From assembly GCA_002269645.1 (NCBI GenBank), contig NIVC01001689.1:185617-249616 (forward strand): a stretch of DNA of 64,000 nucleotides. Direction: 5' to 3'. The stretch comes from Macrostomum lignano. Its lineage: Eukaryota. Each line of letters begins with the position of its first letter. The first letter of the stretch is position 1. Made by a program: the position numbers and the translations under genes. The notes beneath the pieces were generated by a model. The model worked only from the letters and a program-made list of their open reading frames with translations, made no database searches and was not told the DNA's origin. Below, one piece after another: positions 1-64,000 of the stretch.

Positions 1-431
1 ATTCCATGACCAATTAAAACTAATTGGCATGCAATTTGAGGCCATGCTCGCTGATGTCTCTGCTCTTACTGTGAGCTGTGGCTGTGGCTGTGGCTGTGGA
101 GGTCCCCACCGACAAATTATCAAGTTGAGAACAAAATGAGAGATTGTCGGTCTATGAGCTGCTTGTGAAAATTGTCTAATTATTGTTTTTTATTGTCTGC
201 GGAGACCAGGGGGGGTCGCGTTTTTTTCTGGAATCTTTCCGAACAAGAGTATGGCGAGCTGTATAGTTGCTGGGCTGGCTCTGTACGTTCACGCGTGAAT
301 GTGTGAGAGAGTGCTGACCTGCCCGCGATGCTGGCTGGGTATCATTATGCAAAATAAATGGGGAGATGGGGCAAGGAGGGAGATAGGGGAGACAGAGAGG
401 AAGACGGAGAGCGACAGACGGAGGCGAAGAA

Positions 432-990
432 GGAGACAGAGAGGGAGACAGAGAGGGAGACAGAGAGGGATACAGAGAGGGAGACAGAGAGGGAGACAGA
501 GAGGGAGACAGAGAGGGAGACAGAGAGGGAGACAGAGAGGGAGACAGAGAGGGAGACAGAGAGGGAGACAGAGAGGGAGACAGAGAGGGAGACAGAGAGG
601 GAGACAGAGAGGGAGACAGAGAGGGAGACAGAGAGGGAGACAGAGAGGGAGACAGAGAGGGAGACAGACGGAGACAAAGAGGGAGACAGAGAGGGAGACA
701 GAGAGGGAGACAGAGAGGGAGACAGAGAGGGAGACAGAGAGGGAGACAGAGAGGGAGACAGAGAGGGAGACAGAGAGGGAGACAGAGAGGGAGACAGAGA
801 GGGAGACAGAGAGGGAGACAGAGAGGGAGACAGAGAGGGAGACAGAGGGGGAGACAGAGAGGGAGACAGAGAGGGAGACAGAGAGGGAGACAGAGAGGGA
901 GACCGAGAGGGATACAGAGAGGGATACAGAGAGGGAGACAGAGAGGGAGACAGAGAGCGAGACAGAGAGGGAGACAGAGAGGGAGACAGA
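432..990 (+). repeat. 12-bp minisatellite (GAGACAGAGAGG)n
   Basis: About 46 near-perfect copies read directly; the ETER/GDRE/LPLC ORFs here are artefacts of the array. Confidence 0.97.
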
Positions 991-1459
991 GAAACCAAGA
1001 GTTCATACAGGCAAATCTGCCAAAGCCGCCTCAGCCCGCACTCAGCTCAACATGCTCAAAGAGTCTTCTTTTCCCCCAAGCCGCCGCAGTGGCCTCCAGA
1101 ACGAGTCGGCACTGAGAATGCAATTTTCTCAGAATGCAGGGGTTGCTGGGCGGGCCGGACAGACAGTGAGGCAGGAGTCAATCAGAATCCCAGCGAGTCC
1201 CTTGTCAGACTTGATTTGCCTTTTGCCCGTTCCGTCAATTCAAACCGCCGCTGTGGCCGACTGTCCCTGGGATAATGAGGATTTCATAAAGCTATTCGAA
1301 TTCGAATTCCAGAGGTGGACAGGCGAAGGTGACGTCCTTTTTAATGCGTTCGAATTGAGCGAAGGTGGATGGGAAGGGGCCGTTTGAGAGGAATTTGGAC
1401 TGCTTCTCTGCGGTCTTTTTCACTTCTCTTCTTGCTCTGGCGAAACTTACTTCATTGAA

Positions 1460-2460
1460 CCCTTCATACCCACCTTCTCCCTTCATCTCTCTACCTCTCT
1501 CCCTTCATCTCTCCATCTCTGTCTTCATGCCCACCTTCTCCCTTCATCTCTCTACCTCTCTCCCTTCATCTCTCTATCTCTGTCTTCATACCCACCTTCT
1601 CCCTTCATCTCTCTACCTCTCCCTTCATCTCTCTACCTCTCCCTTCATCTCTCTATCTCTGTCTTCATACCCACCTTCTCCCTTCATCTCTCTACCTCTC
1701 TCCCTTCATCTCTCTATCTCTGTCTTCATGCCCACCTTCTCCCTTCATCTCTCTACCTCTCCCTTCATCTCTCTATCTCTGTCTTCATACCCACCTTCTC
1801 CCTTCATCTCTCTACCTCTCTCCCTTCATCTCTCTATCTCTGTCTTCATCTCTTTACCTCTCCCTTCATCTCTCTACCTCTCTCCCTTCATCTCTCTATC
1901 TCTGTCTTCATACCCACCTTCTCCCTTCATCTCTCTACCTCTCTCCCTTCATCTCTCCATCTCTGTCTTCATGCCCACCTTCTCCCTTCATCTCTCTACC
2001 TCTGCCTTCATCTCTCTATCTCTGCCTTCATACCCACCTTCTCCCTTCATCTCTCTACCTTTCTCCCTTCATCTCTCTATCTCTGCCTTCATACCCACCT
2101 TCTCCCTTCATCTCTCTACCTCTCCCTTCATCTCTCTACCTCTACCTTCATCTCTTTACCTCTCCCTTCATCTCTCTACCTCTCCCTTCATCTCTTTACC
2201 TCTCCCTTCATCTCTCTACCTCTCCCTTCATCTCTTTACCTCTCCCTTCATCTCTCTAACCTCTCCCTTCATCTATTTACCTCTCCCTTCATCTCTCTAC
2301 CTCTCCCTTCATCTCTCTACCTCTCCCTTCATCTCTCTACCTCTCCCTTCATCTCTCTATCTCCCTTTATCTTTCTACCTCTCCCTTTATCTTTCTACCT
2401 CTCCATTCATCTCTGTACCTCTCATACACCTCTCTACTTCTCAGTTCAGCTCTCTACCTC
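1460..2460 (+). repeat. CT-rich composite minisatellite (core CCCTTCATCTCTCTACCTCT)
   Basis: Repeated 18-22-bp units with a longer ...CTGTCTTCATACCCACCTTCT variant. Confidence 0.95.
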
Positions 2461-3552
2461 TCCGTTTTGCTGTTGAACTTAAATTTTGCCTCTTTCGCCC
2501 CAGAATCCCACTCCATCATCGCATATCTGAGCCCATCGCCCCGCAGTCCAATTTCAACACCTCAGCGGCTGCCTCCCACCAGACCAGCGAATTCCCCAGA
2601 CGGTCCCCAGTTAACAATCCTTGACTCACCTCTCCTCTTATGCAACCCGCCGCCTCCCCTTAACTCATTCCACTCTGCCGCCCCCGTGTCAAACCGTAAA
2701 GAAAATTCATTTTCATTTTTCCCTCTCGCTCTGCGACTTCTCGACAGTCGTCAATTTAGCAAACTCCCCGATTCCCAATTTTTTTTATTACCGCCTTTCA
2801 TCTCCTCATCCCGGGCCGTGATTGCGGGGCTCCCAGCGCAGTGCCAGATATGACTGGGGGGGGGGGCGAGGAGTTCCGCGGACGCAGCCTCTGGGATGAA
2901 GGATTTGGCGAGCTTGAAAATGTGTGAAAACCGCAGCTACACCAATTCCGCTGAATACGTAGGCGGTCACAGCGCTCACACGGGTGCACAGCGGCACTGA
3001 CCAGTTCATCAAATTAGCAGTCGTTTAGGTTACTCGAGTTAAGCTTCTTAGGTAAAGAATAAGCCTATAAGCCAAGGGTGTTCGAGAAGTGGGTTGCTTG
3101 TCCTCAGTCAGTCTCCACTCCAGTTAGCTCAGTCTAGCAGTCCTTGACTCTGAGACGGTTGGAGGACCCAGCCAACTCATTCAACGCATAATTTATGCCT
3201 GGCGCGGCGGCTGGGGAAACCGCAAAGATTATCAGGTGGAAGCTCTGCCCCCCCCCCCCTAGGCGGGGCCCAATTCCCCGCCTGATATCTGGGCGAGCAG
3301 TTTATGCATATTTTCACGCAGTCGCAGCGCCGCCAAAATTGATTGCATCATTTCTTCGACGGGTCAGCAGAGCTGCTCAATGCCAGTGAGGGCAGTGATT
3401 CGAGCTCAGCTCACTGCTGCTTGCTGCCGGCTTTTGCTTTGGAAGCGTGCAGATTTTCTGCGGTCTACAAGTTTTAGGGGAAATTTAGCGAGAAACTCAT
3501 CTCTGGGAGAGAGAAGGACAGGGAAGGGTAGACAGAGACTTAATGAGAGCAA

Positions 3553-5730
3553 GAGGGAGACCGAGAGAGGGAGACTGAGAGAGGGAGACTGATAGGGAGA
3601 CTGAGAGGAGAGGCAGACTGAGATGAGAGGGAGACTGAGAAAGGGAGACTGAGATGAGAGGAAGACTGAGAGAGGGAGACTGAGATGAGAGGAAGACTGA
3701 GAGAGGGAGACTGATAGTGAGACTGAGATGAGAGGGAGACTGAGAGAGGGAGACTGAGATGAGAGGGAGACTGAGATGAGAGGGAGACTGAGAGAGGGAG
3801 ACTGAGATGAGAGGGAGACTGAGAGAGGGAGACTGAGATGAGAGGAAGACTGAGAGAGGGAGACTGAGAGAGGGAGACTGAGAGAGGGAGACTGATAGTG
3901 AGACTGAGATGAGAGGGAGACTGAGAGAGGGAGACTGAGATGAGAGGGAGACTGAGAGAGGGAGACTGAGATGAGAGGGAGACTGAGAGAGGGAGACTGA
4001 GATGAGAGGGAGACTGAGAGAGGGAGACTGAGATGAGAGGGAGACTGAGAGAGGGAGACTGAGAGAGGGAGACTGAGAGAGGGAGACTGAGAGAGGGAGA
4101 CTGAGATGAGAGGAAGACTGAGAGAGGGAGACTGAGATGAGAGGAAGACTGAGAGAGGGAGACTGATAGTGAGACTGAGATGAGAGGGAGACTGAGAGAG
4201 GGAGACTGAGATGAGAGGGAGACTGAGAGAGGGAGACTGAGATGAGAGGAAGACTGAGAGAGGGAGACTGAGAGAGGGAGACTGAGAGAGGGAGACTGAG
4301 ATGAGAGGAAGACTGAGAGAGGGAGACTGAGAGAGGGAGACTGAGATGAGAGGGAGACTGAGAGAGGGAGACTGAGATGAGAGGGAGACTGAGAGAGGGA
4401 GACTGAGATGAGAGGAAGACTGAGAGAGGGAGACTGAGAGAGGGAGACTGAGAGAGGGAGACTGAGATGAGAGGAAGACTGAGAGAGGGAGACTGAGAGA
4501 GGGAGACTGAGATGAGAGGGAGACTGAGAGAGGGAGACTGAGATGAGAGGGAGACTGAGAGAGGGAGACTGAGATGAGAGGAAGACTGAGAGAGGGAGAC
4601 TGAGAGAGGGAGACTGATAGTGAGACTGAGATGAGAGGGAGACTGAGAGAGGGAGACTGAGATGAGAGGGAGACTGAGAGAGGGAGACTGAGATGAGAGG
4701 GAGACTGAGAGAGGGAGACTGAGATGAGAGGGAGACTGAGAGAGGGAGACTGAGATGAGAGGGAGACTGAGAGAGGGAGACTGAGAGAGGGAGACTGAGA
4801 GAGGGAGACTGAGAGAGGGAGACTGAGATGAGAGGAAGACTGAGAGAGGGAGACTGAGATGAGAGGAAGACTGAGAGAGGGAGACTGATAGTGAGACTGA
4901 GATGAGAGGGAGACTGAGAGAGGGAGACTGATAGTGAGACTGAGATGAGAGGGAGACTGAGAGAGGGAGACTGATAGTGAGACTGAGATGAGAGGGAGAC
5001 TGAGAGAGGGAGACTGATAGTGAGACTGAGATGAGAGGGAGACTGAGAGAGGGAGACTGATAGTGAGACTGAGATGAGAGGGAGACTGAGAGAGGGAGAC
5101 TGATAGTGAGACTGAGATGAGAGGGAGACTGAGAGAGGGAGACTGATAGTGAGACTGAGATGAGAGGGAGACTGAGAGAGAGAGAGACTGATAGTGAGAC
5201 TGAGATGAGAGGGAGACTGAGAGAGGGAGACTGATAGTGAGACTGAGATGAGAGGGAGACTGAGAGAGGGAGACTGATAGTGAGACTGAGATGAGAGGGA
5301 GACTGAGAGAGGGAGACTGATAGTGAGACTGAGATGAGAGGGAGACTGAGAGAGGGAGACTGATAGTGAGACTGAGATGAGAGGGAGACTGAGAGAGGGA
5401 GACTGATAGTGAGACTGAGATGAGAGGGAGACTGAGAGAGGGAGACTGATAGTGAGACTGAGATGAGAGGGAGACTGAGAGAGGGAGACTGATAGTGAGA
5501 CTGAGATGAGAGGGAGACTGAGAGAGGGAGACTGATAGTGAGACTGAGATGAGAGGGAGACTGAGAGAGGGAGACTGATAGTGAGACTGAGATGAGAGGG
5601 AGACTGAGAGAGGGAGACTGATAGTGAGACTGAGATGAGAGGGAGACTGAGAGAGGGAGACTGATAGTGAGACTGAGATGAGAGGGAGACTGAGAGAGGG
5701 AGACTGATAGTGAGACTGAGATGAGAGGGA
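3553..5730 (+). repeat. GAGACT-based composite satellite with a 43-bp higher-order unit in the distal part
   Basis: Units GATAGTGAGACT (12) + GAGATGAGAGGGAGACT (17) + GAGAGAGGGAGACT (14); regular 43-bp period from about 4885 to 5730. Confidence 0.95.
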
Positions 5731-6024
5731 GTAACCCGGGCCACAGCAGAGGACATCTGGATCTCCCTATTTTCCCAAGGAAGAGATGTCAGAAGCAAGT
5801 TTGGCGGGGGGGGGGGAGTTCGCGCAGCCTGGGAGATGAATTGGTGGCAGCGGGTGTTTCCATGCGATGCCCCCTCAAGCCCGTGTTTTCCTTGGCGAAG
5901 CCCCTTGTCAGCTGGTGGCGTTCAATCAGCCTGGGAATGCGGCTGGCAGTCTCTCAAGTTTTTAACACTAAAATTTGTCTGCTAAAAATGGTTTTTATTT
6001 TGCACAGATTTGGGTCCGGAGAAG

Positions 6025-6800
6025 AGAGATGGAGAGGTGGATGGAGAGAAAGGAGAGGGAGATGGAGAGAGAAAGAGAGAAGAATGTGGAGATAAAGCCT
6101 TAGAAGAAGAGGAAGAAGGAGATGCAGAGGAGAGGGATAAGGAGAAGGAGATAGAGAAGGATAGGGGTGGAGAAGGAGAGGGAGAGACAGATGGAGAGCG
6201 AGGGAGATGGAGAAGGAGAGGGAGAAGGAGAAGGAGAGGCGTGGAGAAGGAGAGGGAGATGGAGAAGGAGAAGGAGAAGGAGATGGAGGAGAAGGAGAGG
6301 GAGATGGAGAAGGAGAGGGAGATAGAGAAGGAGAGGGAGATAGAGAAGGAGAGGGAGATGGGGAAGGAGAGGGAGAAGGAGAAGGAGAGGCGTGGAGAAG
6401 GAGAGGGAGATGGAGAAGGAGAGGGAGATGGAGAAGGAGAGGCGTGGAGAAGGAGAGGGAGATAGAGAAGGAGAGGGAGATGGAGAAGGAGAGGGAGAAG
6501 GAGAAGGAGAGGCGTGGAGAAGGAGAGGGAGATGGAGAAGGTGAAGGAGAAGGAGATGGAGGAGAAGGAGAGGGAGATGGAGAAGGAGAGGGAGATGGGG
6601 AAGGAGAGGGAGATAGAGAAGGAGAGGGAGATGGGAAGGAGAGGGAGATGGGGAAGGAGAGGGAGATGGGGAAGGAGAGGGAGATGGGGAAGGAGAGGGA
6701 GATGGGGAAGGAGAGGGAGATGGGGAAGGAGAGGGAGATGGGAAGAGAGGAGAGGGGGAATGGGAAGGAGAGGAGGGGTGAGAGGAAGAGGAGTCAGAGA
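6025..6800 (+). repeat. Purine-rich minisatellite (GGAGAAGGAGAGGGAGAT)n
   Basis: 18-bp unit with variants; almost no pyrimidines on +. Confidence 0.92.
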
Positions 6801-7613
6801 CAGAATGCGGGACAGCATTAGCAAACAGGGGGGGGGGGGCAGCTGAAGTAAAAAAAAGCAGCACAGCAGCAATGAAAGCCCATCTTGAAGAGAAAAGGCG
6901 CCACCAGACGAGCGAAGCCCCACTGCGGTTTTCATTCTCTGCTGAGTTGTGCGGCAACGGGCAGGGAATTCCAGCACCGATACCGACTTAACGGCTCACG
7001 GACAAAGGAAACCGACTCAGTGTCCGAGAGAGGGCAGAGGAGAAACTGCTGGGAGGCCGCCTACTTGTCCCGCCAATTGAGGGAAAGTGAGATGGGAAGA
7101 ATCGAGGAGAGAGGCGAGATGGCCGGATGCGGCCGGGTTGAGTCACTTTCCCTGGCGCTGACTCACGACTGGCGATTCTCATTTCCCAGAAAGAGTTCGA
7201 GCGGCTTCCACCGGCCGATCTTAAATTTCGATTCCGTCGTTTTTTTGAAAAAATGTTTTTTAAAAATATCCTAGTGGTATCTGGGCTGTCCGATAGCCGG
7301 AACACGATGCTGGATACAGCTCAACGTGAGCACATCCCGGACCCAGCTAGCGGACAGCGGGTCTGTATCCGACTGCCCGAATCGCTTGGCCGCCGCCCGC
7401 CTCGATGCTCATTGCAACACAGCTGCTGAATTTTTCAATTGCTACACTTGGCTGACATCTCCGTCTCTTCTGGAAGACTCTTTCAGATTTCTGTTGAAAC
7501 TGTTGCGATTCTGGGTGAAATTTTTGCTGATTCTTGACACCGAGACTGTTTCTCCTGATGCAGCTGCCAGACAGCCTCATCATTCCGTGTCATAGACTGA
7601 GAGAGGATCAAAT

Positions 7614-8240
7614 AGCTATCGGCGCTTAAATCTATGAGCTATTAGCGCTAAAATCTAAGAGGTACTGGCGCTTAAATCTTGACACTCTATCGGCGCTTAA
7701 ATCTAGGAGCTATTGGCGCTAAAATCTAGGAGCTATTGGCGCTAAAATCTAGGAGCTATTAGCGCTTAAATCTAGGAGCTATTGGCGCTTAAATCTAGGA
7801 ACTATTGGCGCTAAAATCTATTAGCTATTAGCGCTTAAATCTAAGAGGTACTGGCGCTTAAATCTTGGAACTCTATCGGCGCTTAAATATAAGAGCTATT
7901 GGCGCTAAAATCTAGTAGCTATTGGCGCTAAAATCTAAGAGGTACTGGCGCTTAAATCTATGAGCTATTGGCCCTAAAATCTATGAGCTATTGGCGCTAA
8001 AATCTAAGAGGTACTGGCACTTAAATCTTGGAACTCTATCGGCGCTTAAATCTAGGAGCTATTGGCGCTAAAATCTAGGGGCTATCGGCGCTTAAATCTA
8101 AGAGCCATCGGCGCTTAAATCTAGGAGGTATTGGCACTAAAATCTAAGAGCTACTGGCGCTAAAATCTAGGAGCTACTCGCGCTAAAATCTAGGAGCTAC
8201 TCGCGCTAAAATCTGAAACAAAGAGACCAATAGCGCTAAA
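7614..8240 (+). repeat. 23-bp minisatellite GGAGCTATTGGCGCTAAAATCTA
   Basis: About 26 divergent copies; the core TTGGCGCTAAAATCT is shared with the array at 23786-24245. Confidence 0.93.
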
Positions 8241-8956
8241 ATGTAGACATGTGAGGCTATTTAACATTGGCAAGACTCCTTCAACCAGCTCAAGGCCCCC
8301 CACCCCAATCCGCTGTAATTAACTGAATGGCCGAGGCCCCCACATCAACGTGATGCTGGCCCCGACATCAGGAATGGAGCATCGCACACAGTAGGGATTA
8401 ACTCGTTATGGATTTGAAGATTAGCAGCAAAAATGAGCGCTGCAGCTTCGCCCATCTTTTCCTACTCGGAGTTAACCAGCTTCTGGTTTCTGGGCTGGTC
8501 CGAGTTTACTCCTCAAGCTGAGTAGATAAGAAAGCTTGTGAGCTGCTACTCAGCCAAATCAAAATTTTTGTTGCCATTGAAGATTAGCGGATTGCGCAAC
8601 CGGCGGCCATTGTGAAACCGTAAGTGCTTACTTCTGTTTCAACTCTCGGTTGCATTGAGAACTGCTCATTTTCCTGCATTTGCTGGTTCCGCTGCTCAGG
8701 CTCCCTGAGCTGGCCGTAAATCTGTTTGCTTTCTTCTCCTGCATCAGCTGGTGAGCTGTCGGTTGCTTCTCACGATCGGAAATGGCGATCAAAGAATTGA
8801 GCAGATTGGAGTGAAACCCGGGATCAAGCGGTGCCGCTGCCGCCTGCTCCCAGCTCACGGACCGGCTCACAAATCGTTTGATTTTCACGAGATAAGAAGC
8901 TTTTAGCCTTGTTGAGCACTGAATTTTAACAATAATGAGTTCCCGAGGTTCCGTAG

Positions 8957-9495
<539 letters not shown>

Positions 9496-10607
9496 CTGCT
9501 GTTTTTCAGTTGCTTACAAGAGGAGCTGCTCAAAGCTCTACTCAGAGTTGAGAAATGAGCACAGAACGCCAACCCAGCCATGGAAAAACACGGAAATCTG
9601 AGGATTCATCTTAGAAAGGGAGATGAAGACGTCAGCTTGGTCCCAGCCTCAGACCAGCAGAAATCGGACACCTCGGCACCAAGGGATAAATTAGCAGCCC
9701 AAGTCAGCGACCTGCCAGCCGGGGATTTCTGGGCACGGGAAGAAAGCGGGGGCGGAGAGGGCTGGGGTCGGACCTGAGGTTGGCTTGGCTCTGGATGAAA
9801 AAAGCATGATTGTACTCATATAGCTCGTGCGTTTGTGCACTGGCTCAGGGACTAGGAAGGAGGATGCATTACATTCTCTTTTCTAAGAAACACAAGAGCA
9901 ACCCGACACCTGGGCCGGCTCCCGATAGAGCGCTTCACAGGTAATCTAATTTACAACCCTTAATTTCCATAACATTAAATATTTGTAACAATAAACTTCC
10001 CAAATCCAATATAAACTTCCCCAACCAGAAACTTCCCAGGCACGAAAATCCCCATTAGAGCCTAAAGCAAGGCTCAGAGCCATATTAGGACGTACACTAA
10101 CCAGAGTATTAATTCCATAATGCAACTCCAGATGTAAGTCAGTTGTGCTCGGTTTGCCTGCACTAACCGGCTTAGCTAACAGATTACCCATCTAAATAAG
10201 TGAGCAGAGCCGCATCATTTTCGCGCCACTGAGCAGCTGGGACGCCTGCCCAGCAACTGGCGCTGGTCGATCGCCCTGTGGCTTCTGCACCGCATTTTCC
10301 TGTCGCTAAGCCAGCCAGCCGTCTCAGCCAGCACAACTCGACCCTCTGGCCTCGAGGCGTCAAGTGCCAGGCCTTTCCCATTGCTGCCTGTACACAGCTG
10401 ACCCAAATAAGATGCAGCATTGGAGTGCGGCCCCCTCCTCAGGCGCTCTCATTTGCTTAGTTGTCATATTGCGAGGCCCGCGTCCGCCCCGACTTAATCC
10501 GAGTTCAATGACGCTCGTGACCTGGTGGCTCCGGCCGCTAATCAGCTGCCACAAATGCTGGAGCGAGCCTTAAGCTCAAGAACGCAGGGAGCTCAGTTTA
10601 TTGAGGA

Positions 10608-12022
10608 AGATGAGAGAGGAGACAGAGGGGGAAAAGAGAGAAAGAAGGGGAGAAAGAGAGAGAGAGAGAAGGGGAGGTGAGAGAGAGATGGGGAGATGAG
10701 AGAGAAGGGGAGATGAGAGAGAAGGGGAGATAAGAGAGAAGTGGATAAGAGAGAGAAGGGGACGTGAGAGAGAGAAGGGGTGATGGAGAGAGAGAAGGGG
10801 ACGTGAGAGAGAGAAGGGGTGATGGAGAGAGAGAAGGGGACGTGAGAGAGAGATGGGGAGATGAGAGAGAGATGGGGAGATGAGAGAGAAGGGGAGATGA
10901 GAGAGAGATGGGGAGATGAGAGAGAAGGGGAGATGAGAGAGAAGGGGAGGAGAGAGAGAAGTGGATAAGAGAGAGAAGGGGACGTGAGAGAGAGAAGGGG
11001 TGATGGAGAGAGAGAAGGGGACGTGAGAGAGAGATGGGGAGATGAGAGAGAGATGGGGAGATGAGAGAGAAGGGGAGATGAGAGAGAAGGGGAGATGAGA
11101 GAGAGAAGGGGACGTGAGAGAGAGAAGGGGTGATGGAGAGAGAGAAGGGGACGTGAGAGAGAGAGATGGGGAGATGAGAGAGAAGGGGAGATGAGAGAGA
11201 AGGGGAGATGAGAGAGAAGGGGAGATGAGAGAGAGAAGGGGACGTGAGAGAGAGAAGGGGTGATGGAGAGAGAGAAGGGGACGTGAGAGAGAGAGATGGG
11301 GAGATGAGAGAGAAGGGGAGATGAGAGAGAAGGGGAGATGAGAGAGAAGGGGAGATGAGAGAGAGAAGGGGACGTGAGAGAGAGAAGGGGTGATGGAGAG
11401 AAAGAAGGGGACGTGAGAGAGAGATGGGGAGATGAGAGAGAAGGGGTGATGAGAGAGAAGGGGAGATGAGAGAGAAGGGGAGATGAGAGAGAAGGGGAGA
11501 TAAGAGAGAAGTGGATAAGAGAGAGAAGGGGACGTGAGAGAGAGAAGGGGTGATGGAGAGAGAGAAGGGGACGTGAGAGAGAGAAGGGGTGATGGAGAGA
11601 GAGAAGGGGACGTGAGAGAGAGATGGGGAGATGAGAGAGAGATGGGGAGATGAGAGAGAAGGGGAGATGAGAGAGAAGGGGAGGAGAGAGAGAAGTGGAT
11701 AAGAGAGAGAAGGGGACGTGAGAGAGAGAAGGGGTGATGGAGAGAGAGAAGGGGACGTGAGAGAGAGAAGGGGTGATGGAGAGAGAGAAGGGGACGTGAG
11801 AGAGAGAAGGGGTGATGGAGAGAGAGAAGGGGACGTGAGAGAGAGATGGGGAGATGAGAGAGAAGGGGAGATGAGAGAGAAGGGGAGATGAGAGAGAAGG
11901 GGTGATGAAGAGAGAGAAGGGGACGTGAGAGAGAAGGGGTGATGGAGAGAGAGAAGGGGAGAAAAGAGAGAATTGGATATGAGAGAGAGAGAGAGACAAC
12001 GGGATGAGAGAGAGAAAGAATG
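10608..12022 (+). repeat. Purine-rich composite minisatellite (GAGAGAAGGGGAGAT / GGGGACGTGAGAGAGAGAA / GGGGTGATGGAGAGAGAGAA)
   Basis: Read directly; the three long S/L/P-rich minus-strand ORFs are artefacts. Confidence 0.95.
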
Positions 12023-12500
12023 AGTGAGGAGCACACAAGAGTGGAGGCAGGCGGGCAGCACAGGTACTGATGCTGTTCAATCACCAGAAGCTTCTCCAAA
12101 GAATTCTATTCAACCGTCCACTGAAATTCTCGACAACTGTCTGCCAAAATTTCTAGAATTTTTTAGAAGTTCAAAGCATCAAGTTTTGCTTCCGGCATCC
12201 GGTAGGCAGAATGCCAAATTATTTATTGCCTGTGGCGACTCCTTGTTTCAACTTTTATCTCCGTGTAAAAGCAGATTCCGCAGCATTCCGCTTTGCAGCT
12301 GCCCAGTAAAGAGAAGAAGTGGAATCACGGCGGCAATAAACTGCAGAGATTCTGCCGTTCAGAAAACTGAAACATTTGGCTAGTAGATAGTCAAAGTACA
12401 CGCAAAGTGCAAATAACAAGATGCGCGAACACTGGAGTTCAGGGTCACGACGCAGCACAGCCATTAAATTATAAAATTGCCGACACGCGGAAGCATAGCC

Positions 12501-13361
12501 AGAGTGACACTGAGAGTGACATGGGGAGTGACAGGGAGAGTGACATGGAGACGGACACGGAGACTGACACGGAGAGTGACACGGAGAGTGACACGGAGAG
12601 TGACACGGAGAGTGACACGGAGAGTGACACTGAGAGTGACATGGGGAGTGACAGGGAGAGTGACATGGAGACGGACACGGAGACTGACACGGAGAGTGAC
12701 ACGGATAGTGACACGGAGAGTGACAGGGAAAGTGACACGGAGAGTGTCATGGAGACTGACAAGGAGAGTGACACGGAGAGTGACATGGAGAGTGACATGG
12801 AGAGTGACAAGGAGAGTGACACGGAGAGTGACACGGAGAGTGACACGGAGAGTGACACGGAGAGTGACACGGAGAGTGACATGGAGACGGACACGGAGAC
12901 TGACACGGAGAGTGACACGGATAGTGACACGGAGAGTGACAGGGAAAGTGACACGGAGAGTGTCATGGAGACTGACAAGGAGAGTGACACGGAGAGTGAC
13001 ATGGAGAGTGACATGGAGAGTGACAAGGAGAGTGACACGGAGAGTGACACGGAGAGTGACACGGAGAGTGACACGGAGAGTGACACGGAGAGTGACACGG
13101 AGAGTGACACGGAGAGTGACACGGAGAGTGACACGGAGAGTGACACGGAGAGTGACACGGAGAGTGACACGGAGAGTGACAGGGAAAGTGACACGGAGAG
13201 TGTCATGGAGACTGACACGGAGAGTGACATGGAGAGTGACAAGGAGAGTGACACGGAGAGTGACACGGAGAGTGACACGGAGAGTGACATGGAGAGTGAC
13301 ACGGAGAGTGACACGGAGAGTGACATGGAGAGTGACACGGAGAGTGACAAGGAGAGTGACA
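12501..13361 (+). repeat. 12-bp minisatellite (GAGAGTGACACG)n
   Basis: About 71 copies with substitution variants only; an internal block (about 12660-12880) recurs at about 12880-13060. Confidence 0.96.
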
Positions 13362-13744
13362 ATAGAGTGCGACATATATCTGCAGATTCTTCAGATGAGC
13401 ACTGAAGGAAGCTGAGCTGCAGCCAGAGGCCACAAAGCAATAAAAATTCTAAGCAGCTTCCATCAGAGGATCTCGAGATATCTGTGAGCAATTTTCATCA
13501 GTTTATCGCTCAAATCGTTCAAGTTTGGGATGACAGCTGGACAGTAGAATTAGCATAAATAGTGGGAACTTAATCCATCACCGAATCACGGGAAGTGGAG
13601 ACCGATTCCTAGAAATGCTGGAGCTTCCGGCACAGCCAGCTTTGGCGCACGTGTCCGCTTAGCCGGACTGAGTGAGATCTGATGAAGCAATCAGCATCCT
13701 GGCGTGTGCAGCCTCGGATTACCGACTCAACAGCTCTTGACTGC

Positions 13745-14141
<397 letters not shown>

Positions 14142-15087
14142 CATCTCGGGAACGCAGGAAGATCAGCAGCACAGCCCTTTCTCACTGCAAACGTGTCCAC
14201 AGGGGTCAGAGGCCGCGCATTCATATCTTCCCTTCAATCAAGCAGCGCTCCCGCCAGTTCATTGAATTCCCCAAGTTGGTTGCCTTCGATCTCCCGTTGA
14301 TTTCTGGGGATTTAAAGGGGCCGCCTTGAACGGGGGGCGCTCGGACGGGAGGCGCCCCGCAGCTCGGAGGCGTCATTAGGTCATAATCCCCATTCTGAAC
14401 CCTCGCGTCCACCTCCAATTACTGCGCCGGCAAAGTCGCCTGTCATATCGGCCTGCCTCTCTCTCAGAACGTCGTCACTTCCAGCAAAATTCCGTTTTTT
14501 TAGATTTTACATTTTTAAAGAACAGAAAAAGAATCAGCGCCGGCTGGTCATCCGCCTTCTCTTCATCTCTCAGGAGGCTGGGCGACAAGCCACACTGAAG
14601 TTGCCGCCGCGAGCGGCACCGCTTGATGTCGGATTTTCGCGGGGTGCACGGGGGTGGAGCCGGCAGACGCTCGGTAATTATTTTGATTACGTAATCCGGG
14701 GGCCGCTCTCTCTCACCCACTCCAGGCGCGGCCACGGCACCCCTCGCCACTCCACCAACCCCAGAGCCCAGCTGGCCGCTTGCGAATCTCTGGGGCGCTT
14801 TTTGGCGCTGCAGAGGGTCAGGAAAATACCTGGCCTGAGTGAGGGGGCCCAAGCTCTCTGGCCTCTATTATTGTGGGCGGTATTTTGCTTGGGGAGCTGT
14901 TAGATAATCAGCTGGCCTGAGATTGGGGCGCAAGACAGCGCACGGGCCTTCCCAAGAGCTCGGCATGACAGCGTCGGAGATGCACCTTCCTGCCAAATAA
15001 CAACAACTGACAGGGTGCTGCGCCGGCTGGCGACTTGGCTGGCGTGGGAGCGGCTGGAATTATATGGGAAACTGATCCTTGCTACAA

Positions 15088-15252
<165 letters not shown>

Positions 15253-16119
15253 TAGCTCCTGTCTCATTCCCTGTCTCAGCAGGATCAGCCAAAAGCCGGG
15301 GGAATGCGCGGCGGTCGCATGCAGTCCGTCAATCTCCTGTTGATAAAGCCGTGTAAAAATGCTGCAGGCTGACAGAGTCGCCCGGCCCTGGGTCAGTCAG
15401 CAAGTGTCAAACAGCCATGCAGCCCAGCTCGGCCCTGTAATCGCAGTGCAACATCCCGGAGGCGGCGGTCTGGCAATGCAGGGGATCAGATAAGCTGATA
15501 AGCCACAGTCGGATGTGTCAGTCACAGCTGACACGGCGGAGCGCCCCTCATTGATTTCGGTAATCGGGGCTCGCAGAGGCGCAGCCGATCGCTACCCTCC
15601 CTGGTTACGTCACACTTTCCCTGGCGCCCAGCCAGGACCCTCGGCCTCACAGAAAAAGGCTAATAATGCTCGTATAGCCTCCGGTGCAGAGCTGGGCTGT
15701 GTGGCTGGCAAATCCTCAGGCTCGCCGTCGACTGCTGATGCAGAACAACTTCCTTAGAGAATTCCCCGTAGGGACCAGGCAATGCAAATTGTTGCATTAA
15801 GCATAGGTGATTGCGCACAGATAGGATCCTCTGTGTGCTGGGCATTCTCACTTCTCAGGATCGACTTTCAAGCTTTCAATGCTCTGCTATTACTTTCAGC
15901 TGCCATTACATAATATATTGTATTGCACATATTTGCATCACGAGTCATGTCCTTCGGCAGAACTTTTTTATTTGAATAGAGAGCCGGGATACTCTACTCA
16001 CAGTAGGGAGGCAAGGACAACATGTTCAGCGGAGGTTTTTTATTCATTGAAAACATTCAAAATGATCAAATAAAAAATGAAGAGAAAAGGAATAAAGAAC
16101 GAAGGGAGAGTAAGGGGAT

Positions 16120-16395
16120 AGAGAGGGAAAGAGAGAATAGGAGAGAGAGGGGGGAGAGAGGGGGAGGAAAAGGGGGGGAGAGAGAGAGGGAGAGAGAGGG
16201 AGAGAAGGGGAGAGAGGGGGAGAGAGGGGAGAGAGGGGAGAGAGGGGGAGAGAGGGGGGAGAGAGGGAGAGAGGGGAGAGAGAGGGAGAGAGGGGGAGAG
16301 AGGGGTAGAGAGGGGGGAGAGTGGGGGAGAGTGGGGAGAGTGGGGGAGAGTAAAGGGGAGAGGAGGGGGAGAGGGAGAGGGGAGGGGAGGGAAAG
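16120..16395 (+). repeat. G/A-only low-complexity tract (GGGGAGA-like)
   Basis: Almost purely purine; many G3-G6 runs. Confidence 0.9.
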
Positions 16396-17031
16396 ACATG
16401 AGAGGAGTGGATTTGGTGACCATGGAGGCAAATGCATGGACTATTAGAAATCCGCGAGAGTCGAAGAGTGCAAAAAGTGCTGTTTTGCGGGCGAAAGACC
16501 GATCGAAGTCACGTGGGATGCATGCTGCCACATCTCGCTGCGCACCTTGCCAGGACAAAATGAACATGAAATGAAAGAATTTGCTTAAAAATTTGATTAC
16601 TTCCGTTGTCTCTACCTGAGCAAACTGACGGAAATGGCAACTTTTATTAAGAAACTCTCGGTCAACTCTGTACTTGATCTGGTGAATATTCATAGCCGTA
16701 CTTAAGTTAGTTTTGTCATTTATTTTACTTCTCCCCAATGTTTTACAGAAAATTACTGGTTAAGGGAGAACAAAAAAGTTGTTGGAAATGAATTTTTCAC
16801 GGACTAATTAAAGTACGGATGCACTTAAAAATACGCACAGAATAGTACATAACCAGAGTGCTAATGAAGTACGCGTGCACTGGAAAGTGCACGAGCACTT
16901 GCAAAGTACAAATAAACTCAGTAAGTACACGTGCACTAATAAAGTACACTAGTACTCGGAAAGTACAAGTGCACTCGTACAGAACGCACGCACCCGTAAA
17001 GTTCGCGAGGACTCGTCCCAGATAAAAGCAC

Positions 17032-19317
17032 TTATTCGGGCTCGCACATCAGTCCGAGGCTTTTGTTGATGTTGCCGACGCATCCTTTGAGACTTTGCGA
17101 CAGGCCCAGCAGGGACTCAGCCATGCTGTTGATGAGCTCAATCTTGCGACTCAAATTGCCGTGGGGTCGCCGACTGCCGCGACTGGGCGGCGGTGGCGGC
17201 GGCATCTGCTGCTGCTGAGTCTGGGAGTCCTCGCTGACGAAGGACCGGCTGCTTGGAGACGCCGATGATGTTGAAGATTCCCCGGCCCTCACAAAGAACT
17301 CAAAGTGAGCAGGAGCAGCGTGCACTTCAGACTGGTTAGCTGAGTGCCGCCTCTGCCGCCTCCTGGCGCGATCCAGAGTGCGCAACAGGCTGCTGAAGTC
17401 TTCGTCATCATCGTCTGAGCAGCGGCAGCGGCCGCCGGCCTCCGCCTTGTCGTTGTTGGCGTTGGCGTTGCTCAACTGGCAGCTGGCGGCCGGCAGCTCA
17501 GACTGAACTTCGTGCTGCTGCTGCTGCTGCCTTTGCAGCTGCTTCAGCTGGTCACTGGGGGATCAGGGAGGGGGGGGGTGACATCGGTCCCGCAGCCAGC
17601 GCTGAGGCAATTATCCCATTCCGCTGACTCCTGATCCATGCAAGTGCGCCAATGCTGTGCGCAGGCCACAGGATGTACAGCAGCCCTTCACTTTCTAATC
17701 GTCAGGCATGTGGACTCTCTTGAGGTGGATTCCCTGAGTAACTGTATGAATTTGAGCTTCGCAAACAGAAAAATTACGTTGAGCCTTTTCGTGCAATTCC
17801 CGCCCACGAGGACCAACACCCAAGCCACGGAGACGCCCCAAACCCGGCGCTCACCACAGCTGCGACTCCACCGGCGCCTGACGCCCCTCCAGGTCTTCGG
17901 TCTCGGCATGCCGGCCGCACATCGCTCGCCGCAGCTGCCGGCTCACCGACCGCGCCGTCCGAGCCGCTTTCCGGGTCAGCCGGCCGCCGTACACCAGCGC
18001 CGCATTTGCGGCCGCAGCCGTGGCTGCCGCTGCCGCAGTCGGCGTTTTCGGCGGCGGCTGCCCGGAAGTTGCGCCGGCTGGCACGCGGACGCGGTGACTC
18101 GGCGGCATCGGCGGCTCCAGCAGGTGCCTTCGAGACGGCGCCTCGGCGACCGACCGACCAACGTCGATGGCGAGCGTCGACGCGCTAATGTCGATGACGG
18201 AATCGTCATGGCTGGCGGCGGCAACCTCGTCACCGACGCCGCCTTCCAGCTGGCGAAGGCTGCGTCGCCTTCGACTTCGATGCCGCTGACGGTCACGAAG
18301 GTCACCGTCGCGGTCACCGTCGCGGTCACCGACGCCGTCGCCGTTGTCGTCAAGAGTGCGGCGGCACCGATGCCGGCAATGACGATGGCGCCGACGATGC
18401 CGCCGCTGCTCCGACGCCGTCGTCCCCGTCACGGATGTCGACATCGGCGAGGCTGGCGAGTGTAGCGGCGGCGGAGTCGGCGGCAGGCGGACGCTGGCGG
18501 CTGTGTGGGGCAGCAGCGGCAACTCGGAGCAGCGGAACAGCCAGCAGGCGGCTCCCGGCGGCTGCACGGCCTCCCGCGCCCACTCGGCCAGCGGCTGCGG
18601 AGTTGCCAGCGGCGCCGCCTCCTCGACGCTGATTGGGTTGTCGATCCGCTCGAAACCGCCGAAGCAGCTCCGGCGGGCCGCCAGCGGCAGCGGCTGCCGT
18701 TTTTGCCAGGCAGCTGCGTCGGCGTCGGGGTCGATGGCGACGGTGGCAGCGGCAGCGGCGTCTCCGGCTGCGGGCGATGGCCGACGCTGGTGCCGCTGGC
18801 GCTGCTCGTGTCGGCGGAGATGATGCTCCTGACAGCGGCGGCAGTGTCGGTGGCGGGTGGCGCGATGACTCCGATGGTCTCGGCTGCTGCTGCTGCTCCG
18901 GCTGCTGACGGTGTTCATAGCGTCTTGGAGGTTCAGCCCCCGCTGTCGCTGCGGCCGTCGTTTGTCGAGGCTGTCGCCGCCGCCGAGCACGATGGACATG
19001 CAGTCCAGCAGCGTGAAGGCGTTCTCATCGTCCTCGTCATCCAGCGTGGTGGTGGCGGCGGGGTAGGCGGCTGAGCGGGTCGCTGGGATTGGCGGCAGCG
19101 GCGGCGGCGGGTGCTGCAGCATCGACTTGCTGAGCGTCATGGTTTTGAAGGAGGCCACCAGCTCCTTGGCGGTGGCGGTGGTGCCGCTGACTGCATTGAA
19201 GGCCTTCCGTCTGCTGTTGCTGCGGTTGTCGCTTCGGCGCCTGTCGCGACTGCTGCTGTGGCGTCGGTGGCGGTGGCGCCGCCTCGGCCGGCTGTCGCCG
19301 CGCGCTTCGCTCGGCAT
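17032..19317 (-). CDS. Two-exon orphan low-complexity protein, 661 aa (Arg/His/Ser/Ala-rich, polyQ)
   Basis: Exons 19317-17855 and 17554-17032. Intron 17854-17555 runs GTGAGC...CCCCAG; the join CTG TG|T GAC CAG (…ESQLCDQLKQLQ…) fuses the two long ORFs in frame (1986 nt). GC-rich codon usage matches neighbouring genes. No domain recognised. Confidence 0.75.
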
Positions 19318-19671
19318 CGTCAGAAACTGCGGCAGCGGCAGTGCATGGCCGCGGGCTGTTTGGTTGGCTGTGCGAGTGAAACTTGAGAACTGCTCAGACT
19401 GAGCTGCCGCTGCCCGGCTGTGGGAAGATCTGCGAGTTCGGCCATAGACAAACTGATTGGTTGAAAGGAAATTTGCTGCGGCAGTTTGTGCCGACGAAAG
19501 CTAAATTTACTCTGATGGTGTGAGGCTAACAAGTTTGAAGTGAATTTTATGAATACAAATATTGTATCCTACTTTTAGTAACATATAGATGTAATTCTAC
19601 TGCTGCCGTTCTTATCACTAGTGATATACCCAAACTGTTCATACCATTATTAAGCATAATATCCATAATAG

Positions 19672-20650
19672 CCAATCCCAGCATCAAAGGGAATTTCCAA
19701 AGTTATCAATCCCAGCATCCAAAAGAATTCCCTAAGTTATCAATCACAGGATCCAAAGGAATTCCCCAAGTTATCAATCCCAGCACCCAAGGGAATTCCC
19801 CAAGTTATCAATCCCAGTATCCAGAAGAGTTCCCCAAGTTATCAATCCCAGCATTCAAGGGAATTACCCAAGTTATCAATCCCAGCATTCAAGGGAATTC
19901 CCCAAGTTATCAATCCCAGCATTCAAGGGAATTCCCCAAGTTATCAATCCCAGCATCCAAAAGAATTCCCTAAGTTATCAATCACAGGATCCAAAGGAAT
20001 TCCCCAAGTTATCAATCCCAGCACCCAAGGGAATTCCCCAAGTTATCAATCCCAGTATCCAGAAGAATTCCCCAAGTTATCAATCCCAGCATTCAAGGGA
20101 ATTCCCCAAGTTATCAATCCCAGCATTCAAGGGAATTCCCCAAGTTATCAATCCCAGCATTCAAGGGAATTCCCCAAGTTATCAATCCCAGTATCCAGAA
20201 GAATTCCCCAAGTTATCAATCCCAGCATTCAAGGGAATTCCCCAAGTTATCAATCCCAGCATTCAAGGGAATTCCCCAAGTTATCAATCCCAGCATTCAA
20301 GGGAATTCCCCAAGTTATCAATCCCAGCATTCAAGGGAATTCCCCAAGTTATCAATCCCAGCATCCAAAGGAATTCCCCAAGTCATCAATCCCAGCACCC
20401 AAGGTAATTTCCAAAGTTATCAATCCCAGCATCCAAAAGAATTCCCTAAGTTATCAATCCCAGCATCCAAAAGAATTCCCCAAGTTATCAATCCCAGTAT
20501 CCAGAGAAATTCCCCAAGTTATCAATCCCAGCACCCAAGGGAATTCCTTAAGCTATTAATCCCAGGATCCAAAGGCATTCCCGAAGTTATCAAATATAAC
20601 ATCCAAAAGAATTCCCCAAGTTATTAATCCCAGGATCCAAGGGAATTCCC
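19672..20650 (+). repeat. 34-bp minisatellite GAATTCCCCAAGTTATCAATCCCAGCATTCAAGG
   Basis: About 28 copies; lies between the PPP1R3 3' end and the start of the orphan gene. Confidence 0.96.
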
Positions 20651-21125
20651 AGGTTATCCGTTGTGGTATCTAGGGGGAATTCCGACAGCCACTGCAAGCC
20701 ATATTTGAGCACCATTTTGCCAAACAAAATAATAACTTGAGGAGCTCAAGCAAAGAATCAGAACACATACAGCTCAATATTTGCAGATCTGCAGCCAATA
20801 TTGAATTTTTATTGATTAATGAAGCACAAATAAAATATGATTTCTACAAAATTGCTAATAAAAATGAATTGAAAATTTTTGTTAACACAGTAAAATGAAA
20901 AAAGCATTTTATTGACACTGAATGGATCCATGGAAATTATTCTACACAGCAGCAGAGGTGTCAGTAATGAAAAGCCACAAAAAATGGCGAAACTCTCCAA
21001 TGAGGTGGAAGACATGGTCGGATTGAATCAAACGCGATGTACTCAAGACTTTTACATGCTACTTGAGCAGTAGTTGATAACTTTGGAACTTATATTGCAT
21101 TGTGAAAATTGTTAGATTTGCGCCT

Positions 21126-22767
21126 TCAATCGGGAACGGGGCACAGGTCCGTGACAGGCAGCTTCAGCCGGTAGTTCCGGCCGCCGTTGTTGTCCCAGAC
21201 TGACTCGCAGCTGCCAGCATAGTCAACGCGCTGCAGACAGAGGCAGAACTCCAGCTGCTGTTGCTGCTGCTGCAGTTGTTGCAGATTCTGCTGAAGCAGT
21301 TCAATGGAGCAGACGGTCGTGTCGGAGGCCGCCGGGTCCTCCTTGACGCCGCTGCTCGCGTCCACATCCCGGTAGCTGTTCCAGCTGTCCAGCGTCATTC
21401 TGGCAAACACTCGGCTGATTGTTGCCGAGGTGACGGTTGCTATGGCAACCAGGCTGCCGTCCCGGCGCAGGTGCAGCATGGAGAGGTGAATCTGCGGCCG
21501 TGGGTCGCTGCTGAAGCTCGACAGAGAAGCCGCGGTGTCGCCGCCAGTCTGGTTGAAGAAGCCGCAAACCGTCGAACGGCGGTGCCTGGCGCTGCCGGTG
21601 TCGACACTGGTGACCGGGCTGGTTGCTATGGGGATCGGTTGTTTGATGGTTGATTGATTGTTTAATTGATTGGTTGATTGATTGTTTCATCGATTGATTG
21701 ATTGACTGTCAAGTGTGGAAAACTTTCTGTGTCGATTTAACGCTCAGTAAGAGATTCGCCAGCATTAGGACTATCCTATGGTGACCTACGCTGTTTTCTA
21801 TTAAAGCCAAAAAGCTGCATTCTATAAGTTTAAATTGGCGCCAAAGCTTTCTTACAGGACATGCACTCAGAAGGACGATCCTAGTTTATCTACGCATAGG
21901 CAGCAAAGTCCAAAAGCTCAAGCCAAAGTTCAAGCATTGCACTGAGTTTCGAAAATTTCCTGAATACGAATAAGAACAGAGAAGCCAGAGCGAAGCCAGT
22001 CAGATTAGATTAGCTGCATTTAAACAGATCAGCTGCACTTTAGGGCACAATTTAAAATTGATATAGCAGAGAGACAGCCAATCAAACTGAAGGCGCGATT
22101 TGATGTTTGCAAAATTCAACAGTGGAAGAATTTTTGGCGATTTGTCGCACGTTTTACTACTGTCAGTAGAAGCTGAAGAAAGCCACCCTGCGGAGACCTA
22201 ATGCTAAAACGCGATGTGCGGGGCACTGCTTTGATTACAAAACATTTCTCGTTCATTATCAGCTTCTTAAGCCCTCTTTTGACCCCAGCTGGAGCAGAGA
22301 GGGGTCAGTTGACCCCCAGTTAACACCTCAGCCTCAGCCTCACCTTCGCTGTCCTCCCCGGAGCCGCTGTAGAAATCCGTGTCCCTGCAGGCCACCCGCT
22401 CCAGCTGCAGGCCGACCTCATCGGCGAAGGTCACTCGCCGCCTCCGCCGCCAGCGTCGCCAGCCCGGCGGTGGAAACTCAGTTCGGTGGCTCGCAGCCGC
22501 CGTAGCTGCGAGGGTCGACAGCCTCGGCAGCGAATGTCTGTCCTTCACTGGAAGCTCAGTGGCCGCCCCGATCTCCGCCACCAGAGCGTCGGTGTAACGG
22601 TCCAGCGGCGCCGCAGATGTTGAGAAATAATTTGAGTAGCTGCTCACCTGCCATGAGTCATCATGATGGTCGAACACCGGCGAGGCCTCCGGGCTGCTTC
22701 TGGTGCTGGTCATTATGAAGTCAGCCGCCTCCTTCAGCGCTCCCGCCGTGGGCACATTGAACGGCAT
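21126..22767 (-). CDS. PPP1R3: Protein phosphatase 1 glycogen-targeting regulatory subunit (PPP1R3/CBM21 family), about 307 aa
   Basis: Exons 22767-22344 and 21625-21126, intron GTGAGG...CCATAG, join GAA G|CA ACC in frame. RVxF motif RRVTFADEVGLQL; CBM21 elements RMTLDSWNSYRDV and WDNNGGRNY. The start Met (first ATG, MPFNV) is uncertain. Confidence 0.88.
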
Positions 22768-23022
22768 GGCTCTCTGTGTGGCCTGCAGTCGATAATTATT
22801 CAAGGCCAAGGCGGCTCTTTAATCAGCAGAGATAATGATGACAGCCGACTGGCGGACACACCTGGCGAAACACCTGGCGCCTGGGGAAATCAAATTGGAA
22901 ATTTCAATAGAGAATTGTGAGCAAGAATTAACTGCCCGAGTCTCAGCCCGTGAGCTGGTTCAGCCCGGCTAAGTATAAATAAATTGCCCGAGCCATGTGA
23001 GCCCGGCGTGACGGCGGGGGTG

Positions 23023-23032
23023 GGGGCGGGGC
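23023..23032 (+). promoter_or_regulatory. GC box (Sp/KLF-type) in the CpG-rich region upstream of PPP1R3
   Basis: GGGGCGGGGC about 250 bp upstream of the ATG. Confidence 0.35.
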
Positions 23033-23785
23033 GCCTCTTATCTGTCCGCCTGAGAGCGCGCAAGCCCGTGCGTTGGCTGGCACAGATAACACAGAGAGAC
23101 ACCCCATGGGGCCGCGTTGGTTGGCCTTATCTGACCTTTCAGTGATAGCGGCGTGGCTTCTTTCAATGCAAAGCCTTCACTCTCAGCCTTTAGTGTGTGG
23201 GAGGGGGTTACGTCAGCGTGGTGGCGGCGGTTGCATGGTTTGACAGAAAAGATTTCTGTCAGTCGGGTAGCGCGTGATCAAACTGGAGCGTCTGGCCTGG
23301 GTCTCTCGCTCAGCTGATTGCCCATGAATCTATTTTTAGCTGCTGCGATTTTGAAGATGTAATTGTTCCTTTTGTTAAATTTGCTTCTGCATCAGACAAT
23401 CCTGAGACAGTATTTCTGACTCCCCGAGTTTCACCCTTCGAGCTTTTTGACTCTCAAGGTATCTACCGCTTGTTTATTCAACTCATAAATATTTCTCACT
23501 CAGCAGTTTCTCTCGGGATTGTTTATCTTATCTCCACGTGTACTTTTCTGCTTGTTGACACCGCATATAACTTTCTGTAACTGTGGAAATCTGAATTGCA
23601 GTTTAAGAACCTCCGAAAGGCAGACTGCATGGAAAACGAGCTAAAATGTAGTCAGAAATGCTCTTCTTGACCCAATCTCCGGCAATGAAAATTGTTAGTC
23701 TTAATTGTTACAATAGCTGCCTTTAGTAATATTGTAGTAGCAGTACATGCTGGAACTCGAATTTAAAAGCGAAAAGTTGCCCATA

Positions 23786-24245
23786 GGGCTAAATTGGCGC
23801 TAAGCCCTCTTGCCTAGGGCGCTAAATTGGCGCTAAGCTCTCTTGCATAGGGCGCTAAATTGGCGCTAAAATCTCTTGGCTAGAGCGCTAAATTGGCGCT
23901 AAGCTCTCTTGCCTAGGGCGCTAAATTGGCGCTAAGCTCTGTTGCCTAGGGCGCTAAATTGGCGCTAAAATCTCTTGGCTAGAGCGCTAAATTGGCGCTA
24001 AGCTCTCTTGCCTAGGGCGCTAAATTGGCGCTAAAATCTCTCGCCCAGGGCGCTAAATTGGCGCTAAAATCTCTTGGCTAGAGCGCTAAATTGGCGCTAA
24101 GCTCTCTTGCCTAGGGCGCTAAATTGGCGCTAAAATTTCTTGGCTAGAGCGCTAAATTGGCGCTAAGCTCTCTTGCCTAGGGCGCTAAATTGGCGCTAAA
24201 TTGGCGCTAAAATCTCGATCGTCTAGGACTTTAGGGCGCTAAAAT
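23786..24245 (+). repeat. 33-34-bp minisatellite GGGCGCTAAATTGGCGCTAAGCTCTCTTGCCTA
   Basis: About 13 copies; each unit carries two GGCGCTAA cores; related to 7614-8240. Confidence 0.94.
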
Positions 24246-25077
24246 CTCGCCCTCTCTCTGGTTGAAAGCCAATCAAGTTGACAATGCCGTCATAAAGCAG
24301 TGCCAGTTAGAAATAAATCTCTGCGGCCAGAATGCTTGCTTTGAAATTTTCTACTTGATTTGTATTTTTAACCAGATTTTAGCGCCAGTCTGAAGGAATT
24401 TAAAGATGCTCAGAAAAAGTTGTGATAGGTGCATGTACTGTATTCTTATTGTTAATGAGATTTTGCACCCAGTTGATCAGATCTCTGAGTCCACTTGGAC
24501 AGTTGTGTTGAGAAGTCAAGTAACGCGAAATAACGTTTCAGATTGTAAAACCTTTTGGCAGCGTTCGCCTCGTCCTTGAAAGATAAACCGTGCGTGGTCG
24601 CATGGCTGGCACAAATTCAAATATTCTCTCTACAGAAGGCAGACTGGGTCCGCCTTTATCGCTTTGTTTTGAGCTTGTGCTCAGTCGACAGTAAATGATA
24701 ATTCTAATTTATTTGTTATCACAAAACTAGCAGCAAGATACGAATTACTCTACTGCTAGTAGGGCGCCAACAAAAATGAAGTCTATATAAAAATTGCCAA
24801 GTTTCATGGCTTTACAGAAGATTTCTGCGCACTCTGCCAATTCAGCTGGTGCGATTTGGCAAAGTTAGAACATGGAATTTTATAAATTCGAACTGAATGA
24901 AAATAATTAGCTCATTATTTTGACGTGTGGCATAGAATTATTGAAACGCAATAAATTCATTCTATTACTTTATAGAAGAAAAAACATCATAAAAAGCAGC
25001 GAAGTGGTAATTTTCAATTAACTGACGAAGCGAAATGCGCCTGCGATGGGTATCTACGAGCGTTCGATAGAGTTTGT

Positions 25078-25385
25078 GGAGGGAGGTGGGTGTGAAGGGA
25101 GGTGGGTGTGGAGGGAGGTGGGTGTCGTGGGAGGTGGGTATGGAGGGAGGTGGGTGTGGAGGGACGTGTGTGTGGAGGGAGGTGGGTGTGGCCGAGGGAG
25201 ATGGGTGTGGAGGGAGATGGGTGTGGAGGGAGATGGGTGTGGAGGGAGGTGGGTGTGGAGGGAGGTGGGTGTCGTGGGACGTGGGTGTGGAGGGAGGTGG
25301 GTGTGGCCGAGGGAGATGGGTGTGGAGGGAGATGGGTGTGGAGGGAGGTGGGTGTGGAGGGAGGTGGATGTGGAGGGAGGTGGGC
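25078..25385 (+). repeat. 16-bp G-rich minisatellite GGGAGGTGGGTGTGGA
   Basis: About 18 copies just downstream of the SEC14L stop. Confidence 0.93.
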
Positions 25386-25624
25386 GTGAAATGATACGAT
25401 ACAGAAGGAAGAGTGACAAAAAAGGTTTTGAAAGCGATGCAGACTGCTGAGAAAAATGGAATTTTAAAAAACCATGGCTCAAGAAGAATTCTATCTCAAT
25501 CAAGATTTTACGCATTAAAATTGGCTGCACAAACAGTATTTGATAATTTGGTATAAGATAAAAGTCAAGGAAGAGATCCACGGGACCAGCTCCATCAGGA
25601 GACAGCAGGATTCCCTGTAGTTCC

Positions 25625-27293
25625 TCAGTGCCTGGAGCCGGACGAGCTGACTGTTTTGAAGCTATCTTCGGATTCCGCGTCCGATGCGTCTTGGTCAGTC
25701 ACCGTCGGCGCCGCTTGAAAGTCGGTCTTGCCGTTACTGCTGAAGCTCGGGGTTGCCACGGCGGCAGAAGCAGCTGCCGAAGGTCCGTCAGCTTCGCCCG
25801 AGTCCTCATCGGCACCGCCCTGCTGCTCCAGCCGGTCGGCCACCGACTCGCTGACGTGGAAGCTGGGCGCCAGGTTGGCCAGCACGGCGGGGTCGATGGG
25901 CTCCTGGCCGCGCAGGTCCGTCACCACCTCGAGGTAGTAGCGCAGCTTCTTGGTCCGCAGCCAGCTGAACGAGTTGTCGAAGGTGGCCTCGTAGACGCCG
26001 GGCCGGGGGCAGGCGAGCAGGCCGGAGAACGGGCAGGTGCCGCAGTTCACCTTGCGGTAGGGGTACACCGACAGGCGCTCCTTGCCGTCCTTGAAGGTCA
26101 GCTCGAAGCCGAGGTCGCCGTCGCTAGTGACGAAGTCCCACTCGATGTAGCGCTGCGGCTGCCCGGCCGGCACTGTGACGGCCGCGCGGAACTTGGACCG
26201 CCGGCCGATGTGCTGCGACTGCATGCAGTCCGGGTACTTGGGCTGCAGGTAGAAGGACTCCGGCACCAGGCCGCCGAAGCAGATCTCGTTTAGGCAGCGC
26301 GGATCTCCGTCCGGGTCGCGCCGTTCGCCGCCGTAGACTGCCGGCAGCTGGTCGGCGTCAATGTACTGCAGCAGGGTGCGCTGGTAGTCCTTGCCGAGCA
26401 CGTGGATTTTCGCCTGCGTAGCCGGGTTGAACAGCGGCTTGAGCAGGTTGAACACCACCGGGAAGATCGCCGGCGCGTTGATGATGAACACGATGCCGAT
26501 GGTCTCCGGGTAGTTCTGCTCGCAGGTGCGGGTGAGGTCGCCGTAGAACTCCAGGCTGGGCCGCCACATGTGCTTCTTGCCGAAGTGCTGCAGGTCGTAC
26601 ACGAAGGTCACGCCGTAGATGGCCTTGCCGGTGCGGGCGCGCACCTGCGGCAGCAAGTGGGTGACGATCTTCTCAGCCCGGCAGATCTGGCTGAGGAACA
26701 GCTCCTCGCGGCTGACGGACTTGGCGATGCCCTGCGGATCGATGCAGCCGATGGGGTCATAGTACACCGGCCGACCCTCCTTGTCCTCTCCGCACAGGCC
26801 TCCGGTGTAGTACTTGGTGATGACCTCCTTCTCCTGGCGAGCGGGCGGTTCAATGGCACTTTGCTGACAACGTCCCGAACCCGAAGCTTCCCAAATCGAA
26901 TCGCCCCTCAGAATTGTTTCTCAGAGAATCGCTCATCACAGAACCGCCTCTCACACAATCGCCCGTCACACAATCGCCCCTCACAGAATCGTACCTCACA
27001 GAATCGCCTCTCACAGAATCACCCACCTGGAAGCGGTCCACAATATCGTCAATCCGGAGCTCCTTCCTCCAGCGTATGTGATTTCTGAGCATGAGCTCGG
27101 ACTTGGCCAAGTCGAACTCCCTGGCCCGCAGGAATCTGTACAACTGAAAATCGTCCTCAAACTCCGGGCGCCAGACGTCGCGCACATTGCGGCGCAAGGC
27201 TTCAAAGGCGGCGCGCTTCTTTGGATCGCGCAGGTCCCCCTCAGCCATCTGGCTGTAGGCGTTCTGGTTTGGCGGGAATTTGAAATCCGACAT
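25625..27293 (-). CDS. SEC14L2: SEC14-like protein (CRAL-TRIO-N + CRAL-TRIO + GOLD), about 491 aa
   Basis: Exons 27293-27027 and 26833-25625, intron GTGGGT...CGCCAG, phase 0. Motifs LYRFLRAREFDLAKSELMLRNHIRWRK, YYTGGLCGEDKEGRPVYYDPIG, EQNYPETIGIVFIINAP and GOLD FDNSFSWLRTKKLRY; acidic/Ser-rich C-terminal tail. The symbol is family-level (SEC14L2/3/4). Confidence 0.93.
26905..27022 (+). repeat. 15-bp degenerate repeat (TCACAGAATCGCCCC) filling the SEC14L intron
   Basis: About 7-8 copies starting right at the donor side. Confidence 0.8.
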
Positions 27294-28039
27294 TTCTAAT
27301 ATCTGATTGCCGTCTCCTTCTAGCAGAAATGTCAAGAAAGGTCTCTCTGACAGAGCAAAAAAATGCTTTATGCAAGAGGTGGCAGTCCAGTTTCTTTCAC
27401 AGCGAGAGAATCAGAAGAGGGGGGAGAGAGAGAGAGAGAGAGAGATAGATAGGAAAAAAACTGGTCCTAGCAACAAGCAGCGCGGGGTACACTCTTGCTA
27501 CGAGTAGGAATGCGTTCTCACAATAAGTTGCTCAAACACTGGGTACCCACCCACCCAATCATTGGCAGAGGTCTGTCTGCACAATGCCACAGGCCCAAAG
27601 TGAGGGCTTGGAGCAGAGGGGCCCGCAGAGAGCCGCACTGCAAGTTTACAAGCATTTCCTATCTCAATAGTTTTCCTTCTCCTGCGGCTGTGTGCGTGTA
27701 TGAAAGCATATATATATACGCGCTTGATGGAAGCGCAGCGAGAGCCTGTGGGGTATTTTTGTGCTTCGAATCGGTCTGGCAAAGCCCCATTTGCCCTCAA
27801 GCATTTTGCCAAGCTGAGGTCGCTATGAGCAACGCGTGACCCTGGTCCCCTGTGCAGCCGGACTTTCCACGGCGAGGGTACACCAGGGGCCTCGGTCTCG
27901 CTTTATTCATAGCGGCTCATGTCGGCTGGTTCGACTCCCCGTCTCCCACTCGAGTTGAAAATGCAATGCGAGTTCTTTCTGAAACTGCTTTCAGGGCCTC
28001 CAGATATGCTGTTGTTAAAGTCCATTCTGTGTACGGTTT

Positions 28040-28835
28040 AGGGGCAATTCTGAAGGGGTCAGGGTCGATTCTGAGTAGGGTTTGGGGCTTTTCTGAGTAG
28101 GGTTTAGGGTCAATTCTGAGTAGGGTTTAGGGCTATTCTAAGTAGGGTTTAGGGGCGATTCTGTGTAGGGTTTAGGGCAATTCTGAAGGGGTTAGGGTCG
28201 ATTCTGAGTAGGGTTTAGGGCTTTTCTGAGTAGGGTTTAGGGTCAATTCTGAGTAGGGGTTAGGGTCGATTCTGAGTAGGGTTTAGGGCTATTCTAAGTA
28301 GGGTTTAGGGTCAATTCTGAGTAGGGGTTAGGGTCGATTCTGAGTAGGGTTTAGGGCTATTCTAAGTAGGGTTTAGGGGCGATTCTGAGTAGGGTTTAGG
28401 GCTATTCTGAGTAGGGGTTAGGGTCGATTCTGTGTAGGGTTTAGGGGCGATTCTGAGTAGGGTTTAGGGGCGATTCTGAGTAGGGTTTAGGGGCGATTCT
28501 GAGTAGGGTTTAGGGGCGATTCTGAGTAGGGTTTAGGGGCGATTCTAAGTAGGGTTTAGGGGCGATTCTGAGTAGGGTTTAGGGTCGATTCTAAGTAGGG
28601 TTTAGGGGCGATTCTGAGTAGGGTTTAGGGTCGATTCTAAGTAGGGTTTAGGGGCGATTCTGAGTAGGGTTTAGGGTCGATTCTAAGTAGGGTTTAGGGG
28701 CGATTCTGAGTAGGGTTTAGGGTCGATTCTAAGTAGGGTTTAGGGGCGATTCTGAGTAGGGTTTAGGGTGATTCTGAGTAGGGTTTATGGTCGATTCTGA
28801 GTAGAGTTTAGGGTGATTTTAAATATGGTTTAGGG
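28040..28835 (+). repeat. 23-bp minisatellite containing telomere-like GGGTTTAGGG/GGGGTTAGGG
   Basis: Unit GATTCTGAGTAGGGTTTAGGGGC, about 34 copies. Confidence 0.95.
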
Positions 28836-29724
28836 AGAATTGAGGCCGATTCGAAAATGCTAATCACGAGCTACAAAAGTACAACGCGTTTTCGTTGATA
28901 GTTTCTCCGAGCTTGCAGCCCCAGGCGCAAAAGGTGGGCAGATTTGGCATGGAGATGGCGATACCGCTCCAATGAGATACGGGTGGTGCCACAAAAAAGA
29001 AGGCAAGCTATGTGCTGTGTCTGCATGGAATACAAGCAGGGCAGGCGAATGCCTGATGCACACACTGCAGTGCTGCAGCGGCAGGGCTTGGCCCGAAATG
29101 CCTATACTATTTTGCACAATTGCAAGCCTCAATTCAAACAGCAGCCACTCAAGCAGACACCGAGTGTCTTTTTTCTATATTTCATTATCTTGATAGAGCT
29201 GTTTAGATGAACCTTCTTCTGTCTGACCGGGCCAATCTGGAGTCTTGCTTAGGGTTCATTGCTTGTTCTTGTTAAACCGAATCGTATACGAATCATAATA
29301 GCCGGTGTGCTAGGATGCAGCTTAAATAATACAAGTAGAGCTCAATGCACGCTCCCTCACTCCTACTGTCCACAGACAGGGACAGCGACGGAACATCGCC
29401 CGTCCATACACTTCCAAACGGTCCTTCGACAGCCGATTGTTAGTCTCCCCTGTCTAAATAATTAAATAAAATATGATATAAAAATGACACAGGACCAACT
29501 AGATAGTTAGCTACTCAGCAAGTTGTAAAAGCCAATACGCCGCCGCTAATTAAGTTTAAAAAAAACTGATAGATTAGGCGAAGCAATATACATGCATATA
29601 AAATCCACACAAGCATGCACACAGGTTAAGGCAGTGGCAAAGACTGCCGCAGCAGGTAAGTCACCAATACTGCAGCCCCCGCAGACTGATGAAGCCACCC
29701 GATGCTGCCATGAGGGAGTCCTCG

Positions 29725-30119
29725 CCCAGCTGTGAGACTCGGGTGGGCAACATTCATGGCAGCCTAGGGTTCGCTTGATCAACAATTATACCGACCAACC
29801 TCACCCAGCTGTGAGACTCGGGTGGGCAACATTCATGGCAGCCTAGGGTTCGCTTGATCAACAATTATACCGACTAACCTCACCCAGCTGTGAGACTCGG
29901 GTGGGCAACATTCATGGCAGCCTAGGGTTCGCTTGATCAACAATTATACCGACCAACCTCACCCAGCTGTGAGACTCGGGTGGGCAACATTCATGGCAGC
30001 CTAGGGTTCGCTTGTTCAACAATTATACCGACCAACCTCACCCAGCTGTGAGACTCGGGTGGGCAACATTCATGGCAGCCTAGGGTTCGCTTGTTCAACA
30101 ATTATACCGACCAACCTCA
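29725..30119 (+). repeat. Five near-identical tandem copies of a 79-bp unit
   Basis: Units start at 29725, 29804, 29883, 29962 and 30041 (CCCAGCTGTGAGACTCGGGTGGGC...ACCAACCTCA); only isolated substitutions (GATC/GTTC, CCAAC/CTAAC). Confidence 0.96.
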
Positions 30120-30886
30120 CCCGGTGTGCATGCGACGCCGCTGGTTGGAATGGAGGAGCTGAAGTTGTGAGCCTTACCAGTGTGAGACAGAGAGGAAGGA
30201 GCTAGAAGTAGACAGCGAGAGAGAGAGAGAGTGAGAAGTAGAAAGGGGGTGAGAAATTGACAGGATAAAAGAGGGTGAGAAGTGATTGAGAAGTAGATAC
30301 AGAGAGAGAAGTAGAAAGGAGAAGGATGAGAAGTAGGCATTAACAGATGAGAAGAATGAAAAGTATACAGAGAGGAGTAAGAATTGTAGACAATGAGAGG
30401 GATGAGAAGTAGACAGGGAAGGGACAAGAAGTAGACTACCAGTAGACTGAAAGCACTCGTAAATTAGGCCTTCTAGAGAAGTATACAGTACAGCATGTAC
30501 TTTCTCACCATACTTATTTGCTATCTGCTGAATAAAAAATTCTCTTCTAGAAAAAACTCATTGGCACAGAAAATATTGAACTTTTAATGTTTCATTGAAA
30601 CACAATCGAATGCCTTTTTCATGCTACTGACAGTAGCAAAATTAGGCTATTATATAGGAAAGCTACCGTTATTTAAATAAAGAAAAAAACCAAAGCACAA
30701 AACGTGTATGTAGGCGTTTAAATATACGCTAGAAATTCGATTAAAACAAGACTAACTCGGATGTATTTAAGAAACGGCCTGGAACTACATCTACAATGGC
30801 AGATACTGGATGAGCAAATCATTATGCTACTAATAAAATAAAATACGTGGCTAACAGAGTCGATGCTCAGTGCAGACCCGCACAGC

Positions 30887-32408
30887 CTACAGGTGCTTAA
30901 TGTGTTTCCCGGTGGCGATCAGCTTGCCGGACTCTTTGTCCCGGAATTCGCTGGTCAGGAAGGCCATCGACTTGCCCAGCTTGACAATCTCGGAGTGGAT
31001 GAGCAGCGTGCTGCCCACGGCCGCCGGTCGCATGTACCTGCGCCAAAGAAAATTGGAATGCAGCTGCTTTTAAGATCTGTAAAAAAGAAGTAGATAGGTA
31101 AGGAGAGAAGTAGACAGGAAAGGGAAGTAGATACGAGGTAGAAAAAAGCGAGGGATTATAGAGAAGGAGGTAGAGAGGTAGATAGGGTGAGCGAGAAGCA
31201 GATAGGGACAGCGAGAAGTAGATAATGACAGCGAGATGTAGATAGGGACAGCGAGAAGTAGATAGGGAAAGTGAGAAGTAAATAGGGACAGCGAGAAGTA
31301 GATAGGGAAAGCGAGAAGTACTCGTAGATAGGGAGAGTGAGAAGTGGATAGGGAGAGTGAGAAGTAGATAGGGAGAGTGAGAAGAAGATAATGACAGCGA
31401 GAAGTAGATAGGGAAAGTGAGAAGTAAATATGGAGAATGAGAAGTAGATGGAGAGCGGGAAGTAAATAGGGAGGGTGAGAAGTAGATAGAGAGTGAGAAG
31501 TAGATAGGGAGAGTGAGAAGTAGATAGGGAGAGTGAGAAGTAGATAGAGAGTGAGAATTAGATAGGGAGAGTGAGAAGTAGATAGAGAGTGAGAATTAGA
31601 TAGGGAGAGTGAGAAGTAGATAGAGAGTGAGAATTAGATAGGGAGAGTGAGAAGTAGATAGAGAGTGAGAATTAGATAGGGAGAGTGAGAAGTAGATAGA
31701 GAGTGAGAATTAGATAGGGAGAGTGAGAAGTAGATAGAGAGTGAGAATTAGATAGGGAGAGTGAGAAGTAGATAGAGAGTGAGAATTAGATAGGGAGAGT
31801 GAGAAGTAGATAGAGAGTGAGAATTAGATAGGGAGAGTGAGAAGTAGATAGAGAGTGAGAATTAGATAGGGAGAGTGAGAAGTAGAAAGAGAGTGAGAAT
31901 TAGATAGGGAGAGCCAGTCCGGCAGTCGGGTGTTTGGCATGCATGCACTCCCACACTCAGTCACCAGGCGGACACACAAAACAGAGTACAGACTTTGGCC
32001 CATACTCACGAGACAGACAGCTCCACAGATACGCCAGGTGGAGAGTCGTTAGCAACCAGTGCCATGGTTGTCATGGTATCAACCAGAGAAGCAGTCAGGC
32101 CACCATGCAGAGTGCCATATGTGTTGGCATGCTCAGTGTCAATGGCCAGCTCTACTGTGCATGTATTCTTGGTACAGGCAACAGGAACTGCCTTGCAACA
32201 AAAGGAAAATGACATCAGTAAATTATTACTTTTAGAATGGTATATATGCTTGCAAAACTGAAAAATAAAACTACAATTGGGTAAATAATAAAACCAAAAT
32301 TTCAAACAATGCTACCTTGGCCATAACTCGATTGAAATCAGTTGTTTTGCAGAACTTTTGTAGGTACTGGCCTAACTTTGCAAGCTGCTTTGCAGAATTG
32401 GCAGTCAT
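30887..32408 (-). CDS. ACOT13: Acyl-CoA thioesterase 13 (hotdog fold), 141 aa
   Basis: Exons 32408-32316 (MTANSAKQ...DFNRVMAK), 32191-32010 (…HANTYGTLHGGLTASLVD…GVSVELSV) and 31037-30887 (YMRPAAVG…GKLIATGKHIKHL*). All junctions are GT-AG and total 426 nt. HGG motif and catalytic Asp present; intron phases match the vertebrate gene as I recall it. Confidence 0.95.
31100..31910 (+). repeat. AG-rich minisatellite (distal 38-bp unit TAGATAGAGAGTGAGAATTAGATAGGGAGAGTGAGAAG) in ACOT13 intron 2
   Basis: Read directly; a similar degenerate tract lies at about 30185-30440. Confidence 0.9.
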
Positions 32409-34300
32409 TTTGCTGAAATATTTGTTTATAGACATTAATCAACAAAATAAAAAAACTTTGTTATGTAGACAACGTAAAAATATTGATAAAGATAATATCA
32501 AACAAAGGATTACCTTGGCTATAGAATATGGCCTAGTAAATTGCTTGAAGCCATACAAGCTATGTCATTAAGAATTACAATTTCAAAATTTTAAGTTAAT
32601 ATAGAAAATTATTTAATATAATTTACCTACATTAGTCTTATATTTTCATTTCTAGATAAGATCACTACATCAATAGAATTCAGTAAAGCATTTAAAAATT
32701 AGAAAGGCTGGGGCTAATAGCAAACTAACTATTGATAGCAATCAATATACAAAACAAAGTTCCTAGTCAATAAAGACACTAGACAATAATTAAATAATTA
32801 TGTAATCATTCAGATATTAACAGTAAGACATTTGCAAAAAATACTTTAACACAGATTTAAAATAATTAATTTAGTAATAAATTATGCTACAGAAGGTTTT
32901 TAAATTACTAAAACAGTAACTGATCAGTATTCATTAATAATATCCTAGCTAGCTTCTTATACATAAAAATAAAAAACGCTTTAACATTGTCACGCTGTGG
33001 CTGTCAACTCAGCAGCTGAAAATTGACATTGATTCGAGAAGCTTTGAATCTGTACACGACTCGGTGCGAAAAAAGTATTTAGAGTAGAAATTAATAAATT
33101 TATTGAAAATAATAAATTTTCAGCGATGTGTATTTAGATAACTAGAGACCTGTCATAAAACTACGCAAGGTTTTATTTTTTATTAAAATTAACTACACAA
33201 ACACCATATTTTTAAAGTTATAGAAAGTTATCGTGGGCCCCCCCCCCGCGATCGAAAGCCGAAGCCGAAACGCTAAAAGCTAAAATTTACTACCGCAACC
33301 GAGAGCTCGCGTTACATTAACTGGTTTATTCTATTTACTTCATTTCCTATTTTAGTTACTGTTAAAATTGCATATAAATAAATAAATAGACCTTACTTGT
33401 ATACTTACTTTTATTTTTAAGAATTTTCTAATACTAATTGACATTAGTGTAATGGCTTTGCCTTGTGCATGTGTAATGCATTTGCAACGATGTGATGCTA
33501 TAATACACATGTAAAAGTAAAAGTTTAAAAGGTTAACATCCACCAATAGTAATCTTAATTATTGAAGATATGCAATTTTTATAAGTTCATTTGATAAATA
33601 GATATAGCTACAATAATAGTAATAACTTTTTGCAGTGGATTTAGTGAAGCTAATATATGCATTTTGTAACAATTTTATTTATTATACTTATAGAATTGTA
33701 CAATAGTCATAGAATAGATTAGCTGATAATTATGATAAGATAATAAGATCAGTATAAGTCTGCAGCAATTAATTTACAAATTCACAAAAATATAAAGTAA
33801 TTCTTGTGGCTTTAAAAGCCATACATTTAAATTTGCATACCTTTTAAAATATTTTTTTTATTTGTATCTACTATTGTTTTTAGTTTTTCAAATACCTCAA
33901 ATGTTGTTATATTTAGTCTTGACTCTTAGTTTTCTAACATTATTTTGAAACAGCCTTGAAAAAGTATGATAAAATCTTTGTATCTGCTAGATTTTCTATA
34001 AAAATAATCCACTTATAGAATAAGATAAGATATAGAATAAGACTACAGTCACTCAGATGTTTTATTTTAAGTGCATGGTAGTTTAACTACTTTAATTCAT
34101 TCTTAGAGTAAGTTATTAATCATAAGATACTTATTTTTTGCTTTATCATAGAAATCATAGAAAATTCTATTAAAAGCTCCTCTAGATATTATTTTCTGAA
34201 TGCTGAAGCTTAGCTGAAACAGAATGTGATTTAGTTTGAATTAATTTGATTCAGCATTCGGCTGCCTCACAAACACCTCAACCATTCCCATCTTTTTTGC

Positions 34301-36006
34301 ATGGCGTCTGGAGTGAAAATTCTCGATGAAGTGCTGCAGGCCTTCAATGAGTTGAAGACGCGGCACACGAGCCGCTACCTGCTGCTCGGCCTGGTGAACA
34401 GCGACCGCGAAATTGGCGTTCTGAAGAAGGCGCCGTTGACGGCACCATATGAGGAGTTCCTGGCGGATTTGAAGGCCTATCAAGACCAGGGCCGGGGAGT
34501 GTACGGAGTGTACGATATCGAGTATGAGCTGGAGTCGAAACAGAAGCGGAACAAGCTGGTCTTTGTGAGCTGGTGAGTAACTGAAATGCGTTTGTGTACT
34601 ACAGTCACTCAGGTGGGTTACTACAGTCACTCAGGTGGGTTACTACAGTCACTCAGGTGTGTTACTACAGTCAATCAGGTGTGTTACTACAATCACTCAG
34701 GTGTGTTACTACAGTCACTCAGGTGTGTTACTACAGTCACTCAGGTGTGTTACTACAGTCACTCAGGTGGGTTACTACAATCACTCAGGTGTGTTACTAC
34801 AGTCACTCAGATGTGTTACTACAGTCACTCAGGTGTGTTACTACAGTCACTCAGGTGTGTTACTACAGTCACTCAGGTGGGTTACTACAGTCACTCAGGT
34901 GTGTTACTACAGTCACTCAGGTGGGTTACTACAGTCACTCAGGTGTGTTACTACAGTCACTCAGGTGGGTTACTACAGTCACTCAGGTGTGTTACTACAG
35001 TCACTCAGGTGTGTTACTACAGTCACTCAGATGTGTTACTACAGTCACTCAGGTGTGTTACTACAGTCACTCAGGTGTGTTACTACAGTCACTCAGGTGT
35101 GTTACTACAGTCACTCAGGTGTGTTACTACAGTCACTCAGGTGTGTTACTACAGCCACTCAAGTGTGTTACTACAGCCACCAAGGTATTTAAACAACTCG
35201 ACTTATGGTTGTAAAGTTCCACAGAAATACATATCTGCTGTACTACAGGCACTGAGGGTGTGTACACAGGTACAAATATATGTACTTTAGTTGCTTTATT
35301 AGTAATTTATTTGGGGTATATAAGTATTTGTTTACTTCCGGGTACTACCAAGCCTATAAAACTATAAATATCTGTGCATAACGAGTCAAGAAGTTGAACC
35401 TACCGTACAGTGGAACCTCCACAGCTAGCATTAGTACTGAGCTAAAGGAACCACAGAGGCAAAGCAACTTAGCCGCGTTTATTTTGGGTCTGTGAGCACG
35501 AAAATTGGCCGGCGGGTTGTTGTGCGTTTCACACCTATGCCTAGCAACAAAAAAGTCCGGGCCGCTGTACACCCTTTTCATCAGAGGCAGGGGGCTGTGT
35601 GCACCCTGGTGCACTTCAAGCGACATTGTCACACAACCGTCGAGAGGCATTACTGCCCATTCCGCCCACTCCCCTTAGCAGGCAGGCACAGGCACACACT
35701 CACACAGGAGTGTAGCAGCGGCCCTAACTTTATTTATCGTTAGTAGGCATGTACACTTCACTGTGCCTTGGTCAAGGCCGTTAATTGCACGAGCAGAGCC
35801 AAGCCGAGATTCCCACACCCGACCGGCATTGCAGGGGCCCGGACAACCTGCCGATCCGGCAGCGGATGCTCATCGCCTCCTCCAAGAACGATCTGCGTCG
35901 CAAGCTGCAGGGAGTCCACAAGGAGATGCAGGCCAGCGAGCTAGGCGAGATCACCGAGGACTGCATGATCGAGGTGTGCAGGCAGGGCGACCTGGGCTCC
36001 AACTGA
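34301..36006 (+). CDS. CFL: Actin-depolymerising factor / cofilin, 147 aa
   Basis: Exons 34301-34572 and 35835-36006, intron GTGAGT...TTGCAG, join TG|G (W). Motifs MASG (Ser3), YGVYD, NKLVFVSW-PD, RMLIASSK and LQGVHKEMQA. AATAAA at 36240-36245. Confidence 0.93.
34592..35180 (+). repeat. 22-bp minisatellite TTACTACAGTCACTCAGGTGTG in the cofilin intron
   Basis: About 27 copies starting about 20 nt after the donor. Confidence 0.97.
35557..35726. mobile_element. Putative degenerate hAT-like MITE
   Basis: Imperfect inverted termini GGGCCGCTG-TACAC (35559) and GTGTAGCAGCGGCCC (35710-35724). An exact 16-bp inverted copy of the left end occurs at 38137-38152. No TSD found. Confidence 0.35.
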
Positions 36007-37062
36007 CCTTGGAGAGCTTGGACTTTGTAGCTAAGCGGCCCTCGAATTGAACTGGCGAGATAGAAAGTTTCCTGCTCAATTTCCTGGTCCTTGCATATGA
36101 AATTGAGGCTGTAGGCAAAAAAGTGTGACAGTAAAATACAGAACGGATTATCTAGATGTAGTTCGAAAAGCACAGAAAAGTTCCCATCTCGCCGAGTTTT
36201 GACTTCCTAAATTTGAGAAGGGATGACTCCTTTTATTAAAATAAATGCGTCCTTGAGACTGAGAGTCCTTGTTAATGATTTCTATACTTTTGTGTGCATG
36301 GCGTTTCTGCAAACTGCTCTAGTGTCACGTGATGCTGTTTGAAACTATTGATAAAGGTTACATTGATCACGCGACCAACGCGTGCGCTTGCCGTTCAAGG
36401 TCGAACAAACTTACAATAGCTAGCTATATAGAGTAAAAGTCACGCATGTACTTTTTAAATTTTGCTGTGTGCTTCGCTTTGAAAATTTTCTGATAATAAC
36501 CACTGTGGCCTTACAATTCACACCCGATGTCAGTTTTATGAGCTATAATTTTTACTGTCAATCGATTACTTATCTAGTCGGTGGCCAAGATTTTTTGCCG
36601 CCTAATCTATTTAACCTCAAGCTCTGTTCAGTATTATCTGCATGCACCGACTATGCCTTTGATAGTAGTCTGTTTAGACTGATTTTCATTTTCATTTCTT
36701 CTCAAAGTTTTTTCTTCACTGCAGCATGTTTTGCTTTTGTTTTTGTTTTACTGATAGTAGACTGCTGACAGCTTACTAATTAGCTTAATGAATATACACC
36801 AGTCAATCAACTTTTAGACACAATTGAAGTCACAAATCAAGTCTAATTAAATCTGCTTGGAATTTGTTTTCAACGTATTTGCAACTTTGAGTTGTGAAAT
36901 TGTTTAAGTTTATTCTATGTATTTGTTAATTTTTACTCTTTAGCACATTCCGAGTTCAATAAGTCAATAGGTACATTTTACAGGCATTATTCACACCTTA
37001 GGATGTAAGTAGATATTCATCAGAAGTCATCTGCTCTCTTTGTCAAGTAGACTCCGGAGCCA

Positions 37063-40000
37063 TCAGATGATTGGCAATTTGCGTGTCGGTATGTCCAGGA
37101 CTACATCCATGTCCGGGGTGCACCTGGGTGAGGTGTGTGAGAACTGCTGTATAATGTAGGCTCAGACCTGAGAATCTGTTGAACTGGGTTTGTGCTGACT
37201 CCGTCACCAACCTCACTCCGTCACCAACCTCACTCCGTCACCAACCTCACTCCGTCACCAACCTCACTCCGTCACCAACCTCACTCCGTCACCAACCTCA
37301 CTCCGTCACCAACCTCACTCCGTCACCAACCTCACTCCGTCACCAACCTCACTCCGTCACCAACCTCACTCCGTCACCAACCTCACTCCGTCACCAACCT
37401 CACTCCGTCACCAACCTCACTCCGTCACCAACCTCACTCCGTCACCAACCTTACTCCGTCACCAACCTCACTCCGTCACCAACCTCACTCCGTCACCAAC
37501 CTCACTCCGTCACCAACCTCACTCCGTCACCAACCTCACTCCATCACCAACCTCACTCCGTCACCAACCTCACTCCGTCACCAACATCACTCCGTCACCA
37601 ACATTACTCCGTCACCAACCTCACTCCGTCATCAACCTCACTCCGTCACCAACATCATTCCGTCACCAACATTACTCCGTCACCAACCTCACTCCGTCAC
37701 CAACATTACTCCGTCACCAACCTCACTCCGTCACCAACCTCACTCCGTCACCAACCTCACTCCGTCACCATCTTCGAGCCACACACTGTTCCATGCCTTC
37801 AGCCCGCCCAGCAACCCCAGGTGGCTGAGTGACTCACTTCTCCTGCCTCCTGAAAATCTGCGGGAACATGCTGCTGGGCACGGCCGCCTCGGGGTCCCGT
37901 CTCAACGCATCGTTGGCCGCTTCCAGGGAGCGAATCTCGGCGCGAAGGCGGCAGTTGAGGTCGCGATGGAACTCGATATCTTGAGCGAGTTTCCTGTTCT
38001 CATCAGCCATGCCGACTATGGAGGGGTGCAGCTCCGAGACGGCTTTCTGTGGAGTATCGGGGCCGTTATGACTGGGTGGTGAACTAGGGCGACAGGCGGC
38101 CAGCGACCCAGAGAAGAGGCAAGCAGTCAGACACACGGGTGTACAGCGGCCCTGACCCTTTAACTGGTAGAAGATGTACACTCTGAGCCTCGGGGTTGCC
38201 CTCATGTGCGAAAATTGAACAAGGTCCCGCCCCCTTTTACATGTTGCTAGGTTTCAAGTGAAATGAATTCGAGTACTGCCACAACTCCAGACTCTGTCCG
38301 CCTCAATCCTCTACCCCCCTCACTCCTCTACACCCCTCACTACTCTACCCCCCTCAATCCTCTGTCCACCTCACTTCCCTGTCTACCTCACTCCTCGATT
38401 TGTCCACCTCACTCTTCGATATGTACACTTCACTCCCCTGTCCACCTCACTCTTCGATATGTACACTTCACTCCCCTGTCCACCTCACTCTTCGATATGT
38501 ACACTTCACTCCCCTGTCCACCTCACTCCCCTGTCCACCTCACTCCCCTGTCCACCTCACTCCTCTGTCCACCTCACTCTTCGATATGTACACTTCACTC
38601 CGCTGTCCACATCACTCCCCTGTCCACCTCACTCCCTGTCCACCTCACTCCCCTGTCCACCTCACTCCCCTGTCCACCTCACTCCCCTGTCCACCTCACT
38701 CCCCTGTCCACCTCACTCCCCTGTCCACCTCACTCCTCTGTCCACCTCACTCCTCTGTCCACCTCACTCCTCTGTCCACCTCACTCCCCTGTCCACCTCA
38801 CTCCCCTGTCCACCTCACTCCTCTGTCCACCTCACTCCTCTGTCCACCTCACTCCTCTGTCCACCTCACTCCCCTGTCCACCTCACTCCTCTGTCCACCT
38901 CACTCTTCGATATGTACACTTCACTCCCCTGTCCACCTCACTCCCCTGTCCACCTCACTCCCTGTCCACCTCACTCCCCTGTCCACCTCACTCCCCTGTC
39001 CACCTCACTCCCCTGTCCACCTCACTCCCCTGTCCACCTCACTCCCCTGTCCACCTCACTCCCCTGTCAACCTCACTCCCCTGTCCACCTCACTCCTCTG
39101 TCCACCTCACTCCTCTGTCCACCTCACTCCTCTGTCCACCTCACTCCTCTGTCCACCTCACTCCTCTGTCCACCTCACTCCTCTGTCCACCTCACTCCTC
39201 TGTCCACCTCACTCCTCTGTCCACCTCACTCCTCTGTCCACCTCACTCCTCTGTCCACCTCACTCTTCGATATGTACACTTCACTCTTCGATATGTACAC
39301 TTCACTCCACTGTCCACTTCCCCGCTGACTGCTGTCCACCTCACTCCTCTACCCATCTCACTTATCCACCACCTCCCTCCCTCTACGAGCTCTTAGTTCC
39401 CTAATGTCCTTCCCATTCCCATCCTGAATGTGACCAATGCAAACTTGTGAATAAAAGTTTGCGCACAGCACCCGCCCGGACAAACCTTGGCCACGCCAGC
39501 CCTCATGGCCTCCAAAGACTGCGAGTCCTGCCCCATCAGCTTCCTCTGCTCGGCCTGAATCACCTCGAGCAGCCGTTCCTCCTCTTCCTGTGGGATAAAT
39601 TTATTAAATTACAAGTTAATTGTATGATATAGCTACATGAAGTTGAGATATTGCAAATCATAAATCATAAATAAATAGATAGTTAAAATGCAGAGTGACA
39701 GACTTGCAAAGTGTACAATATAGTAAAGATTTTTGTGATTTTATTGCAGGGTTGCGATAGTAAATAAATCGTACGGGTTGTACAGCAGATTAACATTCAA
39801 TAATATTTGAGCTTTTATGCTGCAACCATGCTGGATACGATTGGTTTCGTCATGCCAGTTACAGTTGGTCAGAAACAATTTGAATGTCGGTGAGAAGCCA
39901 GCGATTAGCTGAAACGCCCATGCATTGGCATAAACACATGAATATCTACTTCAGTACAATAAACTCACTCCCTCATCACAAATAAATACACTCCCTCATC

Positions 40001-43000
40001 ACAAATAAACACACTCCCTCATCACAAATAAACTCACTCCCTCATCACAAATAAACACACTCCCTCATCACAAATAAACTCACTCCCTCACCACAAGTAA
40101 ACACACTCCCTCATCACAAATAAACACACTCCCTCATCAAAAATAAACTCACTCCCTCATCACAAATAAACACACTCCCTCATCACAAATAAACACACTC
40201 CCTCATCACAAATAAACACACTCCCTCACCACAAATAAACACACTCCCTCATCACAAATAAACACACTCCCTCATCAAAAATAAAACACTCCCTCACCAC
40301 AAATAAACACACTCCCTCATCACAAATAAACACACTCCCTCATCACAAATAAACACACTCCCTCATCAAAAATAAACACACTCCCTCGTCACAAAAAAAC
40401 ACACTCCCTCATCAAAAATAAACACACTCCCTCACCACAAGTAAACACACTCCCTCATCACAAAAAAACACACTCCCTCATCACAAATAAACACACTCCC
40501 TCACCACAAGTAAACACACTCCCTCATCACAAATAAACACACTCCCTCATCAAAAATAAACACACTCCCTCATCACAAATAAACACACTCCCTCATCAAA
40601 AATAAAACACTCCCTCACCACAAATAAACACACTCCCTCATCACAAATAAACACACTCCCTCATCAAAAATAAACACACTCCCTCGTCACAAAAAAACAC
40701 ACTCCCTCATCAAAAATAAACACACTCCCTCACCACAAGTAAACACACTCCCTCATCACAAAAAAACACACTCCCTCATCACAAATAAACACACTCCCTC
40801 ACCACAAGTAAACACACTCCCTCATCACAAAAAAACACACTCCCTCATCAAAAATAAACACACTCCCTCGTTACAAATAAACACACTCCCTCATCAAAGA
40901 TATGTATCATCGATACTACCGTTACTAAACCCTATTTTATATGCACTTTGTTAACGCACTCCAACGATCAAATATCCTTCAGCCATAAGCATTGTGAAAA
41001 TTGTGAACAAAATAACGAATTGTTTAACTAACGAATCATAGGTTCCGAGCTGAAATGGTGGAAAGGCTCAATTAAATTTTGTTCATACTACTGCCGAATT
41101 CGTTCCCAGTAGGCATAGCCGGCTGTTCAATCCGAAAATTCTAACGAAATCGATAGAGAAAAAAATCTTATTTGCTGATAGAAGCACACTTAGAAATGAA
41201 AAGAATTTTGCAATTCAGTTGGTGCAGACTCGGGGCATTCAAGTTGTGCTGAAAGTATAGTTTGGTATATTCTGGGGTAACTATCATAAGTGCAAATGGT
41301 TACTCCAAAACTGCGAAGACGCAGAACGCCCTGATTGAGCAGAACATTTTCTGAGAAAAGCTGCTCAAATATCTAAAATTTCAGCAATGAAAGGGATGAT
41401 TTTCGAGCTCTGGATGCTAAATAAGCATTTTTTTGACAGTTTTACAGCACAACAGGCACATACAGGCGCTACTGACCAAGTAGTAAGTTTCTATCAACAA
41501 TATTGAAATATACAATACTCGTACTATGTTCGCAGTTTACTACTCAAACACAAGTAGTTCGAGACAGTTTTTAAACAGTTTTCAAAGGTACATATAGAAT
41601 CTATATTATAGATGTTCATGTTTATCTTGGAGGCAAGTTTCCTTTGGGGAAACAGGTAATTCAACCTGTCTAACAGGTAACTCAACCTGTCTAACAGGTA
41701 ACTTGGCCTGTCTAACAGGTAACTCAACCTGTCTAACAGGTAACTTGGCCTGTCTAACAGGTAACTTGGCCTGTCTAACAGGTAACTCAACCTGTCTAAC
41801 AGGTAACTCAACCTGTCTAACAGGTAACTTGGCCTGTCTAACAGGTAACTCAACCTGTCTAACAGGTAACTCAACCTGTCTAACATGTAACTCAACCTGT
41901 CTAACAGATGACTGACTTGTTGAACAATGAGAGGATTTGCATAAATCTGCACGCACCTCGTTATCCAGCTGAGCGGATGCCAGCTGCTGCTTGAGCTGGT
42001 GAATTAGCACCAGGCGTTCCGGATAAATTTTATCTTTGTAGTTGTTGAGCAGAGCCAGCTCGGCGTAGATCTCGTTTACTTCGTCAACTACGGCCTGCAG
42101 CTGGGACTGCAGTTCTGTGACGGGTTTGTTTAACAGGCAGGTGTGGGTAATTGTGTAATTAAGAGTGTAATTTCTACTTAATGACTGACTGATATTACTA
42201 AAAGGTAAAATCGATAATTACTCTGCGTTGAAGCGCCGAGTCGCTGTTTGAGTTCGTCCAGCTCAGCCTGCAGCTCCTGTCTCTGGCGATCGAATCGCTG
42301 CCTCATCACATGAATTCCGTCCTGAACAGTTTTAAACGTGAAGAATACCATTTAGCGTCATATTTATTATCACTGCCTAGTCCATGTCTCACCCTCGATT
42401 TTTGATAGCGCCTCAGGCAGTCGTCCGCCGATTTCAAATTTACTCGCTCATCATTTTCGATTAGATGAAACATGTCGAGATTGCTTTTGATGCTGTTGAG
42501 CAAATATAAAATTAAGTAAAACGACCGTCGAAGTTTATATTGATTGAAAAATAATCAAATAAAAATCAATAGTTTGTATCTTACAGCTCAGTTTGTCGTT
42601 TTTTAATGTCATGCAAAGTCTTCTCATGAAGTCTAATCTTGACCTGAAAAATAGTTTGGCTGAATTATAGCAACTCGTACATGCATATTAAAACTTTTAG
42701 TTCCAAAAATCTAACCAATGCAATAATCATACTTATAGTTCAATTTGCATTTTAATCCATTCAATCTTCGAGTATTTAAAGTATGACTTACTTTAATTTC
42801 TTTCATTCTTGCTTTCTTTTTTTCTTCTTCCAGTCGGGCAGCCTCTCGAGCTCGGAAATTGTTCCATGGATGGTTGCACTTTGACAGACTGCATGCCGAT
42901 CCAACACGGCTAGGGCTTTCGGAAATTGAAAACGCACCCCAAGTAAATGCTAAAATGGTAATAGAAAAACTCTTCGATAAAATAGTTCAGAAGCTGTCCT

Positions 43001-43155
43001 GCAATGGAATTCTACAACTTACGAACTTTGGTTCGGAGTAAAGTGAAAGATCGTTTTAACTTACATTCAGTGTCCAACGGTTTAGTCACTTGCTGCTTAG
43101 GTTCCCTTGGAGAGGGAAATCGGTTTCTTTCCCACTGAGTATAGTCTACGGACAT
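37063..43155 (-). CDS. C20orf96: C20orf96-like coiled-coil protein, 345 aa, 9 exons
   Basis: Exons 43155-43065, 42949-42792, 42643-42585, 42492-42393, 42321-42222, 42114-41957, 39587-39486, 38046-37838 and 37123-37063; all GT-AG and phase-consistent (1038 nt). The C-terminus K|CTPDMDVVLDIPTRKLPII matches the KCTPDMDVILNIP end of C20orf96 as I recall it; N-terminal DYTQW and central LNNYKDKIYPERLVLIHQL also align. The exon 1-2 junction is the least certain. Confidence 0.85.
37196..37768 (+). repeat. 17-bp minisatellite CCGTCACCAACCTCACT
   Basis: About 33 copies in the last C20orf96 intron. Confidence 0.97.
38290..39340 (+). repeat. 17-bp minisatellite CACTCCCCTGTCCACCT with interspersed CTTCGATATGTACACTT variants
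   Basis: About 60 copies in C20orf96 intron 7. Confidence 0.96.
39958..40900 (+). repeat. 23-bp minisatellite CACTCCCTCATCACAAATAAACA
   Basis: About 41 copies in C20orf96 intron 6. Confidence 0.96.
41648..41907 (+). repeat. 21-bp minisatellite ACCTGTCTAACAGGTAACTCA
   Basis: About 12 copies; each unit contains the inverted repeat ACCTGT-CTA-ACAGGT. Confidence 0.95.
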
Positions 43156-43402
43156 TATTATGCCAGAGTTTTCCGTTGAGAAAATGTGACTGAATTGATG
43201 AAGACAATCCAAGACAATTATTTAATTGCAACTCAGTTATAAAATGTAAGAACTGAGTGCAGTTGAAAATCTAAGAGACTCTAACATTTTAAAGCTATTT
43301 CAATAATAAAACAATCAGAAGCACTTTAATATTTTTATTACAGTCAAAGAATACAGGTAATATTTTGTGATTTTGTAAACCAAAAAAAGTGTAAGTATTA
43401 CT

Positions 43403-43515
43403 TTTGTTATAGCAACCACTTAATTAAACCGGGATGATCATCATCTAAAAAGTACCCACTGTACATATCGACGTTAACCACACCCCCATCCACCACATCC
43501 CACACGTATCACGTG
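43403..43515. promoter_or_regulatory. Candidate bidirectional promoter motifs between C20orf96 and OXCT1
   Basis: The two ATGs are head-to-head, 475 bp apart. Imperfect RFX X-box TTTGTTATAGCAAC at 43403-43416 and E-box CACGTG at 43510-43515. Confidence 0.4.
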
Positions 43516-43630
43516 GACGCTGGAGCCAGTTGTCCAAAGTTGGACTTATAAATATTAGCCCTACATTGATTATATAATTATATTTAAATAAATTATCAAG
43601 GTTCTTTCGAAAGGCCTTCATCAAAAAATA

Positions 43631-46600
43631 ATGTTTAAGTTTACTGCACCTGCACGCACTTCTTTGCTCTTCTTAGGGGCCTACAATGGGTAAGTAAAGT
43701 TTATTAAATAATATGGGCCTGCAACTTCAAGATTCTAAGACAGACCCTAACCCATAGTAGGCCTGAATAATGAATGCTATGATTTGCTATGCCATGCCAT
43801 CTGTTGTAGTTTTGTGGCAGTTCAATGAAGTCATGGTCTCACCATCTCAGCTGGGTACAGGATTTGCCATGTGTATTTTTTTGTTTTTTAGACTTAATGT
43901 AATGATTTTTTAAATTATGATATTACTTTTTAAATGGTATAGTATTGTCTAAAGTATTTTTTCTAGATTTGCACCTACCTTTAAATATTATAGGCTTTAA
44001 CTTTTTAAAATCATTTCTGACAAGTCAAATTAGTCAATAAGGAATAACAATGTTGTTAATATTTGTAATATAAATTTCAACACATTTCTCAAAACCTCAA
44101 TTTTACAATTTTAAACAAATTAATTTGGTTAGTCATTATCATTATTAAGAGTCCCAAAAGTTCACAGAATGTTTGATGAAGCTCATCAATAGCCCTATTG
44201 CAGCCAAGGTCTGAACCGCGCCGGACGCCCCCCTTTCCCGCGCCAGACATCTACCCGTACTGCGCCAGGGCCAGTCCCCAGGATCAGTGATTTGGTTCAA
44301 TTAGTCAGTCAATGGCTCGCCGCGCGCTGCGCGCCGCCGCCACACACCACGCCACCGCGCGCCGCCGCCACGCGCCGCGCCGCCACCGCGCGCCGCGCCG
44401 CCACCAGTCCAATCCGCGCCGGACGCCGTCCACGAAAATGGCCATTGGCTGCAATAGGGATCAATAGGCTAGGCCTACCTTAACCCTATAGTCAGGATCA
44501 TGTCATAGTATACACTGGAATAAAAAGTCCCCTAAAAAAATCTACGCCACTTCATACTGAAACGTACGCCAAGGTCCTAGGAACTTACGCTAGGTTTTCT
44601 AGGCTTTGCAACAATAAATGACCTTTTTTGCGTGTTACACATTTTTTAACAATAAAAATTTAACAAATTGTGGTATTCGTTTAAAGTAAATTGGCTTATA
44701 GATAATGCCAACAAAAATCAAATTTTTGTTTAAGTTTTTTATAGAAAATTAACACGATTAGTTTGCATGGAATTTAAAATTTTTATAAATCACAAATAGT
44801 TATGAACTTTCATCTTACAAGTTTTATGATTTTTATGATTTTATAATAAGATTCTGAGGTTACGGCATTATGCCAACAATTGTTAATATTAACTTTGGCA
44901 TGAAGGTTGGAGTTGGCATACGCTGCTTGGCGTATTTATGCCATGGCGTCATGCCATAAGGTATGCCAAATATATTTTGCCTCATTTTTTATGCCAATTG
45001 TACACCGGAAATTTCCGGCATAATGTACATCATCCTGACTATGGCCTTAACCTTACCAATTTTGATATTTTAGCCTGTCATATATGTCAAACTAAAGATA
45101 AATTTTCAACTAAAAAGCTTGTTTTTTAATTTTCTTTTTATCTAGTTCTAGTTAAGAGTTATAAAAAAAATTAAAAGAAGGTTAGTACCAACTAATGTTA
45201 TATAACCATAACCTTAAGTGTCTCAAATTTAGAAATCTTTGAGAGATTTAAATCAGTGGTACTAATTTGGTAGAGTTGACTTGGAAATGGTCAATTAAAC
45301 AGATAGCTCTTAAATTGTCAGATGAGCATCCAAGTCCAACAGAGCTATGACCTATTAACATGATATCTTATCACCTAATATGCAAACTTAGATGCTAGAT
45401 AGTGGCTGGTCATTCACTAAAATAGCTGGTCATTCATAATAAATTGGCTATCTTTGAGCCATTGGATCAATTCATTAATAGCTATGCAGTTTTGGTTCTA
45501 ATCTATCCTATAGACTATATGGCAAAAACTTGACTTCATTGACTCTAGGACAAGGTATGGAAAGAGCTCATCTTAAAATTTTATTTGAAAAAGAAACATT
45601 TGGTATGGAATAAACAAGCATTGAGAGCATTACATAGGGTCAATCTGTTTCTCCAATATGTTATCAACATACATATGCAACACTTGGCTAAGTAGGCCAG
45701 TCCCTAGCTGGCTAGCGAATGGCTCAGCCAAAGTAAGTTGCAAAATTGCCCCTACCGAAAATATAGATATAGTACTAATTAGATGGTATTTAGCCTTAAA
45801 TATAAAGTCATAGTTACGCCTGCTGTTTATCTAAAATCATATGAATTTTTGTTTGCATTTAATTTATAGATAATTTGCATTTTTTGGTCAAAAAGTAAAT
45901 TGCACAGCAGTTGTAAAATAAGTGGGTTGCATAATTCATACATGCACAATCTTGGGAATCACCTAGCCATTTCTATTGGCAACACACATGTAAATTGCTA
46001 AATGAACTGAATAGTAGTCACGTGACTGCTCTCAGCCAATAGCCACTTACATGTGTATGTTGCCAGTAGAAATGGCTGGGTGAATCCCTAGGTTGTGCCT
46101 AAGCATGTTGCACATGAGTGTGGCTAAAAGATCTAAAAAGTCAAAGATAAAAAAATTATATTGTGCCTAAACTTCAATAAAGCCTCTATAATACTACTAC
46201 TAAAGACTCTGTGTAGATATATCAATCCCCATGAGAAATCTCCCTACCCTAAAACCACCTATTTGCCATGCCCCAGTGGTCTGTTGTAAGCTGCATGTAT
46301 TTGGGCTGAAGCAAAATGGAAATGAAGCTTAACTTTGGAATCAAAAACCTCCATAGAAACGAAATGCATCTGACAGTAGTGAAATCCCTATACTTTTGTC
46401 TGATCTTGTCCACCCTGACATTGTACAGAACGAGTTGAATCAGATCATATCATGACTGACTGGTTTAACCACTGCATTCACTGCAGAGTCCCAGCCAGTT
46501 CACCAGCTCAGCTGTCCTCAGCCGTCGCTGGCTCGGCCTCAGCGCCGCCCTGCGCTCCCCGAAGCTGTTCACCGACCCGCTGGAGGCCGTCAAGGACATC

Positions 46601-49600
46601 CCGGACGGCTCTCGCATCCTTGTTGGCGGCTTCGGACTCTGCGGCATCCCTGAGAATCTCATCGACGGCCTGCACCGGCACGGCGCCAAGGACCTGACGG
46701 TGATCAGCAACAATGCCGGCGTTGACGACTTCGGGCTGGGCCGGCTGCTGCGGTCCAGACAGATCCGCAGGATGGTGTCCTCCTATGTGGGAGAGAATGC
46801 CGAGTTCGCCAGGCAGTACCTCAGCGGCGAGCTGGAGGTAAGGCTGCTTGTGTGCCTGTCTGCTTCTGTGCCTGTCTGCTGTGTCTGTTTGCTTCTGTGT
46901 CTGTCTGCTTCTGTGCCTGTCTGCTTCTGTGTCTGTCTGCTTCTGTGCCTGTCTGCTTCTGTGTCTGTCTGCTTCTGTGTCTGTCTGCTTCTGTGCCTGT
47001 CTGCTTCTGTGTCTGTTTGCTTCTGTGTCTGTTTGCTTCTGTGCCTGTTTGCTTCTGTGTCTGTTTGCTTCTGTGTCTGTCTGCTTCTGTGCCTGTCTGC
47101 TTCTGTGTCTGTCTGCTTCTGTGCCTGTTTGCTTCTGTGTCTGTCTGCTACTGCTTCTGTGCCTGTTTGCTTCTGTGTCTGTCTGCTTCTGCTGTGTCTG
47201 CTTCTGTGCCTGTCTGCTGTGTCTGCTTCTGTGCCTGTCTGCTTCTGTGTCTGTCTGCTTCTGCTGTGTCTGCTTCTGTGCCTGTCTGCTGTGTCTGCTT
47301 CTGTGCCTGTCTGCTTCTGTGTCTGTCTGCTTCTGTGCCTGTCTGCTTCTGTGTCTGTTTGCTTCTGTGTCTGTTTGCTTCTGTGCCTGTCTGCTTCTGT
47401 GTCTGTCTGCTTCTGTGTCTGTCTGCTTCTGTGCCTGTCTGCTTCTGTGTCTGTCTGCTTCTGTGTCTGTTTGCTTCTGTGTCTGTTTGCTTCTGTGCCT
47501 GTCTGCTTCTGTGTCTGTCTGCTTCTGTGCCTGTCTGCTTCTGTGTCTGTCTGCTTCTGTGTCTGTCTGCTTCTGTGCCTGTCTGCTTCTGTGTCTGTTT
47601 GCTTCTGTGTCTGTTTGCTTCTGTGCCTGTTTGCTTCTGTGTCTGTTTGCTTCTGTGTCTGTCTGCTTCTGTGCCTGTCTGCTTCTGTGTCTGTCTGCTT
47701 CTGTGCCTGTCTGCTTCTGTGCCTGTTTGCTTCTGTGTCTGTCTGCTTCTGTGCCTGTCTGCTTCTGTGCCTGTCTGCTGTGTCTGCTTCTGTGCCTGTC
47801 TGCTTCTGTCTGCAAGTCTGCTTATCGTATGCCCAAAAGTGGGATTCGAACATGGCCGAGACTTCACTCCCCCCCCCCCCCGCCGCCAGGTGGAGCTCAC
47901 CCCGCAGGGCACCCTGGCCGAGCGGATCCGGGCGGGAGGCGCCGGCATCCCCGCATTCTACACGCCCACCGGCTACGGCACGCTGATCCACGAGGGCGGC
48001 GCGCCCATCAAGTACGGCGAGTCCGGCAAGTCCGTGTTGATCGCCAGCGACCAGCGCGAGGACCGCCAATTCGATGGCCTGAACTACGTGCTGGAGCGGG
48101 CCATCACAGGCGACTTCGCGTTGGTGAAGGCCTGGCGCGCCGACAAAGCGGGCAACCTGGTGTTCAGGAAGACCGCCAACAACTTCAATGCGCCCATGTG
48201 CACCGCGGCAAAGGTGACTCAACTGTGACCTGACTCACTGGGTATTTGACTTGTGCTAACCCACCTCCTCATGGCTATCTGTGGGTATAGGCGCAACTTT
48301 TAAAATCGACCGCCCGTTTCTACTGGCAACACATGTCACGTGACAGGGCAGTCACGTGACAACTGGTTTGTCCAATAGCGACTTGCGTGTGTGTTGCAAG
48401 TTGAAACGGCCGGGCGAAATCGGAAACTTGCATATCTATGGGTATCCGTCTCTTCTCATGGGTATCCGTCTCTTCTCATGGGTATCCGTCTCTTCTCATG
48501 GGTATTTGTCTCTTCTCATGGGTATCTGTCTCTTCTCATGGGTATTTGTCTCTTCTCATGGGTATTTGTCTCTTCTCATGGGTATCTGTCTCTTTTCTCA
48601 TGGGTATCTGTCTCTTCTCATTGGTATCTGTCTCTTCTCATGGGTATCTGTCTCTTTTCTCATGGGTATCTGTCTCTTCTCATTGGTATCTGTCTCTTCT
48701 CATGGGTATCTGTCTCTTTTCTCATGGGTATCTGTCTCTTCTCATTGGTATCTGTCTCTTCTCATGGGTATCTGTCTATTCTCTCATGGGTATCTGTCTC
48801 TTCTCATGGGTATCTGTCTCTTCTCATGGCTATCTGTCTTTCCTCATGGGTATCTGTCTCTTTCCTCATGGGTATCTCCATCTCAGACATCGGGCACTTA
48901 ACCCATTAACCCCATAGCAGAATTGCATTCAACGCCCCTTCCCTTTCAACGCAGGTTACCATCGCAGAGGTTGAGGAGATCGTTGAGACAGGCGAGATCC
49001 CACCTGAGCAGGTGCACATCCCCGGCATTTACGTCAAACGGCTGCTGCGAGGCGCCGCCTACGAGAAGCGAATTGAGCGGCGAACTCTGCGCAAAGCCTC
49101 GGGGCCCGCCGGGGGCGGTGAGTGTGGGGAGAATCTTTCTGTATGCTTTTTTCGTATACCTTCCGCTTCAGCAATCATGAGCATTGCCATTCAGTAATCC
49201 TAAAATCATCCGTCACCAAATCCCATCATTAAGATCCCCAAATCACACCATTGAGATCCCCAAATCCCACCATTAAGTTTCCCAAATCCCAACCATTGAG
49301 ATTCCCAAATCCCACCATTAAGATCCCCAAATTCCACCATTGAGATTCCCAAATCCCACCATTAAGTTTCCCAAATCCCAACCATTGAGATTCCCAAATC
49401 CCACCATTAAGATCCCCAAAATCCCAAAATCCCACCATTATAAATCCCAAGAGCTTCGCTATAAAAAATCCTTTCAGAGGTCGGCGAGTCGTCCCGCGAG
49501 CGCATCATCCGCCGCCTGGCGCTGGAGTTCAAGGACGGCATGTACGTGAACCTGGGTATCGGGATGCCGATGCTGGCCGCCAGCTTCATCCCCGCTGGCG

Positions 49601-50858
49601 TGAAGGTGCATCTGCAGTCGGAGAACGGCGTCCTCGGCCTAGGCCCGTATCCCACAGCCGAGCAGGTGGACCCGGACCTAATCAATGCTGGCAAGGAGAC
49701 GGTGACGGCGCTTCCAGGAGCTGCCTACTTCGACTCGGCGTCCAGCTTCGCCATGATCCGCGGCGGCCACATCGACCTGACGGTGCTTGGCGCGATGCAG
49801 GTGTCAAAGACTGGCGACCTGGCCAACTGGATGATTCCTGGAAAGCTGGTCAAAGGCATGGGCGGCGCAATGGACCTGGTGGGGGCGCCGGGGACCAAAG
49901 TGGTGGTCACTATGGAGCACTGCGCCAAGGTGAGGCTGCGCCGCTTGATCGCTTCAGGCTTCAGCGGGTGCAGGAGGTGGAGTTGCAGAAGTCCAACTTA
50001 AGGCGGTGCTGCAGCTTCGAGGGTACAGGGTGGCAATCAGAAGGGCAACGTGCACTTTCACTGTGTGATGGATGAGGCTAGAGGCCTCGATCCTTAAGGG
50101 TGCCCCACAGACCCGGGTTCGCGTACTGATCCTGGCTACGGTCGATTCCACCGAACCGCGTACGTTTGACGCTTCAACGACGCAGATTCGAGTGGAGATT
50201 GGGCGGATCGACGCTTCAACTCCCTCTAGGGTGCCTAACCCTAACTAAGGACAAACACCAAGTCGAAGGCTTACCAGTTGGAGGTGCGGCACGAATCGGC
50301 ACAGCGCAGGCAAAAACAACTATGAAAAGGGGGGGTTAGGGGGTAGCACTCCTAGTGAACGAGAATAGGCCAGTGTAAAGCTAAGCGTGAGCTAGACTAA
50401 ATGACAAAAGTATGGGGGCAGAGGTGACGAGACTAAAGGCTTAGCCAATTAGCGCGGCGCATGGAAACAGTGGGAAAGGTGCAACTAGGGTGGGGGTCGC
50501 TAAAGCAGTAAGTTTAGAGTAAGAAAATGGAGAGGGGGTTAGCTCTGGGCGCTGATTGCATGCACATTCACTACTGCTGTATAGGATGAAGGAACAATGG
50601 CATGGTTCAGGAACCTCATGAATCACCCTGGTCCCGCAGGACGGTAAAGCGAAGATCCTGGACAGGTGCAGCCTGCCCCTCACCGGCAAGGCCTGCGTCG
50701 ACATGCTGATCACCGAGAAGGCCGTGTTCACCGTTGACCCGGAGCAGGGTCTGGTGCTCACCGAGATTGCTGAAGGTATTTCAGTTCAGGACCTGGTGGA
50801 GTGCACGGAGGCGCAGTTCCAGGTGTCCGAGCAGCTGACCATGATGGGGCAGATCTGA
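43631..50858 (+). CDS. OXCT1: Succinyl-CoA:3-ketoacid CoA transferase (SCOT), mitochondrial precursor, 519 aa
   Basis: Exons 43631-43689 (putative transit peptide, least certain), 46495-46837, 47890-48213, 48955-49117, 49478-49929 and 50640-50858; total 1560 nt. Motifs [49 protein letters not shown], catalytic HLQSENG, GAMQVS and GMGGAMDLV. Confidence 0.95.
44193..44459. mobile_element. 267-bp MITE with perfect 15-bp TIRs and an 8-bp TSD
   Basis: CCCTATTGCAGCCAA (44193-44207) / TTGGCTGCAATAGGG (44445-44459); ATCAATAG flanks both sides (44185-44192, 44460-44467); GC-rich interior inside AT-rich OXCT1 intron 1. Confidence 0.9.
45945..46097. mobile_element. Fold-back / MITE-like element
   Basis: About 50-bp arms (45945-45993 versus 46047-46097), roughly 80% inverted identity, around a spacer containing GTCACGTGAC. 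A related fragment lies at 48317-48360. Confidence 0.65.
46845..47812 (+). repeat. 16-bp minisatellite TGTCTGCTTCTGTGCC in OXCT1 intron 2
   Basis: About 60 copies starting immediately after the donor. Confidence 0.97.
48438..48875 (+). repeat. 20-bp minisatellite CATGGGTATCTGTCTCTTCT in OXCT1 intron 3
   Basis: About 21 copies. Confidence 0.95.
49218..49445 (+). repeat. About 22-bp minisatellite CCCACCATTGAGATCCCCAAAT in OXCT1 intron 4
   Basis: About 10 divergent copies. Confidence 0.9.
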
Positions 50859-50995
50859 GTGCGCTGCCGACTGATCGGCTCTCGCTTTGACCGCCTTGCG
50901 TCTTGCTACTTGCCACTCCATTTTGATGAATTTTTTGGAGGTTTCCGTTTAATAGCTTCAATTTGGTACATTTCAAGGTCAAGTTGAATGCCGTG

Positions 50996-51920
50996 ATGTT
51001 CACTCATTCCTTACCCGCTCAACCACCTCAATGTACACTCATTTCCTACCCGCACAAACTCCCAAATGTACACTCATTCCCTACCCGCTTAACGACCCAA
51101 TGTACACTCATTCCCTACCCACTCAACCACCCCAATGTTCACTCATTCCCTACCCACTCAACCACCCCAATGTACACTCATTCCCTACCCACTCAACCAC
51201 CCCAATGTACACTCATTCCCTACCGCACAACCACCCCAATGTTCACTCATTCCCTACCGCACAACCACCCCAATGTTCACTCATTCCCTACCCGCTCAAC
51301 CACCCCAATGTACACTCATTCCCTACCCGCTCAACCACCCAAATGTACACTCATTCCCTACCGCACAACCACCCCAATGTTCACCCATTCCCTACCGCAC
51401 AACCACCCCAATGTTCACTCATTCCCTACCCGCTCAACCACCCAATGTACACTCATTCCCTACCCGCTCAACCACCCAATGTACACTCATTCCCTACCCG
51501 CTCAACCAGCCCAATGTACACTCATTCCCTACCCGCTCAACCACCCAATGTACACTCATTCCCTACCCGCTCAACCACCCAATGTACACTCATTCCCTAC
51601 CCGCTCAACCACCCAATGTACACTCATTCCCTACCCGCTCAACCACCCAATGTACACTCATTCCCTACCCGCTCAACCACCCAATGTACACTCATTCCCT
51701 ACCCACTCAACCACCCCAATGTACACTCATTCCCTACCGCACAACCACCCCAATGTTCACCCATTCCCTACCGCACAACCACCCCAATGTTCACTCATTC
51801 CCTACCCGCTCAACCACCCAATGTACACTCATTCCCTACCCGCTCAACCACCCAATGTACACTCATTCCCTACCCGCTCAACCACCCAATGTACACTCAT
51901 TCCCTACCCGCTCAACCAGC
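50996..51920 (+). repeat. 33-34-bp minisatellite AATGTACACTCATTCCCTACCCGCTCAACCACC(C)
   Basis: About 27 copies downstream of the OXCT1 stop. Confidence 0.96.
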
Positions 51921-52604
51921 CCTAGATACAAAATATCGGGAGAAATTTTTTTGCATGGTGCTAAGTTTAATTCTTGTTGATATTTGAGCATAAATATTTC
52001 TCTTCACGTGGGGTTATGAAATAGCAATTCACAGGGTGAGTCAGTTACATTGAACAACTTTCCTTCTGTAGTGGTTAATTACGGATTCTTAGCAATTAAT
52101 TTGCTACCAATCTGCCTGTTCACTACAGAATATAAACGCTAACACTTCATTGTAAAATGCGATGTATATTGAAAAGGCTGCGCCACATATTTATTATTTG
52201 GCTTATATTAATAAGAGATTAATATATAATTAGCTACATTTCTAATGCGAGTGTTACTGTAAGCCTGCTGTAGATTTTAATGTCTAATCATGCGTTATTT
52301 AATCATCATTGTTAAAATAGACTGAAGATTTTCCAGTTACTAATAATTATTATAATTATGCATTATTATAATCGGATGATCGGTTTTCACTTTCTCATCG
52401 TCCATGCTTTTGCCGCCTGCTCCGCAGCTGCGCAGCTGGCATGGGGGCCGCGTCGCCGGGGTCCAGGTGCCTCAGGGCCAACTCTGCCGCTGCCGCCTTC
52501 GCCAGCCAGCCGAACAGTGCTGGAAGGGCAGGAGGAATGAACTCGTTTGGATCGCATTTTAGCCGTCAGAACCGTCTCCCATGGTAATCTGCGAATCCCT
52601 CTCT

Positions 52605-52780
52605 GGCAAATCTCTTTTTCGGTCTCCCTGATCTGGGAATCTCCCGGTCTACCTAATCTGGGAATCTTTCCTTCCCTGGTCTCCCCATGAGAACCTGGGA
52701 ATCTCTCTCCGGTCTACCCAATCTGGGGAATCTTCCTTTTCAGTCAGCTCATGAGAATCTGAGAATCTCCCCACCCCGGT
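52605..52780 (+). repeat. Degenerate GGGAATCTCCCGGTCT repeats
   Basis: About 6 decayed copies. Confidence 0.6.
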
Positions 52781-53150
52781 CTACTGGAAACTCAAATCAA
52801 GTTTTGAGCAGTTTGAACACACTTTAATACCAAATTTATATCAGGGAATGCTCTGACAGACAGTAGTAATTAAGATAGGAAATTATACTTCCGTCACTGG
52901 CCCTCCTTCGTACCTTCCTAGCACAACGTGCACAATGTTAGTATCCGTAGCAACAGGAGCTTCAGTATCGGCAGCAGAAGCATTGACAGCTTCAACAACT
53001 TCAGTGTACCACAGCCAGGGCACTAACTACCAGTAGAAGTTCTTTTGCCTAATAAGCGTGTAGTGCTTCTTCTGGGACATCATTTTGAAGCACTTGAAAT
53101 GTGTTTTGCTTTCTTTGTATCTTGTCAGTCATCCTCAGGAATCGGCGTTC

Positions 53151-53264
53151 CTAGAACTCAACTTCAAGACAGATGGAACGTACCCAGTTGCAGCACCTGT
53201 CGCACTGCAGCCCATGCTGAAGCTGACGCACAGTTGCTCGACAAATTTTGCAGTTGTCTGCCAT
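53151..53264 (-). pseudogene. Degenerate PHD-finger remnant, probably a non-LTR retrotransposon (CR1/L2-type) ORF1 fragment
   Basis: MADNCKICRATVRQLQHGLQCDRCCNWVRSICLEVEF* has C-x2-C...C-x2-C-x2-W-x-(H>R)-x2-C spacing, then a stop; codon usage is T/A-ending, unlike the host genes. Confidence 0.45.
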
Positions 53265-53774
53265 AATCGTACTTAGTGTATCAGGCTAGCTAGCTGCAGA
53301 GTAAGTCTTTGACAGCTATATTGTGGCGTAGGATTTGACTCGCTGCTGGGCTGCTGGGAATCCAAGGATGCCATATTCAAAACAAATAAAGTCGTACGGG
53401 GAGCTAAAGGTATAATTATTTAGTTAAATTAATTAACTAAATTTATTCATCAGCCAATAGTTTCCAAATTCCAAGGTTCAGAATCAGATGAGCAATCCAT
53501 GTTATTCATTTATCCATGTTGCAAGCATTTTGATACTATGTACAGATGCACGCAACGCGCTACCAGTAGCTCATTGCGTACACGCAATGTACAGTACGCA
53601 AAGAATGCATCTGGGCAGATGTGAACTAAAGCAGCACTTCAGTTCTAAAAATAGACAAGCGGAAATTTTCGTCGAGTATTACACACTACGCAAATTTCTG
53701 TTGATTCTGTACATTTTTATTTACTATATTTTTCTTTCTATGATCCGAAACACAACCTTTAACCGAAACGTCCA

Positions 53775-53788
53775 GTTGCCATAGAAAC
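53775..53788 (+). promoter_or_regulatory. RFX X-box consensus
   Basis: GTTGCCATAGAAAC fits GTHNYY-AT-RRNAAC; CACGTG at 53806-53811. Confidence 0.35.
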
Positions 53789-54524
53789 AAAAAGGGATCG
53801 CTGTACACGTGGAAAACGTGATTCGTAGGGATTCGTAATAGATTTTTGCACAACTGTCAAAAAATTGTCTGCAGACTGATGTTAGCCCCCTACACTATCA
53901 CGAAGACGTTAGAGCAAAGTGAATCAATGTTAGACCTATCAATATTAAGCATATAAAATTATTTTCAGATAAATTAGCAACGTGCTTTCTAAAAGTAGTT
54001 GCTAACTTTACTTCAGTTATTCAGTAAAGACAAAGTCTATCACAAAGTTCACACTTACACAGTTACACAACTTACACAGTTACACTATAGGCCGCTAGTC
54101 AAATTTAAGCATCGGCCTAGTCTAAACAATTCTTTGAAATAGCTCATATAATGTTTAAATTTACCACACACACTTCACTCTGCATACAAATGGTAAGAAA
54201 AAGTAAATAAAGATGCAGGATACCATGACCTGTAGTTGTTCAATAACAAGAAATTTTTAGACAGATTTTTTCTAATAAAATGTTTAAAATTAAGATAAGA
54301 TAATTTGCATTTTTAATGTTTTATAGTCATTTCTCTAGAGTCAATTAATTTTTTCTATCTTTAAGTTTTATATTATTTTTATAAAATGATATTTAAAATT
54401 AAAATTTTAATTTATAGTAGAAGTTATTATAAAATATAAAATAAATATTCTATTTCTTAGCCAACCTTAAGAACCTAGTGTAGGCTAGGCTAGGCCTAGT
54501 CATTATGTATAAACAAGCCCTGGC

Positions 54525-54713
54525 CAGGGGAGAGGGAGGGGGGATAGGGGATGTATCCCCCTCGAAGAGCCTAACCAAAACTTTTTTATTGCCCTTTGTT
54601 GCTATACATGCTATTATGTGACTCTTTCATAGCACATTTACTTTGGTGTATCCCCCATAGAAAATTCGCCTTGGTGTATCCCTTCCTATAGGAAATTCCT
54701 GGCTACACCCCTG
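54525..54713. mobile_element. 189-bp hAT-type MITE
   Basis: Termini CAGGGG...CCCCTG; near-perfect 8-bp TSD GCCCTGGC (54517-54524) / GCCTTGGC (54714-54721). Confidence 0.7.
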
Positions 54714-54784
54714 GCCTTGGCCCTAGGGCCTAACCTTTGTGACTAGCTAGTATACTATATAGTCTTTAAAGATCAAGAATTATC

Positions 54785-56520
54785 TCCCTCACTTAATGAC
54801 TAATGTGCGCATCGATAAGCCACTGGCATCGCAAAGTTGACACATGCAGTCTGCACTATGGCTCCGAATCCCTCCGATGGGAAGGGCCATGGGTGCACTG
54901 GCACCTTGGGTGTATCAGTCTACTTGAACTGGCAGGTTTCACTTGATAGAGTTCTTTCGAGTTCCCCACATCCTTGTCCAGACCAGGCCACCACACACAG
55001 CAGTGTACAAGCACTCTCACGCGGCTAGCACCAGGATGAGCTTGATGCAGCTTTCCAAGGACGTTTGGGCAGATTGCGGACAGAACAACGACCCGGGATC
55101 CCCACAGCAATCAGCCCTGTTTTTATTGAGAGCTTGTGCCATTGGCCAGAGAAAGCTTTGTCTGCTGGGATCCGACAGCCAGACTGTAGACACGACAGCA
55201 CCCTGCCAAGCAGCACGTCAGTCCGCGTCTTCTGTGCGATGACCTTGGCAGTCAAAGCCAAGCCGACCTCTTCATCTATGAGCAGGAGTTCACGGCTGAT
55301 TCCTCGATGAACTCTGATCACAGCCGAGCTTGGCAAAGATGTCCTCTGTCCGCGGCAACGGATAGTGCTCGGGCTCGGGGGCATGCCCGTGGCGTTGAAG
55401 CCTGAAGGTCACCTTATAGTCACCGCAAATGCAAATCTCGCCGTTTGCCTTCACCACTGGGACGATTGGAACTCCCAGTTTAAATTCTTGATCGGCGTGA
55501 TGATGCCCTTGGCCTTAAGTTGTCTCAGCTCCTCGTCCACATGCTCCCTCAGTTCTTACGGCACTGGCCTGGCCTTGAAGAATCGTGGCATGGCCTGCTC
55601 GTCCACCTGCAAATTGACGGAGCCGGGGCGATAGCATTCAAGTTCGTCAGCGAAGATTTCACATCCTGCGTCAGGTCGGTGGTTGCGGAGCTGGAGCTGA
55701 CCGAGTTGACTGGGCCCGATTGCTTGTCAGTCTAGCCCTAATCGAGCCATCCAGTCTCCTTTAAGAAGATCGACATTGCCCTGGGAGACCACGAGCACCA
55801 GAAAGAATTTAATTCTGGCCATTATAACTAACCCCAGTCCTGCTCCAGTGCCAGTGCAGTATACTCTAGCTTCTTGATCCTGGCTGACTTGCAGACTTTC
55901 TGCAGACCTGTGACCCATCTTACCACAGACATGATAATGATAATTAGCATCACGGAATTTGCAGTTTTGCCGATCATGATGCCCACCGCATCTGGCGCAT
56001 GGTTGCTGCTGAGGCACGTGCAGTGAGGCAGAGTTGTGGATCGGTTGCTGCAATCTCACGCAGATGGGCCTTGCCACCGCACCCCTGCTCCTGCTGATAG
56101 CTGCAACCGTCCCTGAAGTTATTGGCATGATTTTGCTAGCGTAGCGCTTTCGGATGCATAGTGATCCTGCAGGATTTTCTTGAGGTCTTCATAAGACTTG
56201 TCAGCCTCCTATTCTGGCTGGAAAAGGTTTTGTACGAGTAGTACTGTTTAGGCTTCTTTGGTGCTCAATGTGGCCACCTTGATAGTCTTCTCTGTGATCT
56301 TAGCGCATACGAAGTACTGCTCCAGACTGTCCACGTAGACTTTGAAGTCGGAGTCCTTGGACAGTTCGGAATGCGGCTAAAAGTTGAACCCATCGCCATT
56401 GTGATGACTTGTAAACGAAGTCTTCGATTGCACTTGGAAGGGGCTCCCGATTGGCAGACAAAGAGACGTTGTCCATACCAGCAGACCTATAAGCATAACT
56501 AGACTGCGCACCTTTGCACA
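54785..56520 (-). mobile_element. Heavily deleted, degenerate Ty3/Gypsy LTR retrotransposon (copy 1)
   Basis: On the minus strand: ...TCATCACA then PBS-like ATGGCGATGGG (56399-56389); gag (DFKVYVDSLEQYF, DKSYEDLKKILQDH, CARCGGHH...CGKMGH); protease tail (LLKGDWMARLGLD); RT start (PRFFKARPVP, PIVPVV...CGDYKVT, HYPLPRTEDIFAKL); jump to TAKVIAQKTRTD and integrase H2C2 (LHQAHPG...WWPGLDKDV); PPT-like TTAAGTGAGGGAGA near 54785. Many stops and frameshifts; the LTR boundary is uncertain. Confidence 0.85.
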
Positions 56521-57538
56521 AAAAGGAGACCAGCAAGAAGGCAAAGACTACTTCGAAATGCGATATTTAACCCGTACGTAAGCGTGCCCCTTTCGGAGTG
56601 ACGTTTATGGTGGTTAATGACTGGTCGGGCACCAACTTGTTTGCGCTCTCTCCCTTGCTCTGTCCACTTTGTGCGCCTAGTGTAGTGTACTTTCTCTCCC
56701 TTCGTCGCGCCCCTCCCTCTTCGTCTCTCTGCCCAATGCGCACCCACCTCCCCCAATCTGGTTTTCGCCTTGTTTGTTTGCGCAGAGTCAAATTGAGTCG
56801 CACAAGCTGCATCTGATTCGAGTCATGGCCATGATTTTCATAAAGATCAAAATAAAAAACTAGCTAAAAATCTTTCACGCACAGGAAGGAGACCAGGAAA
56901 AAGGCAAAGACTACTTTGAACTGCGATATTTCTTAATCTGTAGTCTATTCGGAACTAGGTAAGCTATTCATTTATTCCTTTATTATTGCTAGTAATATTC
57001 TTTTTGCTATTTTCTTCTACTTTATTCTATCTACAACAAAAAGGTCTCATTTAGTCTGCAAGCGTTACATGTACGTTTTTTAAAATTTGTCATCAATACA
57101 AAATAAATCAGAATAGTAATAAATAGTAAAGCTGTTTAATTGCACATAGAGTTGGTTAAATGGTTAGCCATCTCTGTCCCACCACCACCAGTCAAAAGGC
57201 AACAATGCAGCGCAGGCCCTATGACTTGAGTAGGAAGGGGAAGCCCTTGCTATTGATCGTGAGGTGGTGGAGCTGGGGTGCCATTTTTGCTACTTGGAAA
57301 AGAGGCACACAATTTTGCCCCAGATGCGCAGTTTAGTTATACTTATTGGTCTGTGACACTGTGGTGGCCGTGGGCTCCTGGCCACAACTTAGCCACGCAC
57401 GTACAGATGGTGCATATATGGCATAGGGGTCCGAGTGTTCAGGGGGTGGGGGTGACTCGAGTGAGGAGAACGCAGCATTATCATTATATTGCTAACATGA
57501 TCTGGTCTCAATCCTTTCCTTATAAAAAATAAGGAATG

Positions 57539-57774
57539 TGTTGTGAATTGAACTCCGGCTGAAGTATTTAACTCATGAGCTTAAGATTCTTTATATTTCT
57601 TATTTGGAAGAGATCAAGAAGGTGAGCTATAGCAACTTTGGGCTGGGTTAATTACCATATAGAAGAAACTGTAGCGATAGAATGCTTAGAGGAGATTAGT
57701 GCAAACAAACGGCGTTGAATAACGAACTTGAACTTATATAAACTATAGTGCATCTCAGTGTGCGATACACCACA
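57539..57774 (-). mobile_element. Putative 3' LTR of Gypsy copy 2
   Basis: PPT AGGGAGGGGCA (57785-57775) is followed directly by TGTGGTGTATC; the element ends ...TTCACAACA at about 57539. Confidence 0.7.
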
Positions 57775-57874
57775 TGCCCCTCCCTATATTCAGAAGATGT
57801 CAATTGGAACAGTGAAGTCGTTTTATGTCGTTTCATTAATTTCGCGTTTTTCTCAACCCTCCTCGGATACCAGT

Positions 57875-58891
57875 TTAAGGCACAAAGCGCTCAGGAGCGG
57901 ATCGGTTTCTGAGGCTCCTTCTCAGCTGAACGGCTTCTTCAGGCACGGGTGTCTGAATCCCTGCGACTGGCTCGTTTCCGGTTTCTGGCACGCTGTTAGT
58001 CTCATCTTCGTCCTCCATCTCGAATTCCGATGGCCGGGGGGCCAGTGGGGCAAGGTGATTCGTGCTTGCAAGGCGAAGCCCATCGTCAGCGAGGATCCAC
58101 GCCGTGTTTTGACCTGCCGTCATCACGAACTTTGCCGGGTTGCCGACTGAGGAGCTGCTGGGCGCATAGATCACGCTGTCACACTGTTCGAAGTTGGTCA
58201 CCACCGGGACTCTGAGTCGCCGTCCAAAAAGAATTTCGGCTGGGCAGCAGCCCCGCGAAGAGGCTGAGTTTCTGTGGTGCAGGAGGACCTTTTGCAAGAA
58301 GCGGCTAAACTCCACGTGCGTAATTTTTTCAGACCAGGCCCTTAGTGCGGACTTGACGGTCTGAACGGCCCTTTCTGCGGCTCCATTCGCCTGCGGGTAA
58401 TAGGTAGGTGACTCGAGCTTCTTGGCACCATTGGCGCGGAGCCACGATGTGAGCACTTCAGTGGTGAACTCTGGGGCGTTGTCCGAAACCACCAGCTCGG
58501 GGACGCCGAACCGTGTGAATACGGTACGCAGGCACTGAATGACTGAATCAGCTGTGCGATCGCGGCAAGGAAATGCTTCTATCCAGCCGGAAAAGGAATC
58601 CACGATGACCAGGATGTTTCCAGCGCCTTTTACGTATGCCCAGTCCATGTGTACGCGCTGGAACGGATACGTTGATGGAGGCCAGCGATCCCTGTCGTGG
58701 CCGAGTTGAGGCCGAAGCCTGCAGCAGTCTGGACAGCGTCGAACAAACTGGGCAACGTCCTGTTGCATTCCGGGCCACCAGCAGCTGGTAGACATTAGAC
58801 TGTGCGCTGCATGCATGCCCGTGTGCGTGTCGTGAATGGCATCGAACGCGGCCTTGCGCAGTCTTGGTGGAATGAAGACTCTTCTTTGCAT
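57875..58891 (-). pseudogene. Gypsy integrase (H2C2 + DDE core), separated from RT by a deletion
   Basis: IHDTHTG...WWPGM...CPDC, RVHMDWA, VVSDNAPEF and NGAAERAVQ. Confidence 0.95.
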
Positions 58892-58954
58892 GTAGAGTAG
58901 TCCATTTTCTAGCGTTAGTTTGTTTGAGACTTTTCAAAGTTTAGTTTTCAAACG

Positions 58955-60880
58955 TTAGTTTGGTTGATGGTCTGTGCGTATTGTGAATGGTCGGCCATGG
59001 CAGTAGTGCTTCAAGCGTGCGATGGCCCAAACAATAGCCAAGGCCCCCCGCTCGATGTTAGAATAATTGGATTCAGCGGAGGACAGGCTACGTGACACGT
59101 ATATCACGGGATGGCCATCTTGTGTTGCCACGGCGGCGAGGGCTCCTTTGGAAGCATCAGTGGTCAGCGTCAGTTCCTTTGTCAAGCTGTAGGGCTGGAC
59201 CACAGGCGCTGAAGCGATTTCCAGCTTTAGGCTCTCGAACGCTTTGGAACACTCCTCCGACCACACGAACGGAACGCTTGCTTGTCGTAGTCTATTAAGC
59301 GGTGCAGTTTTGCCTGCAAAGTTTGGGATGAGGCGGCCGAAGAAGTTTACCAAGCCAAGAAAGTGAGCGAGCTCTGATTTATTTGCTGGCGGGCACACAT
59401 GGCGAATTTTCTCCACTAGGCGATCATCGGGCTGAATACCAGCCGCGGATATTCGGAAGCCCAAGAACGAAACCGAATCGCAATAGCTGATGCTTTTCGC
59501 TTCGTTGATAGTCACGCGCTTCTCAGATAGACGCGTTCGCACAGCAGCGAGGCGCTTCTCCAGCGTGGGTTTGTCTGGCGCGTGAATGAGAATGTCGTCT
59601 TGGTAGATAAGCAGTCCTTTGATGTCTCCTAGAATGGATTCCATGGTGCGTTGGAAGATGAAGGAGGCGTTCTTCATCCCCATTTGCAGCCGATTGACAC
59701 GATAGAGCCCGCGGGACGTGTTTATTACCGATAGGTCTCTCGCGGCTTCATCAAGCTCGATCTGCCAGTACGCCGAACGTAGATCGACTGTGGCGAAAGT
59801 TTTGGCGTTCTTTAGCTTGGAGAACATGGTCTCGATGTGTGGAATGGGATATGAGTCTGATTTGATCTTCGAATTGACGTGCACGCTGTAGTCCGCGCAC
59901 ATGCGGAGAGTTCCATCCTTCTTCTTTACCCACACTACGGGTGAAGCGTTACTAACCGGACCCTCTGTTGGCTCGATGACACCAAGTTGGTGGAGGCGAT
60001 CCAGTTCTGCGCTGATTTGGCTTTCTAGGGCGAGTGGCACAGCACGAGCGCGGCAAAATTGTGGTTTAGCACCGTCCACCAGTTCCATTCGGGCCTTAAC
60101 GCCTCGGATACAGGGCAGAGGTTCGACGGCAGTTTTTTCTGCTTGAACATCGCTGGCATGGAAGACACCGTCAGACTCGAGGAGGTCGCGGCCGAGCAAC
60201 CCGTACGTCTTTTCCGAAGAGACTACAATCAGTTCCACTGGTTGAAGGCGTCCTCGTAGCTCCACAGTTGCAGTCACTTTACCAAGCGATTTCATGACGT
60301 GCCCGTCGAAGGCCTCCAAGCGCCGATTGGAACGCATTAGTGGTGGCTTACCCAGCAGAGCCCATTGCGCACTGGAGAGCACGGAGACTGATGCTCCCGT
60401 GTCGATCTGCATTTTGAAGGGCTTATCGTTGATGCGCACAGTCTCCGTAGATACTTCAATCGAATTGAGCGCATCGATGAGATGCAGTACGTCTGTTTTT
60501 TGTTGGGCGGAATCTGAATCCTCCTCACCAGTAGTCGTGTAGTGCATGGATCGAGACTTACAAACAGTACTGAAGTGGTTTTTCTTTCCACACTTGGAGC
60601 AGCTTTTTCCGAAAGCGGGGCATCTGCCTTCGGGTGTGACTTGCCACAGTACCGACAGGCGCTGATTGTGCGATGAGAGCTTGCATGCTGCGATGTCTCA
60701 GGCCGACCGGATTGAGCGTAATGAAGGGTGGCTTCGTAGGTGCATGGTGATTTAGATTGGCCGGTTGCCTTGTCCATCTGCCTGGCGACGAAGCCATCGA
60801 CTTGCTCTAGGTTGCGTATGAAGTCCGTGATTTCTGAGACGGACATCAGTTTCAGCTGCATTGCTTCGAGTACCCCTTCT
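58955..60880 (-). pseudogene. Gypsy gag C-terminus - aspartic protease - RT - truncated RNase H
   Basis: CRYCGKSH / CPAFGKSCSKCGKKNHFSTVC (1-nt frameshift near 60627), QIDTGAS, RMCADYS, VDLRSAYWQI, IYQDDILI, TTDAS, NIERGALA, and DHQPN* premature end. Confidence 0.93.
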
Positions 60881-61045
60881 AGTAGTAGGGGAAATGTGGA
60901 CTCTGCCGCAGGAATTTCCGTGGGAAAACCACGGGCCTATGTGTGTAAACATAGCGCCTATGTAAATGCATTGGTGGACTCTGCCGCAGGGAAAGCCATG
61001 GAAATTCCATGGGGCCTTAGTGAGAGAACATAGGCCTATGTTTTT
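60881..61045 (+). repeat. Polinton terminal region (putative left TIR) with direct repeats and hairpins
   Basis: GTGGACTCTGCCGCAGG at 60896-60912 and 60974-60990; hairpins CCGTGG-GAAAA-CCACGG and CCATGG-AAATT-CCATGG; palindrome AACATAGGCCTATGTT at 61027-61042. True TIR length cannot be determined without the right end. Confidence 0.75.
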
Positions 61046-61078
61046 CTATTGCTGTATGTCTGCTGCAGTGGTTTAGTC

Positions 61079-61085
61079 TATATAA
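61079..61085 (+). promoter_or_regulatory. TATA box for the first Polinton gene
   Basis: TATATAA about 80 bp upstream of the ATG at 61163. Confidence 0.5.
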
Positions 61086-61162
61086 GGACCAAAAAATCTC
61101 TTTGATTCATGAAAAATCGAATTTTTTTTCAACGAGATTTTTTTTCTGTTAGAGTTTAAGTC

Positions 61163-61927
61163 ATGGACATCGGCGAAGGATATAAACTCCAAATACAGGA
61201 GTATGAAGGAGTTATGTTCATTGCTATCAGAAAATTTTACCGACATGGCAGCACTGCGAGTTTGAAACCTGGAGTCCCCGGCTTCAATTTGAACATCCGT
61301 CAGTGGGAGAAGCTCAAGGAGTTGAAGCGATCACTTGTCAAGGCGGCCTTGGACAAACAGCCAAAGGTTGTCAAACTCGGCTTCGATAAGTTCATCGAAG
61401 TGAAAAACGGCATTATCTGGTTAAAGCGATTGCCGGAGGACTGCTGCGACGAGTTTCTTAAGCGGAACACCGTGCCGCTGACACCGCCGCTGTGGCGAAA
61501 GCTGTGGCAGTACGCGGATTGGATCGACGAGCAGCTATCGGCTCCACGTGAGATTTCCGATGCATACGAGCTGGAGTCGGGATCTTCCTCCGACAGCATC
61601 GAAAATGAAGACGATGCTGGCGAAAACGCGGAAGAGACCAAGCCGGTAGTGAAGGCGGAGGACGATGCTGCTGCTGCTGCTGGCGAGGCTGGCATGCCAT
61701 CCAATCTGCAAATCGACACAGCGTTTGCCACTTCAACGCCTCTGCAACTGACCAAGCCAGCAGCTGGAGCGATTCCTCGGCAGGACACTGATCTGCAAGA
61801 GGACCCAGTCTGGTACCAGTTCCGAGCTCAAGCAGCCGCCGCTGAGAACGCCAGGAAACGCAAGCAGCCGCCATTCGCTCTGCGCAGATTGGATGCCATG
61901 AAGCTGCCCAGGCCGTGCTTCGACTGA
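61163..61927 (+). CDS. Polinton-encoded PC4/Sub1-like ssDNA-binding protein, 254 aa, probably two PC4 repeats
   Basis: DIGEGYKLQIQEYEGVMFIAIRKFY...KPGVPGFNLNIRQWEKL matches the PC4 pattern (IG..R.V.V.EFKG...IDIREYY...KPG.KGISL...QW..L). A second degenerate copy is KLGFDKFIEVKNGIIWLKR...VPLTPPLWRKL. Acidic linker and basic RKRK tail follow. Confidence 0.75.
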   Translation: MDIGEGYKLQIQEYEGVMFIAIRKFYRHGSTASLKPGVPGFNLNIRQWEKLKELKRSLVKAALDKQPKVVKLGFDKFIEVKNGIIWLKRLPEDCCDEFLKRNTVPLTPPLWRKLWQYADWIDEQLSAPREISDAYELESGSSSDSIENEDDAGENAEETKPVVKAEDDAAAAAGEAGMPSNLQIDTAFATSTPLQLTKPAAGAIPRQDTDLQEDPVWYQFRAQAAAAENARKRKQPPFALRRLDAMKLPRPCFD

Positions 61928-62094
61928 TTGCAGACCCTCTGACATTGAGACAAACTCTGTGCTACGAGCTATTTATCCAGACCTGCTTTCCATCTCTTTG
62001 TTTGAAAAAATATATATGCTTGCTTTCACATGCGCTATGCATTTTCAATGTCTTAAGAAAACCTAAAAATAAAAATGTTTCTTTGTTTCCGAAA

Positions 62095-63162
62095 ATGGAA
62101 AAAATTTATTTCAACCCAAATCAGCCTGCGAGCTATTGCAGTTCTTCAAAACTGCAACCTGAACTGCGAAAAAGAGGCGAGCATATTGGAGTCAAGAGCA
62201 TTGAGCAGTGGCTAAGTCAGCAGCCAGTACACACTCTGCATAAGCCAGCTAGAGTACGATTTCCAAGGGCGCCAATAATAGTGAGAGCCATTGATGATCA
62301 GTGGGAGATGGATCTGGTGGAAATGATTCCATTTGCAAAGTATAATCGCGGGCATAAATACATTCTCACCTGCATTGATGTTTTGTCTAAATTTGCAATG
62401 GCCAGAGCACTGAAGTCTAAGAGCGCGGCAGAAGTGAAATCTGCGTTTGAGAGCATGCTGAAGAGCTCAAAGCGGCAGCCGCGCACTGTCCGCACAGATC
62501 AGGGAAAGGAGTTTGTCAACGCAATTTTTCGCCAGTTCTGCATAGACCGGGGGATTCTGGCGTTTCCAACTAGCAGTGTGCACAAAGCAGCCATAATTGA
62601 AAGATGGAATCGAACTTTAAAAAGCAAGATGTGGCGTTACTTTACTCACAACAGCACTCTACAATGGCTTGATGTGCTGCCTAAACTGGTCAAGTCCTAT
62701 AACAATACTTTCCACAGAAGCATCAAGACTACACCAATGAATGTCAGCAAAGCAAACGAGACTGAAGTGTGGATGAACCTTTATGATGGGAAAGCGATTG
62801 AGACAGTTGAGAAACTGAGAAAACCGAAGTTCTGTGAAAACCAATCAGTGCGGATTTCCAATGCACCCAGACTCTTCAGGAAGGGATACAAGGCGAACTG
62901 GAGCGAAGAGGTGTACACCATAGTGTCTAGGGCACCAAAGCATTATCCCTACATGTACAGGATTCGAGACATGAAGGGGGAAGACATAAGAGGCCTCTTC
63001 CACGAGCATGAGCTGCAAGCTGTTCCGGACTCGCAGCGGCTGTATGTAATCGAGAAGGTTCTGAAGACTGAGAAGCGGAAGGGTAAGATCCGATATCTCG
63101 TCAAGTGGGCCGGCTACAAGTCCACTGACTGGGTGGATGAGAAGGACTTAAGAAAAGTGTAA
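62095..63162 (+). CDS. Polinton retroviral-type (rve) DDE integrase with C-terminal chromodomain, 355 aa
   Basis: N-terminal YFNP..P.SY, QWEMDL (D1), RTDQGKEF (D2), IIERWNRTLK (E), YNNTFHRSIKTTP, FRKGYKANWSEEVY and chromodomain YVIEKVL...YLVKWAGY. ATG at 62095; the track start at 61915 is a non-ATG extension. Confidence 0.95.
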   Translation: MEKIYFNPNQPASYCSSSKLQPELRKRGEHIGVKSIEQWLSQQPVHTLHKPARVRFPRAPIIVRAIDDQWEMDLVEMIPFAKYNRGHKYILTCIDVLSKFAMARALKSKSAAEVKSAFESMLKSSKRQPRTVRTDQGKEFVNAIFRQFCIDRGILAFPTSSVHKAAIIERWNRTLKSKMWRYFTHNSTLQWLDVLPKLVKSYNNTFHRSIKTTPMNVSKANETEVWMNLYDGKAIETVEKLRKPKFCENQSVRISNAPRLFRKGYKANWSEEVYTIVSRAPKHYPYMYRIRDMKGEDIRGLFHEHELQAVPDSQRLYVIEKVLKTEKRKGKIRYLVKWAGYKSTDWVDEKDLRKV

Positions 63163-63192
63163 GATACCGACATTGTGCAGCCATTCCCAACT

Positions 63193-63993
63193 ATGAGAAG
63201 CATCATCATTTGTAGCGAAAATGCTGAAGGTACTCCTAGTGACTTTCATTTTCACCTGCCTTCATCTATTTACTTGGATCGAAATGTGGACTATGAGGCA
63301 GGTCTGGCTGAAATCCATCTGCCTGCTGCATGGTTCAATGTTGACGAGCCTTACTGCTTCACTGTCTCAGATGGAAGAGAGCATGAGGCCCTGGTTCTTC
63401 AACCCGGACGCTTTGCTAGAGTGGAGGAACTGGTGGAACGCCTGAATGAGCTGCTGGCCAACTCTGAGTCACTGTTCTTCGATGCAATGAGCGAAAGGGA
63501 GTCTGAAATGGAAGCTGATGAGTCCGGTTTAATGGGGCGGAGCAGCGCTAGAGATATTGGCATAAAGTTTGAAATCCAAGAGTTGAGAACAGTAGTGCTC
63601 AACAACACGGCTCGAGCAGAATTGTTCCTTCCATCAAGTAAAATTCTGCAGTGGCTGGGATTCGGAAACCAGCCTGTGAAGATCCCACCCGGACGGCAAG
63701 TGTCACTCTGCTGCATCGGTTGTCCGCCCACCAACCTGATCAACTTGCACTGCAGCATTGTGGAGCGAACAAACTGTAACTGGAACTCCGTGCTGCGAAC
63801 TGTGAGCATGTCATCCGATGTCGAATGGGGCAGCTACATGAGCAAAGTGTTTAAGAAAGCAATTTTCTTCCCGATTCAGAAAGCTAATTTTCTATATGGC
63901 ATTAGATTTCAACTGCGTGACATCTTTGGCTACTCACTGACTGCTCGGAGCAGCAGCCCTGTTCTGCTCACAGTTCATATTCGGAAAGGCTAA
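63193..63993 (+). CDS. Polinton minor capsid protein (penton-like single jelly-roll), 266 aa
   Basis: N-terminal SDFHFHLPSSIYL...YEAGLAEIHLPAAWFN and C-terminal FQLRDIFG...VLLTVHIRK match the typical Polinton mCP pattern; located directly after the integrase. Confidence 0.8.
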   Translation: MRSIIICSENAEGTPSDFHFHLPSSIYLDRNVDYEAGLAEIHLPAAWFNVDEPYCFTVSDGREHEALVLQPGRFARVEELVERLNELLANSESLFFDAMSERESEMEADESGLMGRSSARDIGIKFEIQELRTVVLNNTARAELFLPSSKILQWLGFGNQPVKIPPGRQVSLCCIGCPPTNLINLHCSIVERTNCNWNSVLRTVSMSSDVEWGSYMSKVFKKAIFFPIQKANFLYGIRFQLRDIFGYSLTARSSSPVLLTVHIRKG

Positions 63994-64000
63994 TACAATG

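What the first reader, a model, noticed from the sequence alone, without database searches (positions are those of the whole stretch)
60875..64000. Left end of an apparently intact Polinton/Maverick virus inserted into the gag gene of a Gypsy retrotransposon
Seen: the Gypsy gag frame (…EGVLEAMQLKLMSVSEIT…, minus strand) stops abruptly at 60880. At 60881 AGTAGT begins, followed by three uninterrupted, tightly packed, intronless ORFs and a fourth ATG at 63998. Established: Polintons start with AGT-repeat termini, make 6-bp TSDs and encode rve integrase, pPolB, a packaging ATPase, a protease and two capsid proteins. Inference: this is a recent insertion, since the Polinton ORFs are clean while the host Gypsy carries a frameshift, a deletion and a catalytic mutation. 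It may be a virion-competent endogenous virus.
Basis: partly seen in the sequence, partly recalled or inferred. Interest (0 to 1): 0.85.

Follow-up and report, generated by a model that had tools for sequence, protein, structure and literature searches.

The report
Polinton beside Gypsy, joined by deletion
This is the real left end of a young virus-like Polinton transposon, but it likely landed in a host gene's intron and only abuts the retrotransposon because a deletion of about 1.4 kb likely removed the DNA between them; this copy is damaged as assembled, while its family carries its own TATA-binding-protein-like and PC4-like genes.

Summary
The Polinton end at 60881 is real: 134-bp terminal repeat, PC4-like ORF, rve integrase with chromodomain, likely minor capsid. 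Sister copies carry a double jelly-roll capsid, protease, ATPase and pPolB. The genome holds 55 exact tips, and copies differ by 0.7-2.2%. (1) It is not inserted in gag. In 13 of 13 uninterrupted Gypsy copies, gag diverges at 60873, so bases 60874-60880 are not gag. Contig C711 overlaps the window end and holds the right end. That end is flanked by an intron of a host CoA-transferase gene, 667 bp from the empty Gypsy site in C1944, and the 7 bases match that target at 6 of 7. About 1.36 kb (gag start, 5' LTR, host exon 1) is missing. (2) This copy is not intact as assembled: a capsid frameshift in both C1321 and C711, a polymerase stop and a 5.2-kb LINE in C711. The Gypsy family is equally young. 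The better finding lies beside it: intronless TBP-like ORFs (at least 150 matches; 7 of 7 divergent ones checked lie in Polintons) under purifying selection, usually with a PC4-like ORF.

The parts
57539..57774 (-). Gypsy 3' LTR (236 bp); the empty site for this Gypsy is in C1944 at 86809/86808
57775..60873 (-). Gypsy gag-pol (protease, RT, RNase H, integrase), cut off at 60873; 458 bp of 5' gag and the 5' LTR are absent
58935..58961 (.). 27 bases in place of 342 (net 315-bp loss); window only, absent from C1321
60874..60880 (+). 7 bases that are not gag; match 6 of 7 the first bases of the host flank at the element's right end: likely the left target-site copy
60881..61014 (+). Left terminal inverted repeat, 134 bp, (AGT)2 tip
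61163..61927 (+). ORF 254 aa with N-terminal PC4 domain (residues 3-53) and acidic low-complexity tail
   Evidence: Pfam PF02229 E 3.6e-6; human PC4 in PDB E 1e-4; Atlas 0.89, a lead only
62095..63162 (+). rve integrase with C-terminal chromodomain-like region, 355 aa; D73, D135, E169 present
   Evidence: PF00665 E 2.5e-16; PF00385 E 1e-4, below cut-off
63193..63993 (+). Likely minor capsid protein; 266 aa here, 269 aa in sisters (1-nt indel near 63983)
   Evidence: gene position; Atlas 0.96-0.97 to viral clusters; fold failed
63998..64000 (+). Start of a 136-aa ORF lying between the likely minor capsid and the major capsid in sister copies
46469..46837 (+). Exon of the first tandem copy of a host CoA-transferase gene; paralogue of the exon lost at the junction
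   Evidence: PF01144 E 1.4e-26
46844..47809 (+). 16-bp intron minisatellite of gene copy 1; its counterpart in copy 2 is the Polinton's target

Best explanation
This is the left end of a young Polinton/Maverick copy that likely integrated into the first-intron minisatellite of a duplicated host CoA-transferase gene, and a deletion of about 1.36 kb likely brought it up against the Gypsy gag. Shown: the terminus, the family's gene set, the non-gag 7 bases, the empty allele, and the right end in host intron DNA. Inferred: C711 is the continuation of this insertion. The 7 bases are likely the left target duplication: 7 bp with one mismatch, or 6 bp with one mismatch plus one extra base. The deletion likely took 458 bp of gag, the 5' LTR and 667 bp of host DNA including exon 1. 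The break falls exactly on the outer edge of the duplicated target, with no microhomology, so I favour deletion during repair of the integration gap (about 55:45 over a later end-joining deletion); in that case the Gypsy was there first. From established knowledge, the family would copy itself with protein-primed pPolB and integrate with rve-INT. The PC4-like protein is predicted to bind single-stranded DNA or act as a coactivator, and the TBP-like protein is predicted to serve the element's own promoters; both are untested.
For: Gag diverges at 60873 in 13 of 13 uninterrupted copies. C1321 has the same junction and the same flank. C1944 is the empty allele. C711 matches window 61247-64000 at 99.6% and C1321 at 99.7% over 10.5 kb; it is closest to the window (0.07% substitutions) and C1321 (0.33%), against 0.74-2.2% for 12 other copies, and shares 15 otherwise private variants with C1321. 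Its flank is colinear with gene copy 2 over 12,928 of 13,305 bp, starting at C1944:86141. The 6/7 match in register has p = 0.0013 for one test. C711 was first singled out as a pol-side end without a partner; 15 of 22 integrase-side ends with flank have an exact 6-bp partner, 5 of them on the same contig. Family genes: protease PF00770, pPolB PF03175, Walker A motif, capsid model pLDDT 78 matching PBCV-1 and iridovirus capsids at E 3e-14.
Against: No single contig spans both ends. C711 also has about 30 private variants that C1321 lacks, and variant partitions among copies are mosaic, so contigs may be partly chimeric or C711 is another haplotype. The target duplication is imperfect and not the family's clean 6 bp (2 of 6 in the plain 6-bp register). 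The p value was computed after the resemblance was noticed, over several registers. The 7 bases also resemble the inverted terminus (CCCCTACT) at 7 of 8, read by eye. All contigs come from one assembly.
Confidence: 0.85

Rival explanations
1. Direct insertion into gag with a CCTTCT duplication; the rest of the Gypsy lies beyond the right terminus.
For: The terminus sits 7 bases from an abruptly ended gag; the family makes 6-bp duplications.
Against: CCTTCT is not in gag at this place, nor in the missing 5' gag or LTR of 5 copies read. No terminus is followed by CCTTCT. No 5' LTR followed by this Gypsy's own target was found (absence in an assembly is weak). The one orphan gag 5' piece, C1920, has no Polinton end and another flank.
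Confidence: 0.03
2. The junction is an assembly chimera between a Gypsy copy and a Polinton copy at a collapsed repeat.
For: The contig ends inside the element; the assembly has indel noise; public short-read contigs did not show a bridging piece among the rows printed.
Against: Two contigs carry the identical junction, 7 non-template bases included, and a third supplies a right end 667 bp from the Gypsy site in the right orientation. A chimera would not be expected to give that geometry.
Confidence: 0.06
3. Two separate events: C711 is an independent insertion in another haplotype, and the window's end came by an aberrant one-ended integration into gag with 7 filler bases copied from the terminus.
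For: C711 has about 30 variants not in C1321; the filler resembles the inverted tip; this gene copy took another Polinton in C1944.
Against: It needs two insertions of nearly the same sub-lineage, same orientation, within 1.4 kb, each missing its partner end; the 7 bases fit the C711 flank in register.
Confidence: 0.06

Closest known systems
Vertebrate Mavericks (Barreat and Katzourakis, PMC8097293; passages read)
   Same: (AGT)2//(ACT)2 tips, terminal repeats, 6-bp duplications, intronless genes, a run of integrase, minor capsid, small ORF, major capsid and protease, purifying selection on core genes, most copies degraded; 12.7-24.6 kb size range.
   Different: Here the ATPase follows the protease on the same strand and only pPolB and one ORF face the other way; TBP-like and PC4-like ORFs are present; PZ, PW and PM homology was not tested.
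Adintoviruses, Beta class (Starrett et al., PMC8502044; sections 7 and 10 and passages read)
   Same: Animal host, integrase with chromodomain, adenain, packaging ATPase, hexon; the weak PF03175 match (E 1e-5 to 1e-17) fits the divergent Beta PolB description.
   Different: Alpha/Beta class and the N-terminal OTU domain were not tested. TBP appears in that paper only as a label in the Fig. 5 legend for MELD viruses and related elements; I could not see which element. PC4 is not mentioned in its main text.
Nematode and oomycete pPolB2 Polintons (10.1101/2023.08.22.554363; passages read)
   Same: pPolB here carries an HNH-type endonuclease VII segment (PF02945, residues 471-512).
   Different: No tree was built, so membership of pPolB2 is open; that paper's main text has no TBP or PC4.
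Ty3/Gypsy LTR retrotransposon (neighbour)
   Same: Single gag-pol frame of 1257 aa in order protease, RT, RNase H, integrase; 234-bp LTRs; 5-bp duplications.
   Different: This copy has lost its 5' LTR and gag start; clade not tested.

Membership tests
Polinton/Maverick | Terminal inverted repeats with (AGT)2//(ACT)2 tips | tested here: met
   134-135 bp in C2520, C84, C109; the C711 right end matches window 60881-61014 at 97%
Polinton/Maverick | 6-bp target site duplication (family) | tested here: met
   15 of 22 integrase-side ends with flank have an exact partner; 5 on the same contig, 10 across contigs by the hexamer alone
Polinton/Maverick | 6-bp target site duplication (this copy) | tested here: inconclusive
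   2/6 in plain register; 5/6 with one extra base; 6/7 as a 7-mer
Polinton/Maverick | rve integrase | tested here: met
   PF00665 E 2.5e-16, D73/D135/E169
Polinton/Maverick | Protein-primed PolB | tested here: met
   PF03175 in C2520, C4807 and C711 pieces; broken or deleted in all 14 non-window stretches read
Polinton/Maverick | Adenovirus-type cysteine protease | tested here: met
   PF00770 above cut-off, C1321
Polinton/Maverick | Packaging ATPase | tested here: inconclusive
   217-aa ORF with Walker A GPTNAGKT, only weak P-loop Pfam hits, 43% identical to an ORF beside integrase and capsid in a metagenome contig; FtsK/A32 family not shown
Polinton/Maverick | Double jelly-roll major capsid | tested here: met
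   Model of the C84 ORF, pLDDT 78; Foldseek to PBCV-1, iridovirus, mavirus, Sputnik capsids, E 3e-14, TM 0.55-0.65
Polinton/Maverick | Single jelly-roll minor capsid | tested here: inconclusive
   Atlas 0.96-0.97, one cluster with Sputnik V18/19 in 26% of members; model failed, pLDDT 32.5; no Pfam or PDB profile hit
Intact Maverick (definition in PMC8097293) | All core ORFs unbroken, both repeats, 6-bp duplication | tested here: not met
   As assembled: capsid frameshift in C1321 and C711, polymerase stop in C711 and several breaks in C1321, LINE insertion
Adintovirus Alpha/Beta | OTU domain at the PolB N-terminus and class by phylogeny | not tested
   No OTU hit in Pfam scans; no HHpred or tree run
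Infectious endogenous virus | Particles or free linear DNA | not testable with these tools
   Only assembled contigs of public runs were available

The most novel reading that the evidence does not exclude
This host harbours an old and still expanding radiation of Polintons (over 100 copies, several families down to 35-40% protein identity) that keeps its own divergent TBP and a PC4 homologue in the core, and uses them to redirect host RNA polymerase to viral promoters, as giant viruses do, during a particle-forming cycle.
Probability: 0.3. Interest if true: 0.7.

Novelty: new variant of a known kind. Interest (0 to 1): 0.42.

Why it matters
The junction itself is a caution: an apparent nested insertion can be a deletion scar, and here it likely knocked out exon 1 of a spare host gene copy. 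If the deletion arose during integration, Polinton integrase makes flanking rearrangements; a second family in the same gene shows an inverted flank duplication. The family matters more. Polintons generally rely on host transcription (recalled), and a conserved, selected TBP plus PC4 pair would give them their own basal transcription factors. Databases already list one such ORF as the host's TATA-box-binding protein, so it can mislead annotation. A young multi-copy family with capsid genes under selection, in what database names suggest is a flatworm, is a place to look for the particles that have not been seen for Mavericks (PMC8097293 abstract).

Tried and rejected
Reading on from the window failed: the contig ends at 64000. 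Pattern searches for a right terminus plus CCTTCT and for a 5' LTR plus the Gypsy's own target found nothing. C1920 and C412, candidates for the missing gag half, are separate Gypsy copies. Public runs: no RNA holder listed. Four runs laid as contigs follow the family majority; no piece bridging 60873-60881 was among the 32 rows printed, 350 were not shown, and such contigs drop rare variants, so this neither supports nor refutes the junction. No relative of the integrase in viral contigs. The minor-capsid fold failed on a 6-sequence alignment; a later 21-sequence profile found nothing in PDB or Pfam. The major capsid has no sequence hit in Pfam or PDB. The tool for contigs encoding given proteins was closed, so neighbourhoods of the distant capsid homologues are unknown; 14 metagenome loci (1.0-4.6 kb) showed no TBP or PC4 but are mostly too short to tell. 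Whether the capsid frameshift is inherited or a systematic assembly error could not be settled: it is in 4 of 10 copies covering the site and follows no single clade. Earlier scan notes: none. Literature: searches for Polinton with PC4, with TATA-binding protein, Maverick with TBP, PC4 with protein-primed, flatworm, Macrostomum and nested insertion showed no description of this pair, seen as listings only unless named. Term searches in PMC11131425, PMC11071296, PMC11071308 and 10.64898/2026.10.13.758929 gave no TBP or PC4. The one supplement held for PMC8502044 (about 4 million characters, possibly cut) had no hit. Figures, bioRxiv supplements, Repbase and subscription papers were not seen and may hold it.
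Full report
Observation. The window shows a Gypsy on the minus strand from 57539, then AGTAGTAGG at 60881, three ORFs and an ATG at 63998. Pfam gives PC4 for the first ORF, rve plus a weak chromodomain for the second, nothing for the third, and protease, RT, RNase H and integrase for the Gypsy. The window is the end of contig C1689, so the element is cut by the assembly.

It is a Polinton. The left 280 bp has 40 scored matches of 184 candidates, and the 19-base tip occurs exactly 55 times: 23 integrase-side, 21 polymerase-side, 11 unclassified. The assembly holds duplicated haplotypes, so this is roughly 20-25 insertion sites (inference). Copies with both ends are 6.7-16.5 kb with 134-135 bp repeats. 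Of 22 integrase-side ends with flank, 15 have an exact 6-bp partner. Sisters carry, in order, PC4-like, integrase, likely minor capsid, a 136-aa ORF, major capsid, protease, ATPase, three unnamed ORFs and a TBP-like ORF, then on the other strand pPolB and one more ORF. The 427-aa ORF of C84, folded with 21 of its 23 homologues, matches double jelly-roll capsids. The minor capsid call rests on position and on Atlas features only.

It is not inserted in gag. Of 15 loci laid against the junction, 13 are uninterrupted Gypsy copies and all leave the window after 60873; the other two are the window and C1321, which share the 7 extra bases. C1321 matches the window over about 20 kb (97-99.8%) and is a second haplotype or duplicate of the locus. 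A third copy of the flank, C1944, has neither element at the site. No terminus is followed by CCTTCT. One polymerase-side end without a partner, C711:13306, lies on a contig whose other end overlaps window 61247-64000 at 99.6%. Its outer flank is the 16-bp minisatellite in intron 1 of the second tandem copy of a CoA-transferase gene, starting at C1944:86141. That flank begins CCCGTCT and the window's 7 bases are CCCTTCT. The missing DNA adds up to 458 + about 235 + 5 + 667, about 1,365 bp, and includes exon 1 of that gene copy. In C1944 this gene copy is already 92% identical to copy 1 in exon 1 and holds another Polinton, so it is likely a spare copy that tolerates damage.

Mechanism. Established for rve integrases (recalled): two strand transfers at staggered positions leave single-strand gaps that the host fills. 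A break at the outer edge of the left gap, resection and end joining would keep the target copy and lose the adjacent DNA, which is what is seen; there is no microhomology at the joint. A later deletion that happened to stop at the same base is the alternative. I put these at about 55:45. The order of the two insertions follows only in the first case.

It is not intact as assembled. C1321 and C711 share a 1-nt frameshift near codon 130 of the major capsid, also seen in C4807 and C4909. C711 has a stop after codon 855 of pPolB, absent in the 10 other copies covering it, and a 5.2-kb LINE in the last ORF. C1321 has several pPolB breaks and ends inside the element. Against over-reading this: C711 has three single-base indels in the first three genes that the window and C1321 lack, so part of the damage is probably assembly noise. 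None of the 14 non-window stretches read has an unbroken pPolB, but most insertion sites were not read and an intact copy is not excluded.

Age. The frameshift and the 315-bp loss in the Gypsy are absent from C1321; only the RNase H substitution is shared. The Gypsy family is itself young: LTR pairs have no substitutions in 3 of 3 comparable copies, and 2 of 5 copies read have a whole 1257-aa frame. Both elements are recent: the two occupied copies differ by 2 substitutions in the Polinton's first 3.1 kb, while the empty allele differs by 3% in the flank.

Selection. Among 12 copies, with this locus counted once, pN/pS is 0.33 for shared variants (104 N, 90 S) and 0.37 for private ones (40 N, 31 S); the capsid has 5 N and 13 S. 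Against the 76%-identical family in C1944, dN/dS is 0.07 for the capsid, 0.09 for the ATPase, 0.20 for the likely minor capsid and 0.23 for the TBP-like ORF, which partly overlaps its neighbour; synonymous sites are saturated for integrase, PC4-like, protease and pPolB. This agrees with what PMC8097293 reports for fish Mavericks and supports, without showing, a particle stage.

TBP and PC4. The 187-aa ORF matches TBP (PF00352 E 4.5e-22; archaeal and human TBP in PDB at E 2e-17 to 3e-12) and keeps the YEPE-F and LLF-G motifs of the second repeat. A genome search gave 152 matches from 150 of 237 candidates scored, most with open intronless frames at 76-100% identity. I fetched 7 divergent ones (35-89%); all 7 lie in Polintons in the same place after the 281-aa ORF, and a PC4-like ORF was found in 5 of them, the other two stretches not reaching it or being rearranged. 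Homologues in the protein collection number 5, two of them named by their sources as Macrostomum lignano proteins, one as TATA-box-binding protein, so the host is probably that flatworm or a close relative (inference). In print, TBP appears as a figure label for a MELD virus in PMC8502044, VLTF3 in coral polintoviruses (PMC11131425, passage), and flatworm Orthopolintovirales insertions in 10.1101/2025.04.19.649669 (section 10). I found no description of the pair in the searches listed under Tried and rejected.

Verdict. A true Polinton end of a young family; the nesting in gag is a deletion scar (0.85) and this copy is damaged as assembled. The locus alone is ordinary. The conserved TBP-like and PC4-like genes make the family a variant worth a tree and an expression test. 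Interest 0.42.

Noticed in passing
G000:C1944:56244-80872 (L062-L065): A second Polinton family (about 76% identical) in another intron of the same host gene copy, 6-bp duplication CAAGCA; C711 holds the empty site. Inside its left end lie an inverted 740-bp copy of the right flank and a second terminus at 79651, and its integrase is split by a 6-kb insert with inverted halves.
   Followed up: partly
G000:C711:14978-20153 (L156): A LINE with PHD fingers, AP endonuclease and RT inserted at a CAG run in the Polinton's last ORF, in frame, giving an 807-aa fusion frame.
   Followed up: partly
G000:C4909:18240 and C1545:201610: Ends with a third AGT unit; C4909 pairs with C3307 once the extra unit is counted. 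C356 and C3901/C1698 have 5/6 duplications (read by eye).
   Followed up: no
G000:C84:667694-679831 and C106:360392-372511: Two insertions at different sites share the same large pPolB deletion but have an open capsid frame, which suggests mobilisation in trans. C3033 and C201 share a 2.4-kb capsid-region deletion.
   Followed up: no
G000 C356, C544, C869, C1186, C1426, C1876, C2236, C3676: Eleven exact tips, ten of which may belong to short non-autonomous derivatives or related families; C356 is only 1.3 kb from tip to tip.
   Followed up: no
G000:C219 and C130 (L177-L180): Mosaic copies: capsid to 281-aa ORF 94-100% identical to this family, but integrase 78%, PC4-like 45% and pPolB 55-65%, which suggests module exchange between families.
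   Followed up: no
window:46453-57538: Host CoA-transferase (SCOT/OXCT-like) gene in tandem copies, introns rich in minisatellites (periods 16, 20, 22, 34).
   Followed up: partly
L040:5884 (G000:C271): In whole Gypsy copies the gag ATG follows the 5' LTR directly and overlaps the TGG-starting primer site; C1140 holds three copies about 11-19 kb apart.
   Followed up: no
pPolB, L157:1483-4047: HNH-type endonuclease VII segment inside pPolB at residues 471-512.
   Followed up: no

Follow-up and report, generated by a model that had tools for sequence, protein, structure and literature searches.

What does a Polinton do with a protein of two PC4-like repeats whose gene stands directly beside the terminus of the element? 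The Polinton papers that we searched give no account of the way in which the long single strands from protein-primed replication are dealt with in animal Polintons. The PC4-like protein of the present locus is a small, well-folding candidate for this task. The reading that we rank first, and to which we give an about even chance, is that by analogy it would act early and assist strand-displacement replication by binding ssDNA. The gene is located in a stretch of 64,000 nucleotides from Macrostomum lignano (referred to as the window), together with the following features:

60881..61014, + strand: left terminal inverted repeat (TIR) of the Polinton, beginning with AGTAGTAG; about 134 bp, holding an internal 78-bp spaced repeat
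61079..61085, + strand: TATA box (TATATAA), 84 nt upstream of the ATG, presumed promoter element
61163..61927, + strand: PC4-like gene with tandem repeats, 254 aa, recognised by ORF, Pfam, model and selection
62068..62073, + strand: AATAAA, by its sequence the likely poly(A) signal of the PC4-like gene
62095..63162, + strand: Polinton integrase with chromodomain, the next gene (Pfam rve E 2.5e-16, Chromo E 1e-4)
63193..63993, + strand: ORF of 266 aa without Pfam match, by gene order a putative minor capsid gene

The Polinton and its terminal gene

The PC4-like ORF starts 282 bp inside the Polinton end at 60881 and is the first gene from the terminus, as an earlier note on this DNA had stated. 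The left TIR (60881-61014) recurs in inverted orientation, with a match of 97-98%, at the far end of three sister copies and of a mini-element. The window ends where the contig ends and the right end of this Polinton copy lies past that point, therefore sister copies were used for the rest of the element. The Polinton is inserted into a retrotransposon, of which protease, reverse transcriptase and RNase H are found at 58955-60547. The interrupted retrotransposon spans positions 57875-60880 of the window; an insertion-free retrotransposon is present in read contigs and diverges after 60873, and the junction between retrotransposon and Polinton recurs at one further locus (L039 on contig C1321), probably the second haplotype. 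Long tandem-repeat open frames at 46772-47986, 48438-48917 and 50996-51987 lie in an intron-rich host gene region and are likely not proteins.

The sister copies of this family (family A) are 12.1-16.5 kb long and have the hallmarks of Polintons, namely TIRs (about 134 bp) with AGT/AG ends and 6-bp target duplications, which are perfect at five of seven ends and carry one mismatch at the other two. An rve integrase is encoded in the window; DNA_pol_B_2 and Peptidase_C5 score above cut-off in sister copies. The gene order from the terminus is PC4-like gene, integrase, 266-aa ORF, 137-aa ORF, 427-aa ORF, protease, ATPase, 241-aa ORF, exonuclease-like ORF and TBP, followed on the opposite strand by protein-primed PolB and a 304-aa ORF. 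The capsid and exonuclease names are putative and follow from gene order, as does that of the 266-aa ORF as minor capsid gene. The capsid candidates have the expected size and order and no Pfam family, and the ATPase shows weak P-loop matches only. PolB is deleted or frameshifted in the family-A copies read. Some family-A relatives (L024 and L026, from the set L023, L024 and L026) terminate in AGAGAGAG, not in AGTAGTAG.

A genome search yielded 284 candidates for the PC4-like gene, of which 150 were scored; all of these match, with identities from 100% (16 rows including the window copy) down to 34%. A second family (family B; 14.3 kb in the copy measured) has an integrase that is about 55%, a PolB that is about 45% and a PC4-like protein that is about 33% identical (across the two repeats) to those of family A. 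At 10 of the 11 family-B places fetched the PC4-like gene comes first, at a distance of about 1 kb from the terminus. The remaining gene block is inverted relative to family A, yet the terminal PC4-like position is kept; the first position of this gene is conserved across a rearrangement in two Polinton families.

In addition, the elements encode a TBP, which was absent from the earlier note. The family-A TBP gene is recognised by Pfam (E 3.3e-21) and by matches to TBP in the PDB, and a same-strand TBP match follows within 17 kb downstream for 70 of 102 near-full family-A PC4 matches, the misses including contig ends and deleted copies. At all 11 family-B places fetched, TBP lies beside the PC4-like gene. 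Sequences of this TBP, such as L043:1025-1585 (-) and L069:2417-3013 (-), are divergent and overlap the end of the exonuclease-like ORF in both families; the usual Phe pair is missing from the first half and YEPExF is kept in the second. The genome holds at least 152 matches to the element TBP.

Of the earlier claim that the gene has its own TATA promoter inside the terminal region, the TATA box was found, but its position was not as assumed: it lies about 65 bp interior to the TIR. The motif TATA(T/A)A is present within 130 nt upstream of the start in seven of eight divergent copies, the flanks of which are otherwise unlike. Among 12 family-A ORF starts checked it occurs within 160 nt only at the PC4-like gene, in a comparison that used first ATGs; a further TATA-like run stands at 62011 in the window copy. 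Four contig sets marked 'RNA?' span the PC4-like gene, but the flanks as well.

TATA box and TBP gene bear on an alternative function, which we consider possible but doubtful. The protein could mainly be a transcription cofactor, i.e. an immediate-early PC4-like factor that would act at the promoter bubble, contact the element's own TBP or host polymerase II factors via an acidic-aromatic tail and activate the later genes. Such a role would be in agreement with TBP genes in both families and with a host-type TATA box at the PC4-like gene and at none of the 11 other starts. Together with the element TBP, the PC4-like gene may then form a small self-encoded transcription kit instead. Any two genes that belong to a single element would, however, co-occur as this gene and TBP do, and both families come from one genome.

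Two mini-elements of 1,334 bp (L045:7853-9186) and 2,504 bp (L071:690-3193) have the PC4-like gene between two termini and no other known gene; the deletion in the former has its breakpoint at 62073 of the window, where the AATAAA signal ends. A location of the PC4-like gene inside long terminal repeats was considered and rejected: the normal repeat is about 134 bp, and the inverted pairs of the gene are defective copies, two of them palindromic (contigs C3189 and C2301) and one with the gene at both ends (C664). The palindromic or end-duplicated defective copies read are L051/L052 (C3189), L055/L056 (C2301), L049/L050 (C664) and L061/L062 (C862). Template switching during strand-displacement replication would be expected to give copies of this kind. 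A block of about 8 kb (L026:3006-7001 and L053:1-4069) sits between outward-facing Polinton-type ends and is bounded by short inverted repeats. It contains an A32-like ATPase, a capsid-like ORF of 391 aa and a distant integrase, and has no match to pPolB or PC4. A few kb from a PC4-bearing terminus (L033:5102-6387, - strand), Helitron-like ORFs were noted, which by eye resemble an ssDNA binder with an OB fold and a helicase of the Pif1 type.

Two PC4 units in one chain

The protein can be divided into four parts:

61163..61357, + strand: repeat 1 (residues 1-65), PC4 unit with equivalents of R86, W89 and mostly F77 and with the PGxPG motif of the family
61364..61540, + strand: repeat 2 (residues 68-126), degenerate PC4 unit in which the hairpin is short, W89 has no counterpart and K76, R89 and R101 are conserved
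61541..61762, + strand: acidic, Ser-rich linker (residues 127-200), predicted disordered, weakly constrained
61763..61912, + strand: conserved tail (residues 201-250) with acidic-aromatic motif, predicted helix 216-231, RKRK and LRRx[DNE][AT]

Residues 1-60 had been read as a PC4 motif and residues of about 68-120 as a degenerate second repeat, and both assignments held. Residues 3-53 match the Pfam family PC4 (PF02229) above the curated cut-off of 25 bits, with 26.8 bits for the whole protein and 31.2 bits for residues 1-61; this match covers repeat 1 only, which also aligns to human PC4 chains (E 4e-5). For residues 62-131 alone no Pfam family was found, repeat 2 gave no BLAST match to repeat 1, and the comparison of the two repeat profiles by HHalign scored 13.8, within the range of shuffles (best shuffle 15.5). 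Another profile was built from 292 canonical PC4-type repeats among the matches of a profile search of 1.84 billion representatives. It aligned to repeat 2 over 58 columns (HHalign probability 95%, E 3.7e-8) with a score of 37.2, compared with 16.9 for the best of 100 column shuffles. The homology of repeat 2 to PC4 rests on this canonical profile and on the predicted model. PC4 is the Pfam assignment of 25 of 27 family rows, PUR or Whirly of none (E <= 0.01), and the window protein itself has neither PUR nor Whirly at E <= 1. In the ESM Atlas, PC4 clusters at 0.85-0.88 were obtained, which is a lead only.

Non-synonymous divergence (pN) amounts to 0.19 in repeat 1 and 0.21 in repeat 2 (pS 0.75-0.83 in both), to 0.26 in the tail and to 0.50 in the linker, for 21 pairs of seven divergent copies in which synonymous sites are saturated. 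These values indicate purifying selection on both repeats and a working gene family.

An AlphaFold2 model based on a 14-copy alignment shows residues 1-126 as one two-unit domain (pLDDT 87.4, pTM 0.80), in which each unit has the succession strand-strand-strand-strand-helix (DSSP). In the model, repeat 1 adopts the PC4 fold of a curved sheet with a helix (residues 1-65 superpose on human PC4 with an rmsd of 1.5 A for 64 residues), and the second unit is ordered and related. In a comparison with 48,161 solved chains, repeats I-II of Pur-alpha were the best match and the only one at Z >= 8 (Z 10.9); a second comparison gave human PURA I-II with Z 11.9 and an rmsd of 3.0 A for 119 residues. The next matches were MRP1/2 and Whirly (Z 6.8-7.5). 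The whole-domain superposition would imply a swap of the helices between the two sheets. The predicted model has two four-strand-plus-helix units and a linker in one chain, as in type I PC4-like domains, and not the homodimer of a single unit that defines type II. Both the model and the match of its entire domain to Pur-alpha I-II support the proposal that the fused repeats form a single-chain pseudo-dimer; we regard the two-unit single-chain structure as well supported and hold it with high confidence.

The same folds could point to another target. Repeat 2 may be only a folding partner, or the protein may form swapped intermolecular dimers, with RNA as the ligand as in Pur-alpha or MRP1/2: RNA binders are among the proteins whose folds come closest over the whole domain (Pur-alpha, MRP1/2, Whirly), and the AlphaFold2 model is that of a monomer only. 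We consider this very unlikely, as both repeats are tied by sequence to PC4/Sub1 and not to PUR, and basic residues of surface type are conserved in repeat 2.

An asymmetric set of putative DNA contacts

PC4 contacts DNA through R70, R86, R100, K101, F77 and W89 (PMC4350104, available text). The register of these positions was taken from the PDB alignment and the profile comparison. In repeat 1 of the window protein Y14 corresponds to F77, R23 to R86 and Y26 to W89. Among 26 family rows, arginine at R86 and Tyr or Phe at W89 are invariant (26/26 each), and Tyr or Phe is found at F77 in 15; family B lacks the F77 aromatic. The backbone contacts R70, R100 and K101 are lost from repeat 1, with Y7, V38 and P39 in the window protein and, across the family, aromatic or aliphatic residues at R70, mostly hydrophobic ones at R100 and proline at K101 in 26/26; the KPGRKG motif of PC4 has become xPGxPG. 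Repeat 2 has neither a W89 equivalent nor the F77 hairpin; it has Lys or Arg at R70 in all 26 rows and at R100 in 25, and R89 in all 26. Since the contact residues are split unequally between the repeats, the domain is asymmetric, probably with one good nucleic-acid face as judged from these residues. Binding may be weaker than that of PC4, because repeat 1 is without R70, R100 and K101 and repeat 2 without W89 and the F77 hairpin.

Linker and tail

The acidic linker and the RKRK tail of the earlier description were both recovered. Residues 127-200 contain 17 Asp/Glu versus 4 Lys/Arg, pLDDT is below 50 at residues 133-193, and the full-length model shows this segment as disordered, followed by a helix at 216-231. 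RKRK at residues 231-234 is likely a nuclear signal. The conserved motifs within residues 201-250 go beyond that description. An acidic, Trp-containing tail is kept in both families, which would also suit a transcription cofactor. The family-A motif reads RKRK-x-P-x-x-LRRQ[DN]A (window 61853-61903), with LRRQET in 2 of 14 rows; the family-B tail differs, being Trp-rich and acidic, and is also found in the protein P0007.

The LRRQET form, which resembles a CAMK/CHK-type site and pseudo-substrate, raises the idea that the protein shields the element from the host. It would hide terminal or integration ssDNA from RPA/ATR-type sensing, and the tail would serve as a decoy for host kinases. The early terminal position of the gene, the Thr form in these two rows and the mini-elements that moved as units with only the PC4-like gene would be in line with this. 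On the other hand, the LRRQ[DN]A motif is absent from family B, and mini-elements retain whatever adjoins the ends, so that we regard such shielding as unlikely.

Relatives outside this genome

Of the 163 matches from the profile search of 1.84 billion representatives, 18 align along both repeats and share the family pattern. In a quick tree the first repeats cluster together (support 93) and so do the second repeats (support 99); this grouping fits one old duplication, although the tree, with 69 columns and with the canonical two-repeat protein P0076 omitted, is unable to name the donor. A word-based protein search found only three close relatives, and a cluster look-up of 20 matches led to short contigs. 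No relative was found in viral or metagenome contigs with patterns from a narrow alignment. Many other matches carry two or four canonical PC4 repeats (P0010-P0012, P0039, P0076), one of these proteins also has DEK_C, and a green alga is the source of one; by their sequences they appear to be repeated independent PC4 fusions.

A proposed role in replication

We assume the following course of events for the reading ranked first, that of a replication helper. Transcription by host RNA polymerase II would begin with the PC4-like gene, driven by its TATA box, and the protein would enter the nucleus by means of RKRK. There, the face with R23, Y26 and Y14 (R86, W89 and F77 of PC4) would bind ssDNA, possibly aided by K76 and R101 of repeat 2, and the protein would cover or melt the strand that the protein-primed polymerase displaces, much as DBP does in adenovirus. 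The tethered acidic-aromatic tail would bind a partner. As a consequence of the fusion, dimerisation would not be needed and mixing with the single-unit PC4 of the host would be avoided.

Several observations argue for this role. The element has a protein-primed PolB, and a scan of 11 other family-A ORFs gave no match to an SSB family; repeat 1 superposes on PC4, both repeats are constrained and contact residues are kept; the protein has no N-terminal regulatory region like that of host PC4; and the TATA box is confined to the PC4-like gene among the 12 family-A starts. The PC4-like family moreover binds and unwinds DNA, and its phage T5 member has been implicated in replication (PMC7549692, available text).

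Other points weigh against a replication helper. Six of the 11 ORFs scanned are without any Pfam family, so another SSB in the element is possible; contacts are lost in both repeats, family B is without the F77 aromatic, and TBP in both families fits a role in transcription, too. The review cited above ties asymmetry to the binding of one strand only and symmetry to unwinding. In the accessible text of Barreat and Katzourakis (2021), PC4 is not among the core genes of vertebrate Mavericks, which nevertheless replicate.

For a transcription cofactor, the precedent is that PC4 and Sub1 are cofactors of polymerase II (PMC9600219, available text). The unlike faces, however, fit poorly with the symmetric two-strand bubble binding of PC4, and the N-terminal region of host PC4 is missing from the Polinton protein. 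In PC4 this region is needed for co-activation. We keep the replication helper as the first choice, beside which the protein may have an additional side role in transcription.

Comparison with known systems

Proteins that bind ssDNA for protein-primed strand-displacement replication are adenovirus DBP, phi29 gp5 and PRD1 P12/P19; their folds are unrelated, and the likeness to the Polinton protein is one of proposed function only.

Among viral proteins, the top fold match of the whole domain is a protein named MOSUB (A0A5H3CIS2) of a Branchiostoma lancelet adintovirus (E 2.9e-6, TM 0.77 by query), which is alike in fold with 16% identity; a protein of Drosophila-associated adintovirus 2 is a weak fold match (E 0.08, TM 0.62). 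In the text layer of Supplementary Fig. S2 of Starrett et al. 2021 (PMC8502044) a MOSUB label adjoins an ITR label, on one of the virus maps; in the figures of the same paper SSDBP labels stand on other maps and TBP in a legend. Its main text does not mention MOSUB or Sub1, and hence contains nothing on a two-unit build or a function. The Polinton core set of Barreat and Katzourakis (2021) consists of int, ppolb, atp, pro, Mcp, mcp, pz and pw; PC4 is not in it and has no occurrence in the main text as available. Word searches found no PC4 in the main texts of PMC8097293, PMC10748475, PMC11161782 and a 2026 PLV preprint, and a search of the Polinton/Maverick literature gave no account of a PC4, coactivator, TBP or ssDNA-binding gene; one match for 'PC4' turned out to be a table code, not the protein. 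The earlier note had known of no such architecture as a core Polinton gene. This stands insofar as the PC4-like gene is an accessory Polinton gene outside the core set; it does not insofar as a similar gene was already labelled MOSUB in adintoviruses and two-unit fusions are a described class. What we did not find described is the lopsided two-unit build, the fixed terminal position and the role of the gene.

Proteins with several PC4 domains are also reported as host genes. Of five AiPC4 genes of the bay scallop, three have two PC4 domains and two of these three are single-exon genes; the available text of this paper (PMC9223095) does not mention transposons. The canonical multi-PC4 proteins inspected in the search library keep the K/R-G motif, unlike the Polinton repeats. 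Intronless multi-PC4 'host' genes may, as a warning, belong to mobile elements. It is a speculative extension, and one that we hold with considerable doubt, that many Polintons of invertebrates encode an ssDNA-binding protein of their own from one old PC4 duplication, in which the halves would split the job (bases by repeat 1, backbone by repeat 2) within a single composite groove. This protein would be the counterpart of adenovirus DBP that has been missing for Polintons, and its gene would be the first to be expressed from the terminus. Some of the genes in the 'PC4 gene expansion' reported for bivalves would then be Polinton genes.

With human PC4 and yeast and fungal Sub1, which are type II homodimers, and with their phage T5 homologue, repeat 1 shares the R86 and W89 positions. 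Whereas PC4/Sub1 is a homodimer of a single unit, the Polinton protein has two unlike units in one chain; the chain begins at the PC4 core, without the N-terminal regulatory region of host PC4, and the acidic and basic segments sit after the core, unlike in PC4. The host's own PC4 is an ordinary single-unit protein found at three places. Type I PC4-like domains, the fused two-unit class of Pur-alpha repeats I-II, Whirly and MRP1/2 (PMC7549692, available text), have the same single-chain two-unit topology as the Polinton protein (PURA Z 10.9-11.9), at 8-10% identity. As the Polinton family derives from PC4/Sub1 itself, its fusion is likely independent of Pur-alpha, Whirly and MRP, as far as the sequences and the quick tree tell. 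It may thus represent an independent case in which a type II PC4 homodimer was turned into a type I single chain with unlike halves.
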